Assembly (NCBI GenBank): GCA_036785375.1
Contig: JAWMAR010000084.1
Span: forward strand, 7,130,001 to 7,194,000
From: Leucoraja ocellata
Lineage: Eukaryota
DNA: 64,000 bases
Direction: 5' to 3'
The notes under the pieces are model-generated. The model was not told the DNA's origin. It did no database searches and was given only the letters and a program-made list of their open reading frames with translations. Of this stretch, positions 1 to 64,000 are shown piece by piece. Each line of letters begins with the position of its first letter. Position 1 is the first letter of the stretch. Position numbers and translations under genes: made by a program.

Positions 1-182
1 TCTTTTAACTCCATCTTCCAAGAGCACATCAAATCAATTTGATCAAAGTAACATCTGCACTTCTTCTTCAGAAGATCTATTTCTTGATGTGACACACGTG
101 CTGGAATCATGAGTAAGAAATCAACTGCTGGAGCAACTCAGCATGTCAGGCAGAATCTATGGAGGAGATCTATAAGATCTGT

Positions 183-557
183 GGAGGATCCTATAGAGGT
201 GTATAAAATCACGGGAGGGATAAATCGGGTAGATGCACACAATCTCTTGCTCAGAGTAGGGGAATTGAAGAGCAGAGGACATGAGTTCAACGTTATGATG
301 AAAAGATTTAATAGGAATCTGAGGGGTAATTTTTTCATGCAAAGGGTAGTGGGTGTATGGAACAAGAGGAGGTAGTTGAGGCTGGGAACTATCCCAACAT
401 TTAAGAAACAGTTAGACAGATACGTGGATAAGGCAAGTTTGGAGGGATATGGACCAAACGCACCCAGGTGGGACTAGTGTAGCTGGGACATGTTGTTCGG
501 TGTGGGCAAGTTGGACTGAAGGGCCTGTTTCCACACTATCTCTCTATGATTCTATGA
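183..557 (+). mobile_element. CR1 LINE 3' fragment
   Basis: Encodes DPIEVYKI..RGNFFMQRVVGVWN (CR1 ORF2 C-terminus) and ends in ctatgattctatga tail repeats. Confidence 0.9.
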
Positions 558-629
558 AACAGACAGACAGAGGAGAAAGCTGATAATGAGTGGTGGGGCT
601 GGAACAAAGCCTGGCAAGTGACAAGTGGA

Positions 630-728
630 AGGTACACAAAATTGCTGGAGAAACTCAGCGGGTGCAGCAGCATCTATGGAGCGAAGGAAATAGGCGACGT
701 TTCGGGCCGAAACCCTTCTTCAGACTGA
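630..728 (-). mobile_element. ~99-bp Penelope-derived mini-element with hammerhead-like core, flanked by 18-bp direct repeats
   Basis: tggcaagtgacaagtgga occurs at 612-629 and 729-746. The minus strand reads CTGAAGA-A-GGGT-TTCG-GCCC-GAAACGTC. Confidence 0.75.
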
Positions 729-1187
729 TGGCAAGTGACAAGTGGATACTGGTGAGGGGGAGGGATTTGGCAGATGAGTGGAGTAAGTCACAAAGACTAA
801 AGATCAAATGGAAACAAAAGAGTGTCAGATAGGAGAGAAGATGGGTGAAATATAAAGCTAGAAGGAGGTGAAACGGTGTTGAGAGAACACAATTTGTTTG
901 AAGGAGATTGTAATGTACAACAAGATACACCACACTATAACTGCAGAATTGTAGAGAAAATACAGCCTGCTTTGTTCTGTTGTTGGATTTCAAGGGGGTA
1001 TCCAGTGGCAGTGCACATCCAGGAATTCTCCAGTGGTGCTTCGATTTCATGATTGGGAATCGTGTTTGGGACTTGTGCTTTTGTGCAGGCATTCCATAAC
1101 TTGCATTACGAAGATAGGAAATGGTGCTGGAGAAAGTGATTGCTTTGGTGCTTCTTGAGTGAATCACATATCCTGATTATGTATTTT

Positions 1188-1492
1188 CTTTAGTTTGGAG
1201 ATACAGTGCGGAAATAGGCCCTTCGGCCCACTGACGCCGCACCGACCAGCGATCTCTGTACATCAACACTATCCTACACACACTAGGGACAATTTTAAAT
1301 TATACCAAGCCAATTAACCTACAAACTTTTACGTCTTTGGAGTGTGAGATAAAACCAGAGATGCCAAAAAGAAACCCGATGCAAGCCATGGGGAGAACGT
1401 ACAAACTCCGTATAGACTAGCTCCCGTAGTCAGGATCAAACCCAGATCTCTGGAGCTGAAAGGCAGCAACTATACCAAGCTGCGCCATCATG
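1188..1492 (-). mobile_element. tRNA-derived V-SINE (HE1-like)
   Basis: Reverse complement of the SINE at 21704, with the V-domain core ggagtttgtacgttctccc and a CR1-like tail. Confidence 0.85.
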
Positions 1493-2496
1493 ATATTATT
1501 CCAAAACATGTTGGGAATTCTATTTATGTTGAATATTCTTTTAAAGGCAAGCTGTTATATATTATGTGAAATAGCTATGCGAATATGTAAAAGCAGCACT
1601 GGACATTTGGCAACCACATTTTTCCAGTTTACCTGAGCCATGTGGGTCCAATAACATCGATCCCCACACCTCCACAGGGTTTGCTTCCCAATTGAAATTC
1701 ATCCCGAAGACCAGGTGAATTATACTGAGTTCCAGAGGGAAGTGATATCTCCAGCATACCGTTAATCTTTTAAGATCCAACGTTTCAAATGAGGATGTGC
1801 CTCAAGGAATCTAAGGTTCTTCTACAAGGCAAAACAGAACCAAACAGACTTCTTCGAATAGTATTCAGAATAACCTTTACAACATGTCTGGATCTGCTGA
1901 TCCATGAATTTTACAACTTTGTCAAAATTTTATGTCACATCTTCTTACCAGATATCAAGGGACAACTTTAGTGATCCGTCATGCTTCAGTGCGGACTTGT
2001 ACAGATCACTGATGCATTATTGAACTAGAACAGTGAATTCATTACTGTCATTGGACTACAGCAACCAACATCGGTACTTCCTTTCACTTCTATCAATAAA
2101 GTTACAAGATTCACTAGATACTGAGCACATTTGACAATATTCATGTGGTTACACTTTGCTATTTTCCATCTGTGTACAGAAAGGTTATCTTTGCAATAAC
2201 CATGGGGGCATTATTATGTGCATTAAATCGTTTTTTATTCTGCCAACTTGAATAATTTCTCTGCTACGCTAGTCAATAATACGGAGGCCAAGAAGATTAC
2301 AGGTAAGGGTATTGAAGGATTTAAGATAAAAGTGCCATATAACATCACTGATTAGCTTGTGCAGAGTAATAGTTGATGGAAGTTCTCATATGGATTTGGA
2401 TAAATCTGCTATTTGAATCCTCAAATTGAATTTTTAAAGATAACTAGGCAGGTTGGCACACTGGATAAGTACTACAGAATAGTGTGGACGTGTTGA

Positions 2497-2940
2497 GTTT
2501 GAGTTCAGTTTATTATCTTGTGTAACGAGGTACAGTGAAAAGCTTTTGTCGCGTGCTAACCAGTCAGCGGAAAGACAACACCCGATTACAATCAAGCCAT
2601 CCAGTGTACAGATACATGATAAACGGAATAACGAGAATAACGTTTAGTGCAAGATAACGGCAGTTAAATCCGATCAAAGATAGTCCGATGGTGTCCAATG
2701 AGGTAGATAGTGGTTTAGGACTGCTCTATAGTTGTTGGTAGGATAGTTCAGTTGCCTGATAACAGCTGGGAAGAAATTGTCCCTGAATCTGGAGGTGAGC
2801 TTTTTCACACTTCTATATCTTTTGCCCAATAGGAGAGGGGAGAAGAGGGAGTGGCCCATGCGCGACTCGTCCTTGGTTATGCTGGTGTGCCAAGGCAGCA
2901 TGAGATATAAGTTGAGTCAATGGAAAGGAGGTTGCTTTGT
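2497..2940 (-). mobile_element. Rex1/Babar-type LINE 3' end
   Basis: Minus ORF HSLFSPLLLGKRYRSVKKLTSRFRDNFFPAVIRQLN matches the C-terminus of the LINE at 6716-7315; AATAAA plus short-repeat tail. Confidence 0.8.
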
Positions 2941-3019
2941 GTTTATTATCATAGTATGATATCATAACCAGATACATTTTCTGCAGACATCCTGTTATTA
3001 TGATAGAATATTCAGAAAA

Positions 3020-3429
3020 CTTCTCTGTGGATTTTCACCTTGTCATGGTGGAGAAGCTTGTGTGGACCTGAGATCCTGAGAGCGATGCCGTCTAGAGCTA
3101 TGCTCCTGGTAGGGCCACGCATGGTGGTTAGGTCAAGCGGGAGGTCTCTGACAATGCAATCAAACCAAGACCTCAACGGTGGAACAGGCGGAGGATGATG
3201 GCTGACCTTAGTGGAGCGTCACAATGGCTGGGAAGGCAGATGAAGGCTGTAGTCGTCTCCGGTCGTCTTGGACTCCATGCCACTGGATCCTGACCAAGAT
3301 CTGTGGGGTGGCTGTCTGTGCACCAGTCTCCCCACGTTAAACAAAGTCACGCACAGGCCTCCATATAGGGAATAGCACCCTTGAGACACCCATGGTCAGT
3401 CATGACCGAAGGGGGCCTAAGAAAAAAAG
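3020..3429 (+). mobile_element. RTE (Expander/Rex3-like) derived short non-autonomous retroposon (5' UTR plus tail)
   Basis: RTE-type 5' UTR motifs (ccttgtcatggtggagaagcttgtgtg..gctcctggtaggg..ctgacaa), taagaa-type tail, and an imperfect TSD attcagaaaa (3010-3019) / attcaggaaaa (3430-3440). Confidence 0.6.
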
Positions 3430-3869
3430 ATTCAGGAAAAATAGGCATAGCAAAAAGACAAAGTCCCGAGTCAGAAAACTTGACTGAGTGAAAGTCAGTA
3501 CAATGCATGTTTTAAATAATTTATTTAAATGTCTTGTACCATCAATTGACAGTCATTTCAAGCTGAGCAAAATGTCTTTGGAAAATCGAACATTGCCATT
3601 ACTGTGCCCAGCCTGGCTGTATATCAACAGCCAGAAATGCCATTTGGTTTGTTTGCATTTTGACATTTTTTGCCAGGCATGTGGATGGGCTGTTGGATGC
3701 ATTCACCGGGCTTCCAAATTAAGTACAGTACTTGTCATTCTCTTCCTTATATTGTTTATTCTCATGAATGTTTACGATGACAGAACATATTTTATGAGCT
3801 GATGGAGCCTAATGATACGTTTGATCAACATATCACAACAGGTGTTGCCAACATGTGATGCACAGGTAA

Positions 3870-5072
3870 AGGGCCTGTCCCACTGTACAATCAATCAATC
3901 AATCAATCAGTTTTATTCGTCACATTGCACATAAAGTGCAAGTGAAATGAATTTGCCAGCAGCGGTACAATGCGAAAGAACACACAAAAACACAATAACA
4001 TTTTAACACAAACATCCACCACAGCATTCATCACCGTGGTGGAAGGCACAAAATTTTGCCAGTCCTGCTCCATTGTCCCTCGTGGCCGGGACCTCCACCC
4101 TCCGCAGTCGCCGCTGCGGGCGTCCAGATGATAAACGTCAAGGTAAGTCCTGAATCGGTGCCTCCCCCACCGGAGACCGTGGCTTCAGATTGGTGTAGGC
4201 CACAGGCCAGCGGTCGATGATTTAGAGTTCGCACCGCAGACTGCAGGGCCGGCAGTCGAAGTCGTAGCTCCAGGGATCCCCAGCGAGGATGGTAAGTCCA
4301 TGCCGCGCCCGCGGTAAAAGTAGTGTGAAAGCTTCTTCCTCTCCCGGGTCGCCAACATGAGATCCCGGGCTGTAGACGCCATGCCAGCTGGAGCTGTGCA
4401 GACCGCGGTTTCAGGCTGCCGGCTGCCCAGGTCCAGCGAAACGGAGCGCTCCCCTCCGGTGAGCCGCAGCGAGGGCTCGTCCGCTCCACGCCGAAAGTCC
4501 GCGCTGCGCCCACCGCTGAAGCCCCGGGCGCGTCTCCAGGAAAGGCCGCACCGATCGTCGTTGTTAGGCCACGGGAGAGGCGACCTGGAAAAAGTCGCCT
4601 CTCCATGGAGGAGGCGACCAAAGCGGTTTCCCCCTCACCCCCCCCCCCCCCACCACCCCTAACACAAAACGCACAAAGAAACATTAAAAACATACATTTA
4701 AACACACTAAAAAAATTAAAAAAGGTGAAAAAAACTGACACGCTGCTGGCAAGGCGCGGTAATTCAAGGTAATTTGGGGGCAGGGTAATTCAAGAGCTCT
4801 CCAGAGTTAAAAAAATAATCAAACTCATGGTAAGCATGTAGAATGTACGTAGCGGGTATGTCGGAGCTCGGGACGTCTCTTAACGGCTCGTAATGCTAAC
4901 GGCAGGTACTCGGGAAACGCGCTAAGCTCGTGAAGACTTGTGAAAAATTTTCAACATGTTGAAAAATGTCCACAAGAGCCCCGAGTACCTACTGTTACTG
5001 TAATTCTCCGAGTTTGAATCAGGGGAAACTAGGGAGAACTCTTGAATTAGCTTGTACAGTAGGACAGGCCCT
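3870..5072. mobile_element. Non-autonomous TIR transposon (PIF/Harbinger-like MITE), interrupted by a retroposon
   Basis: TIR gggcctgtcccactgtac (3871-3888) versus gtacagtaggacaggccc (5054-5071); subterminal inverted match taattcaagag/ctcttgaatta; TWA-like flanks. Confidence 0.7.
3889..4760 (-). mobile_element. GC/CpG-rich non-coding retroposon with (GATT)n tail
   Basis: AATAAA plus (gatt)n tail on the minus strand, the same tail unit as the LINE ending at 7605. The head (GC-rich start, T-run, G-run, gaaaccg) resembles the element at 48256. Confidence 0.65.
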
Positions 5073-5672
5073 TACCTGGGATGACTGGATATTTAATATA
5101 ATGAGCTAATCTTGCTTGTAGAGCAAAGATAGCCTTTATGCTCACGACTGCATTATTTTATTTATTTCTCAATCTCTCATCATAATGTGTTCAGTATTTA
5201 CAACAAATCTATATGTTATAAACAGGGGACTGAGTATTTACAGTAAAGGGAGAACTATTTCAGATAGTTCAAGGGAAGATACTCTAAACCAGGCAAGGTT
5301 ACATGGCCTTATTTAGTCTTTTCACTGACTGGATAGCATGCAACAACATTGCTTTCCACTGTACCTGGATACAGGTGATAAAATAAACTAAACTAAAGTA
5401 AACTTTCATGAAAATGATGCATAAATGCATTCATGTTTGTAATCCCACCGCAACTGTGGAATTCCAAAACTAACTGACCATTTTTAGCTGAGAGTTTCCC
5501 AATTCTGCTATAACTGACAATTCTCTGGATTTTACACTGGAAAGTTAGCACTTGGAACCTTCAGTGAGTTGCAGTGAGACCTAGAGCAAGAAGTCCTTTC
5601 ATTTCAAAGGAAAGAAATAGTTATGAGGAATAACTGTAAGTATTAGATTTTTTTCTGAATTAACTGACATAC

Positions 5673-7605
5673 CAGGACTGCACTGGAAAAAGGAATCAAG
5701 GCAGCGAAACGTGCCTATGTAGAGAAAATCCAGGGACACCTCTGTGACACAGGAGACACTAGGAGGATGTGGAAGGGAATCCAAACACTGACGGGGTACA
5801 AGGCAAGGCAGCAGGTAACTGACACCGACACTTCTCTTCCAGATAAACTGAACAATTTCTTTGCACGTTTTAATGCAGCTTACACCACACCCAAGGGGAG
5901 AGCCGGCCCCTGCTTACAAATTGACCAGCCAGTCCTGACCATAGACTCAATGGACACATGGAGAACCCTGTCCAAGGTCAACCCGTGGAAAGCAGTTGGA
6001 CCCGACAACATCCCAGGACGTGTGCTCAAGGAATGTGCTGACGAGTTAGCAGATGTGCTAACAGACATCTTCAACATCTCCCTTAATCAAGCCATTGTCC
6101 CCACATGCCTCAAAACTTCCACAATAATCCCAATAGCAAAGAAATCAGTTGTGGCCTGCCTAAATGATTAACGCCCTGTCGCCCTGACCCCCATAGTAAT
6201 GAAGTGCTTTGAACACCTGGTAAAACCTCACATTACTGCCAGCCTCCCCTCATGGTTAGACCCCTTCCAGTTCGCCTATCGCCCCAACCGTTCTACAGAA
6301 GATGCCATCTCTACCACGCTGCACACAGTACTTACTCATCTGGAAAGCAAAATCACCTACGCCAGAATCCTGTACATTGACCAGCTCAGCCTTTAACACC
6401 ATCATCCCACAGAGACTTGTGGAGAAACCAACCCTGCTGGGCCTCAACACCACCCTGTGTCACTGGATCTTGGACTTTCTGACTGAAAGACCGCAGTCAG
6501 TCCGTGTTGGCAAGAACACCTCAGGCTCGATCATGCTGAGCACCGGCTCCCCTCAAGGCTGTGTGCTCAGCCTGCTGTTCACACTGCTCACACATGACTG
6601 TGCTGCCAGATTCAGGGACAATAAGATCATAAAATTTGCAGACAACAGTGGTGAGACTCATCAGCGGAGATGATGAATCAATGTACAGGGAGGAAGGGAA
6701 ACAACTAGTGGACTGGTGCGGCAACAACAATTTAGCATTCAACTTCGACAAAACAAAGGAGATGATTGTCGACTTCAGGAGGGCGCAGCCAAAACACACA
6801 CCCCTCAACATCAGTGGCACCACGGTGGAGAGAGTGGAGAGCATAAAGTTATCGGAGTGCAAATTACAGACAGTCTCACCTGGTCCAGGAACAACCCTGG
6901 GATTGTCAAACGGGCTCATCAGCGATTGCACTTCCTGAGGAAACTCAAACAGGCGTCACTCCCCACCAACATCCTCAAGACTTTTTACAGGGGTACGGTG
7001 GAGTCTGTACTCACGTACTGCATGAACACGTGGTACTCCAACTGTAAGTGCTCAGACAGGAAGGCTCTACAGAGGGTAGTGAGGGGAGCAGAAAGGATCA
7101 TTGGCGTCGCCCTACCCTCGGTACAAGAACTGTTCCAGAGCCGCTGTCTGAAAAAAGCTCTGAGAATAGCTAAGGACAAACTGCACCCCCTCCACACACA
7201 CCTGGATCTCCTGCAATCAGGCAAGAGATACCGTAGCATCAAAGCCCGGACTATCAGACTGCTAAACAGCTTCCTGCCACAGTCTGTGAGGCTGCTAAAC
7301 AGTCATTCCACCTGATTCTGCTGCTTTGCACTGACAATTTAATAACTGTGGCACTGGCCACTCAAATCAGCTGCCCTGGACATTTTAATGACTGTTTTTA
7401 CTGTATTTTAATGTTGCTGTTTTACCTGCTTTTAATTATTTATACTGTTTCATCAGGGACTGGATTGTTTTTACTGTTATGTGTGAAATGTTTAAGTTTT
7501 ATGTGCGATGCTCCGGTATTCCCTGGGAAACGTCTTCTCATTTTGCACTGTACAATTGTTGTTTTGCAAGATGACAATAAAGGTTGATTGATTGATTGAT
7601 TGATT
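5673..7605 (+). mobile_element. 5'-truncated Rex1/Babar-type LINE; frameshifted reverse transcriptase
   Basis: [56 protein letters not shown] spread across several frames; aataaa(gatt)n tail. Confidence 0.9.
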
Positions 7606-7896
7606 GGTCAGTTTTTAATTTAAAAAAAAAGTTTTGTTGATTTATAATAAACTAACATATTTAATATTTCTAAACATTCAGTACTTTTGACCGGGGTTGC
7701 TGCTGGCCAAGGCAGCTATCAATGTTTTTTTTCAAATACGTTATTGGTGGGTGGAGTGCTGGACATCGCTCCCACATAGTGGCATCACATCATGCAAAGC
7801 ACTGCCACACTGCTGTGCATGTACACAGAATATAGAACAGTACAGCTACAGGCTCTTTGGCCTACAATGTCTGTGCGGAATATAATGTCAAGATAA

Positions 7897-8343
7897 ATGA
7901 CATCCTGGATGGTGGTCTGCCTCCCTGGTGCCAAGGTCTCGGACGTGTCTCAACGCATCCAAGATATCCTTAAATCAGAGGGAGAGGAGTCTGAGGTCGT
8001 GGTACATATAGGTACCAATGACATAGGAAAAAAAAGGGAAGAGGTCCTGAAGGGAGGATTTAGGGAGTTGGGAGGAGAGTTAAGAAAAAGGACCAAAAAG
8101 GTAACCATATCAGGATTACTGCCTGTGCCACGCGACAGTGAGAGTAGGAATGGAGCGAGGTGGAGGATAAATGCGTGGCTGAAAGACTGGTGCAGAGGGC
8201 AGGGATTCAAGTTCCTGGATCATTGGGACTTCTTTTGGGGAAGGTGGGACCTGTACAGAAAGGATGGGTTGCACTTGAACCCGAGGGGGACCAATATCCT
8301 AGCGGGGAAATTTGCAAAGGCAGCTGGGGAGACTTTAAACTAG
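7897..8343 (+). pseudogene. CR1 ORF1 C-terminal SGNH/GDSL esterase domain (5' truncated)
   Basis: CLPGAKV, VVVHIGTNDI and DGLHLNPRG motifs. Confidence 0.9.
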
Positions 8344-8408
8344 AATGGTTGGGGCGAGGGACTCAAATAGCGAAAGGTAGTAGACAGAATGGGAGGCAGG
8401 AAGCAGAA

Positions 8409-11285
8409 ATGGGAAGCACTCAGACACAAGAGGAGAAAGAAAAAAAGGAAATAAACAGAGAATAAGAGACGGGGGTTTTCTTAAATGTGCATATTTTAAT
8501 GCTAGGAGCATTGTAAGAAAGGTTGATGAGCTTAGAGTCTGGATAGACACCTGGAAGTATGATGTTGTGGCGATCAGTGAAACGTGGTTGCAGGAGGGCT
8601 GTGATTGGAAACTAAATATTCCAGGATTTCGCTGCTTCAGGTGTGATAGAATTGGAGGGGCAAGAGGTGGAGGTGTTGCATTGCTAGTCAGGGAAGATAT
8701 TACAGCAGTGCTTTGGCAGGATAGATTGGAGGGCTCATCTAGGGAGGCTATTTGGGTGGAATTGAGAAGTGGGAAAGGTGTAGCAACTCTTATAGGGGTG
8801 TATTATAGACCGCCAAACGGGGAACGAGAATTGGAAGAGCAAATATGTAAGGAGATAGCAGATATTAGTAGTAAGCACAAGGTAGTGATTGTGGGAGATT
8901 TCAACTTTCCACACATAGACTGGGAAACACATTCTGTAAATGGGCTGGATGGGTTGGAGTTTGTAAAATGTGTGCAGGATAGTTTTTTGCAGCAATACAT
9001 AGAGGTACCTACTAGAGGAGGGGCAGTGCTGGACCTCCTGTTAGGAAATGAGATGGGACAGGTGGCGGAGGTATGCGTTGGGGAGCACTTCGGGTCCAGT
9101 GATCACAATACCATTAGTTTCAAGATAATTATGGAGAGGGTCAGAACAGGACCTAGGGTTGAGATTTTTGATTGGAGAAAGGCTAACTTTGATGCGATGC
9201 GAGATGATTTAAAAGGAGTGAACTGGGACATTTTGTTTTATGGGAAAGATGTAGAAGAGAAATGGAGGACATTTAAAGGGGAAATTTTAAGAGTACAGAA
9301 TCTTTATGTTCCTGTTCGGTTGAAAGGAAACAGTAAAAATTGGAAAGAGCCCTGGTTTTCAAGGGAAATTGGACATCTTGTTCGGAAAAAGAGGGAGATC
9401 TACAATAATTATAGGCAGCATGAAGTAAATGAGGTGCTTGAGGAGTATAAGGAATGTAAAAAGAATCTTAAGAAATAAATTAGAAAAGCTAAAAGAAGAT
9501 ATGAGGTTGCTTTGGCAAGTAAGGTGAAAGTCAATCCAAAGGGTTTCTACAGCTATATTAATAGCAAAAGGATAACGAGGGATAAAATTGGTCCATTGGA
9601 GAGACAGAGTGGACAGCTATCTGCAGAGCCAAAAGAGATGGGGGAGATATTGAACAATTTTTTTTCTTCGGTATTCACCAAGGAGAAGGATATTGAATTA
9701 TGTGAGGTAAGGGAAACTAGTAGAGTAGCTATGGATACTATGAGGTTCAAAGTAAAAGAAGTACTGACACTTTTGAAAAATATAAAAGTGGATAAGTCTC
9801 CAGGTCCTGACAGGATATTCCCTAGGACATTGAGGGAAGTTAGTGTAGAAATAGCCGGGGCTATGACAGAAATATTTCAAATGTCATTAGAAACGGGAAT
9901 AGTCCCCGAGGATTGGCGTACTGCGCATGTTGTTCCATTGTTTAAAAAGGGTTCTAAGAGTAAACCTAGCAATTATAGACCTGTTAGTTTGACTTCAGTG
10001 GTGGGCAAATTAATGGAAAAGATACTTAGAGACAATATATATAAGCATCTAGATAAACAGGGTCTGATTAGGAACAGTCAACATGGATTTGTGCCTGGAA
10101 GGTCATGTTTGACTAATCTTCTTGAATTTTTTGAAGATGTTACTAGGGAAATTGACGAGGGTAAAGCAGTGGATGTTGTCTATATGGACTTTAGTAAGGC
10201 CTTTGACAAGGTTCCTCATGGAAGGTTGGTTAAGAAGGTTCAACTGTTGGGTATAAATGCAGGAATAGCAAGATGGATTCAACAGTGGCTGAATGGGAGA
10301 AGCCAGAGGGTAATGGTGGATGGCTGTTTATCGGGTTGGAGGCAGGTGACTAGTGGGGTGCCTCAGGGATCTGTGTTGGGTCCTTTGTTGTTTGTCATGT
10401 ACATCAATGATCTGGATGAAGGTGTGGTAAATTGGATTAGTAAGTATGCAGATGATACCAAGATAGGGGGTGTTGTGGATAATGAAGAGGATTTCCAAAG
10501 TCTACAGAGTGATTTAGGGCATTTGGAAAAATGGGCTGAAAGATGGCAGATGGAGTTTAATGCTGATAAATGTGAGGTGCTACACCTTGGCAGGACAAAT
10601 CAAAATAGGACGTACATGGTAAATGGTAGGGAATTGAAGGATACAGTTGAACAGAGGGATCTGGGTATAACCGTGCATAGTTCCTTGAAGGTGGAATCTC
10701 ATATAGATAGGGTGGTAAAGAAAGCTTTTGGTATGCTAGCCTTTATAAATCAGAGCATTGAGTATAGAAGCTGGGATGTAATGTTAAAATTGTACAAGGC
10801 ATTGGTGAGACCAAATCTGGAGTATGGGGTACAATTTTGGTCGCCAAATTATAGGAAGGATGTCAACAAAATAGAGAGAGTACAGAGGAGATTTACTAGA
10901 ATGTTGCCTGGGTTTCAACAACTAAGTTACAGAGATAGGTTGAATAAGTTAGGTCTTTATTCTCTGGAGCGCAGAAGGTTAAGGGGGGACCTGATAGAGG
11001 TCTTTAAAATGATGAGAGGGATAGACAGAGTTGATGTGGACAAGCTTTTCCCTTTGAGAATAGGGAAGATTCAAACAAGAGCACATGACTTCAGAATTAA
11101 GGGACAGAAGTTTAGGGGTAATATGAGGGGGAACTTCTTTACGCAGTGGTGGCGGTGTGGAATGAGCTCCCAGTGGAAGTGGTGGAGGCAGGTTCATTGG
11201 TATCATTTAAAAATAAATTGGATAGGCATATGGATGAGAAGGGAATGGAGGGTTATGGTACGAGTGCAGGCAGGTGGGACTAAGG
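8409..11285 (+). pseudogene. CR1 ORF2 (APE endonuclease plus reverse transcriptase), disrupted
   Basis: YFNARS, ISETW, YRPP, GDFN, SDH (APE); NYRPVSL, DFSKAFD, GVPQGSVLGP, YADD (RT). In-frame TAA at 9476-9478 and a 4-bp deletion near 11146. Confidence 0.93.
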
Positions 11286-12139
11286 GGAAAAACATTTGTT
11301 CGGCATGGACTTGTAGGGCCGAGATGGCCTGTTTCCGTGCTGTAATTGTTATATGGTTATATGGTTATATGGTTATATAAACATCTCATCTGCCTGCGCA
11401 CGATCCATATTCCCACCATTCCCCGCATTTCCGCCTACCTATCAAAAAGCCTCTTAAATGCCACCATCGTATTTGCTTCCACCACCACCCCTGACAGCGC
11501 CTTCCAGGCCCTCATCCCCCTCTTTGTAAAAAAAAAAAATACCCAGCACATCTCCTGTCACCTTTGCCATCCTCACCTTAAAACTCCGATTTAGGATTGG
11601 CATAGGTTTGTGGAGCCAGTTCAAAATGGCAGTAGATTGGTGGTGAGTGCAGATATGTTTACAGCTTGCAGCAAGTTGTAATTTCACAAAACAGAATTCA
11701 GTCCTATCATTCAAATAGATAATTACTATTTTCTAAAGTGTTTTAAGATTGCTTTGATTTGTGATGTTACATTAAAACAGAAAACACTCTTCCTCTGTCT
11801 GTCCCTCCACAGGCTTCGTGCTAAGTGAAAATTGCCATTCAATCTGTCAGTTGCACAGCTTGGTGGCAGTTGCTTTGAAATCATGACAGCCAATTGACAA
11901 TGGACATGGTTTCCATATTGAGTAAAGCAAAGGAGAAAAACATTCTCAACTGCAAAACCAGGGAACCTTTTCATGGTTTGCTTAGTCCAAAATATTCTTG
12001 GATGGCATATCCCCTATTGGCATTCAGCTGGTCTACCATCTGGAGAGATTTGATATACAGACTTTGGTATAGTCTTTGGATAGTTGCCCACATGTTGCAG
12101 TTGTACAAGAGTTGAACATTTTAACTCCCCTTCCACATG

Positions 12140-12483
12140 AAGTGAGGCCGCATGCAAATTGGAGAAACAACATCTCATATGTCGCTTGGGCAGCTTACAA
12201 CCCAGTGGTATGACTTGATTTTTCTAATCTGTCAGTTCCATTTTTCACATCCATATACCCCTTCATTGTCACCTCTTCCACAGCCAACAATGGACCATAG
12301 TGGGCTCCACCTTTCCTTGGTCATCAGTGCCAGCTCTGATTTGTTCTGAACCTTTTCATAACTCCAGTTTCCCTCCTTGACTCTCAGTCTGAAGAAGGGC
12401 TTTGACCCAAAACATCAACTATTCCTTTTCTCAAGAGATGCTGCACGACCACTGAGTTGCTCCAGCATTTTGTGTCCATCTTC
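12140..12483 (+). mobile_element. Penelope-like element 3' end (GIY-YIG C-terminus plus pLTR with degenerate hammerhead core)
   Basis: Translates KLEKQHLICRLGSLQPSGM, followed by a pyrimidine tail and cagtctgaagaagggctttgacccaaaacatc. Confidence 0.75.
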
Positions 12484-12495
12484 ACAATTGTACAA

Positions 12496-13463
12496 CTGCC
12501 TTCTCTCCATACCCTCTGATCCCCTTGGCCACAAGGGCCACATCTAACTCCCTCTTAAATATAGCCAATGAACTGGCCTCAACTACCCTCTGTGGCAGAG
12601 AGTTCCAGAGATTCACCACTCTCTGTGTGAAAAAAGTTCTCCTCATCTCGGTTTTAAAGGATTTTCCCCTTATCCTTAAGCTGTGACCCCTTGCCCTGGA
12701 CTTCCCCAACATCGGGAACAATCTTCCTGCATCTAGCCTGTCCAACCCCTTAAGAATTTTGTAAGTTTCTATAAGATCCCCTCTCAATCTCCTAAATTCT
12801 AGAGAGTATAAACCAAGTCTATCCAGTCTTTCTTCATAAGACAGTCCTGACATCCCAGGAATCAGTCTGGTGAACCGTCTCTGCACTCCCTCTATGGCAA
12901 TAATGTCCTTCCTCAGATTTGGAGACCAAAACTGTACGCAATACTCCAGGTGTGGCCTCACCAAGACCCTGTACAACTGCAGTAGAACCTCCCTGCTCCT
13001 ATATTCAAATCCTTTTGCAATGAAAGCTAACATACCATTCGCTTTCTTTACTGCCTGCTGCACCTGCATGCCTACCTTCAATGACTGGTGTACCATGACA
13101 CCCAGGTCTCGCTGCATCTCCCCCTTTCCCAATCGGCCACCATTTAGATAATAGTCTGCTTTCCCGTTTTTGCCACCAAAATGGATAACCTCACATTTAT
13201 CCACATTATACTGCATCTGCCAAACATTTGCCCACTCACCCAGCCTATCCAAGTCACCTTGCAGTCTCCTAGCATCCTCCTCACAGCTAACACTGCCCCC
13301 CAGCTTAGTGTCATCCGCAAACTTGGAGATATTGCCTTCAATTCCCTCATCAAGATCATTAATATGTATTGTAAATAGCTGGGGTCCCAGCACTGAGCCT
13401 TGCGGTACCCCACTAGTCACTGCCTGCCATTGTGAAAAGGACCCGTTTACTCCTACTCTTTGC
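12496..13463 (-). mobile_element. CR1 RT fragment (second CR1 subfamily)
   Basis: ORF 12482-13477 contains GVPQGSVLGP, FADD and RPHLEYC. Confidence 0.95.
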
Positions 13464-13479
13464 AAGAATGTTTGCAAGA

Positions 13480-14255
13480 AACACGAATGTTTGACAAGAC
13501 ATGAGGGACTGAATTATAGGGAGTGGTTTGCCAGGCTAGGACTTTTATTTCTGGTAGAGTTGAAGGATATGGGGTGATCATATAAAAACATGAGAGGCAT
13601 AAATAGGGTGAATGCACACAGGATTTTTCCCTGTGTTGGGGAATCAAGAACTGGAGGACATAGGCTTAAGGAGAAAGGAAAAACATCTAATAGCAACCTG
13701 AGGGGCAACTTTTTTCAAATAAGGGCTTGCATGTATAAAGAATGAATTGCCAGAGGAAGTGGTTATGGGAATATCTGTCCTCAAAATATTTTAAATATAT
13801 TTGTACACGTATGTGAATAGGGAAGGAATAGACAATAGACAATAGGTGCAGGAGTAGGCCATTCGGCCCTTAGAGCCAGCACCGCAATTCAATGTGATCA
13901 TGACTGATATTCCCCAATCAGTACCCCGTTCCTGTCTTCTCCCGATAACCCCTGACTCCGCTATCTTTAAGAGCCCGATCTAGTTCTCTCTTGAAAGTAT
14001 CCAGAGAACTGACCTCCATCTGAGGCAGAGAATTCCACAGACTCACAACTCTCTGTGAGATAAAGTGTTTCCTTGTCTCCGTTCTAAATGCTTACCCTTA
14101 TTCTTAAACTGTGGCCCCTGGTTCTGGACTAACCTAATACAGGGTATATGGAACAGGGAATGGGTCAAACAATGGGACTCACCGAGATGGGCACTTGGTC
14201 CAATGGATGAGTTGGGCAGAAAGGTGTGATTTTGTGTTGTATAACTCTGTAACTA
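13480..14255 (+). mobile_element. Old CR1 3' end with a nested antisense CR1 tail (~13828-14135)
   Basis: Decayed GLNYRE..LGL, aggggcaactttttt and tail ataactctgtaactatga; the nested piece begins atagacaatagacaataggtgcagg. Confidence 0.75.
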
Positions 14256-14399
14256 TGAATGTAAGTGGAAAGTTTTCACTTATTCAGCACCTGAAAAAAA
14301 ATGACTTGTTTTATAATTAATCAATGCTTCTTGAATGTTAGAAAATAATAACCAAAGAATTTCGATTGATTACCGTGAAATTGACCCGAAGATGCTGGA

Positions 14400-16085
14400 G
14401 CCCCTGCTCGTTTCAGGGAAATGCCTCGGCCGGTCATCCATAGAGGCAAACGCGATCGGCCCAAACGAACGCCTCTATGTCCACGATCGTCATTCTGGTG
14501 ACCGTTTCCTGGTGGACTCCATTGCCATTGCCAGCATTCTGCCTCCGAGCGCTTGAGATACTCGTGTTGGTAAGATAGGACCCGTCCTCTCAGGTGTTAA
14601 TGGGAGCGACGTTCGAACCTACGGTACGCGGACCCTGGACTTAAATTTCGACACACCCGTATAGGTGGAAGTTCACCATTGCTGACGTCGCCCAGCTGAT
14701 CCTGGGGACCGATTTCTTGCGCGCGTTCTCCCTGTTAGTTGATGTACGAGGCAGACGCATGGTCCCTGTGTCGGACCTGTGCCCTGCCAAGCCGCGCAAT
14801 CCATCAACGCCCCTACAGCAACTCGACGAGGTAGCTGAGATCCAGCAACCTTTCGCAGCCCTGCTTGCTGATTTCCCAGGGTTGCTCACGCCCCGGTTCG
14901 GCGTGGTCCACCAAATTCCCACCGAGGGCCCAGTGGTTCACGCTCGCATGTGGCGCCTCCCGCCTGATAACCTGCGCATCGCACGAGACGAGTTCCAGCT
15001 TATGGAGGACATGGGAATTGTCCGGCGGTCGGATAGCCTTTGGGCTTCCCCGCTGCATATGGTACCCAAAGCGTCCGGGGGTTGGAGACCTTGCGGTGAT
15101 TACAGGCATTTAAACACGGTAACCACAGCAGATGAAGTCCCAGACCCAGTCCCGAACATCCAGGATTTCTCTGCTCATCTGGAGGGCACAACCTTTTTCT
15201 CGAAGGTCGACCTTATTCGCGGGTATAATCAAATTCTGATCCATCCTGACTACGTCCCTAAGACAGCCATCATCACCCCTTTTGGACTTTTCGAATGGCT
15301 AAGAATGCCTTTTGGCCTGAAGAACGCTGCTCCGGCATTCCAAAGGCTAATGGATCAAGTCGGTCGGGGATTTGCCGTCCATATTCATCTAGCTCGATAA
15401 TATTCTGGTGGCCAGCAGCTCACAGGCAGAGCTCATCAGGCACCTCCGCTTGCTTTTCGAACGGCTGCGTGAACACGGGTTGGTGATCAACCTTGTGAAG
15501 TGTCACACAGGAATTCCATTTCCTTTTTGGGTCACAGCATCACCTGCCACGGCGCACAGCCGCTGCCCGAGAAGGTCAACGCTATTCGTCGCTTCCCGAA
15601 GCCTTTATCCATCAAAGGCCTACAGGACTTTATCAAAATGGTTAATTTCTACCACCGATTCGTCCCGTCAGCAGCCGCCATCATGCGGCCGTTGTTCCAA
15701 TGTCTGGCCGGTAAGCATAAGGACCTGACCTGGTCCAAGGAGGCGGAGACGACATTTGAGGGGCTAATACAGCATTTGCCAAGGCCACTATGCTGGAACA
15801 CCCGAGGGCGTCAGCCCAAACGACCCTCACCGTATACTCTTCCGGCGTCGCGGTAGATGCTGTCCTCGAACAACGAGTAGGTAGCCGCTGGGTGCCACTG
15901 GCATTTTTCAGCAGGCAGCTGCGAGCCCCCGAAGTTAAGTACAGCGCTTTCGATCGGGAACTCCTTGCGCTCTACCTAGCGATCCGCCATTTCCGTTACT
16001 TCCTAGAGGGGCGCGCGTTCACCGCATTCTCGGACCACAAGCCACTCACGTTCGCTTTGACCAAGGTGTACAATCCCTGGTCAAG
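14400..16085 (+). mobile_element. Gypsy/Ty3 pol fragment (protease-RT-RNase H), frameshifted, no LTRs seen
   Basis: FLVDS (protease), WASPLHMVPK, WRPCGDYR, FSKVDL, MPFGLKNA, LAFFSRQL..YSAFDRELLA, SDHKPL. Confidence 0.92.
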
Positions 16086-17162
16086 CAGCATGTCTGGAGA
16101 ACATGTATCCATGCACAGTTTGCCAGCTGTGGCCGAAACAATATTTCATATTATTTTACCATAAAGTGGACATTTAGTCACTTCTGAATGTGAGGTTAAT
16201 TGTCCTTCAAGGTTCATGAAGCATTGTACTGAACTAAACAGGTCAAAATCCAATGATAAGTTATGAATTAGAATTAGAGATCAAAATATTTAAAGACAAA
16301 CTTTTCCCTTCAATTGGCATGGTGAAAATTTAAGAATTTGTGCTAACTTGATATTATATACACGTGTATCATGCATACAAATGCCCATTGAACTGTTCAA
16401 TGTTAATTTGACTACTTGCATTAATTATTATTGAGCTGTCCTTAATTGTTTGAATAGGATGAATGAGCATCACCCATCGTATGTAAGAATAGTGGCATGG
16501 AATAATTATTGTGTTCTCATGGATGCAGATTGCGACCATGATAGAAGCTAATAAAAAAAAGGCACCTAAATTCCCAATCAAGTTACTTACTGCTTTCCAT
16601 TATTCCTACACATTTAATCACTATGAATTGTTATGTAATTGCTTTGGTATATATCTGACCACTTTCCTCCTTGCCTGACCAGTTTCTTTAAAGTTTGGAT
16701 TTATGGCAAATAATGTCACCAGAGGAGCAGTTATTAATTAATACAGCCTATTCCACTGTTCTGAACTAAATAATTAAACAATTATTTTGAGGAGTATTTT
16801 ATGCTGAAACCAGACTTATTGCAAGACAACTCAGATGGATTAATTAGCTGATCAGTGAAGGCTCTGACAGTGAAAAAGCATCTACTGAGGAAAAACTGAC
16901 AGTAATTATTCATTTTAATGTCATCATGATGAAATAATGACATGGCTATTGTTTAACCTGTTTAAATTTGCATCGACTACGCCCATGTACTTTTCAATTT
17001 TTTTTAAAATTCTTTATTATGAAGACTTTAAAAATTAAAACATTTCATTGATGGGAAATTTTTTTTAAGTAAATGAGGGGAAGAGGAAATTTTTGCAAAA
17101 AAGACTGCATATTAACTACCTGAATTCTATTCTAAAAAACTGTCACAGACATACCTTAATAA

Positions 17163-17449
17163 TAGTGGTGTAGCGATAGAGTTACTGCCTTATAGCGCCA
17201 GATACCCTGGGTTGATCGAGACTGTGGGTGCTGTCTGTATGGAGTTTGTATGTTCTCACTGTGACCTTGTGGGTTTTCTCTGGGTGCTTTGGTTTCCTCC
17301 AACAGAGAGACATGCAGGTTTGTGGATTAATTGGTTTCTGTAAATTTCAAATTGTCCCTAGTGTGTTGAGGTGATAGCTGGTCGGCATGGACTCGATGGG
17401 CCAATGGGCCTGTTTCCACACTGTATCTCTAAAGTCTGAAGTCTAAACT
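17163..17449 (+). mobile_element. tRNA-derived V-SINE (HE1-like)
   Basis: A-box-like tggtgtagcg, B-box-like ggttgatcg, V-domain and CR1-like tail. Confidence 0.85.
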
Positions 17450-19102
17450 TCCCTATGCGGAAGGATCAACACTCTTTTAGAAAGGACAATGCACTTATAT
17501 GATGCGATATGAACAGAAAAATGCTGGGAATACTTAGCAGGTCAGGCAGCATCTGTGGAGAGTGAAATATAATGAATGTTGGAGGTTCATGGCTTTGAAC
17601 ACAGTTTTAGCAAAGCCCTAAGTAAGTTCAAGGAACCGCACACAATCATCCAACTTGGTAGTTCTGATGTGATGCCCGTAACCTCTAATCGGGCTCATGT
17701 TGTCAGTGAGTGCTGTCAACTGGCCTCAGTCAGGCGAATGACAACAAACAGAAACAGCAGCAGCGCCCGCAGCATGGCACCAACCCGGAGCATGTGCCCT
17801 TTTAAGGATGGGCACCTACGGATGTCGAACCAGATGGCAGCACCCTGCTGCAGACTTCTGCTGCCTCAAATGCATGAAGAAGAAGAAGAACCTCTAATGT
17901 TTTCAAAGTGATGGATGGAGTAAACATGCTTTAGTTTATAAATCACATTATGTAGATATCGATGACCAGCAGGTACTATTTGTCCCTAATTGTTCCTGAA
18001 CGTAGAGGCTTATTAAGTCATTTCAGAGGACTGTTAAGAATCAAGCAATGGATGAATGTGAGTTGTGAGTGAAATGTTTACATCATTGGGTCACGTCATG
18101 GCCACCAGTATGTATGTATGAATACCATTTTTATATTTGCTGACTTGACTTTAATTGTGCAGCTGCCATTTTGGGATTTTAATTTATATCTCTAAATCAA
18201 CAATCTCAGACTATGGCTGGTATGTCCTGTAATTTAGCTAATTGTTTCTGTCCCAGCAAAAATTGTAGATTACCAAGTAAATCTGGAATTTTATTTTATT
18301 GTACTTGCTATTCACACTAACAAAGAGTAAATCAAGAGTTAGAGAGAAGAGAATGTAAACACCTTGGTCAATTACCACAATAATACACCCACATTTCAAT
18401 AGACATGTGCTTGCCCCTTTCTGGTTGGCAGCAGTATTTGATTATTAAAAGAGGAGCAGATGCTTCATAGATGCAGCTAAACTGCCATTAACATATACAA
18501 GCTAGGCTTAGCAGATCATTCTGCAATCTTTTGCTTTTTTAGTGGCTGCCCTAAATTGACAGAACATAAATGCAGCAACACACCAGCAATGGAAAATCTG
18601 CAAATGACAACTGCATAAAAGGAAATGGATGCCATTCCTCAGCTTGTCATATAATTGGGGTGCAATGTATAATATAAGCACATGGGTTGTGGTACATGGT
18701 TAACCCGTGTCTGTTAATTAAATTGCAGGTAGAATGGCAGCTTAAATCTTTGTGCAAATGAATAAAAATTAAGCATGCACTGGGATATAATGTCAATATA
18801 TGTATCACAGGGCTACCTTTCATTCATTTTCATTGCACCTTTAGGTCTTCAGTACATTACTAATCCACCACTGTTCTTTATCAAGTCTTTGACACGATTT
18901 GGCATAACATTGATCAGATTATGACAGTTTCCCAGGATTTTTTAATCTCAGTACAACTGAATTATGGGCTCGACGAGCTTCTGTCCCGTGGTACAGTCCT
19001 TTACTTTCAGTCTCCAAGATAATTGACTACATACTCTAAATCAGTTTCAGACCAGGTGATTTACCAGGCCAGTCCAAGGCGCGTATCATCTTCTGCTGGA
19101 AA

Positions 19103-19283
19103 AACTTACATTTATACCAAACCAGTTAACCTACAAACCTGTTTGTCTTTGAAGTATGGGAGGAAACCGAAGATCTCAGAAAAAAACCATGAGGTCACAG
19201 GGAGAACGTACATACTCTGTACGTAATCAGGATCGAACCTGGGTCTCAGGCGCTGTAAGGCAGCAACTCTTCCGCTGCGCCAT
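19103..19283 (-). mobile_element. Partial V-SINE
   Basis: ttaacctacaaacc..caggatcgaacctgggtc..cgctgcgcca, antisense to the SINE head. Confidence 0.8.
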
Positions 19284-20226
19284 TGTAAACCAGTATTTGC
19301 AACCCCTCATGTTTACATTTCCCTTGTGGACATCTGACAGACTTCCATCCCAGTTTCAGTTCAGAATACTTTACTTGTTAGCACATCTCATGCTGCTTTA
19401 CAAAATCTCACAACTGCTCATTGGACCAGAATATGAGGTAGTAATAATGAAGAAAATCTCAGAATCCTATACAATTATTATGTGAATGAGGCAACAACTT
19501 CTGTTGTCCACACATGCAATTGAATTCAGCAATTCTTCATGCAGCTGGGGTTTAGATTGCATTCCTCGCATCTGAATTTCTTCTGTCACGTTGGACCTGT
19601 CTCAGCCTTTATCTAACATTTATCCAAGGAAAATTTATTATTGGCTATTTATTTTCGTCTTTTTAAAATCTTGATATTACAACATACCTTGTCTGGCCCA
19701 TATAATCTGCCTTGGTATGGAAAACACAATAGTTAAGGCAGTAAGAAGTGTGAGCTAGAAAAGAAGTGTGGACCCTAGAGTCTGCGTTTTAATAAATCAT
19801 GATTAATACTGATCTTTGGCCTCCCCCACTCTCCTGCTCACTTCATGTAACTTTTGATTTCCCTGTGGTCCAAAAATCAATCTATCTCAGCCTTAAATAT
19901 ATCAAAAATCTCAGCATTCACAACTCTCTGGGGTAGCTAATTCAAAAGATTCACAGTCCTATGAATGGAGAAATTCCCCCTCATCCCAAATGGTTGATCC
20001 CTTATCCCTTGGCGATGAATGTTTCAATAAGATAATTTCTCATTCATCCTAATCCTGCAGGGAGTCAAGATCAATATGCCTCTTAATACTGGATCCTCCC
20101 ACCCAGGAAAATTATCCTTGCAATATCATCTTGTCAAGATCCTCAGTAGGTTATATTGTACATCTCAATGAGACGACCTTTCATTGTTACAGGTGTCAAG
20201 GATAAACGACCCATTCTGCTCAACCT

Positions 20227-20392
20227 TTAGAAACATAGAAACATAAAAAAACAGGTGCAGCAGTAGGCCATTCGACCCTTCGAGCCAGCACCACTATTTA
20301 AAATGATCATGGCCAATCATCTAAAATCAGTACCCCATTCCTGTTTTTTCCCCATATCCCTGGATTATTTTCGCCCCGAGCTAATTCTAATT
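20227..20392 (-). mobile_element. CR1 3' tail
   Basis: tagaaacatagaaaca..ggtgcagcagtaggccattcg. Confidence 0.8.
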
Positions 20393-21703
20393 TCCTTATA
20401 GATTAACCCCATCACACTGGGTGGAGGCAAAAACAACCAGGGAACGGTTACTCTTAGGGGTGGACAGGGACAAGGCAACTTTGCATAAACAGCTACGTAG
20501 AACTGGAGAATTACACTATAAAATGAAGAGTTGACTAGGCGTGAGGTATTACAGGACTTGACCACATTCTTTAGCTTTATAGGAAATCCAGCAGAGCTTC
20601 ATTATCAGTGCTAAGACAGCCACGTTGAGATTGTGAGGTTACTAAGGCCATTATTCAGGCCATTGGACAACAGTTAAGGTACTTTATGACAACCGTCAGC
20701 ATCCCATAAGATAGTTAAACCATCTCCCTATATTTTATTGGATACCTGATTTAACCTACATATAATTCATGGAATCTATTGTTAGTCTCATTGATCTGTG
20801 GTCAAATGAAGTGGGCTGATGTACATTAACAAATGTTTCCCTTTGTTTTGTTACTCCTCGCCAGCATATTAATAAACCTTTGCAAATGACCTGAGTGTCT
20901 TACGATTCATTAATCGTTTGATTTCCCCAAACATTACAAAGTTATTGATGTAGTTTTTATTCTTAATCATGCACAAGTCTATCAGAGGCTGCAGGTAAAA
21001 TATTGATGTCTCATTGGAGACCCTTTAATTCGTTGCTCATTGTTACCTTTTTGCAGGTTTTGATCATTGTTTTAATGCTCGTGAAAAAAATCAGGTCTTA
21101 GGTCACAAGTTTGAAATGCAGTAATCACCGAAAGAACTGCCGCATAATGATGAGGTAATTAGATATGCACCTATTGCCTGGAAACATCGAATACACTAGA
21201 GTAGGCCACAAATTGAAGTGCCCAATCCTAGTTGATGAATGGATGATACAGAGAATATAGACATCAGCATAATGTTACCTGCATGAAAATTATTTGCATG
21301 CATTAATTGTGCATAAAACAATGATTGTGAATACCTCATATTGTAGATGGGGCATCTTTGTTGGCATGTGCAAGTTGGGTCGAAGGGCCTGTTTCCATGA
21401 TGTATAACTATGATTCTGTGACCATCAATAACCCCTGTGGTGCCCATCAAGTTGCACCCTGTCTCCTGGAATATGTCCCCTTTAATCCCTAGTTTTTTTA
21501 TTTCTGTAAAGAAATGTTTTCCACGTTGTACCGAGCACCGTGAATCTTTATCTTGTGCAGTAATGTGGCATTTTAAAGAATACCTTTTCGGAATATAAAA
21601 ACAGAATTTCTTCTAGTTTCTTTTTACTTACCCTGCTAGTTACATCTACAAATAAATTTTTGATAAAAATAGCTTAATTTTACATTAGTACACATACTTG
21701 TAA

Positions 21704-22001
21704 GGGCGGCATGGTGGTGTAGCGTTCGAGTTGCTGCCTTTAAGTGCTTGCAGCGCCAGAGACCGGGGTTTGATCCTGACTACGGGTGCTGTCTGTATGG
21801 AGTTTGTACGTTCTCCCTGGGACTGTGTGGGTTTTCTCCAAGATTTTTGGTTTCCTCCCAAACTCCAATGACATACAGGTTTGGAGGTTAATTGGATTGG
21901 TGTAATTGTAAATTGTCCCTAGAGTGTGTAGGATAGTGTCAATATGCGGGGATCGCTGGTCAGCTCGGACTCAGCGCTGTATCTCTAAACTGAAACTAAA
22001 C
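21704..22001 (+). mobile_element. tRNA-derived V-SINE (HE1-like), near full length
   Basis: ggcggcatggtggtgtagcg (A box), ggtttgatcc (B box), V-domain and aaact tail. Confidence 0.88.
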
Positions 22002-22125
22002 TTGTCCGGCACCATGGAGACAACACCCACCATGGAGACAACACACAACTGCATTGCTGCCACATAATCTCTCGTCTATTCCCCTAATGAGTCCTAGCAT
22101 TGCGGTTTTGCCTGACATTACCCTT

Positions 22126-22222
22126 AGATAGACACAAAACACTGGAGTAACTCAGCAGGACAGGCAGCATCTCTGGAGAGAAGGAACGGGTGACGTGTTA
22201 GGTCAAGGCCCTTCTTCAGACC
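22126..22222 (-). mobile_element. PLE-derived mini-element inserted in a decayed antisense CR1 5'/ORF1-like region (~22010-22630)
   Basis: gacacaaaacactggagtaactcagc..cccttcttcagac, the same unit as 630-728; short cctt flanks. Confidence 0.65.
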
Positions 22223-23213
22223 TTCCCGGCTGTGCCTCAGAGCCTCACGCAGTGCCTCAAACCTGACTGTGGCTGCTGTTCACCCCTGATGGCTCATTCC
22301 CCTCAACAGTATCTAAAAGGGTATACCTGTTTGGAAGGAGAACGGCCAGAGGGGTCACGTAAACTCTCTGCCTAGTCCTTTTACTCGTGGTCACCCATCC
22401 ACTCTCTTCCTGTACTTTGGACATAACCATCTTGTTCTCACTCCTAGCTATGAAGTCTTATGATGAGCTTGAGGATTGTCCAGCTGCTGCTCCAGTAGCC
22501 TAATGCAGTCATAAAGATGGCTGCACCTGGACACCATTCCCACTGGTGTAGCCATCAGGAACACCAGCAGTTTCCCTGACCTCCCACAGCCAGCAGGAGG
22601 AACATTGCACCATTCTACCTGCCATCATTACTGTACTAAAACCAAGTGCAAAAATAAACACAAATCACACACAAGAAACAACAAACTGTACCTTTACCTC
22701 ATGTGACCCTCTGTTTAGCCTCCTTGCTGAAAAGATTTTTGAGCCAAAGTCTCACACACAACACTCTCTCTCCACATTGTCTCTCCCAACATGGCTGCTC
22801 CCTATAGGATGCTCCACTATAATAGACTTATTTGTTATAATAGCTGCTGAATGAACTTATTTATTGGCCCCTCACTTATTCAATTCAACGGCTGCCCTTT
22901 GAAATCTTCTGCTGCTTCTCTGACACGAAAATAGACTGAAAAATGTTAGCTGTTTGAAAGATCTATAAAATTAGTATCGTCGCATGGCACTTTTATTATA
23001 GTCCAATGTTTTCTGCCCTTCAAGTTTTTATCCAATTCCCATTTGAAGTATTCCAATCTTCTTCTGCTACTTAATTTTCTGGGAGTGCATTCCATATCAT
23101 AATAAAGAATATTGTAAAGGAAAATTGTCCTCATCTCATGTTTTTGCCAATTACGTTAGTTCTGAAGCCTCTGTTTACTCTCCATAATTAGAATGTAAAT
23201 AAAAAATGGAGGT

Positions 23214-23812
23214 GGGTGGCACAAGCGGTAGAGCTGCTGCCTCAGAGAACCAGAGGCCCGGGTTCGATCCTGACCTCAGGTGATGGCTGTGTGGAGTTTG
23301 CATATACTCCCTGTGACTGCGTACGTTTTCTCCAGGGGCTCCAGTTTCCTTCCACATCCCAAAGATGTCCGGGCTTGTAGGTTAATTGGACCCTGGTGTG
23401 TAGGTTATAACTAATTTAGTTTTAGTTTACTTTAGAGATACAGCGTGGAAACAGGCCCTTCGGCCCACCGAGTCCGCACAAACCAACGATCCTCGCGCAT
23501 TAACACTACCCTACACAAACTAGGAACACTTTTACATTTACTTCATGCCAATTAACCTACAAATTTGTATGTTTTTGGAGTGTAGAAGGAAGCCGAACAT
23601 TTCGTAGAAAAACACGCAGGTCACAGGGAGAACGTACTAACTCCGTACAGCCAAGCACCCCTAGTCTGGATTGAACCCAGGTCTCTAGCACCATAAGGCA
23701 GTAGCTCTACCGCTACGCCACCGTGCCGCCTACCTTGTACAAGTGATCGTAGGTTGGTTCGGACTCAGTGGGCCGAAGGGCTTTTTTCCATGCTGCAACT
23801 GTTAAACTAAAA
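23214..23812 (+). mobile_element. V-SINE with a second V-SINE nested in opposite orientation (23414-23730, minus)
   Basis: Perfect B box ggttcgatcc at 23261-23270; the outer SINE tail resumes at ~23731 after a full antisense copy. Confidence 0.85.
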
Positions 23813-25077
23813 AATAAAATTGGATATGATAACTATGCCATGGTAATGTTAAATCCATGGTATCTTTTCGTCTTAGCTTCAGTAGTGCACTGTGACCTTG
23901 CATTCTTTCTGTCAGCAGCATACTCTCAAAAAGCACATCACTTCCAAGTTCCCAGAAACTGATAAGCCAAACATTTGTTAGTTTGAGATGGTCTGGCTGC
24001 AGAACTACAAAACTACAAGAAAAATCAATATTGGGCTAAAATGTTCTTGTCTTCAAACAATTTATCTTTCTACCGTTGGTGCTTTGGGCTTGAAAAAGAA
24101 AATTACATAGTTAGTGTGAGCTTTGCAGGTCAGTTGACTGTATAAAGGTTGAATTCATTTTCTATCTGTTTAGATTAACTCTTTTCAGTGTTTTGAACTT
24201 CCCAAGATTGCTCCATTGATTTTTCACTTAAACACTATTCAGTTTTGTTGATGTGAACATCAGCAACAGGACTTTCTTTTTTTGGACATTGATGTTTAAA
24301 AGAGGAATGTAACAACTCGGTCCTGGGTAATGCTAGTATTTAAAAAAAAGTTAGCCTTAATCAATTATTTTTAACTTAGCGAAATAGATCCTAAACAAGG
24401 ATTTTGATCCATGTTATTGATATGTGAACTGTGAAAAATTTGACAGGGTAAATGCTGAGAGAACTACAGGGAAGAATCCTAGAAGATTGGCCATTTGGAA
24501 CTCGCATGAAGTGATATTTCTTTATTCAGTTACTTAGAAATCAGTGGATCTGTACATTCAAGACTTAGATTAACAGACCTGATGATATCAAAATTAGCAA
24601 TGAGCACAAATTTGAGGAACAGGACCAGCCACAAACTCATTGAATGGTGACCTGATTATTATTTTGCTAATAATAAATGATTATTGATTATTTTGCATTC
24701 TAACTGTTTTTCTGATCCTAATTTTGCTTGAGAAGTGTGGTGAAGGTATACTTGAACTGCCACAATCCTTCTGGTCAAGGTATTTGTATAAATGTATCAA
24801 GTTCGTGTTCCAGGCCTTTGGTTCTGCAAAAAGTGCATGATTGATGCTTTACAGTATCTGAAAGTCAGAATGGAGCATGACACAGAAAGGAGCTTGCAGT
24901 TAAGGGCATTCTCACAGTTAAGGGCGTTATTACCCTTGATGGTAAAAGTCCTGCTTGGTAGTAGAAGTCGCAGTGGGGAGTGCTGCTGAAGAAGTATTGG
25001 TGAGTCATTTCTGTTTATTTTGCAGTTGGTCATGTGGCTGCCGCCCTGAGCAGCCTCCAACCAAAGATAGACCCTAG

Positions 25078-25856
25078 TTTAAGAAGGAACTGCAAATGCT
25101 GGAAAATCGAAGGTAGACAAAAATGCTGAAGAAACTCAGCGGGTGAGGCAACTCAGTGGTGTGCTGGCCTTTATAAATCAGAGCATTGAGTATAGAAGTT
25201 GGGATGTAATGTTAAAATTGTACAAGGCATTGGTGAGGCCAATTCTGGAGTATGGTGTACAATTTTGGTCGCCTAATTATAGGAAGGGTGTCAACAAAAT
25301 AGAGAAAGTACAGAGGAGATTTACTAGAATGTTGCCTGGGTTTCAGCAACTAAGTTACAGAGAAAGGTTGAACAAGTTAGGGCTTTATTCTTTGGAGCGC
25401 AGAAGGTTAAGGGGGGACTTGATAGAGGTTTTTAAAATGATGAGAGGGATAGACAGAGTTGACGTGGAAAAGCTTTTCCCACTGAGAGTAGGGAAGATTC
25501 AAACAAGGGGACATGACTTGAGAATTAAGGGACTGAAGTTTAGGGGTAACATGAGGGGGAACTTCTTTACTCAGAGAGTGGTGGCTGTGTGGAATGAGCT
25601 TCCAGTGAAGGTGGTGGAGGCAGGTTCGATTTTATCATTTAAAAATAAATTGGATAGTTATATGGACGGGAAATGTATGGAGGGTTATGGTCTGAACGCA
25701 GGTGTATGGGACTAGGGGAGAATACGTGTTCGGCACGGACTAGAAGGGTCGAGATGGCCTGTTTCCGTGCTGTAATTGTTATATGGTTATATGGTTATAT
25801 CTATGGAGCAAAGGAAATAGGCAACATTTCGGGTTGAGACCCTTCTTCAGACTGAT
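25078..25856 (-). mobile_element. PLE-derived mini-element split by a CR1 insertion
   Basis: aaggaactgcaaatgctgg..ctcagcgggtgaggca (to ~25150) resumes as ctatggagcaaaggaaatagg..cccttcttcagactga (25801-25855). Confidence 0.75.
25158..25800 (+). mobile_element. 5'-truncated CR1, same subfamily as 7897-11377
   Basis: Highly similar to ~10730-11377, with an open ORF2 C-terminus and the (tatatggt)n tail. Confidence 0.95.
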
Positions 25857-27295
25857 AGACCCTTGGTCACTTTGTATCTATCTTCGACATAAACCAGCAT
25901 CTGCAGTTCCTTTCTACACGCATGGTTCCAACCAAGCTGGGTGCTTTGTCTTGGAGGGTCTTAAAGTTGAGTTTTGTTGGAGCTGCTCTCACCCCGGCAA
26001 ATGGAGAGTAATCCAATGCATCTAAACTTCTGCTTTCGAAGTAATTAAAATGTTTTTGTGATTCCTGAGGCGATTCACACTTTGCCAAATACTCTCGTAG
26101 CCACATATTTAGTACAGTTTGTTTTCTGGTCAATTGTTAGTCCCAGATGATTACAAATAAAAGATAATTAATGGTTGCCAAACAATTAATAACATTTGCT
26201 AGCAGATGTTGCAAACATTCAGTTAGCCTCATGGTGATCAACTCCATATAGAAATGTAATTGATTTATCCTATCTTCCCATCTGTTGTTTCATCAACTCT
26301 CCTGCAATTGTCACTGCTTTGTGCCCAATGAGCTAAAGATAATTAAAGCACTACATTCTCTCAAGTTAATATTCCCTGATAGCCAAAACAAAATTTGTTC
26401 TCCTTTTAATCCGAGCTGGCATGTTATCAGTTTAACATAGATGCACTTGGAATAACTGTCATCTTTTTCTGAATAGATACATTCATGTTATTCCTGAGGA
26501 ATTTTTCAATGTGAACTTTCCTTCTATACTTGTCTACAGAGGTACCTAGTGAGTTTCATAACTGAGGCTGTTACCAAATGCTGAAGTGTATTAAGATGTA
26601 AAGACGAACAATGGTAATTCCCTCCATTCAATTTGTAAACCCGTGCATTGTATATTGAGGGCCAACTAACCTACAAACCCACTACAATATACAATTTAAT
26701 GGAGAAAATTTCAATGTTCAGTCTTTTCATTGATAGTCCAAGCCTTGCAATGAATTACTTTATTTTGGACATTTATCCAATCCTTTACATATCTCTTGAA
26801 TATAAAATGTGATATGAAATAAAATCAGAAAATGCTGGAAAAATGCAACAGACTTATCTCAGATTTTTTTGCATCTGCAGTTATTTGTTGATTTTCATAA
26901 AATGTCATCTGCCCTGTATTGAAGTTAACTGGAATTATGCTTTGATCTATTAATTTTAAAGATTGAGGCTGAGCTCAAAAAGCATGGTAGATTTTTGAAA
27001 GTACCTGTATATAAATATTTGTAATGTTATATTGAATATAACAATAATACAAAGACCAAAACAAGGACTATAAAAGAGAATAGTGAGTAAAAGTGCAGGA
27101 AATACAAAACAGAAATAGCAGACTAGATTTTCAGCCCCATTTCCACTGGGAACTGTGTGTAATGAGAGCTCCAGTGTCTCTGAGCTTGTTCTAGCTATTG
27201 CCAATCTCACCTCCCTGATTAATTTTCCTGGTTTTCACCTTTCTAAAGATGTGCTAGACATATTCAGACAGCATACAAAAGATGGAAATGTAATA

Positions 27296-27426
27296 TGTAG
27301 GAAGGAACTGCAGATGCTGGTGTAATCCAAAAATTTACACAAAAAGCTGGAGTAACTCAGCGGGTCAGATAGCATCCTTGGAGAAAAGGAATAAGTGATG
27401 TTTCGGGTCGAGACCGCTCTTCAGAC
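27296..27426 (-). mobile_element. PLE-derived mini-element
   Basis: tgtaggaaggaactgcagatgctgg..gtttcgggtcgagaccgctcttcagac. Confidence 0.75.
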
Positions 27427-28264
27427 CAATATACATGTACAGGTTAATTTCCACCAATAGTGATGTATGTATTTTTTCTTGCACTGAACACATCCAAGGA
27501 TGATAGAGTAGACATTAAATAAACACAGAAATCAGGTACAAGGTAATTCATTCCATAATCCAAATCTAAAATCGCAATACCAACTATCACGTTCATTAAC
27601 ACCTAATCCACTGTGTTCACTATCGTAGCCTGTGGAACCTGTCACACATTTAGCTCATTGATACAGAGAACCAGGTTCGATCCATTTTTGAGCCACACAG
27701 TGATAATTGGAATTTGTCCTTGAGTCCGGCAATCAAGAACCACAATGCCTTTCTGCAGGCATTAAGGCTGCCTCATGGGAAAAAAAGCTCAGTGAAGCAC
27801 CAAATGCCTGAAATAGGAAGCAGCAAGGCTATCAGCACGTCCTCTATTTAACAATTTCCGTTTAATCCTCCTTTTCTTCACTCATTCTAGACTCCCCCCA
27901 ACCCACCCAACACCATCTCTTTCTTCTGTATGGAGTTTGCACATTCTTCCTGTTTCCATGCTGTCTCTTTCAATTCAATTCAGTACTATTTGTGAACTTT
28001 TCTGCTTGTACATGTTGTAATAGTTCATAAGAACTGGAACATTGATCAAAGCAATAAAATAAAAGGAACAGTAACATTCACATAAGCATGAAGAATAGGT
28101 CATAAGTCTACCACGTGCATTTGGGGCCTGTCACAAGATGAAATGTGGAAAGAATCCTGGTGTAGAAATTTGCCCAAATATGAACAATGACAACAATGGC
28201 TTCAGAAGGTTTCCCTCAAAGGTTTGCTGGACTAAACACTGGAATAAATCTTGCAAGTGGGAAG

Positions 28265-29097
28265 AGGTAGAAACACGGAACTACATATACAGCGGACCTA
28301 GCAGCATCTCTGGAGAACATCTGGACTTCTATCTCATTCTCCCCTCCCACCTCCTCTCCCCTTCCACCTACGTTTCTTTCTCTAGTTTCACAATTAGCAA
28401 CTCTTCAATCCTTTTGTCTCTGGCCTTCTGTCTTTTCATCTCCAGCCTTTGTCCAACCATCTGCGTAAAAAAACCCTCACCCGTATTGATCTATTGCTTG
28501 CTCCTCTTTGACCTGCCTCTCCTCTATTCCAGCTTTTCTTTTGTCCCCCCACCACATTCAGCCTGAAGAAGGGTCCCGAACTGAAAAGTCAACAGTCCAT
28601 GTTCTCCAGAGATGCTGTTTGACCCAATGAGTTACTCTCGCATTTTTCCGGCAATTAGGAAGTAGTTCCATGTTCATCAGATAGGAACTGAATAAAATAA
28701 ACAGGAGAAAGTTCTCTGGCGAAATAATTATCACAAACATTATTCACCACCAAGTCTTCAACCATTTTTTATTAACAGTGAGTCAAGCAGCATCAGTGAA
28801 GGCAAAGGGATAGTCAATGTTTTGGGTAGAGACCTTGCATCAGGGCAAGCAGGTGTCCTAATGCAGGGTCACTACCTGAAAGGTTGACCATCTCTCTTGT
28901 AAAAACAAGGAACCACAGATGCTGGTAAATAACGCAAGAGGACACAAAGTGCTGGAGTAACTCTACAGGTCAGGCAGCATCTCTGGAGAACATGAAGAAC
29001 TCTGAAGAATAGCCTTGACCAAAAATGTCACCTATCCATGTTCTCCAGTGATGCTGGCTGACCTGCTGAGTTACTGCAGCACTTTGTGTCCTTTTGA
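28265..29097. mobile_element. Cluster of PLE 3'/pLTR copies, including inverted pairs
   Basis: Pyrimidine tail plus ctgaagaagggtcccgaactgaaaagtc at ~28563; inverted arms at 28940-28995 and 29035-29090. Confidence 0.65.
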
Positions 29098-29488
29098 CCA
29101 TTCCTCTTCTTCCACTGACGCTGTAATTTCCTCCAGCAGTTTGATTTTTGTTCTTGAGTCCAACAACTGCAGTCTCTTATATCTCATGTCAGTCATTTTG
29201 TTTAAACAGCTCTTGTCCCTGAAAATAAATGAGGCAAAATGTCAATAACACGCAGGCACTTGTTCCTATTCTACTTATTATTCCCATTGCTTTCACCAGT
29301 TTCTCTAAACCATTCACATATGTTGACATGGTATGTGTTTTAATTGGTAACCTGGGTAAGTGTCTTGTATAATATCTGAAAACTGAGGAAAACTGTACCT
29401 GCTGCATCCTGACCTAAATCTTTAAAATTTAGTTTTAATTTTATTTCTATCGTATACTACACTAAGTGGGACCCGTTGGGTCCTCTCT

Positions 29489-29670
29489 TAGAAACATAGA
29501 AACATAGAAAATAGGTGCAGGAGTAGGCCATTCGGCCCTTCGAGCCTGCACCACCATTCAATATGATCATGGCTGATCATCCAACTCAGTATCCCATACC
29601 TGCCTTCTCTCCATACCCCCTGACCCCTTTAGCCACAAGCGGCACATCTAACTCCCTCTTAAATATAGCT
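29489..29670 (-). mobile_element. CR1 3' tail nested in the Helitron
   Basis: tagaaacatagaaacatagaaaataggtgcagg..ccctcttaaatatagc. Confidence 0.88.
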
Positions 29671-29935
29671 CCACACAAGAGGGCTGGTACTCCAACGCAA
29701 TAGTCCACCACTCCACCAATTCCAATATTGGTGGCCAGTGGTGGAGTGGGGGCTTTCTGGAGTGCTAGTATGGGTGATGTGGGCTAAAGGGACTGGTTTC
29801 CAGAGATCTAGTATGGTCATCGTGGGCCAAATGGATTCTTGGGGTGGCAGCTCAGTGACTCAAGCCTAATGTGCTGGCAGCTCACTCACGGCTGGTGGGC
29901 TGGCAGTTGATTCATGGCTATTCCTTGAAATTCCC

Positions 29936-30375
29936 TTTCAAGCAGGGTGCAAGGCGACCAAATTCAAATGCAGTTTCCTACCATTTCAAGCAGGGTGCAA
30001 GGCCACCAAATTCAAGTGCAATTCCATACCACTTCAATCAGGGAGCAAGGCCACCAAATTCAAGTGCAGTTTCATACCACTTCAAGCAGGGTGCAGGGCC
30101 ACCAAATTCAGGTGCAGTTTCCTACCACTTCAAGCAGGGTGCAAGACCACCGAATTCATGCAGCTTCCGACCACTTCAAGCAGGGTGTAAGACCACCAAA
30201 TTCAAGTGCAGTTTCATACCACTTCAAGCAGGGTGCAAGGCTACCAAATTCAAGTGCAGTTTCCAACCATTTCATGCAGGGTGCAAGGCCACCAAATTCA
30301 AATGTAGTTTCATATCATTTCATGCAGGGTGCAAGGCCACCACATTCAAGTGCAGTTTCATACCATTTCAAGCGG
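29936..30375. repeat. 48-bp minisatellite (~9 units) inside the Helitron
   Basis: Unit ttcaagcagggtgcaaggccaccaaattcaagtgcagtttcataccac. Confidence 0.95.
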
Positions 30376-30810
30376 GGTGAGCCCACCATAAAACCACCAT
30401 AAAACCACACAAAACACCACAAAAGACCACATAAACACCACATAAACACCACACTAACAGTTCAGTAGATATTCAGTGTGTTCCGTTGATTCACAGCTCA
30501 GTCAAAGTCATGATCTCTCCCTCCCCCATCTTGCAGAGACTGAGCCACACCCACACTTCCGGGTTTTATAATCCCTCCCCCCTTTCACCAGTAGGGGCGT
30601 GGCCTTCATGGCGTGATTGACAGGAGAGAGATTCTCACTATTTTTTAAACACTTTTAATTTTCATTGATGGGAAGAATCTTCTGCACCTGATGAGCGGAG
30701 GGAGACTGAGTATGATGGCCAAAAAAATGATGGCCATTCACAGCCGTAAATGGGAACGTTTAATCTAAAATCAATATACAGTGCAAACAGGAAGTTGTCA
30801 AGTTTAGACA

Positions 30811-30965
30811 CCATTTGCTGTGCTTTATTTCGAACCAACCACAACCATCAACCATTTGCTGCGGTTTATTTTGAACCAACCATCACCAACAACCATTTGC
30901 TGTGCTTTATTTCGAACCAACCACCGCCAACAATCATTTGCTGTGCTTTATTTCAATCCAACCAC
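30811..30965. repeat. ~41-bp tandem repeat (~4 units) inside the Helitron
   Basis: Unit ccatttgctgtgctttatttcgaaccaacc(acc/aac)n. Confidence 0.9.
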
Positions 30966-32119
30966 ATTTTCATTTTCAAACCACATTAAGGGCATTCAAG
31001 GTCAGTAAAACCACACTCACAGTTTAGTAGAAATGTGTTTAGTGTTATTCACAGCTCAGACTGATAGACGTGACCATCTCACTTCCCCCATCTTGCAGCA
31101 ACTGACTGAGGCACTCAACACTTCTGCACTTTATAGTCCCTCCGGAAAGGATGTGGCCTTCAGAGAGAGAATCTCAACATTTTTTAAACACTAATAACTC
31201 TTTTATTTTTAATCGATGGAAAAATCCTCTTGTCCTGCACAGCGGAGGGGGGGGGGGACTCTGAGTAGGGAGGCCAAATATCACAGCGGTAAGTGGCAGC
31301 GTATTTTCTAAAATCAATATACAGAACAACAGGAAGTGGTCAAGATCAGACTTTTAGTTATATAGATTTTCCTCGTCTACTGAAACTGCAGGACTTACTG
31401 GCTTTGATGTTTCCAAGGAGCTGTAGGATCATTATTGATGGCCCATCCCGAATGCCCTTGAGTGGTTGTGGACCTCTTCTGAAAATGTGGTGGTTATCAG
31501 GAGCTGCAGTGACTGGACGAAGGAAATTGAAATGGTCAGAAGTTGGAGTTTTGAGATCAAAATAATTAAGAGAGGAGGTTTGGAAGCTAATGTCAGAGGG
31601 CAAATGAGGAGAGCTACTTGAAGTGCAGGGAGAGGGGAGATTGCAAGGGTTTGGTCTGTGGGCTAATCATTGCTAAGAGAACTGTGGCTCAAGGTGTAAT
31701 TCTATGGTGGAGTGCAGGAGAAATGATGTGTAAGTCTTGCTGGCCAATGGATTCCGATAACCAGCATATGCAGTTATACAGATAAGGCAAAAGTACTGTC
31801 AACAAAGAATGAGTGGTTTATTCAAGCAATCTCCACAGACTACCTGTGAAACTTGCTGCAGATATGTTTGTAACCCAGAGTCACATGACACGGTTGAACA
31901 GGTACATGGATAGGAACGATTTAAAGTGATAGGGGTCAATCGTGGGAAAATGGGACGAGCATCTTGGTCGGCTTGGACGAGTTAGGCTGTAGGACCAGTT
32001 TCTTTGCTATATAACTCTATGACACAAACCAGTTTGTTTCAGGCAAATGTTTTGGTTTGGACTAACACTTTCCTGGAAATGGTGCAAAGCATGTAAAATA
32101 AATAAATAATCCATATGAT

Positions 32120-32292
32120 TTATTCAAGAGATAGATATAGCTCTTAGGGCTAACGGAATCAAGGTATATGGGGAGAAAGCAAGGATACTGATTTTGGATG
32201 ATCAACCATGATCATATTAAATAGCGGTGCTGGCACAAAAGGCCGAATGGCCTACTCTTGCATCTATTTTCTATATTTCTATGTTTCTATGT
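32120..32292 (+). mobile_element. CR1 3' tail (another tail at ~31892-32022)
   Basis: attcaagagag..ggccgaatggcctactc..(tttctatg)n. Confidence 0.8.
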
Positions 32293-33176
32293 TACTCTTG
32301 TTGCAAATAATTGTTATTTTTCTTATTTATCGAAATCATTTGGTTTACTCTCATTGATAAAATTGTACATCGTAGCAATATGACTAATATTTGAGAACTT
32401 AGATACTTTTCTTTCTCATACTTTTTAGAAATCAAATTTACTGGCAGCAGTTTTTTTTCAGGACGATAAAAGACCAAAGATTTCCAAGCGCTGAAGAGTG
32501 CACATATACGTGTCTTTTGGTAACTGGGTATCTTTTGCTTGCGTTGGGCTTGGCTGATAAATCAAGATGAAAATCAACCCTGGGATAGCACTTGACTGTC
32601 TGACTCAGCAGATACAGGAAGTACTGAACTATTCCTCATGGTCGAGTTATAATTTGTGCATCAATATAAAGTTTGTGCTATTGGCTGCTTTGCTTAACCA
32701 TCAACAGCATCATGTAATGGAAGTTCAGTGAGTTATCAAATAGTTGCTTTTGATTCTGAATCCTAAATTGATCCAGTGCTTGTAGCCCTAAAAGTCGCAA
32801 ACACCGCTGTCTTATTCTTCAGCACTTAGCACCATGCAATTCAACTTTTCTCGATAATTTAAACATCTAAAATAGTGCGATTAATTTGAAAGATAGTATA
32901 ATTTATGCAATACCTTTCCCTGAAATTTATTTTGGGGTTGTGATTATGAAGCCACATGTTTTTGCATCAATGAAGCTCATGTTTGCAAAGTGATAGTTGA
33001 CCAAATTGACATATGTGTTGGATACACTGGCATCAGTAATAAGATTACACATGTAACAGAAAATAACAGAATTTCTCCCCAACCAGACAACATTTGTTCA
33101 AAAGGAACCGTGTAGCAGTATTGACACACAGCGGTGGGGACAACAAGCAATGAGTTGTCCTACATGGCATACTCAC

Positions 33177-33207
33177 ATAAAAAATAGTGCTCGTTCGTAT
33201 GAGGAAG
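33177..33207 (-). other. Candidate 31-nt host-gene micro-exon
   Basis: Minus strand: cttttcctctttgctctctccatactag|CTTCCTCATACGAACGAGCACTATTTTTTAT|gtgagt, in apparently unique sequence. Confidence 0.5.
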
Positions 33208-33687
33208 CTAGTATGGAGAGAGCAAAGAGGAAAAGCGAATCTCAAAAATCAGGAACCATGAGCTACAGCATCTGTACACCTCTGTCGCCTATGTGGAAGG
33301 AACCTTTGACCCTAGATTGGGTCAATGAGCCATCCCTGCACACATTGCAACACCGCAGAGTTTATGTCATGGTGTAACAATAAGGAGTGATGAATTACAA
33401 TAGCACCACGATGTTCGTTATCACTCTTTGATGCAGCCTATACTATGATGCTATTACATTCTTTCAACAGCTTCTGCTCCTGTCTACTTAGGGTGCAAGA
33501 ACCACAACAAAAACTGGCATTCCTCCAATGCTCCTCTCTAGATTCCCATTCCTGCCTCACATTTAGTTAGACTATTGTGTGCTTGTCCACTGATCAAGTC
33601 TACAGTGCACAACCTAAAGGTAGGATTGCTTCTTAACAAAGTATTTTCTCCATTCTGATTTACTGCAGTGTCTGTAGCTTGGATGCT

Positions 33688-33987
33688 GTTTAGTTTAGTT
33701 TAGTTTAGTTTAGATCGTGGAAACAGTCCCTTCGGCCCACTGAGTCCACGCCGACAGATAATCACCCATGCCCTAGTTATAACTTAGACTCTAGGGACAA
33801 TTTACAGAAACCAATGAACCTACAACTCGCACGTCTTTAGGATGTGCGAAGAAACCGGAGTACCCGGAAGAAACCCATGCGGTCACAGGGAGAACATGCA
33901 AACTACACCCAGACAGCATCTGTAGTCAGGATCGAACCCAGGTCTTTGGTGCTGTGAGGCAGCAGCTCTATCGCTGCGCCAATGTGC
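33688..33987 (-). mobile_element. V-SINE (HE1-like)
   Basis: (tttag)n tail; caggatcgaaccc is the antisense B box. Confidence 0.85.
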
Positions 33988-35584
33988 TGATCCATTTGCA
34001 TTGAGGTGGCTGAGTCCAAGGAACTGTAATATCTAATGATTTTTTCTACCCTTTGTCCCAGTAGTGTGCTGCCTAAACTGAGAAGTAGCTTGCTGCACTC
34101 TGCAAACCATTCTAAACACAGCTGGAGCCGTTGAACCAAAACTAATCCTTCAAACCTCAAGAATATACTTACGGGTACTGGTCATTCAAAAGTAATGATG
34201 CAGGAAATAAATCATAATTACAATAAGTCAATGAAGCGCGTCTCTGGTGATGAGCTGCAAGCGATAGTCCATTCGATTCAATGGCAACTATTCACTGAGT
34301 CTTCTAATGTCACAGCCTTTGTCTGATTGTTGTAATACCCAGCCATCTGTGGATGTGCATTATAGTAAAGCTAAATATGACATTGGCATTCATTGCATTA
34401 TGTAAAACTATATTTTTTCTAACTAAAAAGGGTGGTTAGAAGAATAATGAATTGTTTCTCTGCTGATGATAATTATTGCTCAAAATTAATACTAAAAAAA
34501 TAATATTTTATTTACAATCAGTTCCTTGATTGAATGAATTAACAAAAGAAAATCCCCTCCCCCACTCAACACAGCAACCCGTATTTAACCCCTAAAATTA
34601 GTTAGCTGCAGAAAAATATGAAATATATCTGAAAGACTACACGTCCTCTCTACAGTGATAAATGAGAGAGATTTCTACAAGTAACTGCGGGATAAAACAG
34701 TGGTGTGGAAATAAAAAAAGTAGTGTAGAGATCTGTTCAAACAAATACTTCTCATTTGTTTTTGAGAATAAGTGGATGTGATCTTGAAAGCTTTTCGTCT
34801 TCTGGGGATGTCACTTTTAGTAGGCGTAAAGTTATCATTTTATGGATATTTTGACTTTTTTCAAATATTTTTGCTTTCATTTTTTTTTCTTTGTAGAGCC
34901 TGTAGGAGTTTGAGTTACTTCAAAAATGCTATTTATGGGATGCAAGGACATGTGGCAAAAATAGCTTTCTGAATACTGAAAAATAATTGGATACACACTA
35001 TTGCATTATTGCATTGTATTACATTGTAGATGAAAACTGGATTATTGGCTCAACAGATCCATTTCATCGTCTTCGTGGTTTTCAGTAATCCTGTGCCACT
35101 TGCAGGCACAAGCATCTTTATTTTGACTTTAACAAACATTTCAGGGATTTTAAAGACTCTTCATCAGATGCCTCTCTTTATGCTCTTTTTTGAAAGATGA
35201 GCCGATGTTAATGCAATCATTCTGGGTATGTCTGAATATTGATATCATTCTAATAAATATTTTTTGGCTCTTCGCCAGATTGTCATTGTCTTTTTTATAA
35301 TATGGAGAACAAAAATGGTCAGAGTGTGCCATGTGGGTTCTAAACAATGCAACTGTTTTACCATCATCTATGTTTATCTCATATACTGTACCCTTAACAT
35401 CTTGCCTAATTTGCCCTCTTCATTGTCTTAATGACGTGCTTTGTTCCTTTTGATACAGTATCTACTGGTGTCACCCCACTCCTCCACCACAACTCACAAG
35501 GATTATCCATCGTCAATACCTATGCTTCAACCTCCGATCGTACTTTGATTAATCTGATCTCCTGCTGTGCTTCTACTTATTGCT

Positions 35585-36500
35585 CACAAGCAGAAACTGA
35601 AATGGGAAGACTCGGTACAGAAAGCCATGCAGTGCTGAGGAAACAGATGAGACCTTTCGTGACAGTCGGTGGACTGGCCCATATTCAAGGACAAGCTGGT
35701 GTCACAGACTTCATCAGCAAATACGTAGAGGATTGTGTACTGAAGAAGACGATACATGTGCTCCCCAACCGGAAACCATGGTTGAACCATGCTGTTCACT
35801 CCCAGGTGAAGCCTAAATCTGCACTGTTCAAATCAAACGACTCCAAACTATACAATAAATATATCTAAGACCTTTGCAGAGCCATGAAGGAAGTCAGGAG
35901 AGAATTCTGGACCAAGCTGAAGTCCTGAGGGAATGACAAGGATAACTGATGACATTTGCACACTATATTGGGCTACAAAGTGAAGGTGGACCGTATTGAT
36001 GGCAACAACGGATCCCTCCCTGAGGAGCTCAATGCTTTATATGGTCTCTTTGAACAAAAGGTCGATGGAGGAATATCACCCACTGAGCTCTCTCCCACCT
36101 CCCCCCCACCCATGGTTACTATATGATCAGTCTTCCTGAGGGAGAATCCACAGGAAGCAATTGGTCCGGATGGAGTCACTGCCTGCGTCCTCAAGATTGG
36201 ACCAGCTGACAGAGGTATTCACACACATCAGGTTCTTCCCTTCTGTTATCAGGCTTCTGATTCTTCCATTACCGATGGTATCATTCAGTTTTCCTCTACC
36301 TTATTGTGGACATTGGACTTTGTCTCTGCAACTGTTGTGCAATCATGCTATGAATTATATTCTGCACTCTGTACTTTTCCCTTTGCTCTACCTACTGTAC
36401 TTGAGTTTCACTTGACTATATTTATGTATAGTATTATCTGATTTGATAGGATAGCATGCAAAACAAAGCTTATCACTGTATCTCAGTCCATATGACAATA
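35585..36500 (+). mobile_element. Decayed Rex1/Babar-type LINE fragments
   Basis: VTDFISKYVEDCV..PNRKPW, LPEELNAFY and GPD; tail motif gcatgcaaaacaaagcttatcactgta. Confidence 0.75.
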
Positions 36501-37496
36501 ATATACCCAAATCTCTCTTCTAGATTTGGAAACGGATTTTCCAAGGAGTATATGACCTCCTTATTCTCCTTGTCAAAATATCTCCTTATATTCATCTGTA
36601 GTTACATTCAACACCGAAGTGTGAAATTGGTAATAAATTAAGTATAGCTTTCTATGAATTTAAGACCAAATTAATTATTTGCCAATTATTTGTTTAACTA
36701 ATATTTGTTCCTATCAGGTAAGTTCCCACAAACCTGTAGAAGCCTCTATTGGTAAACCCTACATTGCAGATTGTGCCCCAGGCCTTAACTTCTCATTTGT
36801 ACCAACTTACTTCAAATGTAATAATGTAGTTACTTCAAATACCTCCAATGTTCAAGCATTCACAAACCTTGGAGAAGAGAATTACAAAGATTCACACCCT
36901 CTTCACGAAAAAGAGAAGAAACTGTTACACATTTCTCAGCTCTTATGAATTTTGGTAGCTCATAACGATATTCCTCAGGGCAATTAGTGTGGGTGATAAA
37001 TGCTGACCTTGCCCACATCTCATATAATGAACAGAAAAAATAATTGTCCACATGCTCTTTACGTTTGGTGCTGTGTTACGGTAAGTTTGGGAAATTTGTG
37101 GTCCCAATACTAAATGCATAGTGTAATTGAACAATTTTGCTGCAAGATAGATTTTCGTGAGGCTTAAATGATGAACAGTTTCAGTACAAATTGCTTGACA
37201 TATCTGAACTGGCTTGATAGCATGCATCACCAGACTTAGGACCAGCTTCTTCCTCTATACAGACTTTCCATAAGCTAAGATATTGTCCTATTCACCTCTA
37301 CCTTGGAGTTTGGACTTTGCCTCTGGAACTAATGCGCTACAATGCTGAGAACTATATTCTGCACTCTGTATCTTTCTTTTGCTGACTCCTGCCCCCCTCC
37401 CCGAGATACCCCTCCTCCAACACAACCCCGTCTTACCTCTGAGCTCTCCCCCGCCGCACACACCGCCGCTCCCGCTACAACCCGTCCCCGCCCACC

Positions 37497-39195
37497 ATAA
37501 TACTACAGATGTGGTCTTACCAGAGCCCTAAACAACTGCAGAAGAACCTCTTCTATACTGAAATCCTCTTGTTATGAAGGCCAACATTCCATTAGCTTTC
37601 TTCACTGCCTGTTGTACTTGCACGGCAACTTTCAGTGACCGGTGTATAAGGATACCCAGGTCTCGCTGTACTTCCCCTTACCTAACCTAACCCCATTGAG
37701 ATAATAATCTGCCCCCTTGTTTTTTCCACCAAAGTGGATAACCTCACATTTATCTATATTGTACTGCATCTGCCACGCATCTGCCCACTTACTTAACATG
37801 TCCAGGTCACCCTGCAACCTCCTAACATCCTCTTCACAGTTCACACTGCCACCCAGCTTTGTGTCATCCGCAAACTTGCTAGTGTTGCTCCTAATTCCCT
37901 CTTCCAAATCATTAATATATATGGTAAACAGTTGCGGCCCCAACACGGAGCCTTGCGGCACTCCACTCGCCACTGCCTGCCATTCTGAAAAGGACCCGTT
38001 CACTCCTACTCTTTGCTTCCTGTCTACCAACCAATTTTCTATCCACGTCAACACCCTACCCCCCAATACCATGTGCTCTAATGTTAGTCACCAGTCTCCA
38101 ACCACACTACATCCACTGGATCCCCTTCATCTATTTTACTTGTCACATCCTCAAAAAATTCCAGAAGATTAGTCAAGATTAAATCCATGCTGACTTAGAC
38201 TAATCCTTTTACTGCTATCCAAATGCCCCATTATTACCTCTTTAATAATTGACTTCAGCATCTTTCCCACCACCAGTCAGGTTAACTGGTCTGTAATTCC
38301 CCATTTAATCTCTCCTTTCTTGAAAAGTGGGATAACATTAACTATCCTCCAATCCACAGGAACTGATCCTGGATCCATTGAACATTGGAAAATGATCACC
38401 AATGCGACCACTATTTATAGAGCCACCTCCCTGAGGACCCTGGGATGCAGTCCATCAGGTCCCGGGGATTTATCATCCTTCAATCCCATTAGCCTACCCA
38501 ATACTATTTTTCGCCTCATGTAAATTTCTTTCAGTTCCTCGACCCCCTTAGATCCTCTGTCCTCCAGTACATAGAAACATAGAAATTAGGTGCAGGAGTA
38601 GGCCATTCGGCCCTTCGAGCCTGCACCGCCATTCAATATGATCATGGCTGATCATCCAACTCAGTATCCCGTACCTGCCTTCTCTCCATACCCCCTGATC
38701 CCCTTAGCCACAAGGGCCACATCTAACTCCCTCTTAAATAAACAATCTCTGGGAGATTGTTTGTGTCTTCCTTAGTGAAGACAGATCCGAAGTACCTGTT
38801 CAACTCTTCTGCCATTTCCTTGTTCCCAATAATAATTTCACCCGTGTCTGCCTTCAAGGGACCCACATTGGACTGCTACTCTTTTTCCCTCAACATATCT
38901 AAAGAAGCTTTTACTGTCCTTCTTTATGTTCCTGACCAGCTTCCCTTCGTACTTCATCTTTTCAGCCCGTATTGCCCGTTTTGATTCCTTCTGTTCTCCT
39001 TTAAAAGTTTCCCAATCCTCTGGCTTCCGGCTACTCTTTGCTGTGTTATATATCTTTTCCTTTAGTTTTATTCTATCCCTAACTTCTCTTGTCAGCCACG
39101 GTTGCCTCCTACTCCCCTTAGAATCTTTCTTCCTTTTTGAAATGAAATGATTCTTTGTCTTCCGGATTAAGCCCAGAAATTCCTGCCATTGCTGT
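37497..39195 (-). mobile_element. Internal CR1 ORF2 fragment with a deletion (~38100) and a nested CR1 tail (~38571-38740)
   Basis: GVPQGSVLGP and FADD (37632-38072); RQPWLT..KSFFRYV (38838-39195). Confidence 0.9.
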
Positions 39196-39595
39196 TCCCC
39201 TCCCCCCACACACACCCCACCAACACACATCTCCCCTCCCCCACACACACCCCTCCCCTCCACCCTCCCTGCCCACACAACCCCTCCCCACATCCCCCCT
39301 CTCCCCCTCCCACATCCTCCCTCCCCCACACCCTGCCCACACACACACCCTCCCCCACACACCCCTTTCACCTACACACCCCCTCCCACATCCCTCCCCC
39401 CTTCCACACCCACCCGCCCACATACACACCTCCCCTCCCACCCCACACCCCTCAGCACACATCCCCCTTCCCCACACCACCCCTCCCTCCGCACAACGCT
39501 CTCCCCCCGTCCTACACCCCCCCTGCCCACACACACCGCCACTCTCCTCTTCCCCTCCCACCCCACACCCCCCTTCCCTCCCCTCCTCCCACACA
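39196..39595. repeat. C-rich low-complexity tract (G-rich on the minus strand)
   Basis: Irregular cccacacac/cccctc repeats, almost no G on the plus strand. Confidence 0.95.
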
Positions 39596-40379
39596 TTAAG
39601 AGGAGGGTGACTGAGTACTGGGGGATGAGGGGAAATGAGCTGTGCCTGCACAGTTAAGGGCTATGGGTGATTGATGGAATATTGCATTGGGGAACTGGTT
39701 GCTTTGGGGGAATGGGTGAGTGATCAAATATTGCGTTGGGGAATAAGTTGCGTTGGGGAACCAGCCCTCCCGTGTCACTGGGACCAAGTTGAAACTAAAT
39801 ATATCCAAGAAGGAGTCAGAGATATTGTACTAATGGCTTTGACTCCAAAGAGATCAAAGCACGGGGGAAGTAAGCAGGAACAAGGTACTGAAATTGTATG
39901 GTCAACCATGATTATATTGAATTGCAGATCAGGCTTGTGGGCCAAATGGCCTACTCCTGTTTGTAATTTATACATTTCTAAGGGAGAATCACACACAGCT
40001 GCAGAATGTACAATTGAAGACCTGTTCATGATGTTCAAGATTCATGATGCACCTGTAGAATTGGTGTTAACAACAGACCTCAATTAAAGGCATAAATGTT
40101 TGAACACTTTGTAAGGAAGGAGTAACATTAAATATTCATTAATCCTGTCACAACCATAACAGCGCAGCTGAAAATTCTACATTCATTCTTAAGGAAGCGT
40201 TGAAGACATTTTCCAAAGTTGTTTAGGACTATTGTCAAGCTAATTTTCAAGTCAAATATTATACAATATCATATTCCATCACATGATTCACCTAATAGTG
40301 CTGATGCTGGATCATAGACTTCCTCTGTATTTGGGTTTGGACATCCAATTTAGAGTAAAGTGTGGTGTACAGCAGTTAC

Positions 40380-41100
40380 AGAGTCAAGAGTCAAAAGTGT
40401 TTAATTGTCATATGTTCTGACAATGGAACGATAAAATTCTTACTTGCTGCAGCTTGACTGGTCCGTAATCGCAATAACACCTAGGTCGTATGTAATAATC
40501 ACTAATACAATAAAATAATAAACATAATACGAGGTAACCGTAATAGTGCAAAAACAAAGACAGAGTGCAACCAAAGTCACAGTCCATATGAAATCATGGT
40601 TGCGTAAATCAGTGTTGTGTAATGTTTAAGAGCCTGACGGTTGCTGGGAAGAAGTTGGTCTTGAGTGGTCACTATTTTCAGGCTCCTGTATTTTCTCCCT
40701 GACGTTAGTCATGATAGGAGAGCATGGCCAGGATGGTATGGGTCTTTGATGATATTGGTTGCTGTTATGAGGCAGCACTTCCCATAGACCCCTTTGATGG
40801 TGTGGAGCTAGGTACCTTTTATGGACCAGGCATTGTCTACCACTCTCTGAAGTTTCCTTCATTCCTGAACATTTGAGTTGTTGAATTAGGCCATGATGGA
40901 ACCAGTCAGTATGCTCTCTACTGCACACCTGTAGAAGTTTGATATGCTATTCGTTACCAAATCTCCTCAAAGTTTGAAGGTTGTAGGTGAGTTTTCATTG
41001 TGATTGCATCGATGTGCTGGGTCCAGGAAAGATCTTCAGATATGCACACCCAGGGACTTGAAGCTGTTCACTATCTCCGCTCTCTTCTGTTGACGAAGAC
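40380..41100 (-). mobile_element. Rex1/Babar-type LINE 3' fragment
   Basis: Antisense ttcttcccagcaaccgtcaggctcttaa and aacttctacaggtg; (gagtcaa) tail repeats. Confidence 0.7.
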
Positions 41101-41649
41101 AGGTTCAAATGCAAATTCATGATGCACAATCCTTGCAACCTATTGGGAAGAGGTAGAGTGAAGCAGTTCAATCAAGTTGAAAGTGAAAATATTAAGACTA
41201 ATGAACAAGAACAATATGTAAACATGGGAAATTGGTGAGATGGTAGAAATCTGCAATATTGGTTGATTTACTGTTTGAATTGAAGGAAAGGCCATAAATG
41301 TCCACAGTGACATAATTGTTAAAAAAATTTTAATCAGAAGTTGATAGAGAACCAACGAATAAATAGATGACATGAGTGAGTTGAGTTAAGATGTCTTCTG
41401 CTCTGCAAATCATGAAATAATTATAATAGCAGGGACTGAAACAGCTAAGAAGGTCTAAGCTCCGGCAAAACCAGTGAAAAGACTGAACCCATAACAATGC
41501 AAACAATAGAACCATTTTATTTCAAAGTCTCATGATGAGACTACATGAAGAACCCACCAGCCCACATGCGCACCAAATATGTCGTCACATGGCGCGAGGT
41601 ACAGATGCATTCGGAAATGCTCCGTCAGGTAAGGTGTTTTATTTTCAGG

Positions 41650-42200
41650 AACGGTGCAGCAGGCTCGGAGATGCTGACAGGCACGACCTGTACAGCAACC
41701 ACCGTTAAAGCTCCGGAAGGGAGCAGGTGGCCCAGCCTGGTCTCAGAGTAACTGGCTGGCGCGACCTGCACAGTAATCTCCTCCAAGGCTCTGAAATGGA
41801 GCAGCCTGTCGAACCGGGCTCGGAGAGGTGGGCAGGTGCGACCTGCGCAGGTGCGATCTGCGCAGCAACCTCCGTTTAAAGCGTGGGGTCGAAGAGGTGA
41901 ACAGGCATGGCCTGCACAAGTAACTCCGATAAGGAGCAGCTGGTCGACTCGGGCTCACAGACGCTGGCAGGTAAGTTCTGCATACAAACCTTTGCGAAAG
42001 CTCCAAATTGGAGCTGTTGGTGACCCAGCTCTGAGACACTGGCAGCATAGCCTCTAAAGTAACCTCCGCTAGCTCTGAAAAAGAGCAGGTTGCCAACCCG
42101 GGCTCAGAGACGTTGGCAGGGTGGCCTGCCCAGCAACCTCTGAAAGCTCCGAAAAGGAGCAGCTTGTCGACCCCGGTTCAGGGAAGACCAACTGGCTGTC
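41650..42200. repeat. Degenerate ~75-bp tandem repeat (~7 units) in the DIRS leader
   Basis: Approximate unit gcaacctccg..aaagctccgaaaggagcagc..ggctcagagacgctggcaggtgcgacctgcaca. Confidence 0.8.
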
Positions 42201-44019
42201 CAAAAGGACCATATTGGCCAGAGAAGCACTGCCTCAACATCTAAGATTGAGGTTATCAGGCTGCTCACAAGAGTGAGGATAACTGAGTGAGAGGGGGAGG
42301 TGCACTGCACTGATACAGGTAGTTAAATTCAGATAATTGAGGATATCTCCTGCTCAGAGGCAGGGAGTTTGAGGATTCCCTCAACACATGCAAAATACTT
42401 TCAGCTCACGGCTAAAAAAGAGCTGCCAGCACTCTGGAACATAATTTGCCATCCTCTCGGGATAGGAAAACCAGTAAAGGCCGAACTGACAAGTAGCATT
42501 ATTACCTGACTTGCAGGTTCGTGATGTAAAAAGCAAATAAATTAGTAAATAAATAAATAAAGAAATAGATAAATGAATAAATAAATAGCAAAAGCTCTGA
42601 CAGGGAGCAGTTTGGCGACCCGAGTTTAGGGAAAGCCAAGGCCAAAACTGCAAAATATGTCCAAAAGGACAATACTGGGCAGGAAGGTACGGCCTCAACA
42701 GCCATTGAGGATATCATCTGTCGGCTCTCAAAACTGGAAAACCTGATTGGGAGGCTGGTTGATGGGAATGTGCTCCGCACACTGGCGACCGATACAGGTA
42801 GTTCCAGTCAGATGTCCGCAGCAGCAATACCTGGTTCAGGGTTGCATTATGATATCTCCTGCTCAGAGGAGGGGTGTTTTGAGGAGTATTACATGGTAGA
42901 CTCTGACAGTGAACTCGAATTCCCTCAACAAATGGATGATATGCTTCAACTCAAGTCTAAAAAGGAGCTTCCGGCATTTGTGATGAAATTTGCCATCCCC
43001 TTGGCGGTAGGAGAACCGTTAGAGGAAGAACTGGCAAGTAGCACTGGTTACTTGACTTCTCATCAGCTGAATGAGAAGAACATGCAGGACACTGCTGGAA
43101 AGTATGCTAGTCCTGATAACTCCAGACACTGGAGATTCTGAAGGTTAATGCCACCATTTGGGGCAATCTGAGTGGCAAAACAAAGCCAAACGACTTAAAA
43201 CTCCAGCGAGTTCAGAGATTTCTCACAAGAGGGATTACGGCCTTTGCAATGTCGGTGGAGAGAACTCAGCTGTCTGATTTGCAGTAGACGCCTTAGCACT
43301 TCTGTGTAATGCACAGTTTGAGCTCAATTGTGTTGCAAAGAATGTATAAGGTCTGAGATCAACCCAATATATGCTCATTTGTGCAAGGCAAGTAATGTGC
43401 AGTCTGCAAGTATCTCTTTGGAGACGATTTGGGCAAGCAAGTAAAAGACTTGCAAGAAGAATTCAAGGCTGTGGTGAGTGTGGTAAAGACACCCTTTGTG
43501 GGTAAGACTCCTGGCTACCGGAATGCATATCATCCCTACCAAGCTAGCGGCAGATACCGCTACACTGAAGCTGGTTGGAGAACCAGGCCTACACAATTAA
43601 AACAAAGCCAGAGGCCTTTTTTGTGCGCAGGTTCACAGCGCTCACCATGGAGGCAGCGCACTACACATACTCAGTATCATTTCCCAGCAGGCCACGATGC
43701 CAGAGCCAAAGGGACAGAGCAAAATCTAGGGTCAGTTGACTCTATTGATCAACTGCCTAAGGCCATTTTGGTGGTGTCAGTCTCAAGGTTTGCTGGATCT
43801 TGGTGGCTGGTGGTGATAATCACCTCTTGCCTATTATTTTATTGGCAGCCTTGGTAGCAAGTTCTTTCTCAGAAACTGCCTTGATCACGCCTACAGCCAC
43901 CGTCTGTCTCATCATGGACAGCAAAGTGACCAAGAGGTGGAGGTCGTTGAGATATGTGAATATTATTCCATCAGTCGCATGAGATGCGCTGACGATATTC
44001 AAGTTGGAGGTAGATTGAG

Positions 44020-44895
44020 CGTTCAAAAACAGGTGGGGACAGATAACCTCTGACCCTTTCAGCTTACAAATCATAAATGGTTATAAGATTGAGTTTCTGG
44101 CTGATCAATTTCCTCTGCGGGTAGAGAAGCCAAGGCTCCCCTACATACGGTTTAAAGAGGAAACTATAGCTATCCAAGTAGAGAAACTACACACAAAGGG
44201 TGTTATTGAGCAGTCTGTCCATGAACAAGAGGGGTATATTTCTAATATCTTCTCAAGGTTGAAGAAAAATGGAGGATACCGAATCATTCTAGGATTTGGC
44301 TAGTTTGAACATGTGCTTGGTATAACCATTTTAAGATGGATATTTTTCATTCAGCAAAATAGCTGATTGCAGAGGATTGCTTTATGGTCTCAATCGATCT
44401 CGAAGATGCATACCATTCAGTACCAATACACATGAGTCACAGGATATATCTGAAGTTTATGTGGCAATTTTAGGCTCTACCTAAGGGGTTGAGTTCAGCC
44501 CTAGGCCATTTATAAACATTCTAAAGACAATGTTGCCCTACTCAGATCTAAAGGGCAGATTGTCATGGGGTTTATAGATGACATGCTCATTGTAGGGAAG
44601 AGATTATGTGTCACAGAGTTAGCTGTTTCAGCAACCAAGGTACTCCTACAATATCTAGGGTTGGTTATTCATCCAGAAAAGTCCATACTGGAGCCGGCAA
44701 AATCTATTACATACTGTATCTAGATTTTGTCATAGACTCTGCAGATATGTCTGTGACACCACCCACAGATAAGAATCAGAATATTGTAGAGGCATGCACA
44801 GGGTATAAATATTGGAAGATGCCTCCAAAGATAATTCAAGACGAGGCAACATGGATTACAGTAGTGCCAAATTGGCCGACTTAACCTTGGTTTCC
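44020..44895 (+). pseudogene. DIRS reverse transcriptase remnant joined by deletion to the methyltransferase tail
   Basis: WGQITSDP..IINGYKIEF, KKNGGYRIIL, SIDLEDAYHSVPI, ALPKGLSSA and FIDDMLI, then KIIQDEATWITVVPNWPT*PWF. Confidence 0.8.
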
Positions 44896-45029
44896 ATTGA
44901 AAAATCGGGCTGCATTTGCTCACAGACACGAGCAGTGGTTAGTTCAACTTATCACTCGTGCACCTATCACTACATGGTTTTATGGAAAGGTTTTGTGAAG
45001 AGACACATGTGAGCTACTTTTAAATAGAA

Positions 45030-45760
45030 GTAGCAGATGTTTGTGGGTTTCTTTCAGTTTGGTTTTATGAGAAGCGACTATGTTATAGCGCAATTAACAC
45101 TGCTCGTAGTGCTTTGTCATTGTATCTAGTGCTAGAAGTGGGACAATAAACGATTGGCTCTCATCCACTGGTTTTATATGAACCCTCTAAAGCCTAGATA
45201 CAAAGTAGTGTGGAATGTGTATCAGTATTAATTTTTGACATCAGCTGTATCCCTAACGTTGGAGCAGTTACTCTTAAGTTAGTCATGCTTATGACACTTA
45301 TTTCAGCACGAAGAGCACAGACTTTATGCAATCTCCGTCTGGATACTCAGTCATATCTGACAAGAGGGTAGCATTTTATGTGAATGAATTCATAAAGCAG
45401 AGCAGGCACGGTGGGTCAAGTTGGAGTTGACAGCATACCCACCAGATCGGAGATTGTGGGTGTTTATTATGTGAAAAGGTACATTTAGGTTACTAATAAG
45501 CTATGAGATGAAGGAAAAGTTTCTTCATAGTTATAAAATAGTCTCACAAGAGACTGTTGGTGCAGACCATTTCAAGATGGATAGAGTGTAAGCAGCTGAA
45601 AGCAGGAGTGAATACAAATAATTTAAAATCACACTCTACCAGGGCTGCAGGCACGTCAGCAGTCAATAGAATGGATGTTCCTCTTGATCACATTCTTGCA
45701 ACAGCAGGAGGCTCAGATGAACGCACTTTCGGAAGTTATAAAATATCATTTAACATGTCT
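45030..45760 (+). pseudogene. DIRS tyrosine recombinase remnant
   Basis: YSAINTARSALS, LKLVMLMTLISARRAQTL, TISRWI, KSHSTRAA (HxxR) and ILATAG.S..TF. Confidence 0.85.
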
Positions 45761-46731
45761 GGACGATTGCAGATAGAATTCTGGACAGTGCTACATGAGC
45801 TGTTGTCTAACTCAAAGGCAATTGGGACTATGGCCCAATTAAGGGCAATGCACATGTATGTAAAGTTAGCATCATGTTGTTAATGGCCCATGTCATTTCT
45901 ACCATTTATGGTTTATCTGTTTAGTGTGTTCACATACAGATTGGTTTACTGCATGAAACCACAGAGCTTCAAAGGCTTCATGTAGTCCCATCATGAGACT
46001 TTGAAATAAAATAGAAAGATTAAACAGGAACTTACCGTTTGCAGTTTAATTTTTATTTTATGAGAAGTTGGAATGAGAGACTACATGCCCTCTATTCCCA
46101 ACCCTGAATTTCATAAATTTCATTCGGTAAGTCAAGGGTTATTAATCTATAGCTTGATTCTGGTTTAAGTGGACTGTGGTTTCATACAGTGGCTCTGAAG
46201 ATTGATGCGCTTGCGGGCTGGTTGGTTCTACACGTAGTCTCTCACTCCAACTTCAAACGGTAAGTTCTCGTTTGATCTTTCTATTAAAATGAAGTTTTTA
46301 GTTCTGTTCGAATTGTGCTGGTAGCAGAAGAGATTTGTATTTGCTTTGCATACTTTTCTGCTTTATAGACACAGATACATATTTTTGATTCCCTTCGACC
46401 ACAGGCAGACAGGGGATCCTGGGTTCCTGAGCTCTTTGTTTAGTTTACTCCACATACTGTGATTCAGAAATAAACATTAACTTACAATAATACAACTGTT
46501 AATAGCTAGCGTAGACTGAATTTTGAACTACCGTACGAAAAATCAGTGCATGATAATTTTCCTCTAGTACTCACTTTCTGCCTCATCTTACTTATTTATA
46601 AAATGTAACATTCAGTTTTCATTGAATGTTTTTCTTTGCATCACCATTGTCAGCTTCAAATGGTGATTTTCCATTAAATTATAGGTTTACCTAATAACAA
46701 TTAGGCTTTTTGTAATTTTCTAAAGTGTAGA

Positions 46732-46958
46732 AGTAGAATTAGGCCATTCAACCGATCAAGTCTACTCTGCCAGTCAACCATGGCTGATCTCTCTCTCCCT
46801 CCTAACCCCATTATCCTGTCTTCTCCCCATAACCTCTGAAACCTGTACTATGGGGAGGTTATGGTGAGAAGGCAGGAAAATGGGAATAGGAAGGAGAGAT
46901 GGATCAGCCATGATTGGATGGTGGAGTAGACATGGATGGCTGAATGGCCTAATTCTGC
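46732..46958. repeat. Fold-back of two inverted CR1 3' tails (~110-bp arms)
   Basis: agaattaggccattca..ccccataacctc versus gaggttatgg..tgaatggcctaattct, with an ~18-nt spacer. Confidence 0.85.
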
Positions 46959-47787
46959 TCATATCACATGATTTGGGGTACTTATGAAAATATTCCAGTA
47001 CAAGTTGATTTTACAAGCTAGTTTCTGCTGCACATTTGAAAAATAGCAGAGCTGTAAGCATTTATGACACATTGTGTCAGTTGCAGGGCAATTTTTAGAG
47101 GTGAAAACCATAGGGTTGTTTGACTTAAGTGAATATGAATCTTTTGGACAGAATATAATTCTGGATACAAGTTTTAAAAACATGAGCCTCAAAACTGTTG
47201 GGGAGGCGAGGACCAGCTGGCCTATAAATCTTTCCAAAACACCTGCAAAGTCAGATACTGTTACACATCTTGGAATGCATTCACTTTGGCTGTTACATTC
47301 TATCAGCAATGTGCTGTACTAGTTCAGCCCATCTAGTTCCTGTGGCCAACGCTTACTTATATTTCAGCTTCGTCAACAATGATCTCAAGGTCAGCTGCAA
47401 CCATTTGTTTCTTGTCCCATATAATGCCATCTGTTATGGGCTCTCTGTACTCAGGAACCATTAATTCAACTTCAATTCAATTGCTTCTTCCAAACCCCAT
47501 GTTGTCATTCGCTAATGGCCAGAGTAATCTTGGCTTCAAACTCAACTACAATCATCCACATGAAGCAAATTATTTTCCATTTATGCCTCCAGATTTCTTT
47601 TTACTGGTTGAACTTTGACCTTCTTCCCAAACTTCACATTCAGCAAAAGAATATTTCACAAAGTTTGAGAAAACTGCAGTGCTTATAAATTGTGAAATGC
47701 AATATGCTGCTTGCAAATATCTAGTGGTGCATTAATAGCTGAAAACATATTCCTCATGCAGCACAGTTAACTACTTACTTAAATCGC

Positions 47788-49260
47788 AAGCCCTTGTCCC
47801 ACTTAGGAAACCTGAACGGAAACCTCTGGTGACCTTGCGCCCCACCCAAGGTTTCCGTGAGGTTCCTGGAGGTTTTGGTCACTCTCCCTAATGGTCGAAA
47901 ATGGTTTCGGTGTAGTCGAGGCTTCTTCTATGTTCCTGGCATTATTTCAACAAATTCAAAACCGGCCTTGACTAAAAATAGACTTCCATTTGGTCCAAGC
48001 CAGTGGAGTGGGGTTGCTATTTACTTACAGGCAGTCGAAGGCAATCTCCTTCGCTGACCGGCCATTTTAATTGGCTCATTTGGTTTTCAGGACCTAGAAG
48101 ATCCGCCGGAAGGTAAAATGCCCGCTAACTTTATTAAACTTATTAAAACTGTCTCCACTCCTTCTCCCCCCCTTCTCTCCCCTTCTCTTCCCCTTCTCTC
48201 CCCGTCTCTCCCCCCTTCTCTCTCCCCTTCTCTGTCCTTCTCTCCCCTTCTCTCTTGGAGAGCGGCGGCGCCTAACCGCAGCGGCTCGACTACAGTCGTC
48301 TGTCTTTTTTATTTTATTTTTTTATTTTTTATTTTTGTCTTGTTAAATGTATGTCTTGAGCCTAGTTTTTATTATTTTTTTAGCTGTGTATATGTGGGGG
48401 GTGGAGGGGGGGATGTGGGGGAAACCGTTAGTCTCTTCCCTGTACGGGGACCCGACTTTTTCCCTGTCGGGTCTCTGGTGTCATTGGGCCTAACATCGTG
48501 GAGCCGGCGGCAGCCTCTGGCCGGGACCAACCTGAGGGCTCCAGTCACGGAGCTTGTGGACTTGCCATCGCGGAGCTGGCTGTCTTCGGAGCGGGAAAAG
48601 CTGTGGTGGTGCGCGGCTGCGACCCAACTTCAGAGCTTCGGAGGATCCGGCCGCAGGCCCGGTGGACAGGAGCCCCGGGTCCCTGGTGGGAGACCGCTTT
48701 TCGGAGCTCCCCGCAACGGCAATTTCTCCCACTGGAATCGCAGGGCTTAAATGACACAGAGCCAGGACCTAACATCGGCTTAATGGCCACAGGACTTACC
48801 ATCGTCCGCCGGGGGCTTTAACATCGGAGCCCTAGTTCGCCTCGACGCTGCATTTGGACTGCTGGACAACAAGAACCAGAGAAGAGATAGTGAAGAACAA
48901 AGGGAAGAGATAAGACTTTGCCTTCTATCACAGTGAGGAGGTGTTGGAGACTCACTGTGATGGATGTTTATGTAAATTGTGTTAAGTGTGGGTCTTGGTT
49001 TTTTTGTAATGTAAAAACTGTAGAAAATGCAATTTTGTTCAAACCAAGTTGTTTGAATGACAATAAAAGGCATTCTATTCTATTCTATTCTATTCTATTA
49101 TCCCTCCCTCCCGCGCTCTCTAAAGGACTTACCGTGCTCTATGGCAGACGTTTACCATCATCTTCATCGTGCAGACAGCGCTCCTCAGCTGTTCCTGGCC
49201 TCCACCTTCGCGATGTGTTTGTGTGTGTGTGCAATCGGTAGCAAAGATCCTGTCGGATCT
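47788..49260 (+). mobile_element. Harbinger-like MITE relative (left TIR only), interrupted by a retroposon
   Basis: Starts gcccttgtcccact and shares internal blocks (gcagtggagtgggg-like, gtctccact, ctctaaaggacttaccgt) with 49836-50697. Confidence 0.6.
48256..49099 (+). mobile_element. GC/CpG-rich non-coding retroposon with (TTCTA)n tail
   Basis: ggcggcgcc head, T-rich block, G-run plus gaaaccg, CpG-rich body, aataaaaggc(attct)n end. Confidence 0.65.
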
Positions 49261-49267
49261 TTGGTCA

Positions 49268-49460
49268 GTAGTTTACAGAAGCCGATTAACCTACAAACCT
49301 GCATGTCTTTGGAATGAGGGAGGAGGTTGAAGTATCAGATAAAACCCACGGGGTCATGGGGAGAATGTCCAAAATCTGTACAAACGGCACCCGTAGTCAG
49401 AATCGAACCCAGGTCTCTGGTACTGTAAGGAAGCAACTCTACCGCTGCACCACCGTGCCA
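49268..49460 (-). mobile_element. Partial V-SINE
   Basis: attaacctacaaacctgc..atcgaacccagg..caccgtgcc. Confidence 0.8.
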
Positions 49461-49835
49461 GCCGATTGCAAATATTATTTATTTTACACAGATGCTTGTC
49501 AAACCTAAAAGATGACTGTTTTGAGAAATGAAATATATTTGCATCAATAAGCACATGATGGCCTAAGAATAAATCAGTACATATCCTTTTCACAGAACTA
49601 TATAAATTTCACTTTGGCAATGGCAAGTATATTCATTAGTCTATCAACCAGAAGTGTGATTTGACATTTTTATTGGTTATTTGTAAGATTTTATAAAATA
49701 TTCGCTGTCATGCTTTGACCTAATGCAGTGTGATGAAATCAGTGACATGTTTTTGGATTTGTGAAGTACCTCATGTGCTGAATATAATTTGTGTCATTAG
49801 TGTTTCCTCTGCCTTTCAGCACAGATGTATCCTTA

Positions 49836-50697
49836 AGGGCCTGTCCCACTGCGGGGACCTAATTAGCGCGTTTAGAAGAGTTTGCGCTTGACTCAAACTC
49901 GCAACAGAGTCGACATGTGGTCCAAGGAGGTCCTAGGAGGTCACTGTAACTCTCCTTCATGCTCAAGAGAGAAGTTCCCGCATACTCGCAGCCTCAGTTT
50001 GGTCGAGGAAAAATTATCAACATGCTGAAAATTTTTTTGCAGGTAAAGATTGGTCGGCATGGTTCTTTTGAACTCGTAGTGCAGTGGAGTGGGGTCGCTA
50101 TGTAGTTATAGGCAGTCGAGGTAGCCATAGGCAATCTCCTTTGCTGACCTGGCAATTTAATTGGCTCATTGGAGTTTTCAGAACCAAGGAAAAATGACCG
50201 GTAATGTTCAATGCCCGCTAAACTTTATTAAAAGTTGTCTGGCTTCTTAAAAGTGTCTCCACTACCCCCTTCCCTCCCCTTCTCTCCCCCTCTCACCCCT
50301 TCTCTCTCTCTCCCCCCCCCCCCCCCCGCGCCCTCTAAAGGACTTACCGTACACTGTGCCAGCCGTCTTTTACCTTCCTGTTCATCGCGGGTGTGAATTT
50401 CAAACAGCGCTCCCCACTTTCCCTGGNNNNNNNNNNNNNNNNNNNNNNNNNNNNNNNNNNNNNNNNNNNNNNNNNNNNNNNNNNNNNNNNNNNNNNNNNN
50501 NNNNNNNNNNNNNNNNNNNNNNNNNNNNNNNNNNNNNNNNNNNNNNNNNNNNNNNNNNNNNNNNNNNNNNNNNNNNNNNNNNNNNNNNGTGGTTTCATTG
50601 CTGATGGTCGATCGAGCTCGCGGGTTTTCAGGCGAGTGCCCTCGAGCTTGAAGGTCGAAGACAGTTGCTGAAAAGTCGAGTTAGTGGGACAAGCCCT
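49836..50697. mobile_element. Harbinger-like MITE spanning the assembly gap
   Basis: agggcctgtcccact at the left end and agtgggacaagccct at the right end; same TIR family as 3870-5072. Confidence 0.7.
50427..50588. other. Assembly gap (162 N)
   Basis: Run of N. Confidence 1.
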
Positions 50698-50830
50698 GAA
50701 CTCTTCCAAGAAAATGTGTGTGGGCCACATGAATTTCGACCTTCAGGAAAAGGCCATACAGTAACTGAAGAAAGAATGCAAGCTGAGCAATCTTACACCA
50801 TATGTCCAAAGGACACAATGCCATTGGCTA

Positions 50831-52530
50831 TCTCTATTACTAAAAGTCTGATCTTGACCACTTCCTGTTGTTCTGTATATTGATTTTAGAAATAATTCTG
50901 CCACTTATGGTTGTGATTTTTGGCCATCTTACTCAGAGTCACCCTCCGCTGTGCAGGACAAGAGGATTTTTTTCCATCGATGAAAAATAAAAGAGTTATT
51001 AGTGTGTAAAAAATGTTGAGATTCTCTCTCCTGAAGGCCACGCCCCTTCCGGAGGGACTATAAAACCCGGAAGTGTTGAATGTCTCAGTGAGTCTCTGCA
51101 AGATGGGGGAGCGAGAGGGTCACGTCTCTCAGTCTGAGCTGTGAATAACACTGAACACATTTCTACTAAACTGTGAGTGTGGTTTTACTGACCTTGAGTG
51201 CCCTTAATGTGGTTTGAAAATGAAAGCGTGGTTGATTTGAAATATAGCACAGCAAATGGTTGGTGGTGGTTGGTTTGAAATAAAGCACAGCAAATGGTTG
51301 GTGGTTGGTTTGAAATAAAGCAAATGATTAAATGTCTAAACTTGACAACTTCCTGTTTGCACTGTATATTGATTTTAAATAAAATGCTACCATTTACCAC
51401 TGTGATTTTTGGCCATTTTACTCAGTCCCCCTCTGCTCATCAGGTGCAGAGGATTCTTCCCATTAATGAAAAATAAAAGTGTAATTAATATTTAAAATCT
51501 TTGAGAATCTCTCGCCTGCCAATCACACAATAAAGGCCACGCCTCTTCCGGTGGGAAGGAGGAGGGATTATAAACCCGGAAGTGTGCATGTGGCTTAGTC
51601 TCTGCAAGATGGGGAAGGGAGAGGTCACAACTCTTTCTAAGCTGTGAATCAGTTGAACACACTGAATGTCTACTGAACTGTGAGTGTGGTGTTCATGTGG
51701 TGTTGTGGTGTTTTGTGTGGTTTTATGGTAGTTTCACCCTGCTTGAAATGGTATGAATTTGCATTTGAATGTGGTGGCTTGCATCCTGCTTGAAGTGGCA
51801 TGAAACTGCACTTGAATTTGGTGGCCTTGCACCCTGCTTGAAATGGCATGAAACTGCACTTGAATTTGGTAGCCTTGCACCCTGCTTGAAGTGGCATGAA
51901 ACAGCACTTGAATGTGGTGGCCTTGCACCGTGCTTGAAATGGCATGAAAATGCATTTGAATTTGGTGGCCTTGCAAACCTGCTCGAAATAGCATGAAACT
52001 GCACTTGAACTTGGCGGACTTGCACCCTGCTTGAAGTGCATGAAACTGCACTTGAATTTGGTGGCCTTGCACTCTGCTTGAAGTGGCATGAAACTGCACT
52101 CATGTTTGGTGGCCTTGCTCCCTGCTTGATGTGGTAGGAAACTGCACTTGAATTTGATGGCCTTGCACCCTGCTTGAAGTGGTCGGAAACTGCACTTGAA
52201 TTCGGTGGCCTTACTCCCTGCTTGAAGTGGTAGGAAACTGCACTGGAATTTGGTGGCCTTGCACCCTGCTTGAAGTGGTAAGAAACCCCACCTGAATTTG
52301 GTGGTCTTGCACCCTGCTTGAAATGGTAGGAAACTGCATTTGAATTTGGTGGCATTGCATCCAGCTTGAAATGGAATTTGAAGGAATAGCCCACCAATAA
52401 GAGCTGCTAGCCCACCAGCCGTGAGTGAGCTGTCACCCCAAGAATCCATTTGGCCCACAATGTCCATACTAGCCCTCTGGAAACAAGTCCCTTTAGCCCA
52501 CAACACCCATACTAATGCTCCAGAAAGCAC
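50831..52530 (+). mobile_element. Non-autonomous Helitron copy 2 (3' hairpin end missing)
   Basis: Starts a|TCTCTATTACTAAAAGTCTGATCTTGACC and is collinear with the reverse complement of 31366 down to ~29750. Confidence 0.8.
51735..52385. repeat. 48-bp minisatellite (~13-14 units)
   Basis: Reverse complement of the unit at 29936. Confidence 0.95.
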
Positions 52531-52664
52531 CTTATGAAAATATTCCAGTACAAGTTGATTTTTACAAGATAGTTTCTGCTGCACATTTGAAAAACAGCAG
52601 AGCCGTAAACATTTATGACACATTGTGTCAGTTGCATGGCAATTTGTAGAGGAATTGACATACC

Positions 52665-52866
52665 TGCAGGCTGACAGGTATTTTTAAAGTGGAGATTCTT
52701 GATTAACTAGGGTGTTAAAGGTATTCTTGATTAATAAGGGTGTCAAAGGTATTGGGAGAAGCTAGGAGAATGGTGTTGAGAGGGAAAGATGGATCAGCCA
52801 TGATTAAATGTTGTGACTCGATGGGCCGAAAAGCCTAATTCTGCTCCTATGACTTATGAACATGAA
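52665..52866 (+). mobile_element. CR1 3' tail
   Basis: gattcttgatta..ggatcagccatgat..gcctaattctgctcctatg. Confidence 0.75.
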
Positions 52867-53772
52867 CTTATCATTTCACCCATACACAAGCATGGGTTTG
52901 GTAAGTCTCAATGTTCCACCAATTGCTCTACTCACCTTCGCTGCTATTTAAATTAATATGTTTTCTCTTAATTCTGATGATGTCTTCAACCTGAAATGTT
53001 AATTAATTTCCTTTTCCACGCATGCTGCTTGACTGGTTTCTTCAGCATTTCTGCTTTTTAAAACAAAATTCAGCTTCCGTTGTTATATTTGACTTTTCTC
53101 AGAATCTTACGTTTTCCTTGGTGGGAATCCTGTAAGTAACGTTATGAATAGGGTGTGTAGGAAAGAACTGCAGATGCTGGTTTAAATCAAAGGTAGGCAT
53201 AAAATGCTGGAGTAGCTTTTTGGATGTTGTTTCAGATTCAATTTTCAGATTCAATTTTAATTGTCATTGTCAGTGTACAGTACAGAGACAACGAAATGCA
53301 TTTAGCATCTCCCTTGAAGAGCGACATAGCAAACGATTTGAATAAAAAATAATAAGTGTCCGGGGAGGGGGGGGGGGGTGGTGATTGGCAGTCACCGAGG
53401 TACGTTGTTGAGGTACGTTGTTGTTTTCCTCTTAATTCAAGATTGAATTGTTAATAAAATGATAATTTATTATTTCAGATACTTGTATTGCATTTTTGTG
53501 TTTTTTTTGACTGAACATCTTGTGCTTTGGAACACAAACAGATTACATTAAAACTAATGTGAAATGTTGTTACGATTTGCCAACTTTCACTTAATCAATG
53601 TTCCAAGAACAGAATCTGTTCAAAAATTGAGGAACATCAGACTTCCCCAATTGCCTTCCCACTGAAGGGGGGAGAGCAGAATTAGAACACATCAGAACTG
53701 TCTGTACAGTTGTACATAATTTTGTAGATATAAGTAGATTGTTAAAGTGGCAAGACAAAATCTGGAGATGAT

Positions 53773-53962
53773 CACACAAAGCTGGAGAAACTTAGCGGGT
53801 CAGACAGCATCTCTGGAGAAAAGGAATAGTTGACGTTTTGGGTAGAGCCCAGAAACGTCACCTATCCCTTTTCTCCAGAGATGCCTTCTGATCCAATGAG
53901 TTACTCCAGCTTTTTGTGTCTATCTTCGGTTTAAACCAGCATCTGCCGTTACTTACTACACA
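53773..53962. mobile_element. Inverted pair of PLE-derived units (hairpin)
   Basis: acacaaagctggag..gcatctctggagaaaagg..gacgttt versus aaacgtc..ccttttctccagagatgc..ctccagctttttgtgt. Confidence 0.8.
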
Positions 53963-54631
53963 AGACCAAATCTGCTGTGAGTACATATCCTCCGCAACCT
54001 TTGTCTAATTTCTGTCTCTCGTCATAATCCTTTAAACAAAACTGCAGATGCCAACAGTTACTAATGAAAATAGAATGGTTCTGACAAATGCAAAAATGGC
54101 TGCTGTGGAAGTCACCATCTAACATTGCCAGGGCAATGCAAGAATAGATGAATAATGATTAGATCACCAAACAGAATTCAATAGTTATTTTATGGATGAA
54201 AGGCTTTGAGCGCCATGTCTATGTTTATTGATTGCATACTCACTGACACTGATCATAGGATTGCAGCATGCCACCCAAGAACTTTGCAGCAGTGGGAGGG
54301 GAAAGAAAGCAAGCCCCATCAAAGCTGAAAAAGGAGAGAGAGAGAGAGAGATGTGGAGGAAAAAGATAATAACAAATGAAGTTGGGGAGCAAATCAGATC
54401 TTGAGAGGAATTCTCGAGGGCAGAAGGGTTAACTTAAAAAGGACACCAATCAGAAAGATTAAGTAATTCTATAACAGTCTGAGCTGATGTGCAAAATAAA
54501 TATGTTATTTTCACTGATGACATGTAACCAAGGAGCTGCAGACATAATTATAAAGGTTTGCAACAGTAACTGGTGTTGCTCATACTCCCTTTAGACCATA
54601 AGTCCTTAAGACATAGAAGCATGTGTTGAAC

Positions 54632-54902
54632 CAGTAGAGTTACTGCCTTACAGCGCCATAGACCCGGGTTTGATCATGACCACGGGTGCTGTCTATACAG
54701 TGCATGAATGTTCTACTTGTGACCATGTGGGATTTCTCCAGGTGCTTTGGTTTTCTCCCACATTCCAAAGACGTGCAAGTTTGTAGGTTAACTGGCTTCT
54801 CTAAATTGTCTCCAGTATATGGGTATGGGTGATCACTGGTTGATGCAGACTCGGTGGGTCAAAGGGCTAGTTCCCACGCTGTATCTCTGAACTAAACTAA
54901 AA
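54632..54902 (+). mobile_element. V-SINE nested in an antisense CR1 tail (~54592-55120)
   Basis: gtagagttactgccttacagcgcc..ggtttgatc..ctaaactaaa. Confidence 0.8.
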
Positions 54903-57367
54903 CAGAATTAGACCATTCAGCTCATCCGCCTTTCAATCTTGGCTGATCTATTTTCCCTCTCAATCCCATTCTCCTGCCTTTTCCCTGTAACCTTTGACAC
55001 CCTTCCTAAGCAAGAACCTATCAATCTCTGCTTTAAAAATCCCCAATGTCTCAGCCTCCCCAGCAGTCTGTGGCAATGGATTCCACAGATTCACTGGCCT
55101 CTGGCTAAAGAAATTCCTACCATATCACATGCAACTGCTATGACAATAATCTGTAGTCTCCTGATACCCTACCCTCCCCATCCGAGCAGTAGAACATGTT
55201 TGAGGATCAGTGGTTGCAGAACTGTAGGTCCTTTTGAACATCTAATTAACTATTGTGTGGGAAATAAATAAGAGAAGTTGTGGGACTGGAAAGAACAAAG
55301 TAAGTTATGCCTCACGCACTTGCAATAGAAAAGGTATGTTGGAACAGATTTTAGTCTCTACACTCCACATTGTGATGTTAATTCCATATAAATTAGCAGG
55401 ATACAGCATGGTTTGGCAAAACTGTCTTCAATATTCTACTTTATCTTTCTCTTGTCCTTATCCAAAAAATATTTGATTTACTGAAGGAATAAACAAAATG
55501 ATGTATTTTCTTTCTTAATCATTATTTCCTCGCAATCACCAATTCCTCATGGATGTAGGCGGCAACAAACATCTCCACTTGGCCTCTGAGCTTTGTGTTC
55601 AGTTACTTATTTTTTAAGACAGTGCCATGCAATTGAATATTAATTTGTTTTAGCATGTTACCTCCTCCTCCTCAGCATCTGATTAATAAACTGCAGCAGT
55701 GTTGAAAAAAGTACAAATGCATCAGAGATATTTATATGGGGCTAACATACCATTGTTCACCTGCTACATTTCGTGGCAACTTTTAAAAACTGATTTTTGC
55801 AAGTAATGACAAAGTCTGACAGAAGTTTCTGCCTTGTTATAATATAACCATAAATCTGTGATTTTAATATATTCTGGCACATTTAAAACAGCAGCCTTAT
55901 TACAGAATTTACATATATTCATTTGAAATCAAGCATTGCTCTCCAAGATTATTTATGAGCCACATTAATAACTATCCCAGCCCAACTTTACAGCACAGTA
56001 CTTTTCTTCAACCTTTGTAGATTTCAAAATACACTCATATATTTCATTAATAGACGACTTGTAGTTCCTCTTAGCTACGCCTTTGGTTGCCCACTTAGTA
56101 ATGCATAAGTTGTAAAATTATGCACATTTCAGCTCTCTGTTTTGCTCTACCCAGCCATTTAAATACTGAATATGTTGATTTAATTTCACAATTCCAATGC
56201 AAGATAATGTTTCTATTTTTGCAAACTATTATGAAATGTACCATATTTCATGAACTGGGGTCTTCATAGTTAGTCGTTGAAAGATAAAGATTTGTGGATC
56301 ATCGATTTTATCTAGAAAGTTTGAGGTTGAGTGGCTCACCAAGAATAGTGTCCCGTCAACATTATGTCAAGGTAGTGAATGCAGTAAAATCCTCAATATA
56401 TGTATTTCCTTTTCATCTTCCTACTTTTAGTTCAAATTCAGAGATTTCTGATGAAATTCTGCCTAACAAGCTAGGAAATACAAAGGTTTAAAAAGTGCCA
56501 GTTATGCAGCAATGTAGCGTAGAAGCTTCGGAACATTTAGAAATGAGATTCGATTAAGCTTCAGCAAAATATAACAAAAGTCAATTGCACCATTTTTCCA
56601 AACATTATTTCATTGTCAGCATACAATTAGTAGCCTTAAATATTTACCTCAAATAAAGTATACTCAGTGGAAAGGCACAAACTAAAATCTTTACAATTCT
56701 AAGTCACCCACAGATGTCAAAACAAAATTTGCTAGACTGAAAAATCTTTATATTGAATAATTTGTAAGGATTGACGGCATTGTGTTTCCAGATCTCAATT
56801 AACATCATCAAATATAAATAGAATAAATTGCAAGATGAAAATTTGGAAAATAAAAAAGATTGAAAATGAAATATCACAATAGTTGATGGTACTGCAATAT
56901 TTTAAAGAAGTTAATAAGAGTGATATTAATTGAATTTTGATACCTAGTTAAGATATATGATATCAGTGTGGATGATCACAAGGTTTAGCAAAGAGGAAGA
57001 TAGAAGTAGGTTAAAATAGGAAGGGAACAATTTCAAACATTTCGTGAGGCTAATCTTTAGCCATAGAATTGGGCAGAGGGACTGAAAACATAAATGAATA
57101 TTTAAAAACTGAGACAAGATGCAAGCGGAGTTCAGTGAGTTCAGGAAGAAGGGTGGGGTTGATTTAGTGCAAGTTAGGAAACAGCTGGTAGAAATTTGAT
57201 GAGCTTCTATTGTAGAAAATGGGATGGCATTAAATTGGACAGTTTGGAGTCAACAAAGTCTGTGATGAAGAATTTAACTCAAAATGAAATAAGTTGGGAT
57301 CGACTTGAGCGATGTCACTGATGTGGAATTTTGCAGTCTTGGTGATGAAATGTTATTGTAAATTCAT

Positions 57368-58643
57368 CCTGGTGTCAAATGCATGGTGTCTACTATCTGC
57401 AACAGTCTAGCACCACACCAGCAGAAGCAGCCTCTTTTGCCCCAAACAGCTCCTTCCCTTCCGTGGTCATCACTGACCGCTGACATCTTTGAATGGCATG
57501 GAAAACACTATCTAGTTCTTGTAGACTCTTACTCGGGATTGTTCGAAATAGACTTACTGCGAACCATTTCCTCTGAGTCTGTGATCGAGAAGCTGCAACA
57601 ACACCTTTCCATACATGGCTCACCAGTACGCATTCAGACTGACAATGGCAGGCAATTTACCAGCTAAGCATTTAAGAACTTTGCTAAAAGATGGAACTTC
57701 CAACTCGTCACCAGCAGCCCAAAGTTCCCGCAGCCCAAAGTTCCCGCAGGACTGGCCGAGCGCGCTGTTCGGAGTGCAAAACAACTCATGGAACGTTCCT
57801 ACGTGGAAAAATCCGACGTTTACCTGGACTTGCTCAACCTACGAAACATTGCACGGGACAGCGTGCTTGGTTCCCCCGCCCAGCAAATAATGTCCTGCCA
57901 GACACATCCACCCTTGCCTGTCTCTCAGCAGCAGCTGCAGCCGTGCGTCCGCTCCCTAACCGCGGTGCAGAAGCAACTGCAATTTAAATGCGACACACAA
58001 AAGCGCTACTACGACAAGTCGAGCAAGCCACTTAAACCTCTGGCACGTGGGCCGATGGTCCGCCTGCAAACCAACAAAGGACATACCCGGCTGGGACACA
58101 TTTTCGGCCCTTCCAAAGAAACACGTTCGTACCTGGTCGAAGTTGCCGGTGTCATCTACAGACGCAACCGTCAACATATCCTTCCGGTGAAGGAACCTCA
58201 TCCTGCTCCTACTGGCCCTGATGCCCCGCTTCTCGTGTATGCACCAAGGACTGTTCCAGCTACTCCACTTCCAGCTGTTGTTGCTGCTGCGTGTTTCCCG
58301 TGTCGGTTTACACCTAGCTCGCCCGTGGTGACTTCTCCCACCAGGCCTGCCAGGTCGCCGGTCGTGTCCCCACTCCCGATTCCCATTTTTTCGCCCACAA
58401 AACGAGGTGAGGCGGCCTCCTACTGCACAGGGGCCGGATGGGTTTGCAGGCCACCCATTAGATATGGTGATTTTTGTATAATCTTGCTGGCATGTTCCCC
58501 TTGGTATATAGTTTAAGGTCCGTAGCTACTTTCTATTTTCTACAAGAAGAGATGTAGATTGGTTATTGCATGCTAGCCAATTAGAGTGTTTGTTGGTAGT
58601 AGCCCGGCCTAGTATGTTTTATAATATTAGGAACTCGCCTACA
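57368..58643 (+). mobile_element. Gypsy integrase fragment with PPT and short 3' LTR
   Basis: PWSSLTADIF, LVLVDSYSG, TDNGRQF and GLAERAV (DDE); stop at 57665-57667; PPT aagaagaga followed by TGTAG..CTACA at 58553-58643. Confidence 0.88.
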
Positions 58644-59079
58644 TCAGGCAGTAGATGTAGAAGCTTGGACATGTAATGTGCTGCATATCCAATACTGTAA
58701 GTAGTTTAATAAAAAATGTGTTGTATCCTTAAATGTGTATGAGTCCGGTAAAGAATCACTGGCTAAGAAATGGATATTATGGTCTGGTCTGATGTCAGTT
58801 ATTCCTGTTCCAATGTTTAGATGGAGGTAATTTCTCAATGTCCAGTCAAGATCTTGGTGTGAGCATTTAGTCAGCAGAGAGGTTACATTAATGATGGTCA
58901 AGGAGATCTACTGTCAGTAAACGTGTGAAACACAAGTGTGTTTTCATTTGAGATCATCAAAGAACAGGTTGTAGGTGAGAAGGGCAGTCATGATTGATCA
59001 ATGGAGCTCCATGTAGGAACAAGAAGAGACAATTTTCTGGTTTTAGATAAGACAAAAAAAACTAGTAGGGGTAATGTCG

Positions 59080-59435
59080 CAAAGTGATGGAGTAACTCAA
59101 CAGGTCAGACAGCATCCCTGGAGAACATGAATAGATGATGTTTCGGATCAGGACCCTTCATCACATCCATGTTATCCGTGGATGCTAACTGACCATCTGA
59201 GTTACTCCAGCAATTTGTGTCTTTTTTGTGTAAACCCGCATCTGTAGTTTCTTGTTTCTATGCTAAGGGTAACATCAGCCAGCTGGATGATGATAAAGAA
59301 GCAGTGGAGAAGGATTGGGTGTTCAAAGTGAAAATCAGTCTGAAGTATGGTCTCGACCCAAAAGGTCACCCGTTCCTTCTCTCCAGAGATGCTGCCTGTC
59401 CTGCTGAGTTACTCCAGCATTTTGTCTCTGCTTTC
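59080..59435. mobile_element. PLE-derived units: inverted pair (59080-59260) plus a sense copy (~59335-59435)
   Basis: ggagtaactca..gcatcc / ggatgc..gagttactcc; cagtctgaagtatggtctcgacccaaaaggtc. Confidence 0.7.
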
Positions 59436-59862
59436 GATAGGATGTTCAACCACATTGAAGACTGATGGTGGAATGAGTAGGCATAGGTCACAATGATCAC
59501 ACTCATGTAGGGTGTAGGATGTAGGACTCTGGTAAAGATATTTCAGCAAACAAATATTTCGGTATACTTTCTCTTAACTATTATTTTATTCCACTTGACT
59601 TCTTTTCTTTTGTTGCTCGTCAAACATTTTGAACTCTGAAATTGCATTATATAAATTATTGGAAATGTTTTATACACAGTATTCATGCTTTTCATTACAT
59701 CAGAATAAGATTGTAAGGACTTTGGATGATTAAATCTGTGCAATATTGTAAGTCAGGCAATCCGTGGAACGAAACAGAATATATGTTTCAAGTTCCAGAC
59801 ATTTTTATGGGCAAGGGCTTGTTACCTGAAACATTCACATTTCTTTTCCACTTACGTTGTCT

Positions 59863-60625
59863 AACATAGAAACATAGAAACATAGAAAATAGGTACAGGA
59901 GTAGGCCATTCGGACCTTCGAGCCTGAACCGCCATTCAATATGATCATGGCTGATCATCCAACTCAGTATCCTGTAACTGCCTTCTCTCCATACCTCCTG
60001 ATCCCTTTAGCCACAAGGGCCACATCTAACTCCCTCTTAAATATAGCCAATGAACTGGCCTCAACTACCTTCTGTGGCAGAGATTTCCAGAGATTCACCA
60101 CTCTTTGTGTGAAAAATGTTTTTCTCATCTCGGTCCTAAAAGATTTCCCCCTTATCCTTAAACTGTGACCCCTTGTTCTGGACTTCCCCAACATTGTGAA
60201 CAATCTTCCTGCATCTAGCCTGTCCATCCTTAAGAATGTTGTAAGTTTCCATAAGATCCCCCCTCAATCTTCTAAATTCTAGCGAGTACAAGCCGAGTCT
60301 ATCCAGTCTTTCTTCATATGAAAGTCCTGACATCCCAGGAATCTGTCTGGTGAGCCTTCTCTGTACTCCCTCTATGGCAAGAATGTCTTTCCTCAGATTA
60401 GGAGACCAAACTGTATGCAATACTCCAGGTGTGGTCTCACCAAGACCCTGTACAACTGCAGAAGAACCTCCCGGCTCCTATACTCAAATCCTTTTGCTAT
60501 GAATGCTAACATACCATTCGCTTTCTTCACTGCCTGCTGCACCTGCATGCCTACTTTCAAAGACTGGTGTACCATGACACCCAGGTCTCGTTGCATCTCC
60601 CCTTTTCCTAATCGGCCACCATTCA
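59863..60625 (-). mobile_element. 5'-truncated CR1 (same subfamily as 12496 and 62590)
   Basis: RPHLEY and RRLRGDL; (catagaaa)n tail on the plus strand; ctaac on both flanks. Confidence 0.93.
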
Positions 60626-60703
60626 CCTAACGTGCTGATAGTTTACAGCATTTTTTGCTTTATTGGCGATTTACAGCAGTTTTTAATTTTTAATATGCAC
60701 CTA

Positions 60704-60838
60704 ATCAGACTGAAGAAGGGTTTCGGCCCGAAACGTTACCTATTTCCTTCGCTCCATAGATGCTGCCTCAACCGCTGAGTTTCTCCAACATTGTTGTCTA
60801 CCTTCGATTTTCCAGCATCTGCAGTTCCTTCTTAAACA
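60704..60838 (+). mobile_element. PLE-derived mini-element with hammerhead-like core
   Basis: CTGAAGA-A-GGGT-TTCG-GCCC-GAAACGTT at 60709-60737, followed by the standard unit. Confidence 0.8.
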
Positions 60839-61399
60839 AATAAAATCTAAGTTCAGTTTTCAGCTTTATTGTAAATATTTATGATGGAATCATACTTTAC
60901 AGTAGGCATACAGGAGGAGAATTCAATTTATTAATGACATGGACCGCATTGTAATTTGTCTTCAGTACGTTTTTCAATTATAAAAACATTTAAAATAGTA
61001 GCAATGGAAATCAGGCATTTATCTGCCTGGGCAGATTATTTAGGTACCTGCAGAGCCAGTACCAGCTTAAATCTCAGCTAAACCCAAGAGAAGATTATGG
61101 TGATAAATCACGAAGTATTTTATGCAAACCACAAACATGCACAGACACACAGTAGGAGCTAATGCACACATCACAGTTTTGATGGCTTGTGTTCAACTGA
61201 AGGGGAGAAAATCAAATTTGTTTATTCAGTGTTGGAGATAACTTTGCTATTGAGTCTGAACAGGTTGAATCTAACGAGGGTTCTATTTGGACTAGTTTAA
61301 AAAAAACACCTGATGAGTGACATGAGGCAGTGACAAAATAATACTGTACAAAGTTTTGCAATGCAATCTATAATAGGAAAGTAACCACCCCTCTTGTCA

Positions 61400-61680
61400 T
61401 GTCACTTCCCCATGCCACTGGTGGAGATGCAACACCTTCTGCTTAACTCTTTCCTTCCAATCACCCAGAATGTCAACCACTCCTTCCAGTTGAACGACAA
61501 TTGACTTTTATGCAGTCAAGTGTAATGTACTACATCTGATGCTCACAATGTGGGCTCTTCTATATTAGAGAAACCAAAAGCAGTTTGGGTGACTGCTTTG
61601 GTGAGTTTCTGTGTTCAGTGTTTAGCAACGATAATTATTTTTTTATTGCATGCCACTTGCTCCATCCCAGTCCCACTCCC
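61400..61680 (+). mobile_element. Decayed Penelope GIY-YIG endonuclease remnant
   Basis: VMYYI*CSQCGLFYIRETKSSLGDCFGE resembles the PLE GIY-YIG motif (VIY..C..C.L.YIGET). Confidence 0.65.
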
Positions 61681-61693
61681 ACTCTGGCGTTAA

Positions 61694-61948
61694 AGGAACA
61701 TTACAAGCCGTGAGAGAGCAGTAGGAAAAGCCTAGCCAATGACGTCCAACACAAGCTCAGCAAGAGTATCAGAGGATCAGTTGCATTCAGTATCCAATTC
61801 TACAACTAAAGAAACTTACTTCTCTCTCTGTTTCAGGTTTGTGACTAGGTTAGCCATCTGCAATATTGGCTCAATTATACTAACACCAGTAGCCTGGCCT
61901 GAGCAGCTAGGCTTTTCATCCTGCTCTCTCACGGCTTGTAATTTTCCT
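61694..61948. mobile_element. Kolobok-like MITE with ~45-bp TIRs
   Basis: 61692-61736 matches the reverse complement of 61906-61950 with 3 mismatches; left junction TTAA|AGG, right junction CCT|ttgt. Confidence 0.65.
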
Positions 61949-62117
61949 TTGTTTATGTTCTCTCTCTTTAACTGCCCCCTTTCATTTATTAACTACGGTA
62001 GATGTATTTCATCTACGGCATATCCACACAGCAACAATGCCCTCCAACATATGCAAGATATTCCCTTTGTCCTATCCCTCAGCCTCTGCAAAAAAGTTGT
62101 TTTCTCTCTTTCCCACT

Positions 62118-62426
62118 TTTTAGTTTAGTTTAGTTTAGAGATACAGCATAGAAACAGGCCCTTTGGCCCACCGAGTCTGCACCAACCAGCGATCCCTGCA
62201 CATTAACACTATCCTACAGATACTAGGGACAATTTACACATACACCAAGCCAATGAACCTACATGCCTATACGTCTTTGGAGTGTGGGAGGAAACCGAAG
62301 ATCTCGGAGAAAACCCACACGGTCATGGGGAGAAGGTTAAACACCATACAAACAGCACCTGTAGTTGGGATCGTACCCTGGTCTCCGGAGCTGCAAGCGC
62401 TGTAAGGCAGCAACTCTACTACTGAC
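62118..62426 (-). mobile_element. V-SINE (HE1-like)
   Basis: (tttag)n tail and antisense V-domain. Confidence 0.85.
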
Positions 62427-62589
62427 CCATTTGAAATGCTGCAGTCATCAGTCAATGAGATTGTGAAAGAGGAGCAGCAGGCAAGGAGCGGCAAGGAATA
62501 GGGAGGAAGACAGATATACTGTCAGCTATTGTGGAACATTAAAGATTCATAGCAGCCCTCAGGTTATTAAAGCAGATAACCTGGGCAGC

Positions 62590-63400
62590 AGAGTGGGCAA
62601 ATGCATGGCAGATGCAGTAAAATGTGGATAAATGTGAGGTTATCCACTTTGGTGGCACAGAAAAGGAAAGTAGACTATTATCTGAATGGTGGCCGATTAG
62701 GAAAAGGGGAGATGCAACGAGACCTGGGTGTCATGGTACACCAGTCATTGAAAGTAGGCATGCAGGTGCAGCAGGCAGTGAAGAAAGCGAATGGTATGTT
62801 AGCATTCATAGCAAAAGGATTTGAGTATAGGAGCAGGGAGGTTCTACTGCAGTTGTACAGGGTCTTGGTGAGACCACACCTGGAGTATTGCGTACAGTTT
62901 TGGTCTCCTAATCTGAGGAAGGACATTATTGCCATAGAGGGAGTACAGAGAAGGTTCACCAGACTGATTCCTGGGATGTCAGGATTTTCATATGAAGAAA
63001 GACTGGATAGACTTGGCTTGTACTCACTAGAATTTAGAAGATTGAGGGGGGTCTTATAGAAACTTACAAAATTCTTAAGGGGTTGGACAGGCTAGATGCA
63101 GGAAGATTGTTCCCAATGTTGGGGAAGTCCAGAACAAGGGGTCACAGTTTACGGATAAAGGGGAAATCTTTTAGGACTGAGATGAGAAAAGCATTTTTTA
63201 CACAGAGTGGTGAATCTCTGGAATTTGCTGCCACATAATGTAATTGAGGTCAGTTCATTGGCTATATTTAAGAGGGAGTTAGATGTGGCCATTGTGGCTA
63301 AAGGGATCAGGATGTATGGAGAGAAAGCAGGTGTAGGATACTGAGTTGTATGATCAGCCATGCAGGCTCGAAGAGCTGAATGGCCTACTCTGTTTCTATG
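62590..63400 (+). mobile_element. 5'-truncated CR1
   Basis: RDLGVMV, RPHLEYCVQFWSP and RRLRG; gtttctatgt tail. Confidence 0.93.
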
Positions 63401-63414
63401 TACACTACTGTCAT

Positions 63415-63680
63415 GTTTTAGAAGATATTTTGACGAGAATTGGCACCAGCAGAAAATTAACATACCAAGGCGACAATATTTGTATTTTCAGAGATTATCG
63501 TGCTGAGGTTGTTAAGAGAAGAGCACTTTTTCACGAGACAAGAGCAATCCTGAGGAAGATCCCAATGCTCAGATATGGACTGCTGTACCCTGCCAAGTTG
63601 CGAATCACCTACAAGGACACAGAATCCTTCTTTACTGATCCCAAAAAGCACTCTCTCGGGAGATTGAAAAGTCGTTGAAG
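63415..63680 (+). pseudogene. L1-clade LINE ORF1p C-terminal fragment
   Basis: LTYQGDNICIFRDYRAEVVKRR..LRYGLLYPAKLRITY..FFTDP, typical of the Transposase_22 / L1 ORF1 C-terminal domain. Confidence 0.85.
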
Positions 63681-64000
63681 GGATGAATAACATCCCACGG
63701 CTTTAATAGCCGGCAGAGAACTGGACACCAAGGTGTTATAACTTAAAGATCTAAGTTTGGTGAACACGTTAGATTACTATTAATTACTACTAATAAAAAA
63801 ATATTATTAATTATTGTTAAGAAGTTCAAGCAATACTTGACATGTAAACTTTACCCCTAATACTAAACTAACACTTCCTAGGGGGGGGGGAAATTGGCCT
63901 ACTGTTTTTCAAAAAAATCAATTCAATTATTGCTAATTTTATTTGGGACTATAAGACCCATAGAATAAACAAAAGACATCTATGGAAGTCTAAGGCTAAT

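Follow-up and report, generated by a model that had tools for sequence, protein, structure and literature searches.

Short pseudo-LTR core copies of a Penelope-like element in Leucoraja ocellata as probable strong-stop-like products of internal reverse transcription

Minimal hammerhead ribozymes have been described in the pseudo-LTRs of metazoan Penelope-like elements (PLEs; Cervera and de la Pena 2014, PMC4209133), together with thousands of scattered single motifs per genome that were called 'probably related to truncated PLEs'. The accessible text of that paper does not name cartilaginous fish. The Penelope element of D. virilis has an internal promoter and its 3′ pseudo-LTR can drive transcription (PMC2377424), the RNA starting about 121 nt upstream of the end of an intron that abuts the hammerhead, and not at the hammerhead itself (PMC2377424, PMC4209133). 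In the green anole, the reverse transcriptase (RT) of the Poseidon element PAc uses two internal start sites, which leave an optional tail, and the protein needs RNA sequence beyond these sites (Frangieh et al. 2024, PMC11167929). The definition of a retrozyme rests on tandemly arranged units that each carry a hammerhead, and on circular RNA (PMC7229834; Li, Clavereau and Pollet 2026, 10.64898/2026.07.22.740005), and the supplements of the latter study, as its accessible text has them, include a cartilaginous-fish retrozyme set. At full-length L1 insertions, an extra G at the 5′ junction has been explained by the cap being copied (PMC4038843).

Here we describe a 99-bp insert in a 64,000-nt stretch of L. 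ocellata DNA (contig JAWMAR010000084.1, hereafter the window) from a genome of 3.44 Gb. In LTR elements, strong-stop DNA is a short cDNA that is primed internally and extended up to the capped RNA 5′ end. The insert is probably (at about 0.68) a product of a similar kind, a short copy of a Penelope-like pseudo-LTR core made from an internal RT start and completed by run-off at what we infer to be a capped 5′ end. Element positions are counted along the minus strand from 0, the A at window position 729, and the predicted cut lies before +34. The features of the locus are as follows.

630..728, minus strand: short Penelope-like pseudo-LTR core copy (+1 to +99), tail-less, 99 bp
612..629, minus strand: target-site duplication on the element's 3′ side, identical to 729-746; single copy in L061 and L067
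729..746, minus strand: target-site duplication on the element's 5′ side; microhomology with the element over the last 3 nt; 729 is A0
747..862, continuing at 565-611, minus strand: interrupted host repeat, pyrimidine-rich, 70–82% identity to L250, L157, L261 and L061
696..723, minus strand: minimal type I hammerhead motif with boxes, bulge, stem II and palindromic ACGU, fitting the features in PMC4209133; cleavage predicted
630..634, minus strand: 3′-end site 1 of the bimodal 3′ ends, putative internal RT start
721..734, minus strand: 5′-end cluster, −5 to +8, putative RNA start; 38/80 copies begin here

The 18-mers at 612-629 and 729-746 are identical and the match extends no further on either side, hence the coordinates and lengths given in the preliminary description (a 99-bp insert between perfect 18-bp direct repeats) are borne out. 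At two loci with related host repeats (L061 and L067) the 18-mer occurs once and is contiguous with both flanks, which makes it a true target-site duplication. The element matches this sequence too, over as many as 3 nt at the 5′ junction and 2 nt at the 3′, hence the duplication measures 13–18 bp. The host repeat at 747..862 is likely the 3′ UTR of an older related element. A decayed half unit at 123-165 on the minus strand, separated from the focal region by other repeats at about 200-560, is perhaps the far end of this older host element, which the focal copy interrupted.

On the minus strand the insert reads CUGAAGA (723-717), a bulged A (716), GGGU-UUCG-GCCC (715-704) and GAAA (703-700), then CGUC, with cleavage predicted between 696 and 695, after the C at 696. 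The CUGANGA and GAAA boxes, the UUCG-capped stem II and the palindromic ACGU are thus all at the places first reported for them. Stem II has a G-C closing pair, and the motif combines both boxes, the bulge, G10.1-C11.1, the palindromic 15.2-16.2 positions and UH as in PLE-type minimal hammerheads, except that helix I has 2 bp instead of 4–5 bp, in line with the earlier estimate of at most ~2 bp. Scoring against Rfam, which had been proposed as a check, gave no hammerhead family in a covariance-model scan at E ≤ 5 for the whole window or E ≤ 10 for 560-800. A PDB sequence search gave no match, and in monomer folding the minimum free energy structure was not the hammerhead fold and was not more stable than shuffles (z 0.79). 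A minimal-hammerhead descriptor matched 281 times in 1.03 Mb of genomic DNA, which was family-enriched by design, and 0–1 times in five shuffles. When 431 distinct copies were grouped into 10 subfamily clusters, the core and stem II varied in 3 of 19 columns compared with 32 of 62 downstream (p 0.008), so that the core is more conserved than its flank. The loop and fourth pair varied in 6/6 columns, and the 2-bp pairing of stem I was kept in 9/10 clusters. The motif therefore appears to be maintained across subfamilies, although this is modest evidence from sequence comparison, as all changes in the hammerhead are one-sided.

Immediately 5′ of the hammerhead, window positions 730-724 and the sequence upstream of them in long copies form a pyrimidine tract ending in CAG that, as in D. 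virilis, resembles a splice acceptor; genomic copies in spliced form were not seen. Splicing at this tract was considered and rejected, as the flanks are unrelated and share no upstream exon, and most starts retain part of the CAG.

The unit recurs elsewhere in the window, with 16 matches by blastn and 18 by nhmmer, including the following.

60705..60838, plus strand: second short copy with a ~35-nt tail, 90% identity to the unit
22132..22221, minus strand: older-subfamily short copy, starts at +4 after G
27336..27426, minus strand: older-subfamily short copy, starts at +4 after G
59335..59425, plus strand: older-subfamily short copy, starts at A0
12384..12475, plus strand: older-subfamily copy with pyrimidine-rich sequence upstream
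25799..25855, minus strand: first 57 nt of the unit, then other sequence
28558..28647, plus strand: decayed older-subfamily copy with pyrimidine-rich sequence upstream

All the further copies in the preliminary description exist, but the one at 60705 (60705-60803), which it called intact, has GUU and not GUC as its cleavage triplet. Two long inverted repeats in the window, at 46780-46913 and 53774-53917, score as miRNA-like hairpins below gathering, and the latter is an inverted pair of the 99-nt unit. The high copy number that had been supposed is confirmed genome-wide by 9,419 exact matches to a 27-nt piece of the unit. A 61-nt piece matches exactly at 2,178 places, and a C-rich tract lies upstream of 1,127 of these. 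Scaled from our sample, short copies of the subfamily anchored by the 27-mer number ~4,500 genome-wide.

The same 99 nt are found at the ends of elements encoding RT and GIY-YIG, and precede their ORF. Upstream of the C-rich tract, translations of long copies contain an RT with YIDD, a C-X4-C-X2-C linker and a GIY-YIG domain. Pfam searches of long copies gave RVT_1 (E 2.4e-5) and GIY-YIG (E 0.0017), both under the cut-off, and the first Atlas matches (0.96) carried HTH_animal/GIY-YIG/RVT_1. Linked long copies have RT followed by C-terminal GIY-YIG in one ORF, as in EN+ PLEs, and the ORFs seen were broken. Unit and tail run on into the ORF start at 259 genomic places, and at four loci (L261, L262, L263 and L271) the unit lies at both ends of a ~4–4.5 kb element, the arrangement of pseudo-LTRs or partial tandems. 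L271 is a whole element that starts at +4, without the C-rich tract. The complete elements L261–L263 begin upstream of the −5 to +8 interval, hence read-through RNAs must also be copied. The unit thus corresponds without modification to part of the pseudo-LTR core of an autonomous Penelope-like element, which by its predicted CX2-5CxxC linker is Neptune-type. Both the Penelope pseudo-LTR origin and the Penelope RT as motor, as first suggested, are supported.

Two further groups of copies were observed. In nine ORF-bearing copies (L057-L060, L063, L065, L069, L073, L077) at least 1.5 kb of other, shared upstream sequence replaces the pseudo-LTR, possibly as they lie inside a larger duplicated unit. 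Many copies among L081-L110 are chimeras that combine unit, tail and 90–150 nt of ORF start with a piece of 3′ UTR or unit, which suggests that template jumps are frequent near +200 to +270.

Copy ends were determined in the 96 first-listed 27-mer copies, mostly from contigs C1-C6, which are not random draws; 16 of these were dropped for 5′ ends as duplicated loci or already in the 61-mer set (n = 80). The 3′ ends are bimodal, with 54/96 copies ending 0–7 nt from site 1 and 33/96 ending 35–38 nt further. These two sites, ~36 nt apart, correspond to the optional 30–40 nt tail of EN+ PLEs, and the tail is absent in 41/61 short copies. At the 5′ side, 38/80 copies start within the 14 nt from −5 to +8 at the hammerhead edge, 19/80 beyond −100 (plus L160, which has an internal deletion and was classed as long) and 20/80 inside the unit, six of them at the hairpin inversion point. 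This corresponds to a truncation rate per nt of 0.065 in the interval compared with 0.004 (+9 to +70) and 0.002 (−250 to −6), a 15–30-fold difference. Starts are spread over 14 nt, 37/68 are at pyrimidines, and the frequent start at +4 does not fall on a pyrimidine-purine step. Target duplications of at least 8 nt were detected in 32/49 non-inverted short copies but in 1.3% of mismatched flank pairs. The copies therefore share common endpoints and target duplications, as the preliminary description had expected, and have the fixed ends of a SINE-like family. Perfect fold-back inversions centred at +16, +34 and +37, which are short palindromes in the unit, were also seen (L179, L205, L231, L347-L353). 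A second, weaker 5′-end cluster (7/80; e.g. L150, L157, L184, L198, L206) lies at −140 to −106, where the ORF stops and the C-rich tract has its far edge. The CAG abutting the hammerhead is ~120 nt downstream of it, a spacing like the start-to-acceptor distance of D. virilis, but this cluster shows no G excess.

Seventy copies include the tail-ORF junction, and 19 of these reach +8, of which 11 stop in the interval (10/16 without duplicates). This fraction is similar to the 38/60 among all copies reaching the interval, an equality that counts against an RNA start at the hammerhead edge, since a stall depending on sequence would predict it equally well. In six copies (L093, L097, L102, L110, L141, L211) the short unit is joined to a piece of the ORF start, hence the RNA being copied carried the ORF, as expected if RT ran off and then jumped back onto the same RNA. 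Four RNA runs, which are fragmented or single-cell, dominated by host transcripts and of unconfirmed organism match, showed no pile-up of molecule beginnings or ends, and the loose read ends at these borders are host transcripts carrying copies. At L273:967-1114, ~80% of unit reads were on one strand in two single-cell runs, and reads were balanced in two bulk runs.

A further signature was detected at the 5′ junction. A G precedes purine starts (0, +3, +4) in 20/31 cases compared with 6/32 at truncations elsewhere (Fisher p 3e-4), and the element itself has C or A at the base before these starts. Pyrimidine starts had a preceding G in 9/37, and no G excess was found at +34 (2/8) or +37 (2/11) starts. 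Among the first 100 listed genome-wide matches starting at +4, counted by eye, the preceding base was G in 49, T in 38 and C in 13; the same count in the first 100 listed +4 starts of an older second subfamily (2,476 matches) gave G64/T20/C16, and a scripted count of 30 loci per subfamily gave 17/8/5 and 19/8/3 (G/T/C). G and C are equally common in the genomic DNA sampled. The upstream flanks of +4 copies are mutually unrelated (mean identity 0.26–0.28), hence the extra G does not come from a master variant. A variant of that sort, with an upstream G, does occur (L035, L121), but few long copies have it, and it cannot account for the +4 signal. In young G cases with a duplication, the G lay outside the duplication in 5/10. 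An extra G before purine starts is as expected of RT run-off at a capped RNA 5′ end; alternatively, it could reflect untemplated C addition at any run-off end.

We propose that the element has an internal promoter from which RNA would start at the hammerhead 5′ edge. The GIY-YIG domain would nick the target and RT would initiate at +99 or +134, in the way shown in vitro with the anole element. Initiation in the first repeat of the RNA would then give a cDNA of ~100 or ~135 nt, often with a C gained opposite the cap, and initiation in the downstream repeat would give long, variably truncated copies. The hammerhead would be a passenger only and would not set the copy ends, and tail-less copies such as the focal insert would probably be dead on arrival. 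Points that count against this proposal are the spread of the starts, the many pyrimidine starts with few preceding Gs, the complete elements that begin upstream of the interval, the different start position in D. virilis and the lack of a pile-up of molecule beginnings in the RNA runs. With a little less confidence, we consider it likely that about half of this family's insertions are target-primed "strong-stop" cDNAs, which begin at the internal RT start of the mRNA and end at its own capped 5′ terminus. The genome would thus record transcription start at the first nucleotides of the hammerhead, which would account for the masses of solo minimal hammerheads known from animal genomes and give a SINE-like class without a non-autonomous master.

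The pile-up of 5′ ends might instead reflect ordinary truncations, caused by RT stalling or cDNA trimming at the edge of the ~110-nt upstream C-rich tract. Few truncations fall within the tract (2 events, 0.001 per nt), a second peak occurs at its far edge (7/80), and the equal stop fraction of ORF-linked and other copies also fits. However, the tract lacks ~6 events, compared with 38 present in the cluster, any overrun into it would place C and not G before the start, and the far-edge peak has no G excess (1/8), hence we regard this explanation as improbable. We give slightly less weight again to a SINE-like family, whose short units would have their own transcripts from an internal promoter, which the Penelope protein would copy back in trans without cleavage. 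Defined ends, target duplications and copies in the thousands agree with this, and the 3′ pseudo-LTR of D. virilis can drive transcription; such a transcript would give the same product. Yet the short class shows no private variants and no diagnostic changes of its own lineage (38 short compared with 19 long copies, a small sample), variant ratios were equal in a second set (8:14 compared with 7:13), 41/61 short copies have no tail, and the anole protein requires RNA beyond the start sites (PMC11167929).

Much less probable is that hammerhead cleavage of tandem or circular RNA sets the inserted monomer, as in retrozymes. The motif is intact, across subfamilies it varies less than its 3′ flank, 2/80 copies start exactly at +34 with just one other start in +17 to +58, and raw genome-wide pattern counts were 742 at +34 compared with 435 at +37. 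Cleavage-defined 5′ ends were therefore promising at first, but fell once these loci were classified, as host- or jump-flanked starts made up 8/30 at +34 and 11/30 at +37, corresponding to about 200 compared with 160; a weak signal of a small contribution of cleaved RNA at +34 is left. Furthermore, the main start cluster precedes the predicted cleavage site by ~30 nt, so the DNA copies are not bounded by the cut, and the units are not permuted there. The focal copy is solo and tandem units are rare, with a second same-strand core within 330 nt in just 7/129 copies, which departs from the tandem units, each with a hammerhead, that define non-LTR retrozymes. Anole hammerhead mutants also leave insertion unchanged (PMC11167929). 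The retrozyme reading is thus largely refuted for the main short class. The suggestion of a separate retrozyme-like family mobilised in trans is not supported, given an unmodified piece of an autonomous element with no private variants, few tandems and 5′ ends off the cut site. The least probable explanation is random 5′ truncation of full elements. It fits the 19/80 long copies with variable starts and the Penelope-typical inversions, but for the short class it is refuted by the 15–30-fold higher rate in one 14-nt interval, the endpoint comparison by which the preliminary description had proposed to tell the two apart.

If strong-stop-like copying is correct, thousands of insertions report directly, and in vivo, where the RNA begins and at which two sites RT starts on it, connecting the in vitro finding of internal initiation from 2024 with the solo minimal hammerheads that were puzzling in 2014 and arguing against cleavage as what defines the inserted unit. 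This bears on how Penelope-like elements convert RNA into pseudo-LTR structures. Counting 5′ ends and the preceding base is applicable to any genome with Penelope elements, and we caution that fixed ends alone are insufficient to file such copies as retrozymes or SINEs.

Neither the element nor its hammerhead is of a new kind, as the literature already contains both hammerheads within Penelope repeats and solo copies scattered through genomes. A run-off class with a cap signature was not found in the literature searched (repeat databases and several supplements were outside its scope), and the boundary signature of fixed ends and extra G is apparently unreported. The following comparisons refer to the cited papers as far as their accessible text goes. 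The hammerhead is like those of PMC4209133 in its boxes, the bulged nucleotide before stem II, G10.1-C11.1, the palindromic 15.2-16.2 positions and the lack of helix III, but has a stem II of 4 bp and a stem I of 2 bp, the latter shared with a D. virilis variant. In contrast to the solo motifs of that study, the single copies here are shown with fixed 5′ and 3′ borders and the extra G. With the Neptune clade (Craig et al. 2021, PMC8557442) the parent element shares the RT, the CX2-5CxxC linker and the C-terminal GIY-YIG, as well as partial tandems, inverted 5′-truncated copies and the tail. Clear target duplications of 8–18 bp distinguish the copies here, and the likeness is one of linker and layout. 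PAc of the green anole (PMC11167929) likewise has two internal RT starts, an optional 30–40 nt tail and a hammerhead that lies near the ORF start and is dispensable for insertion; the element here differs in its Neptune-type Cys linker, and the accessible text of that paper describes no short run-off class or cap signature. Animal non-LTR retrozymes are similar in their type I hammerhead and in being non-coding, pseudo-LTR-derived and dispersed as monomers, whereas the copies here are mostly solo, identical to the autonomous repeat and not bounded by the cut site. Unlike the strong-stop DNA of LTR elements, the short product here would have nicked target DNA as its primer and would integrate alone. 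With full-length L1 insertions (PMC4038843) it shares the extra G at the junction.
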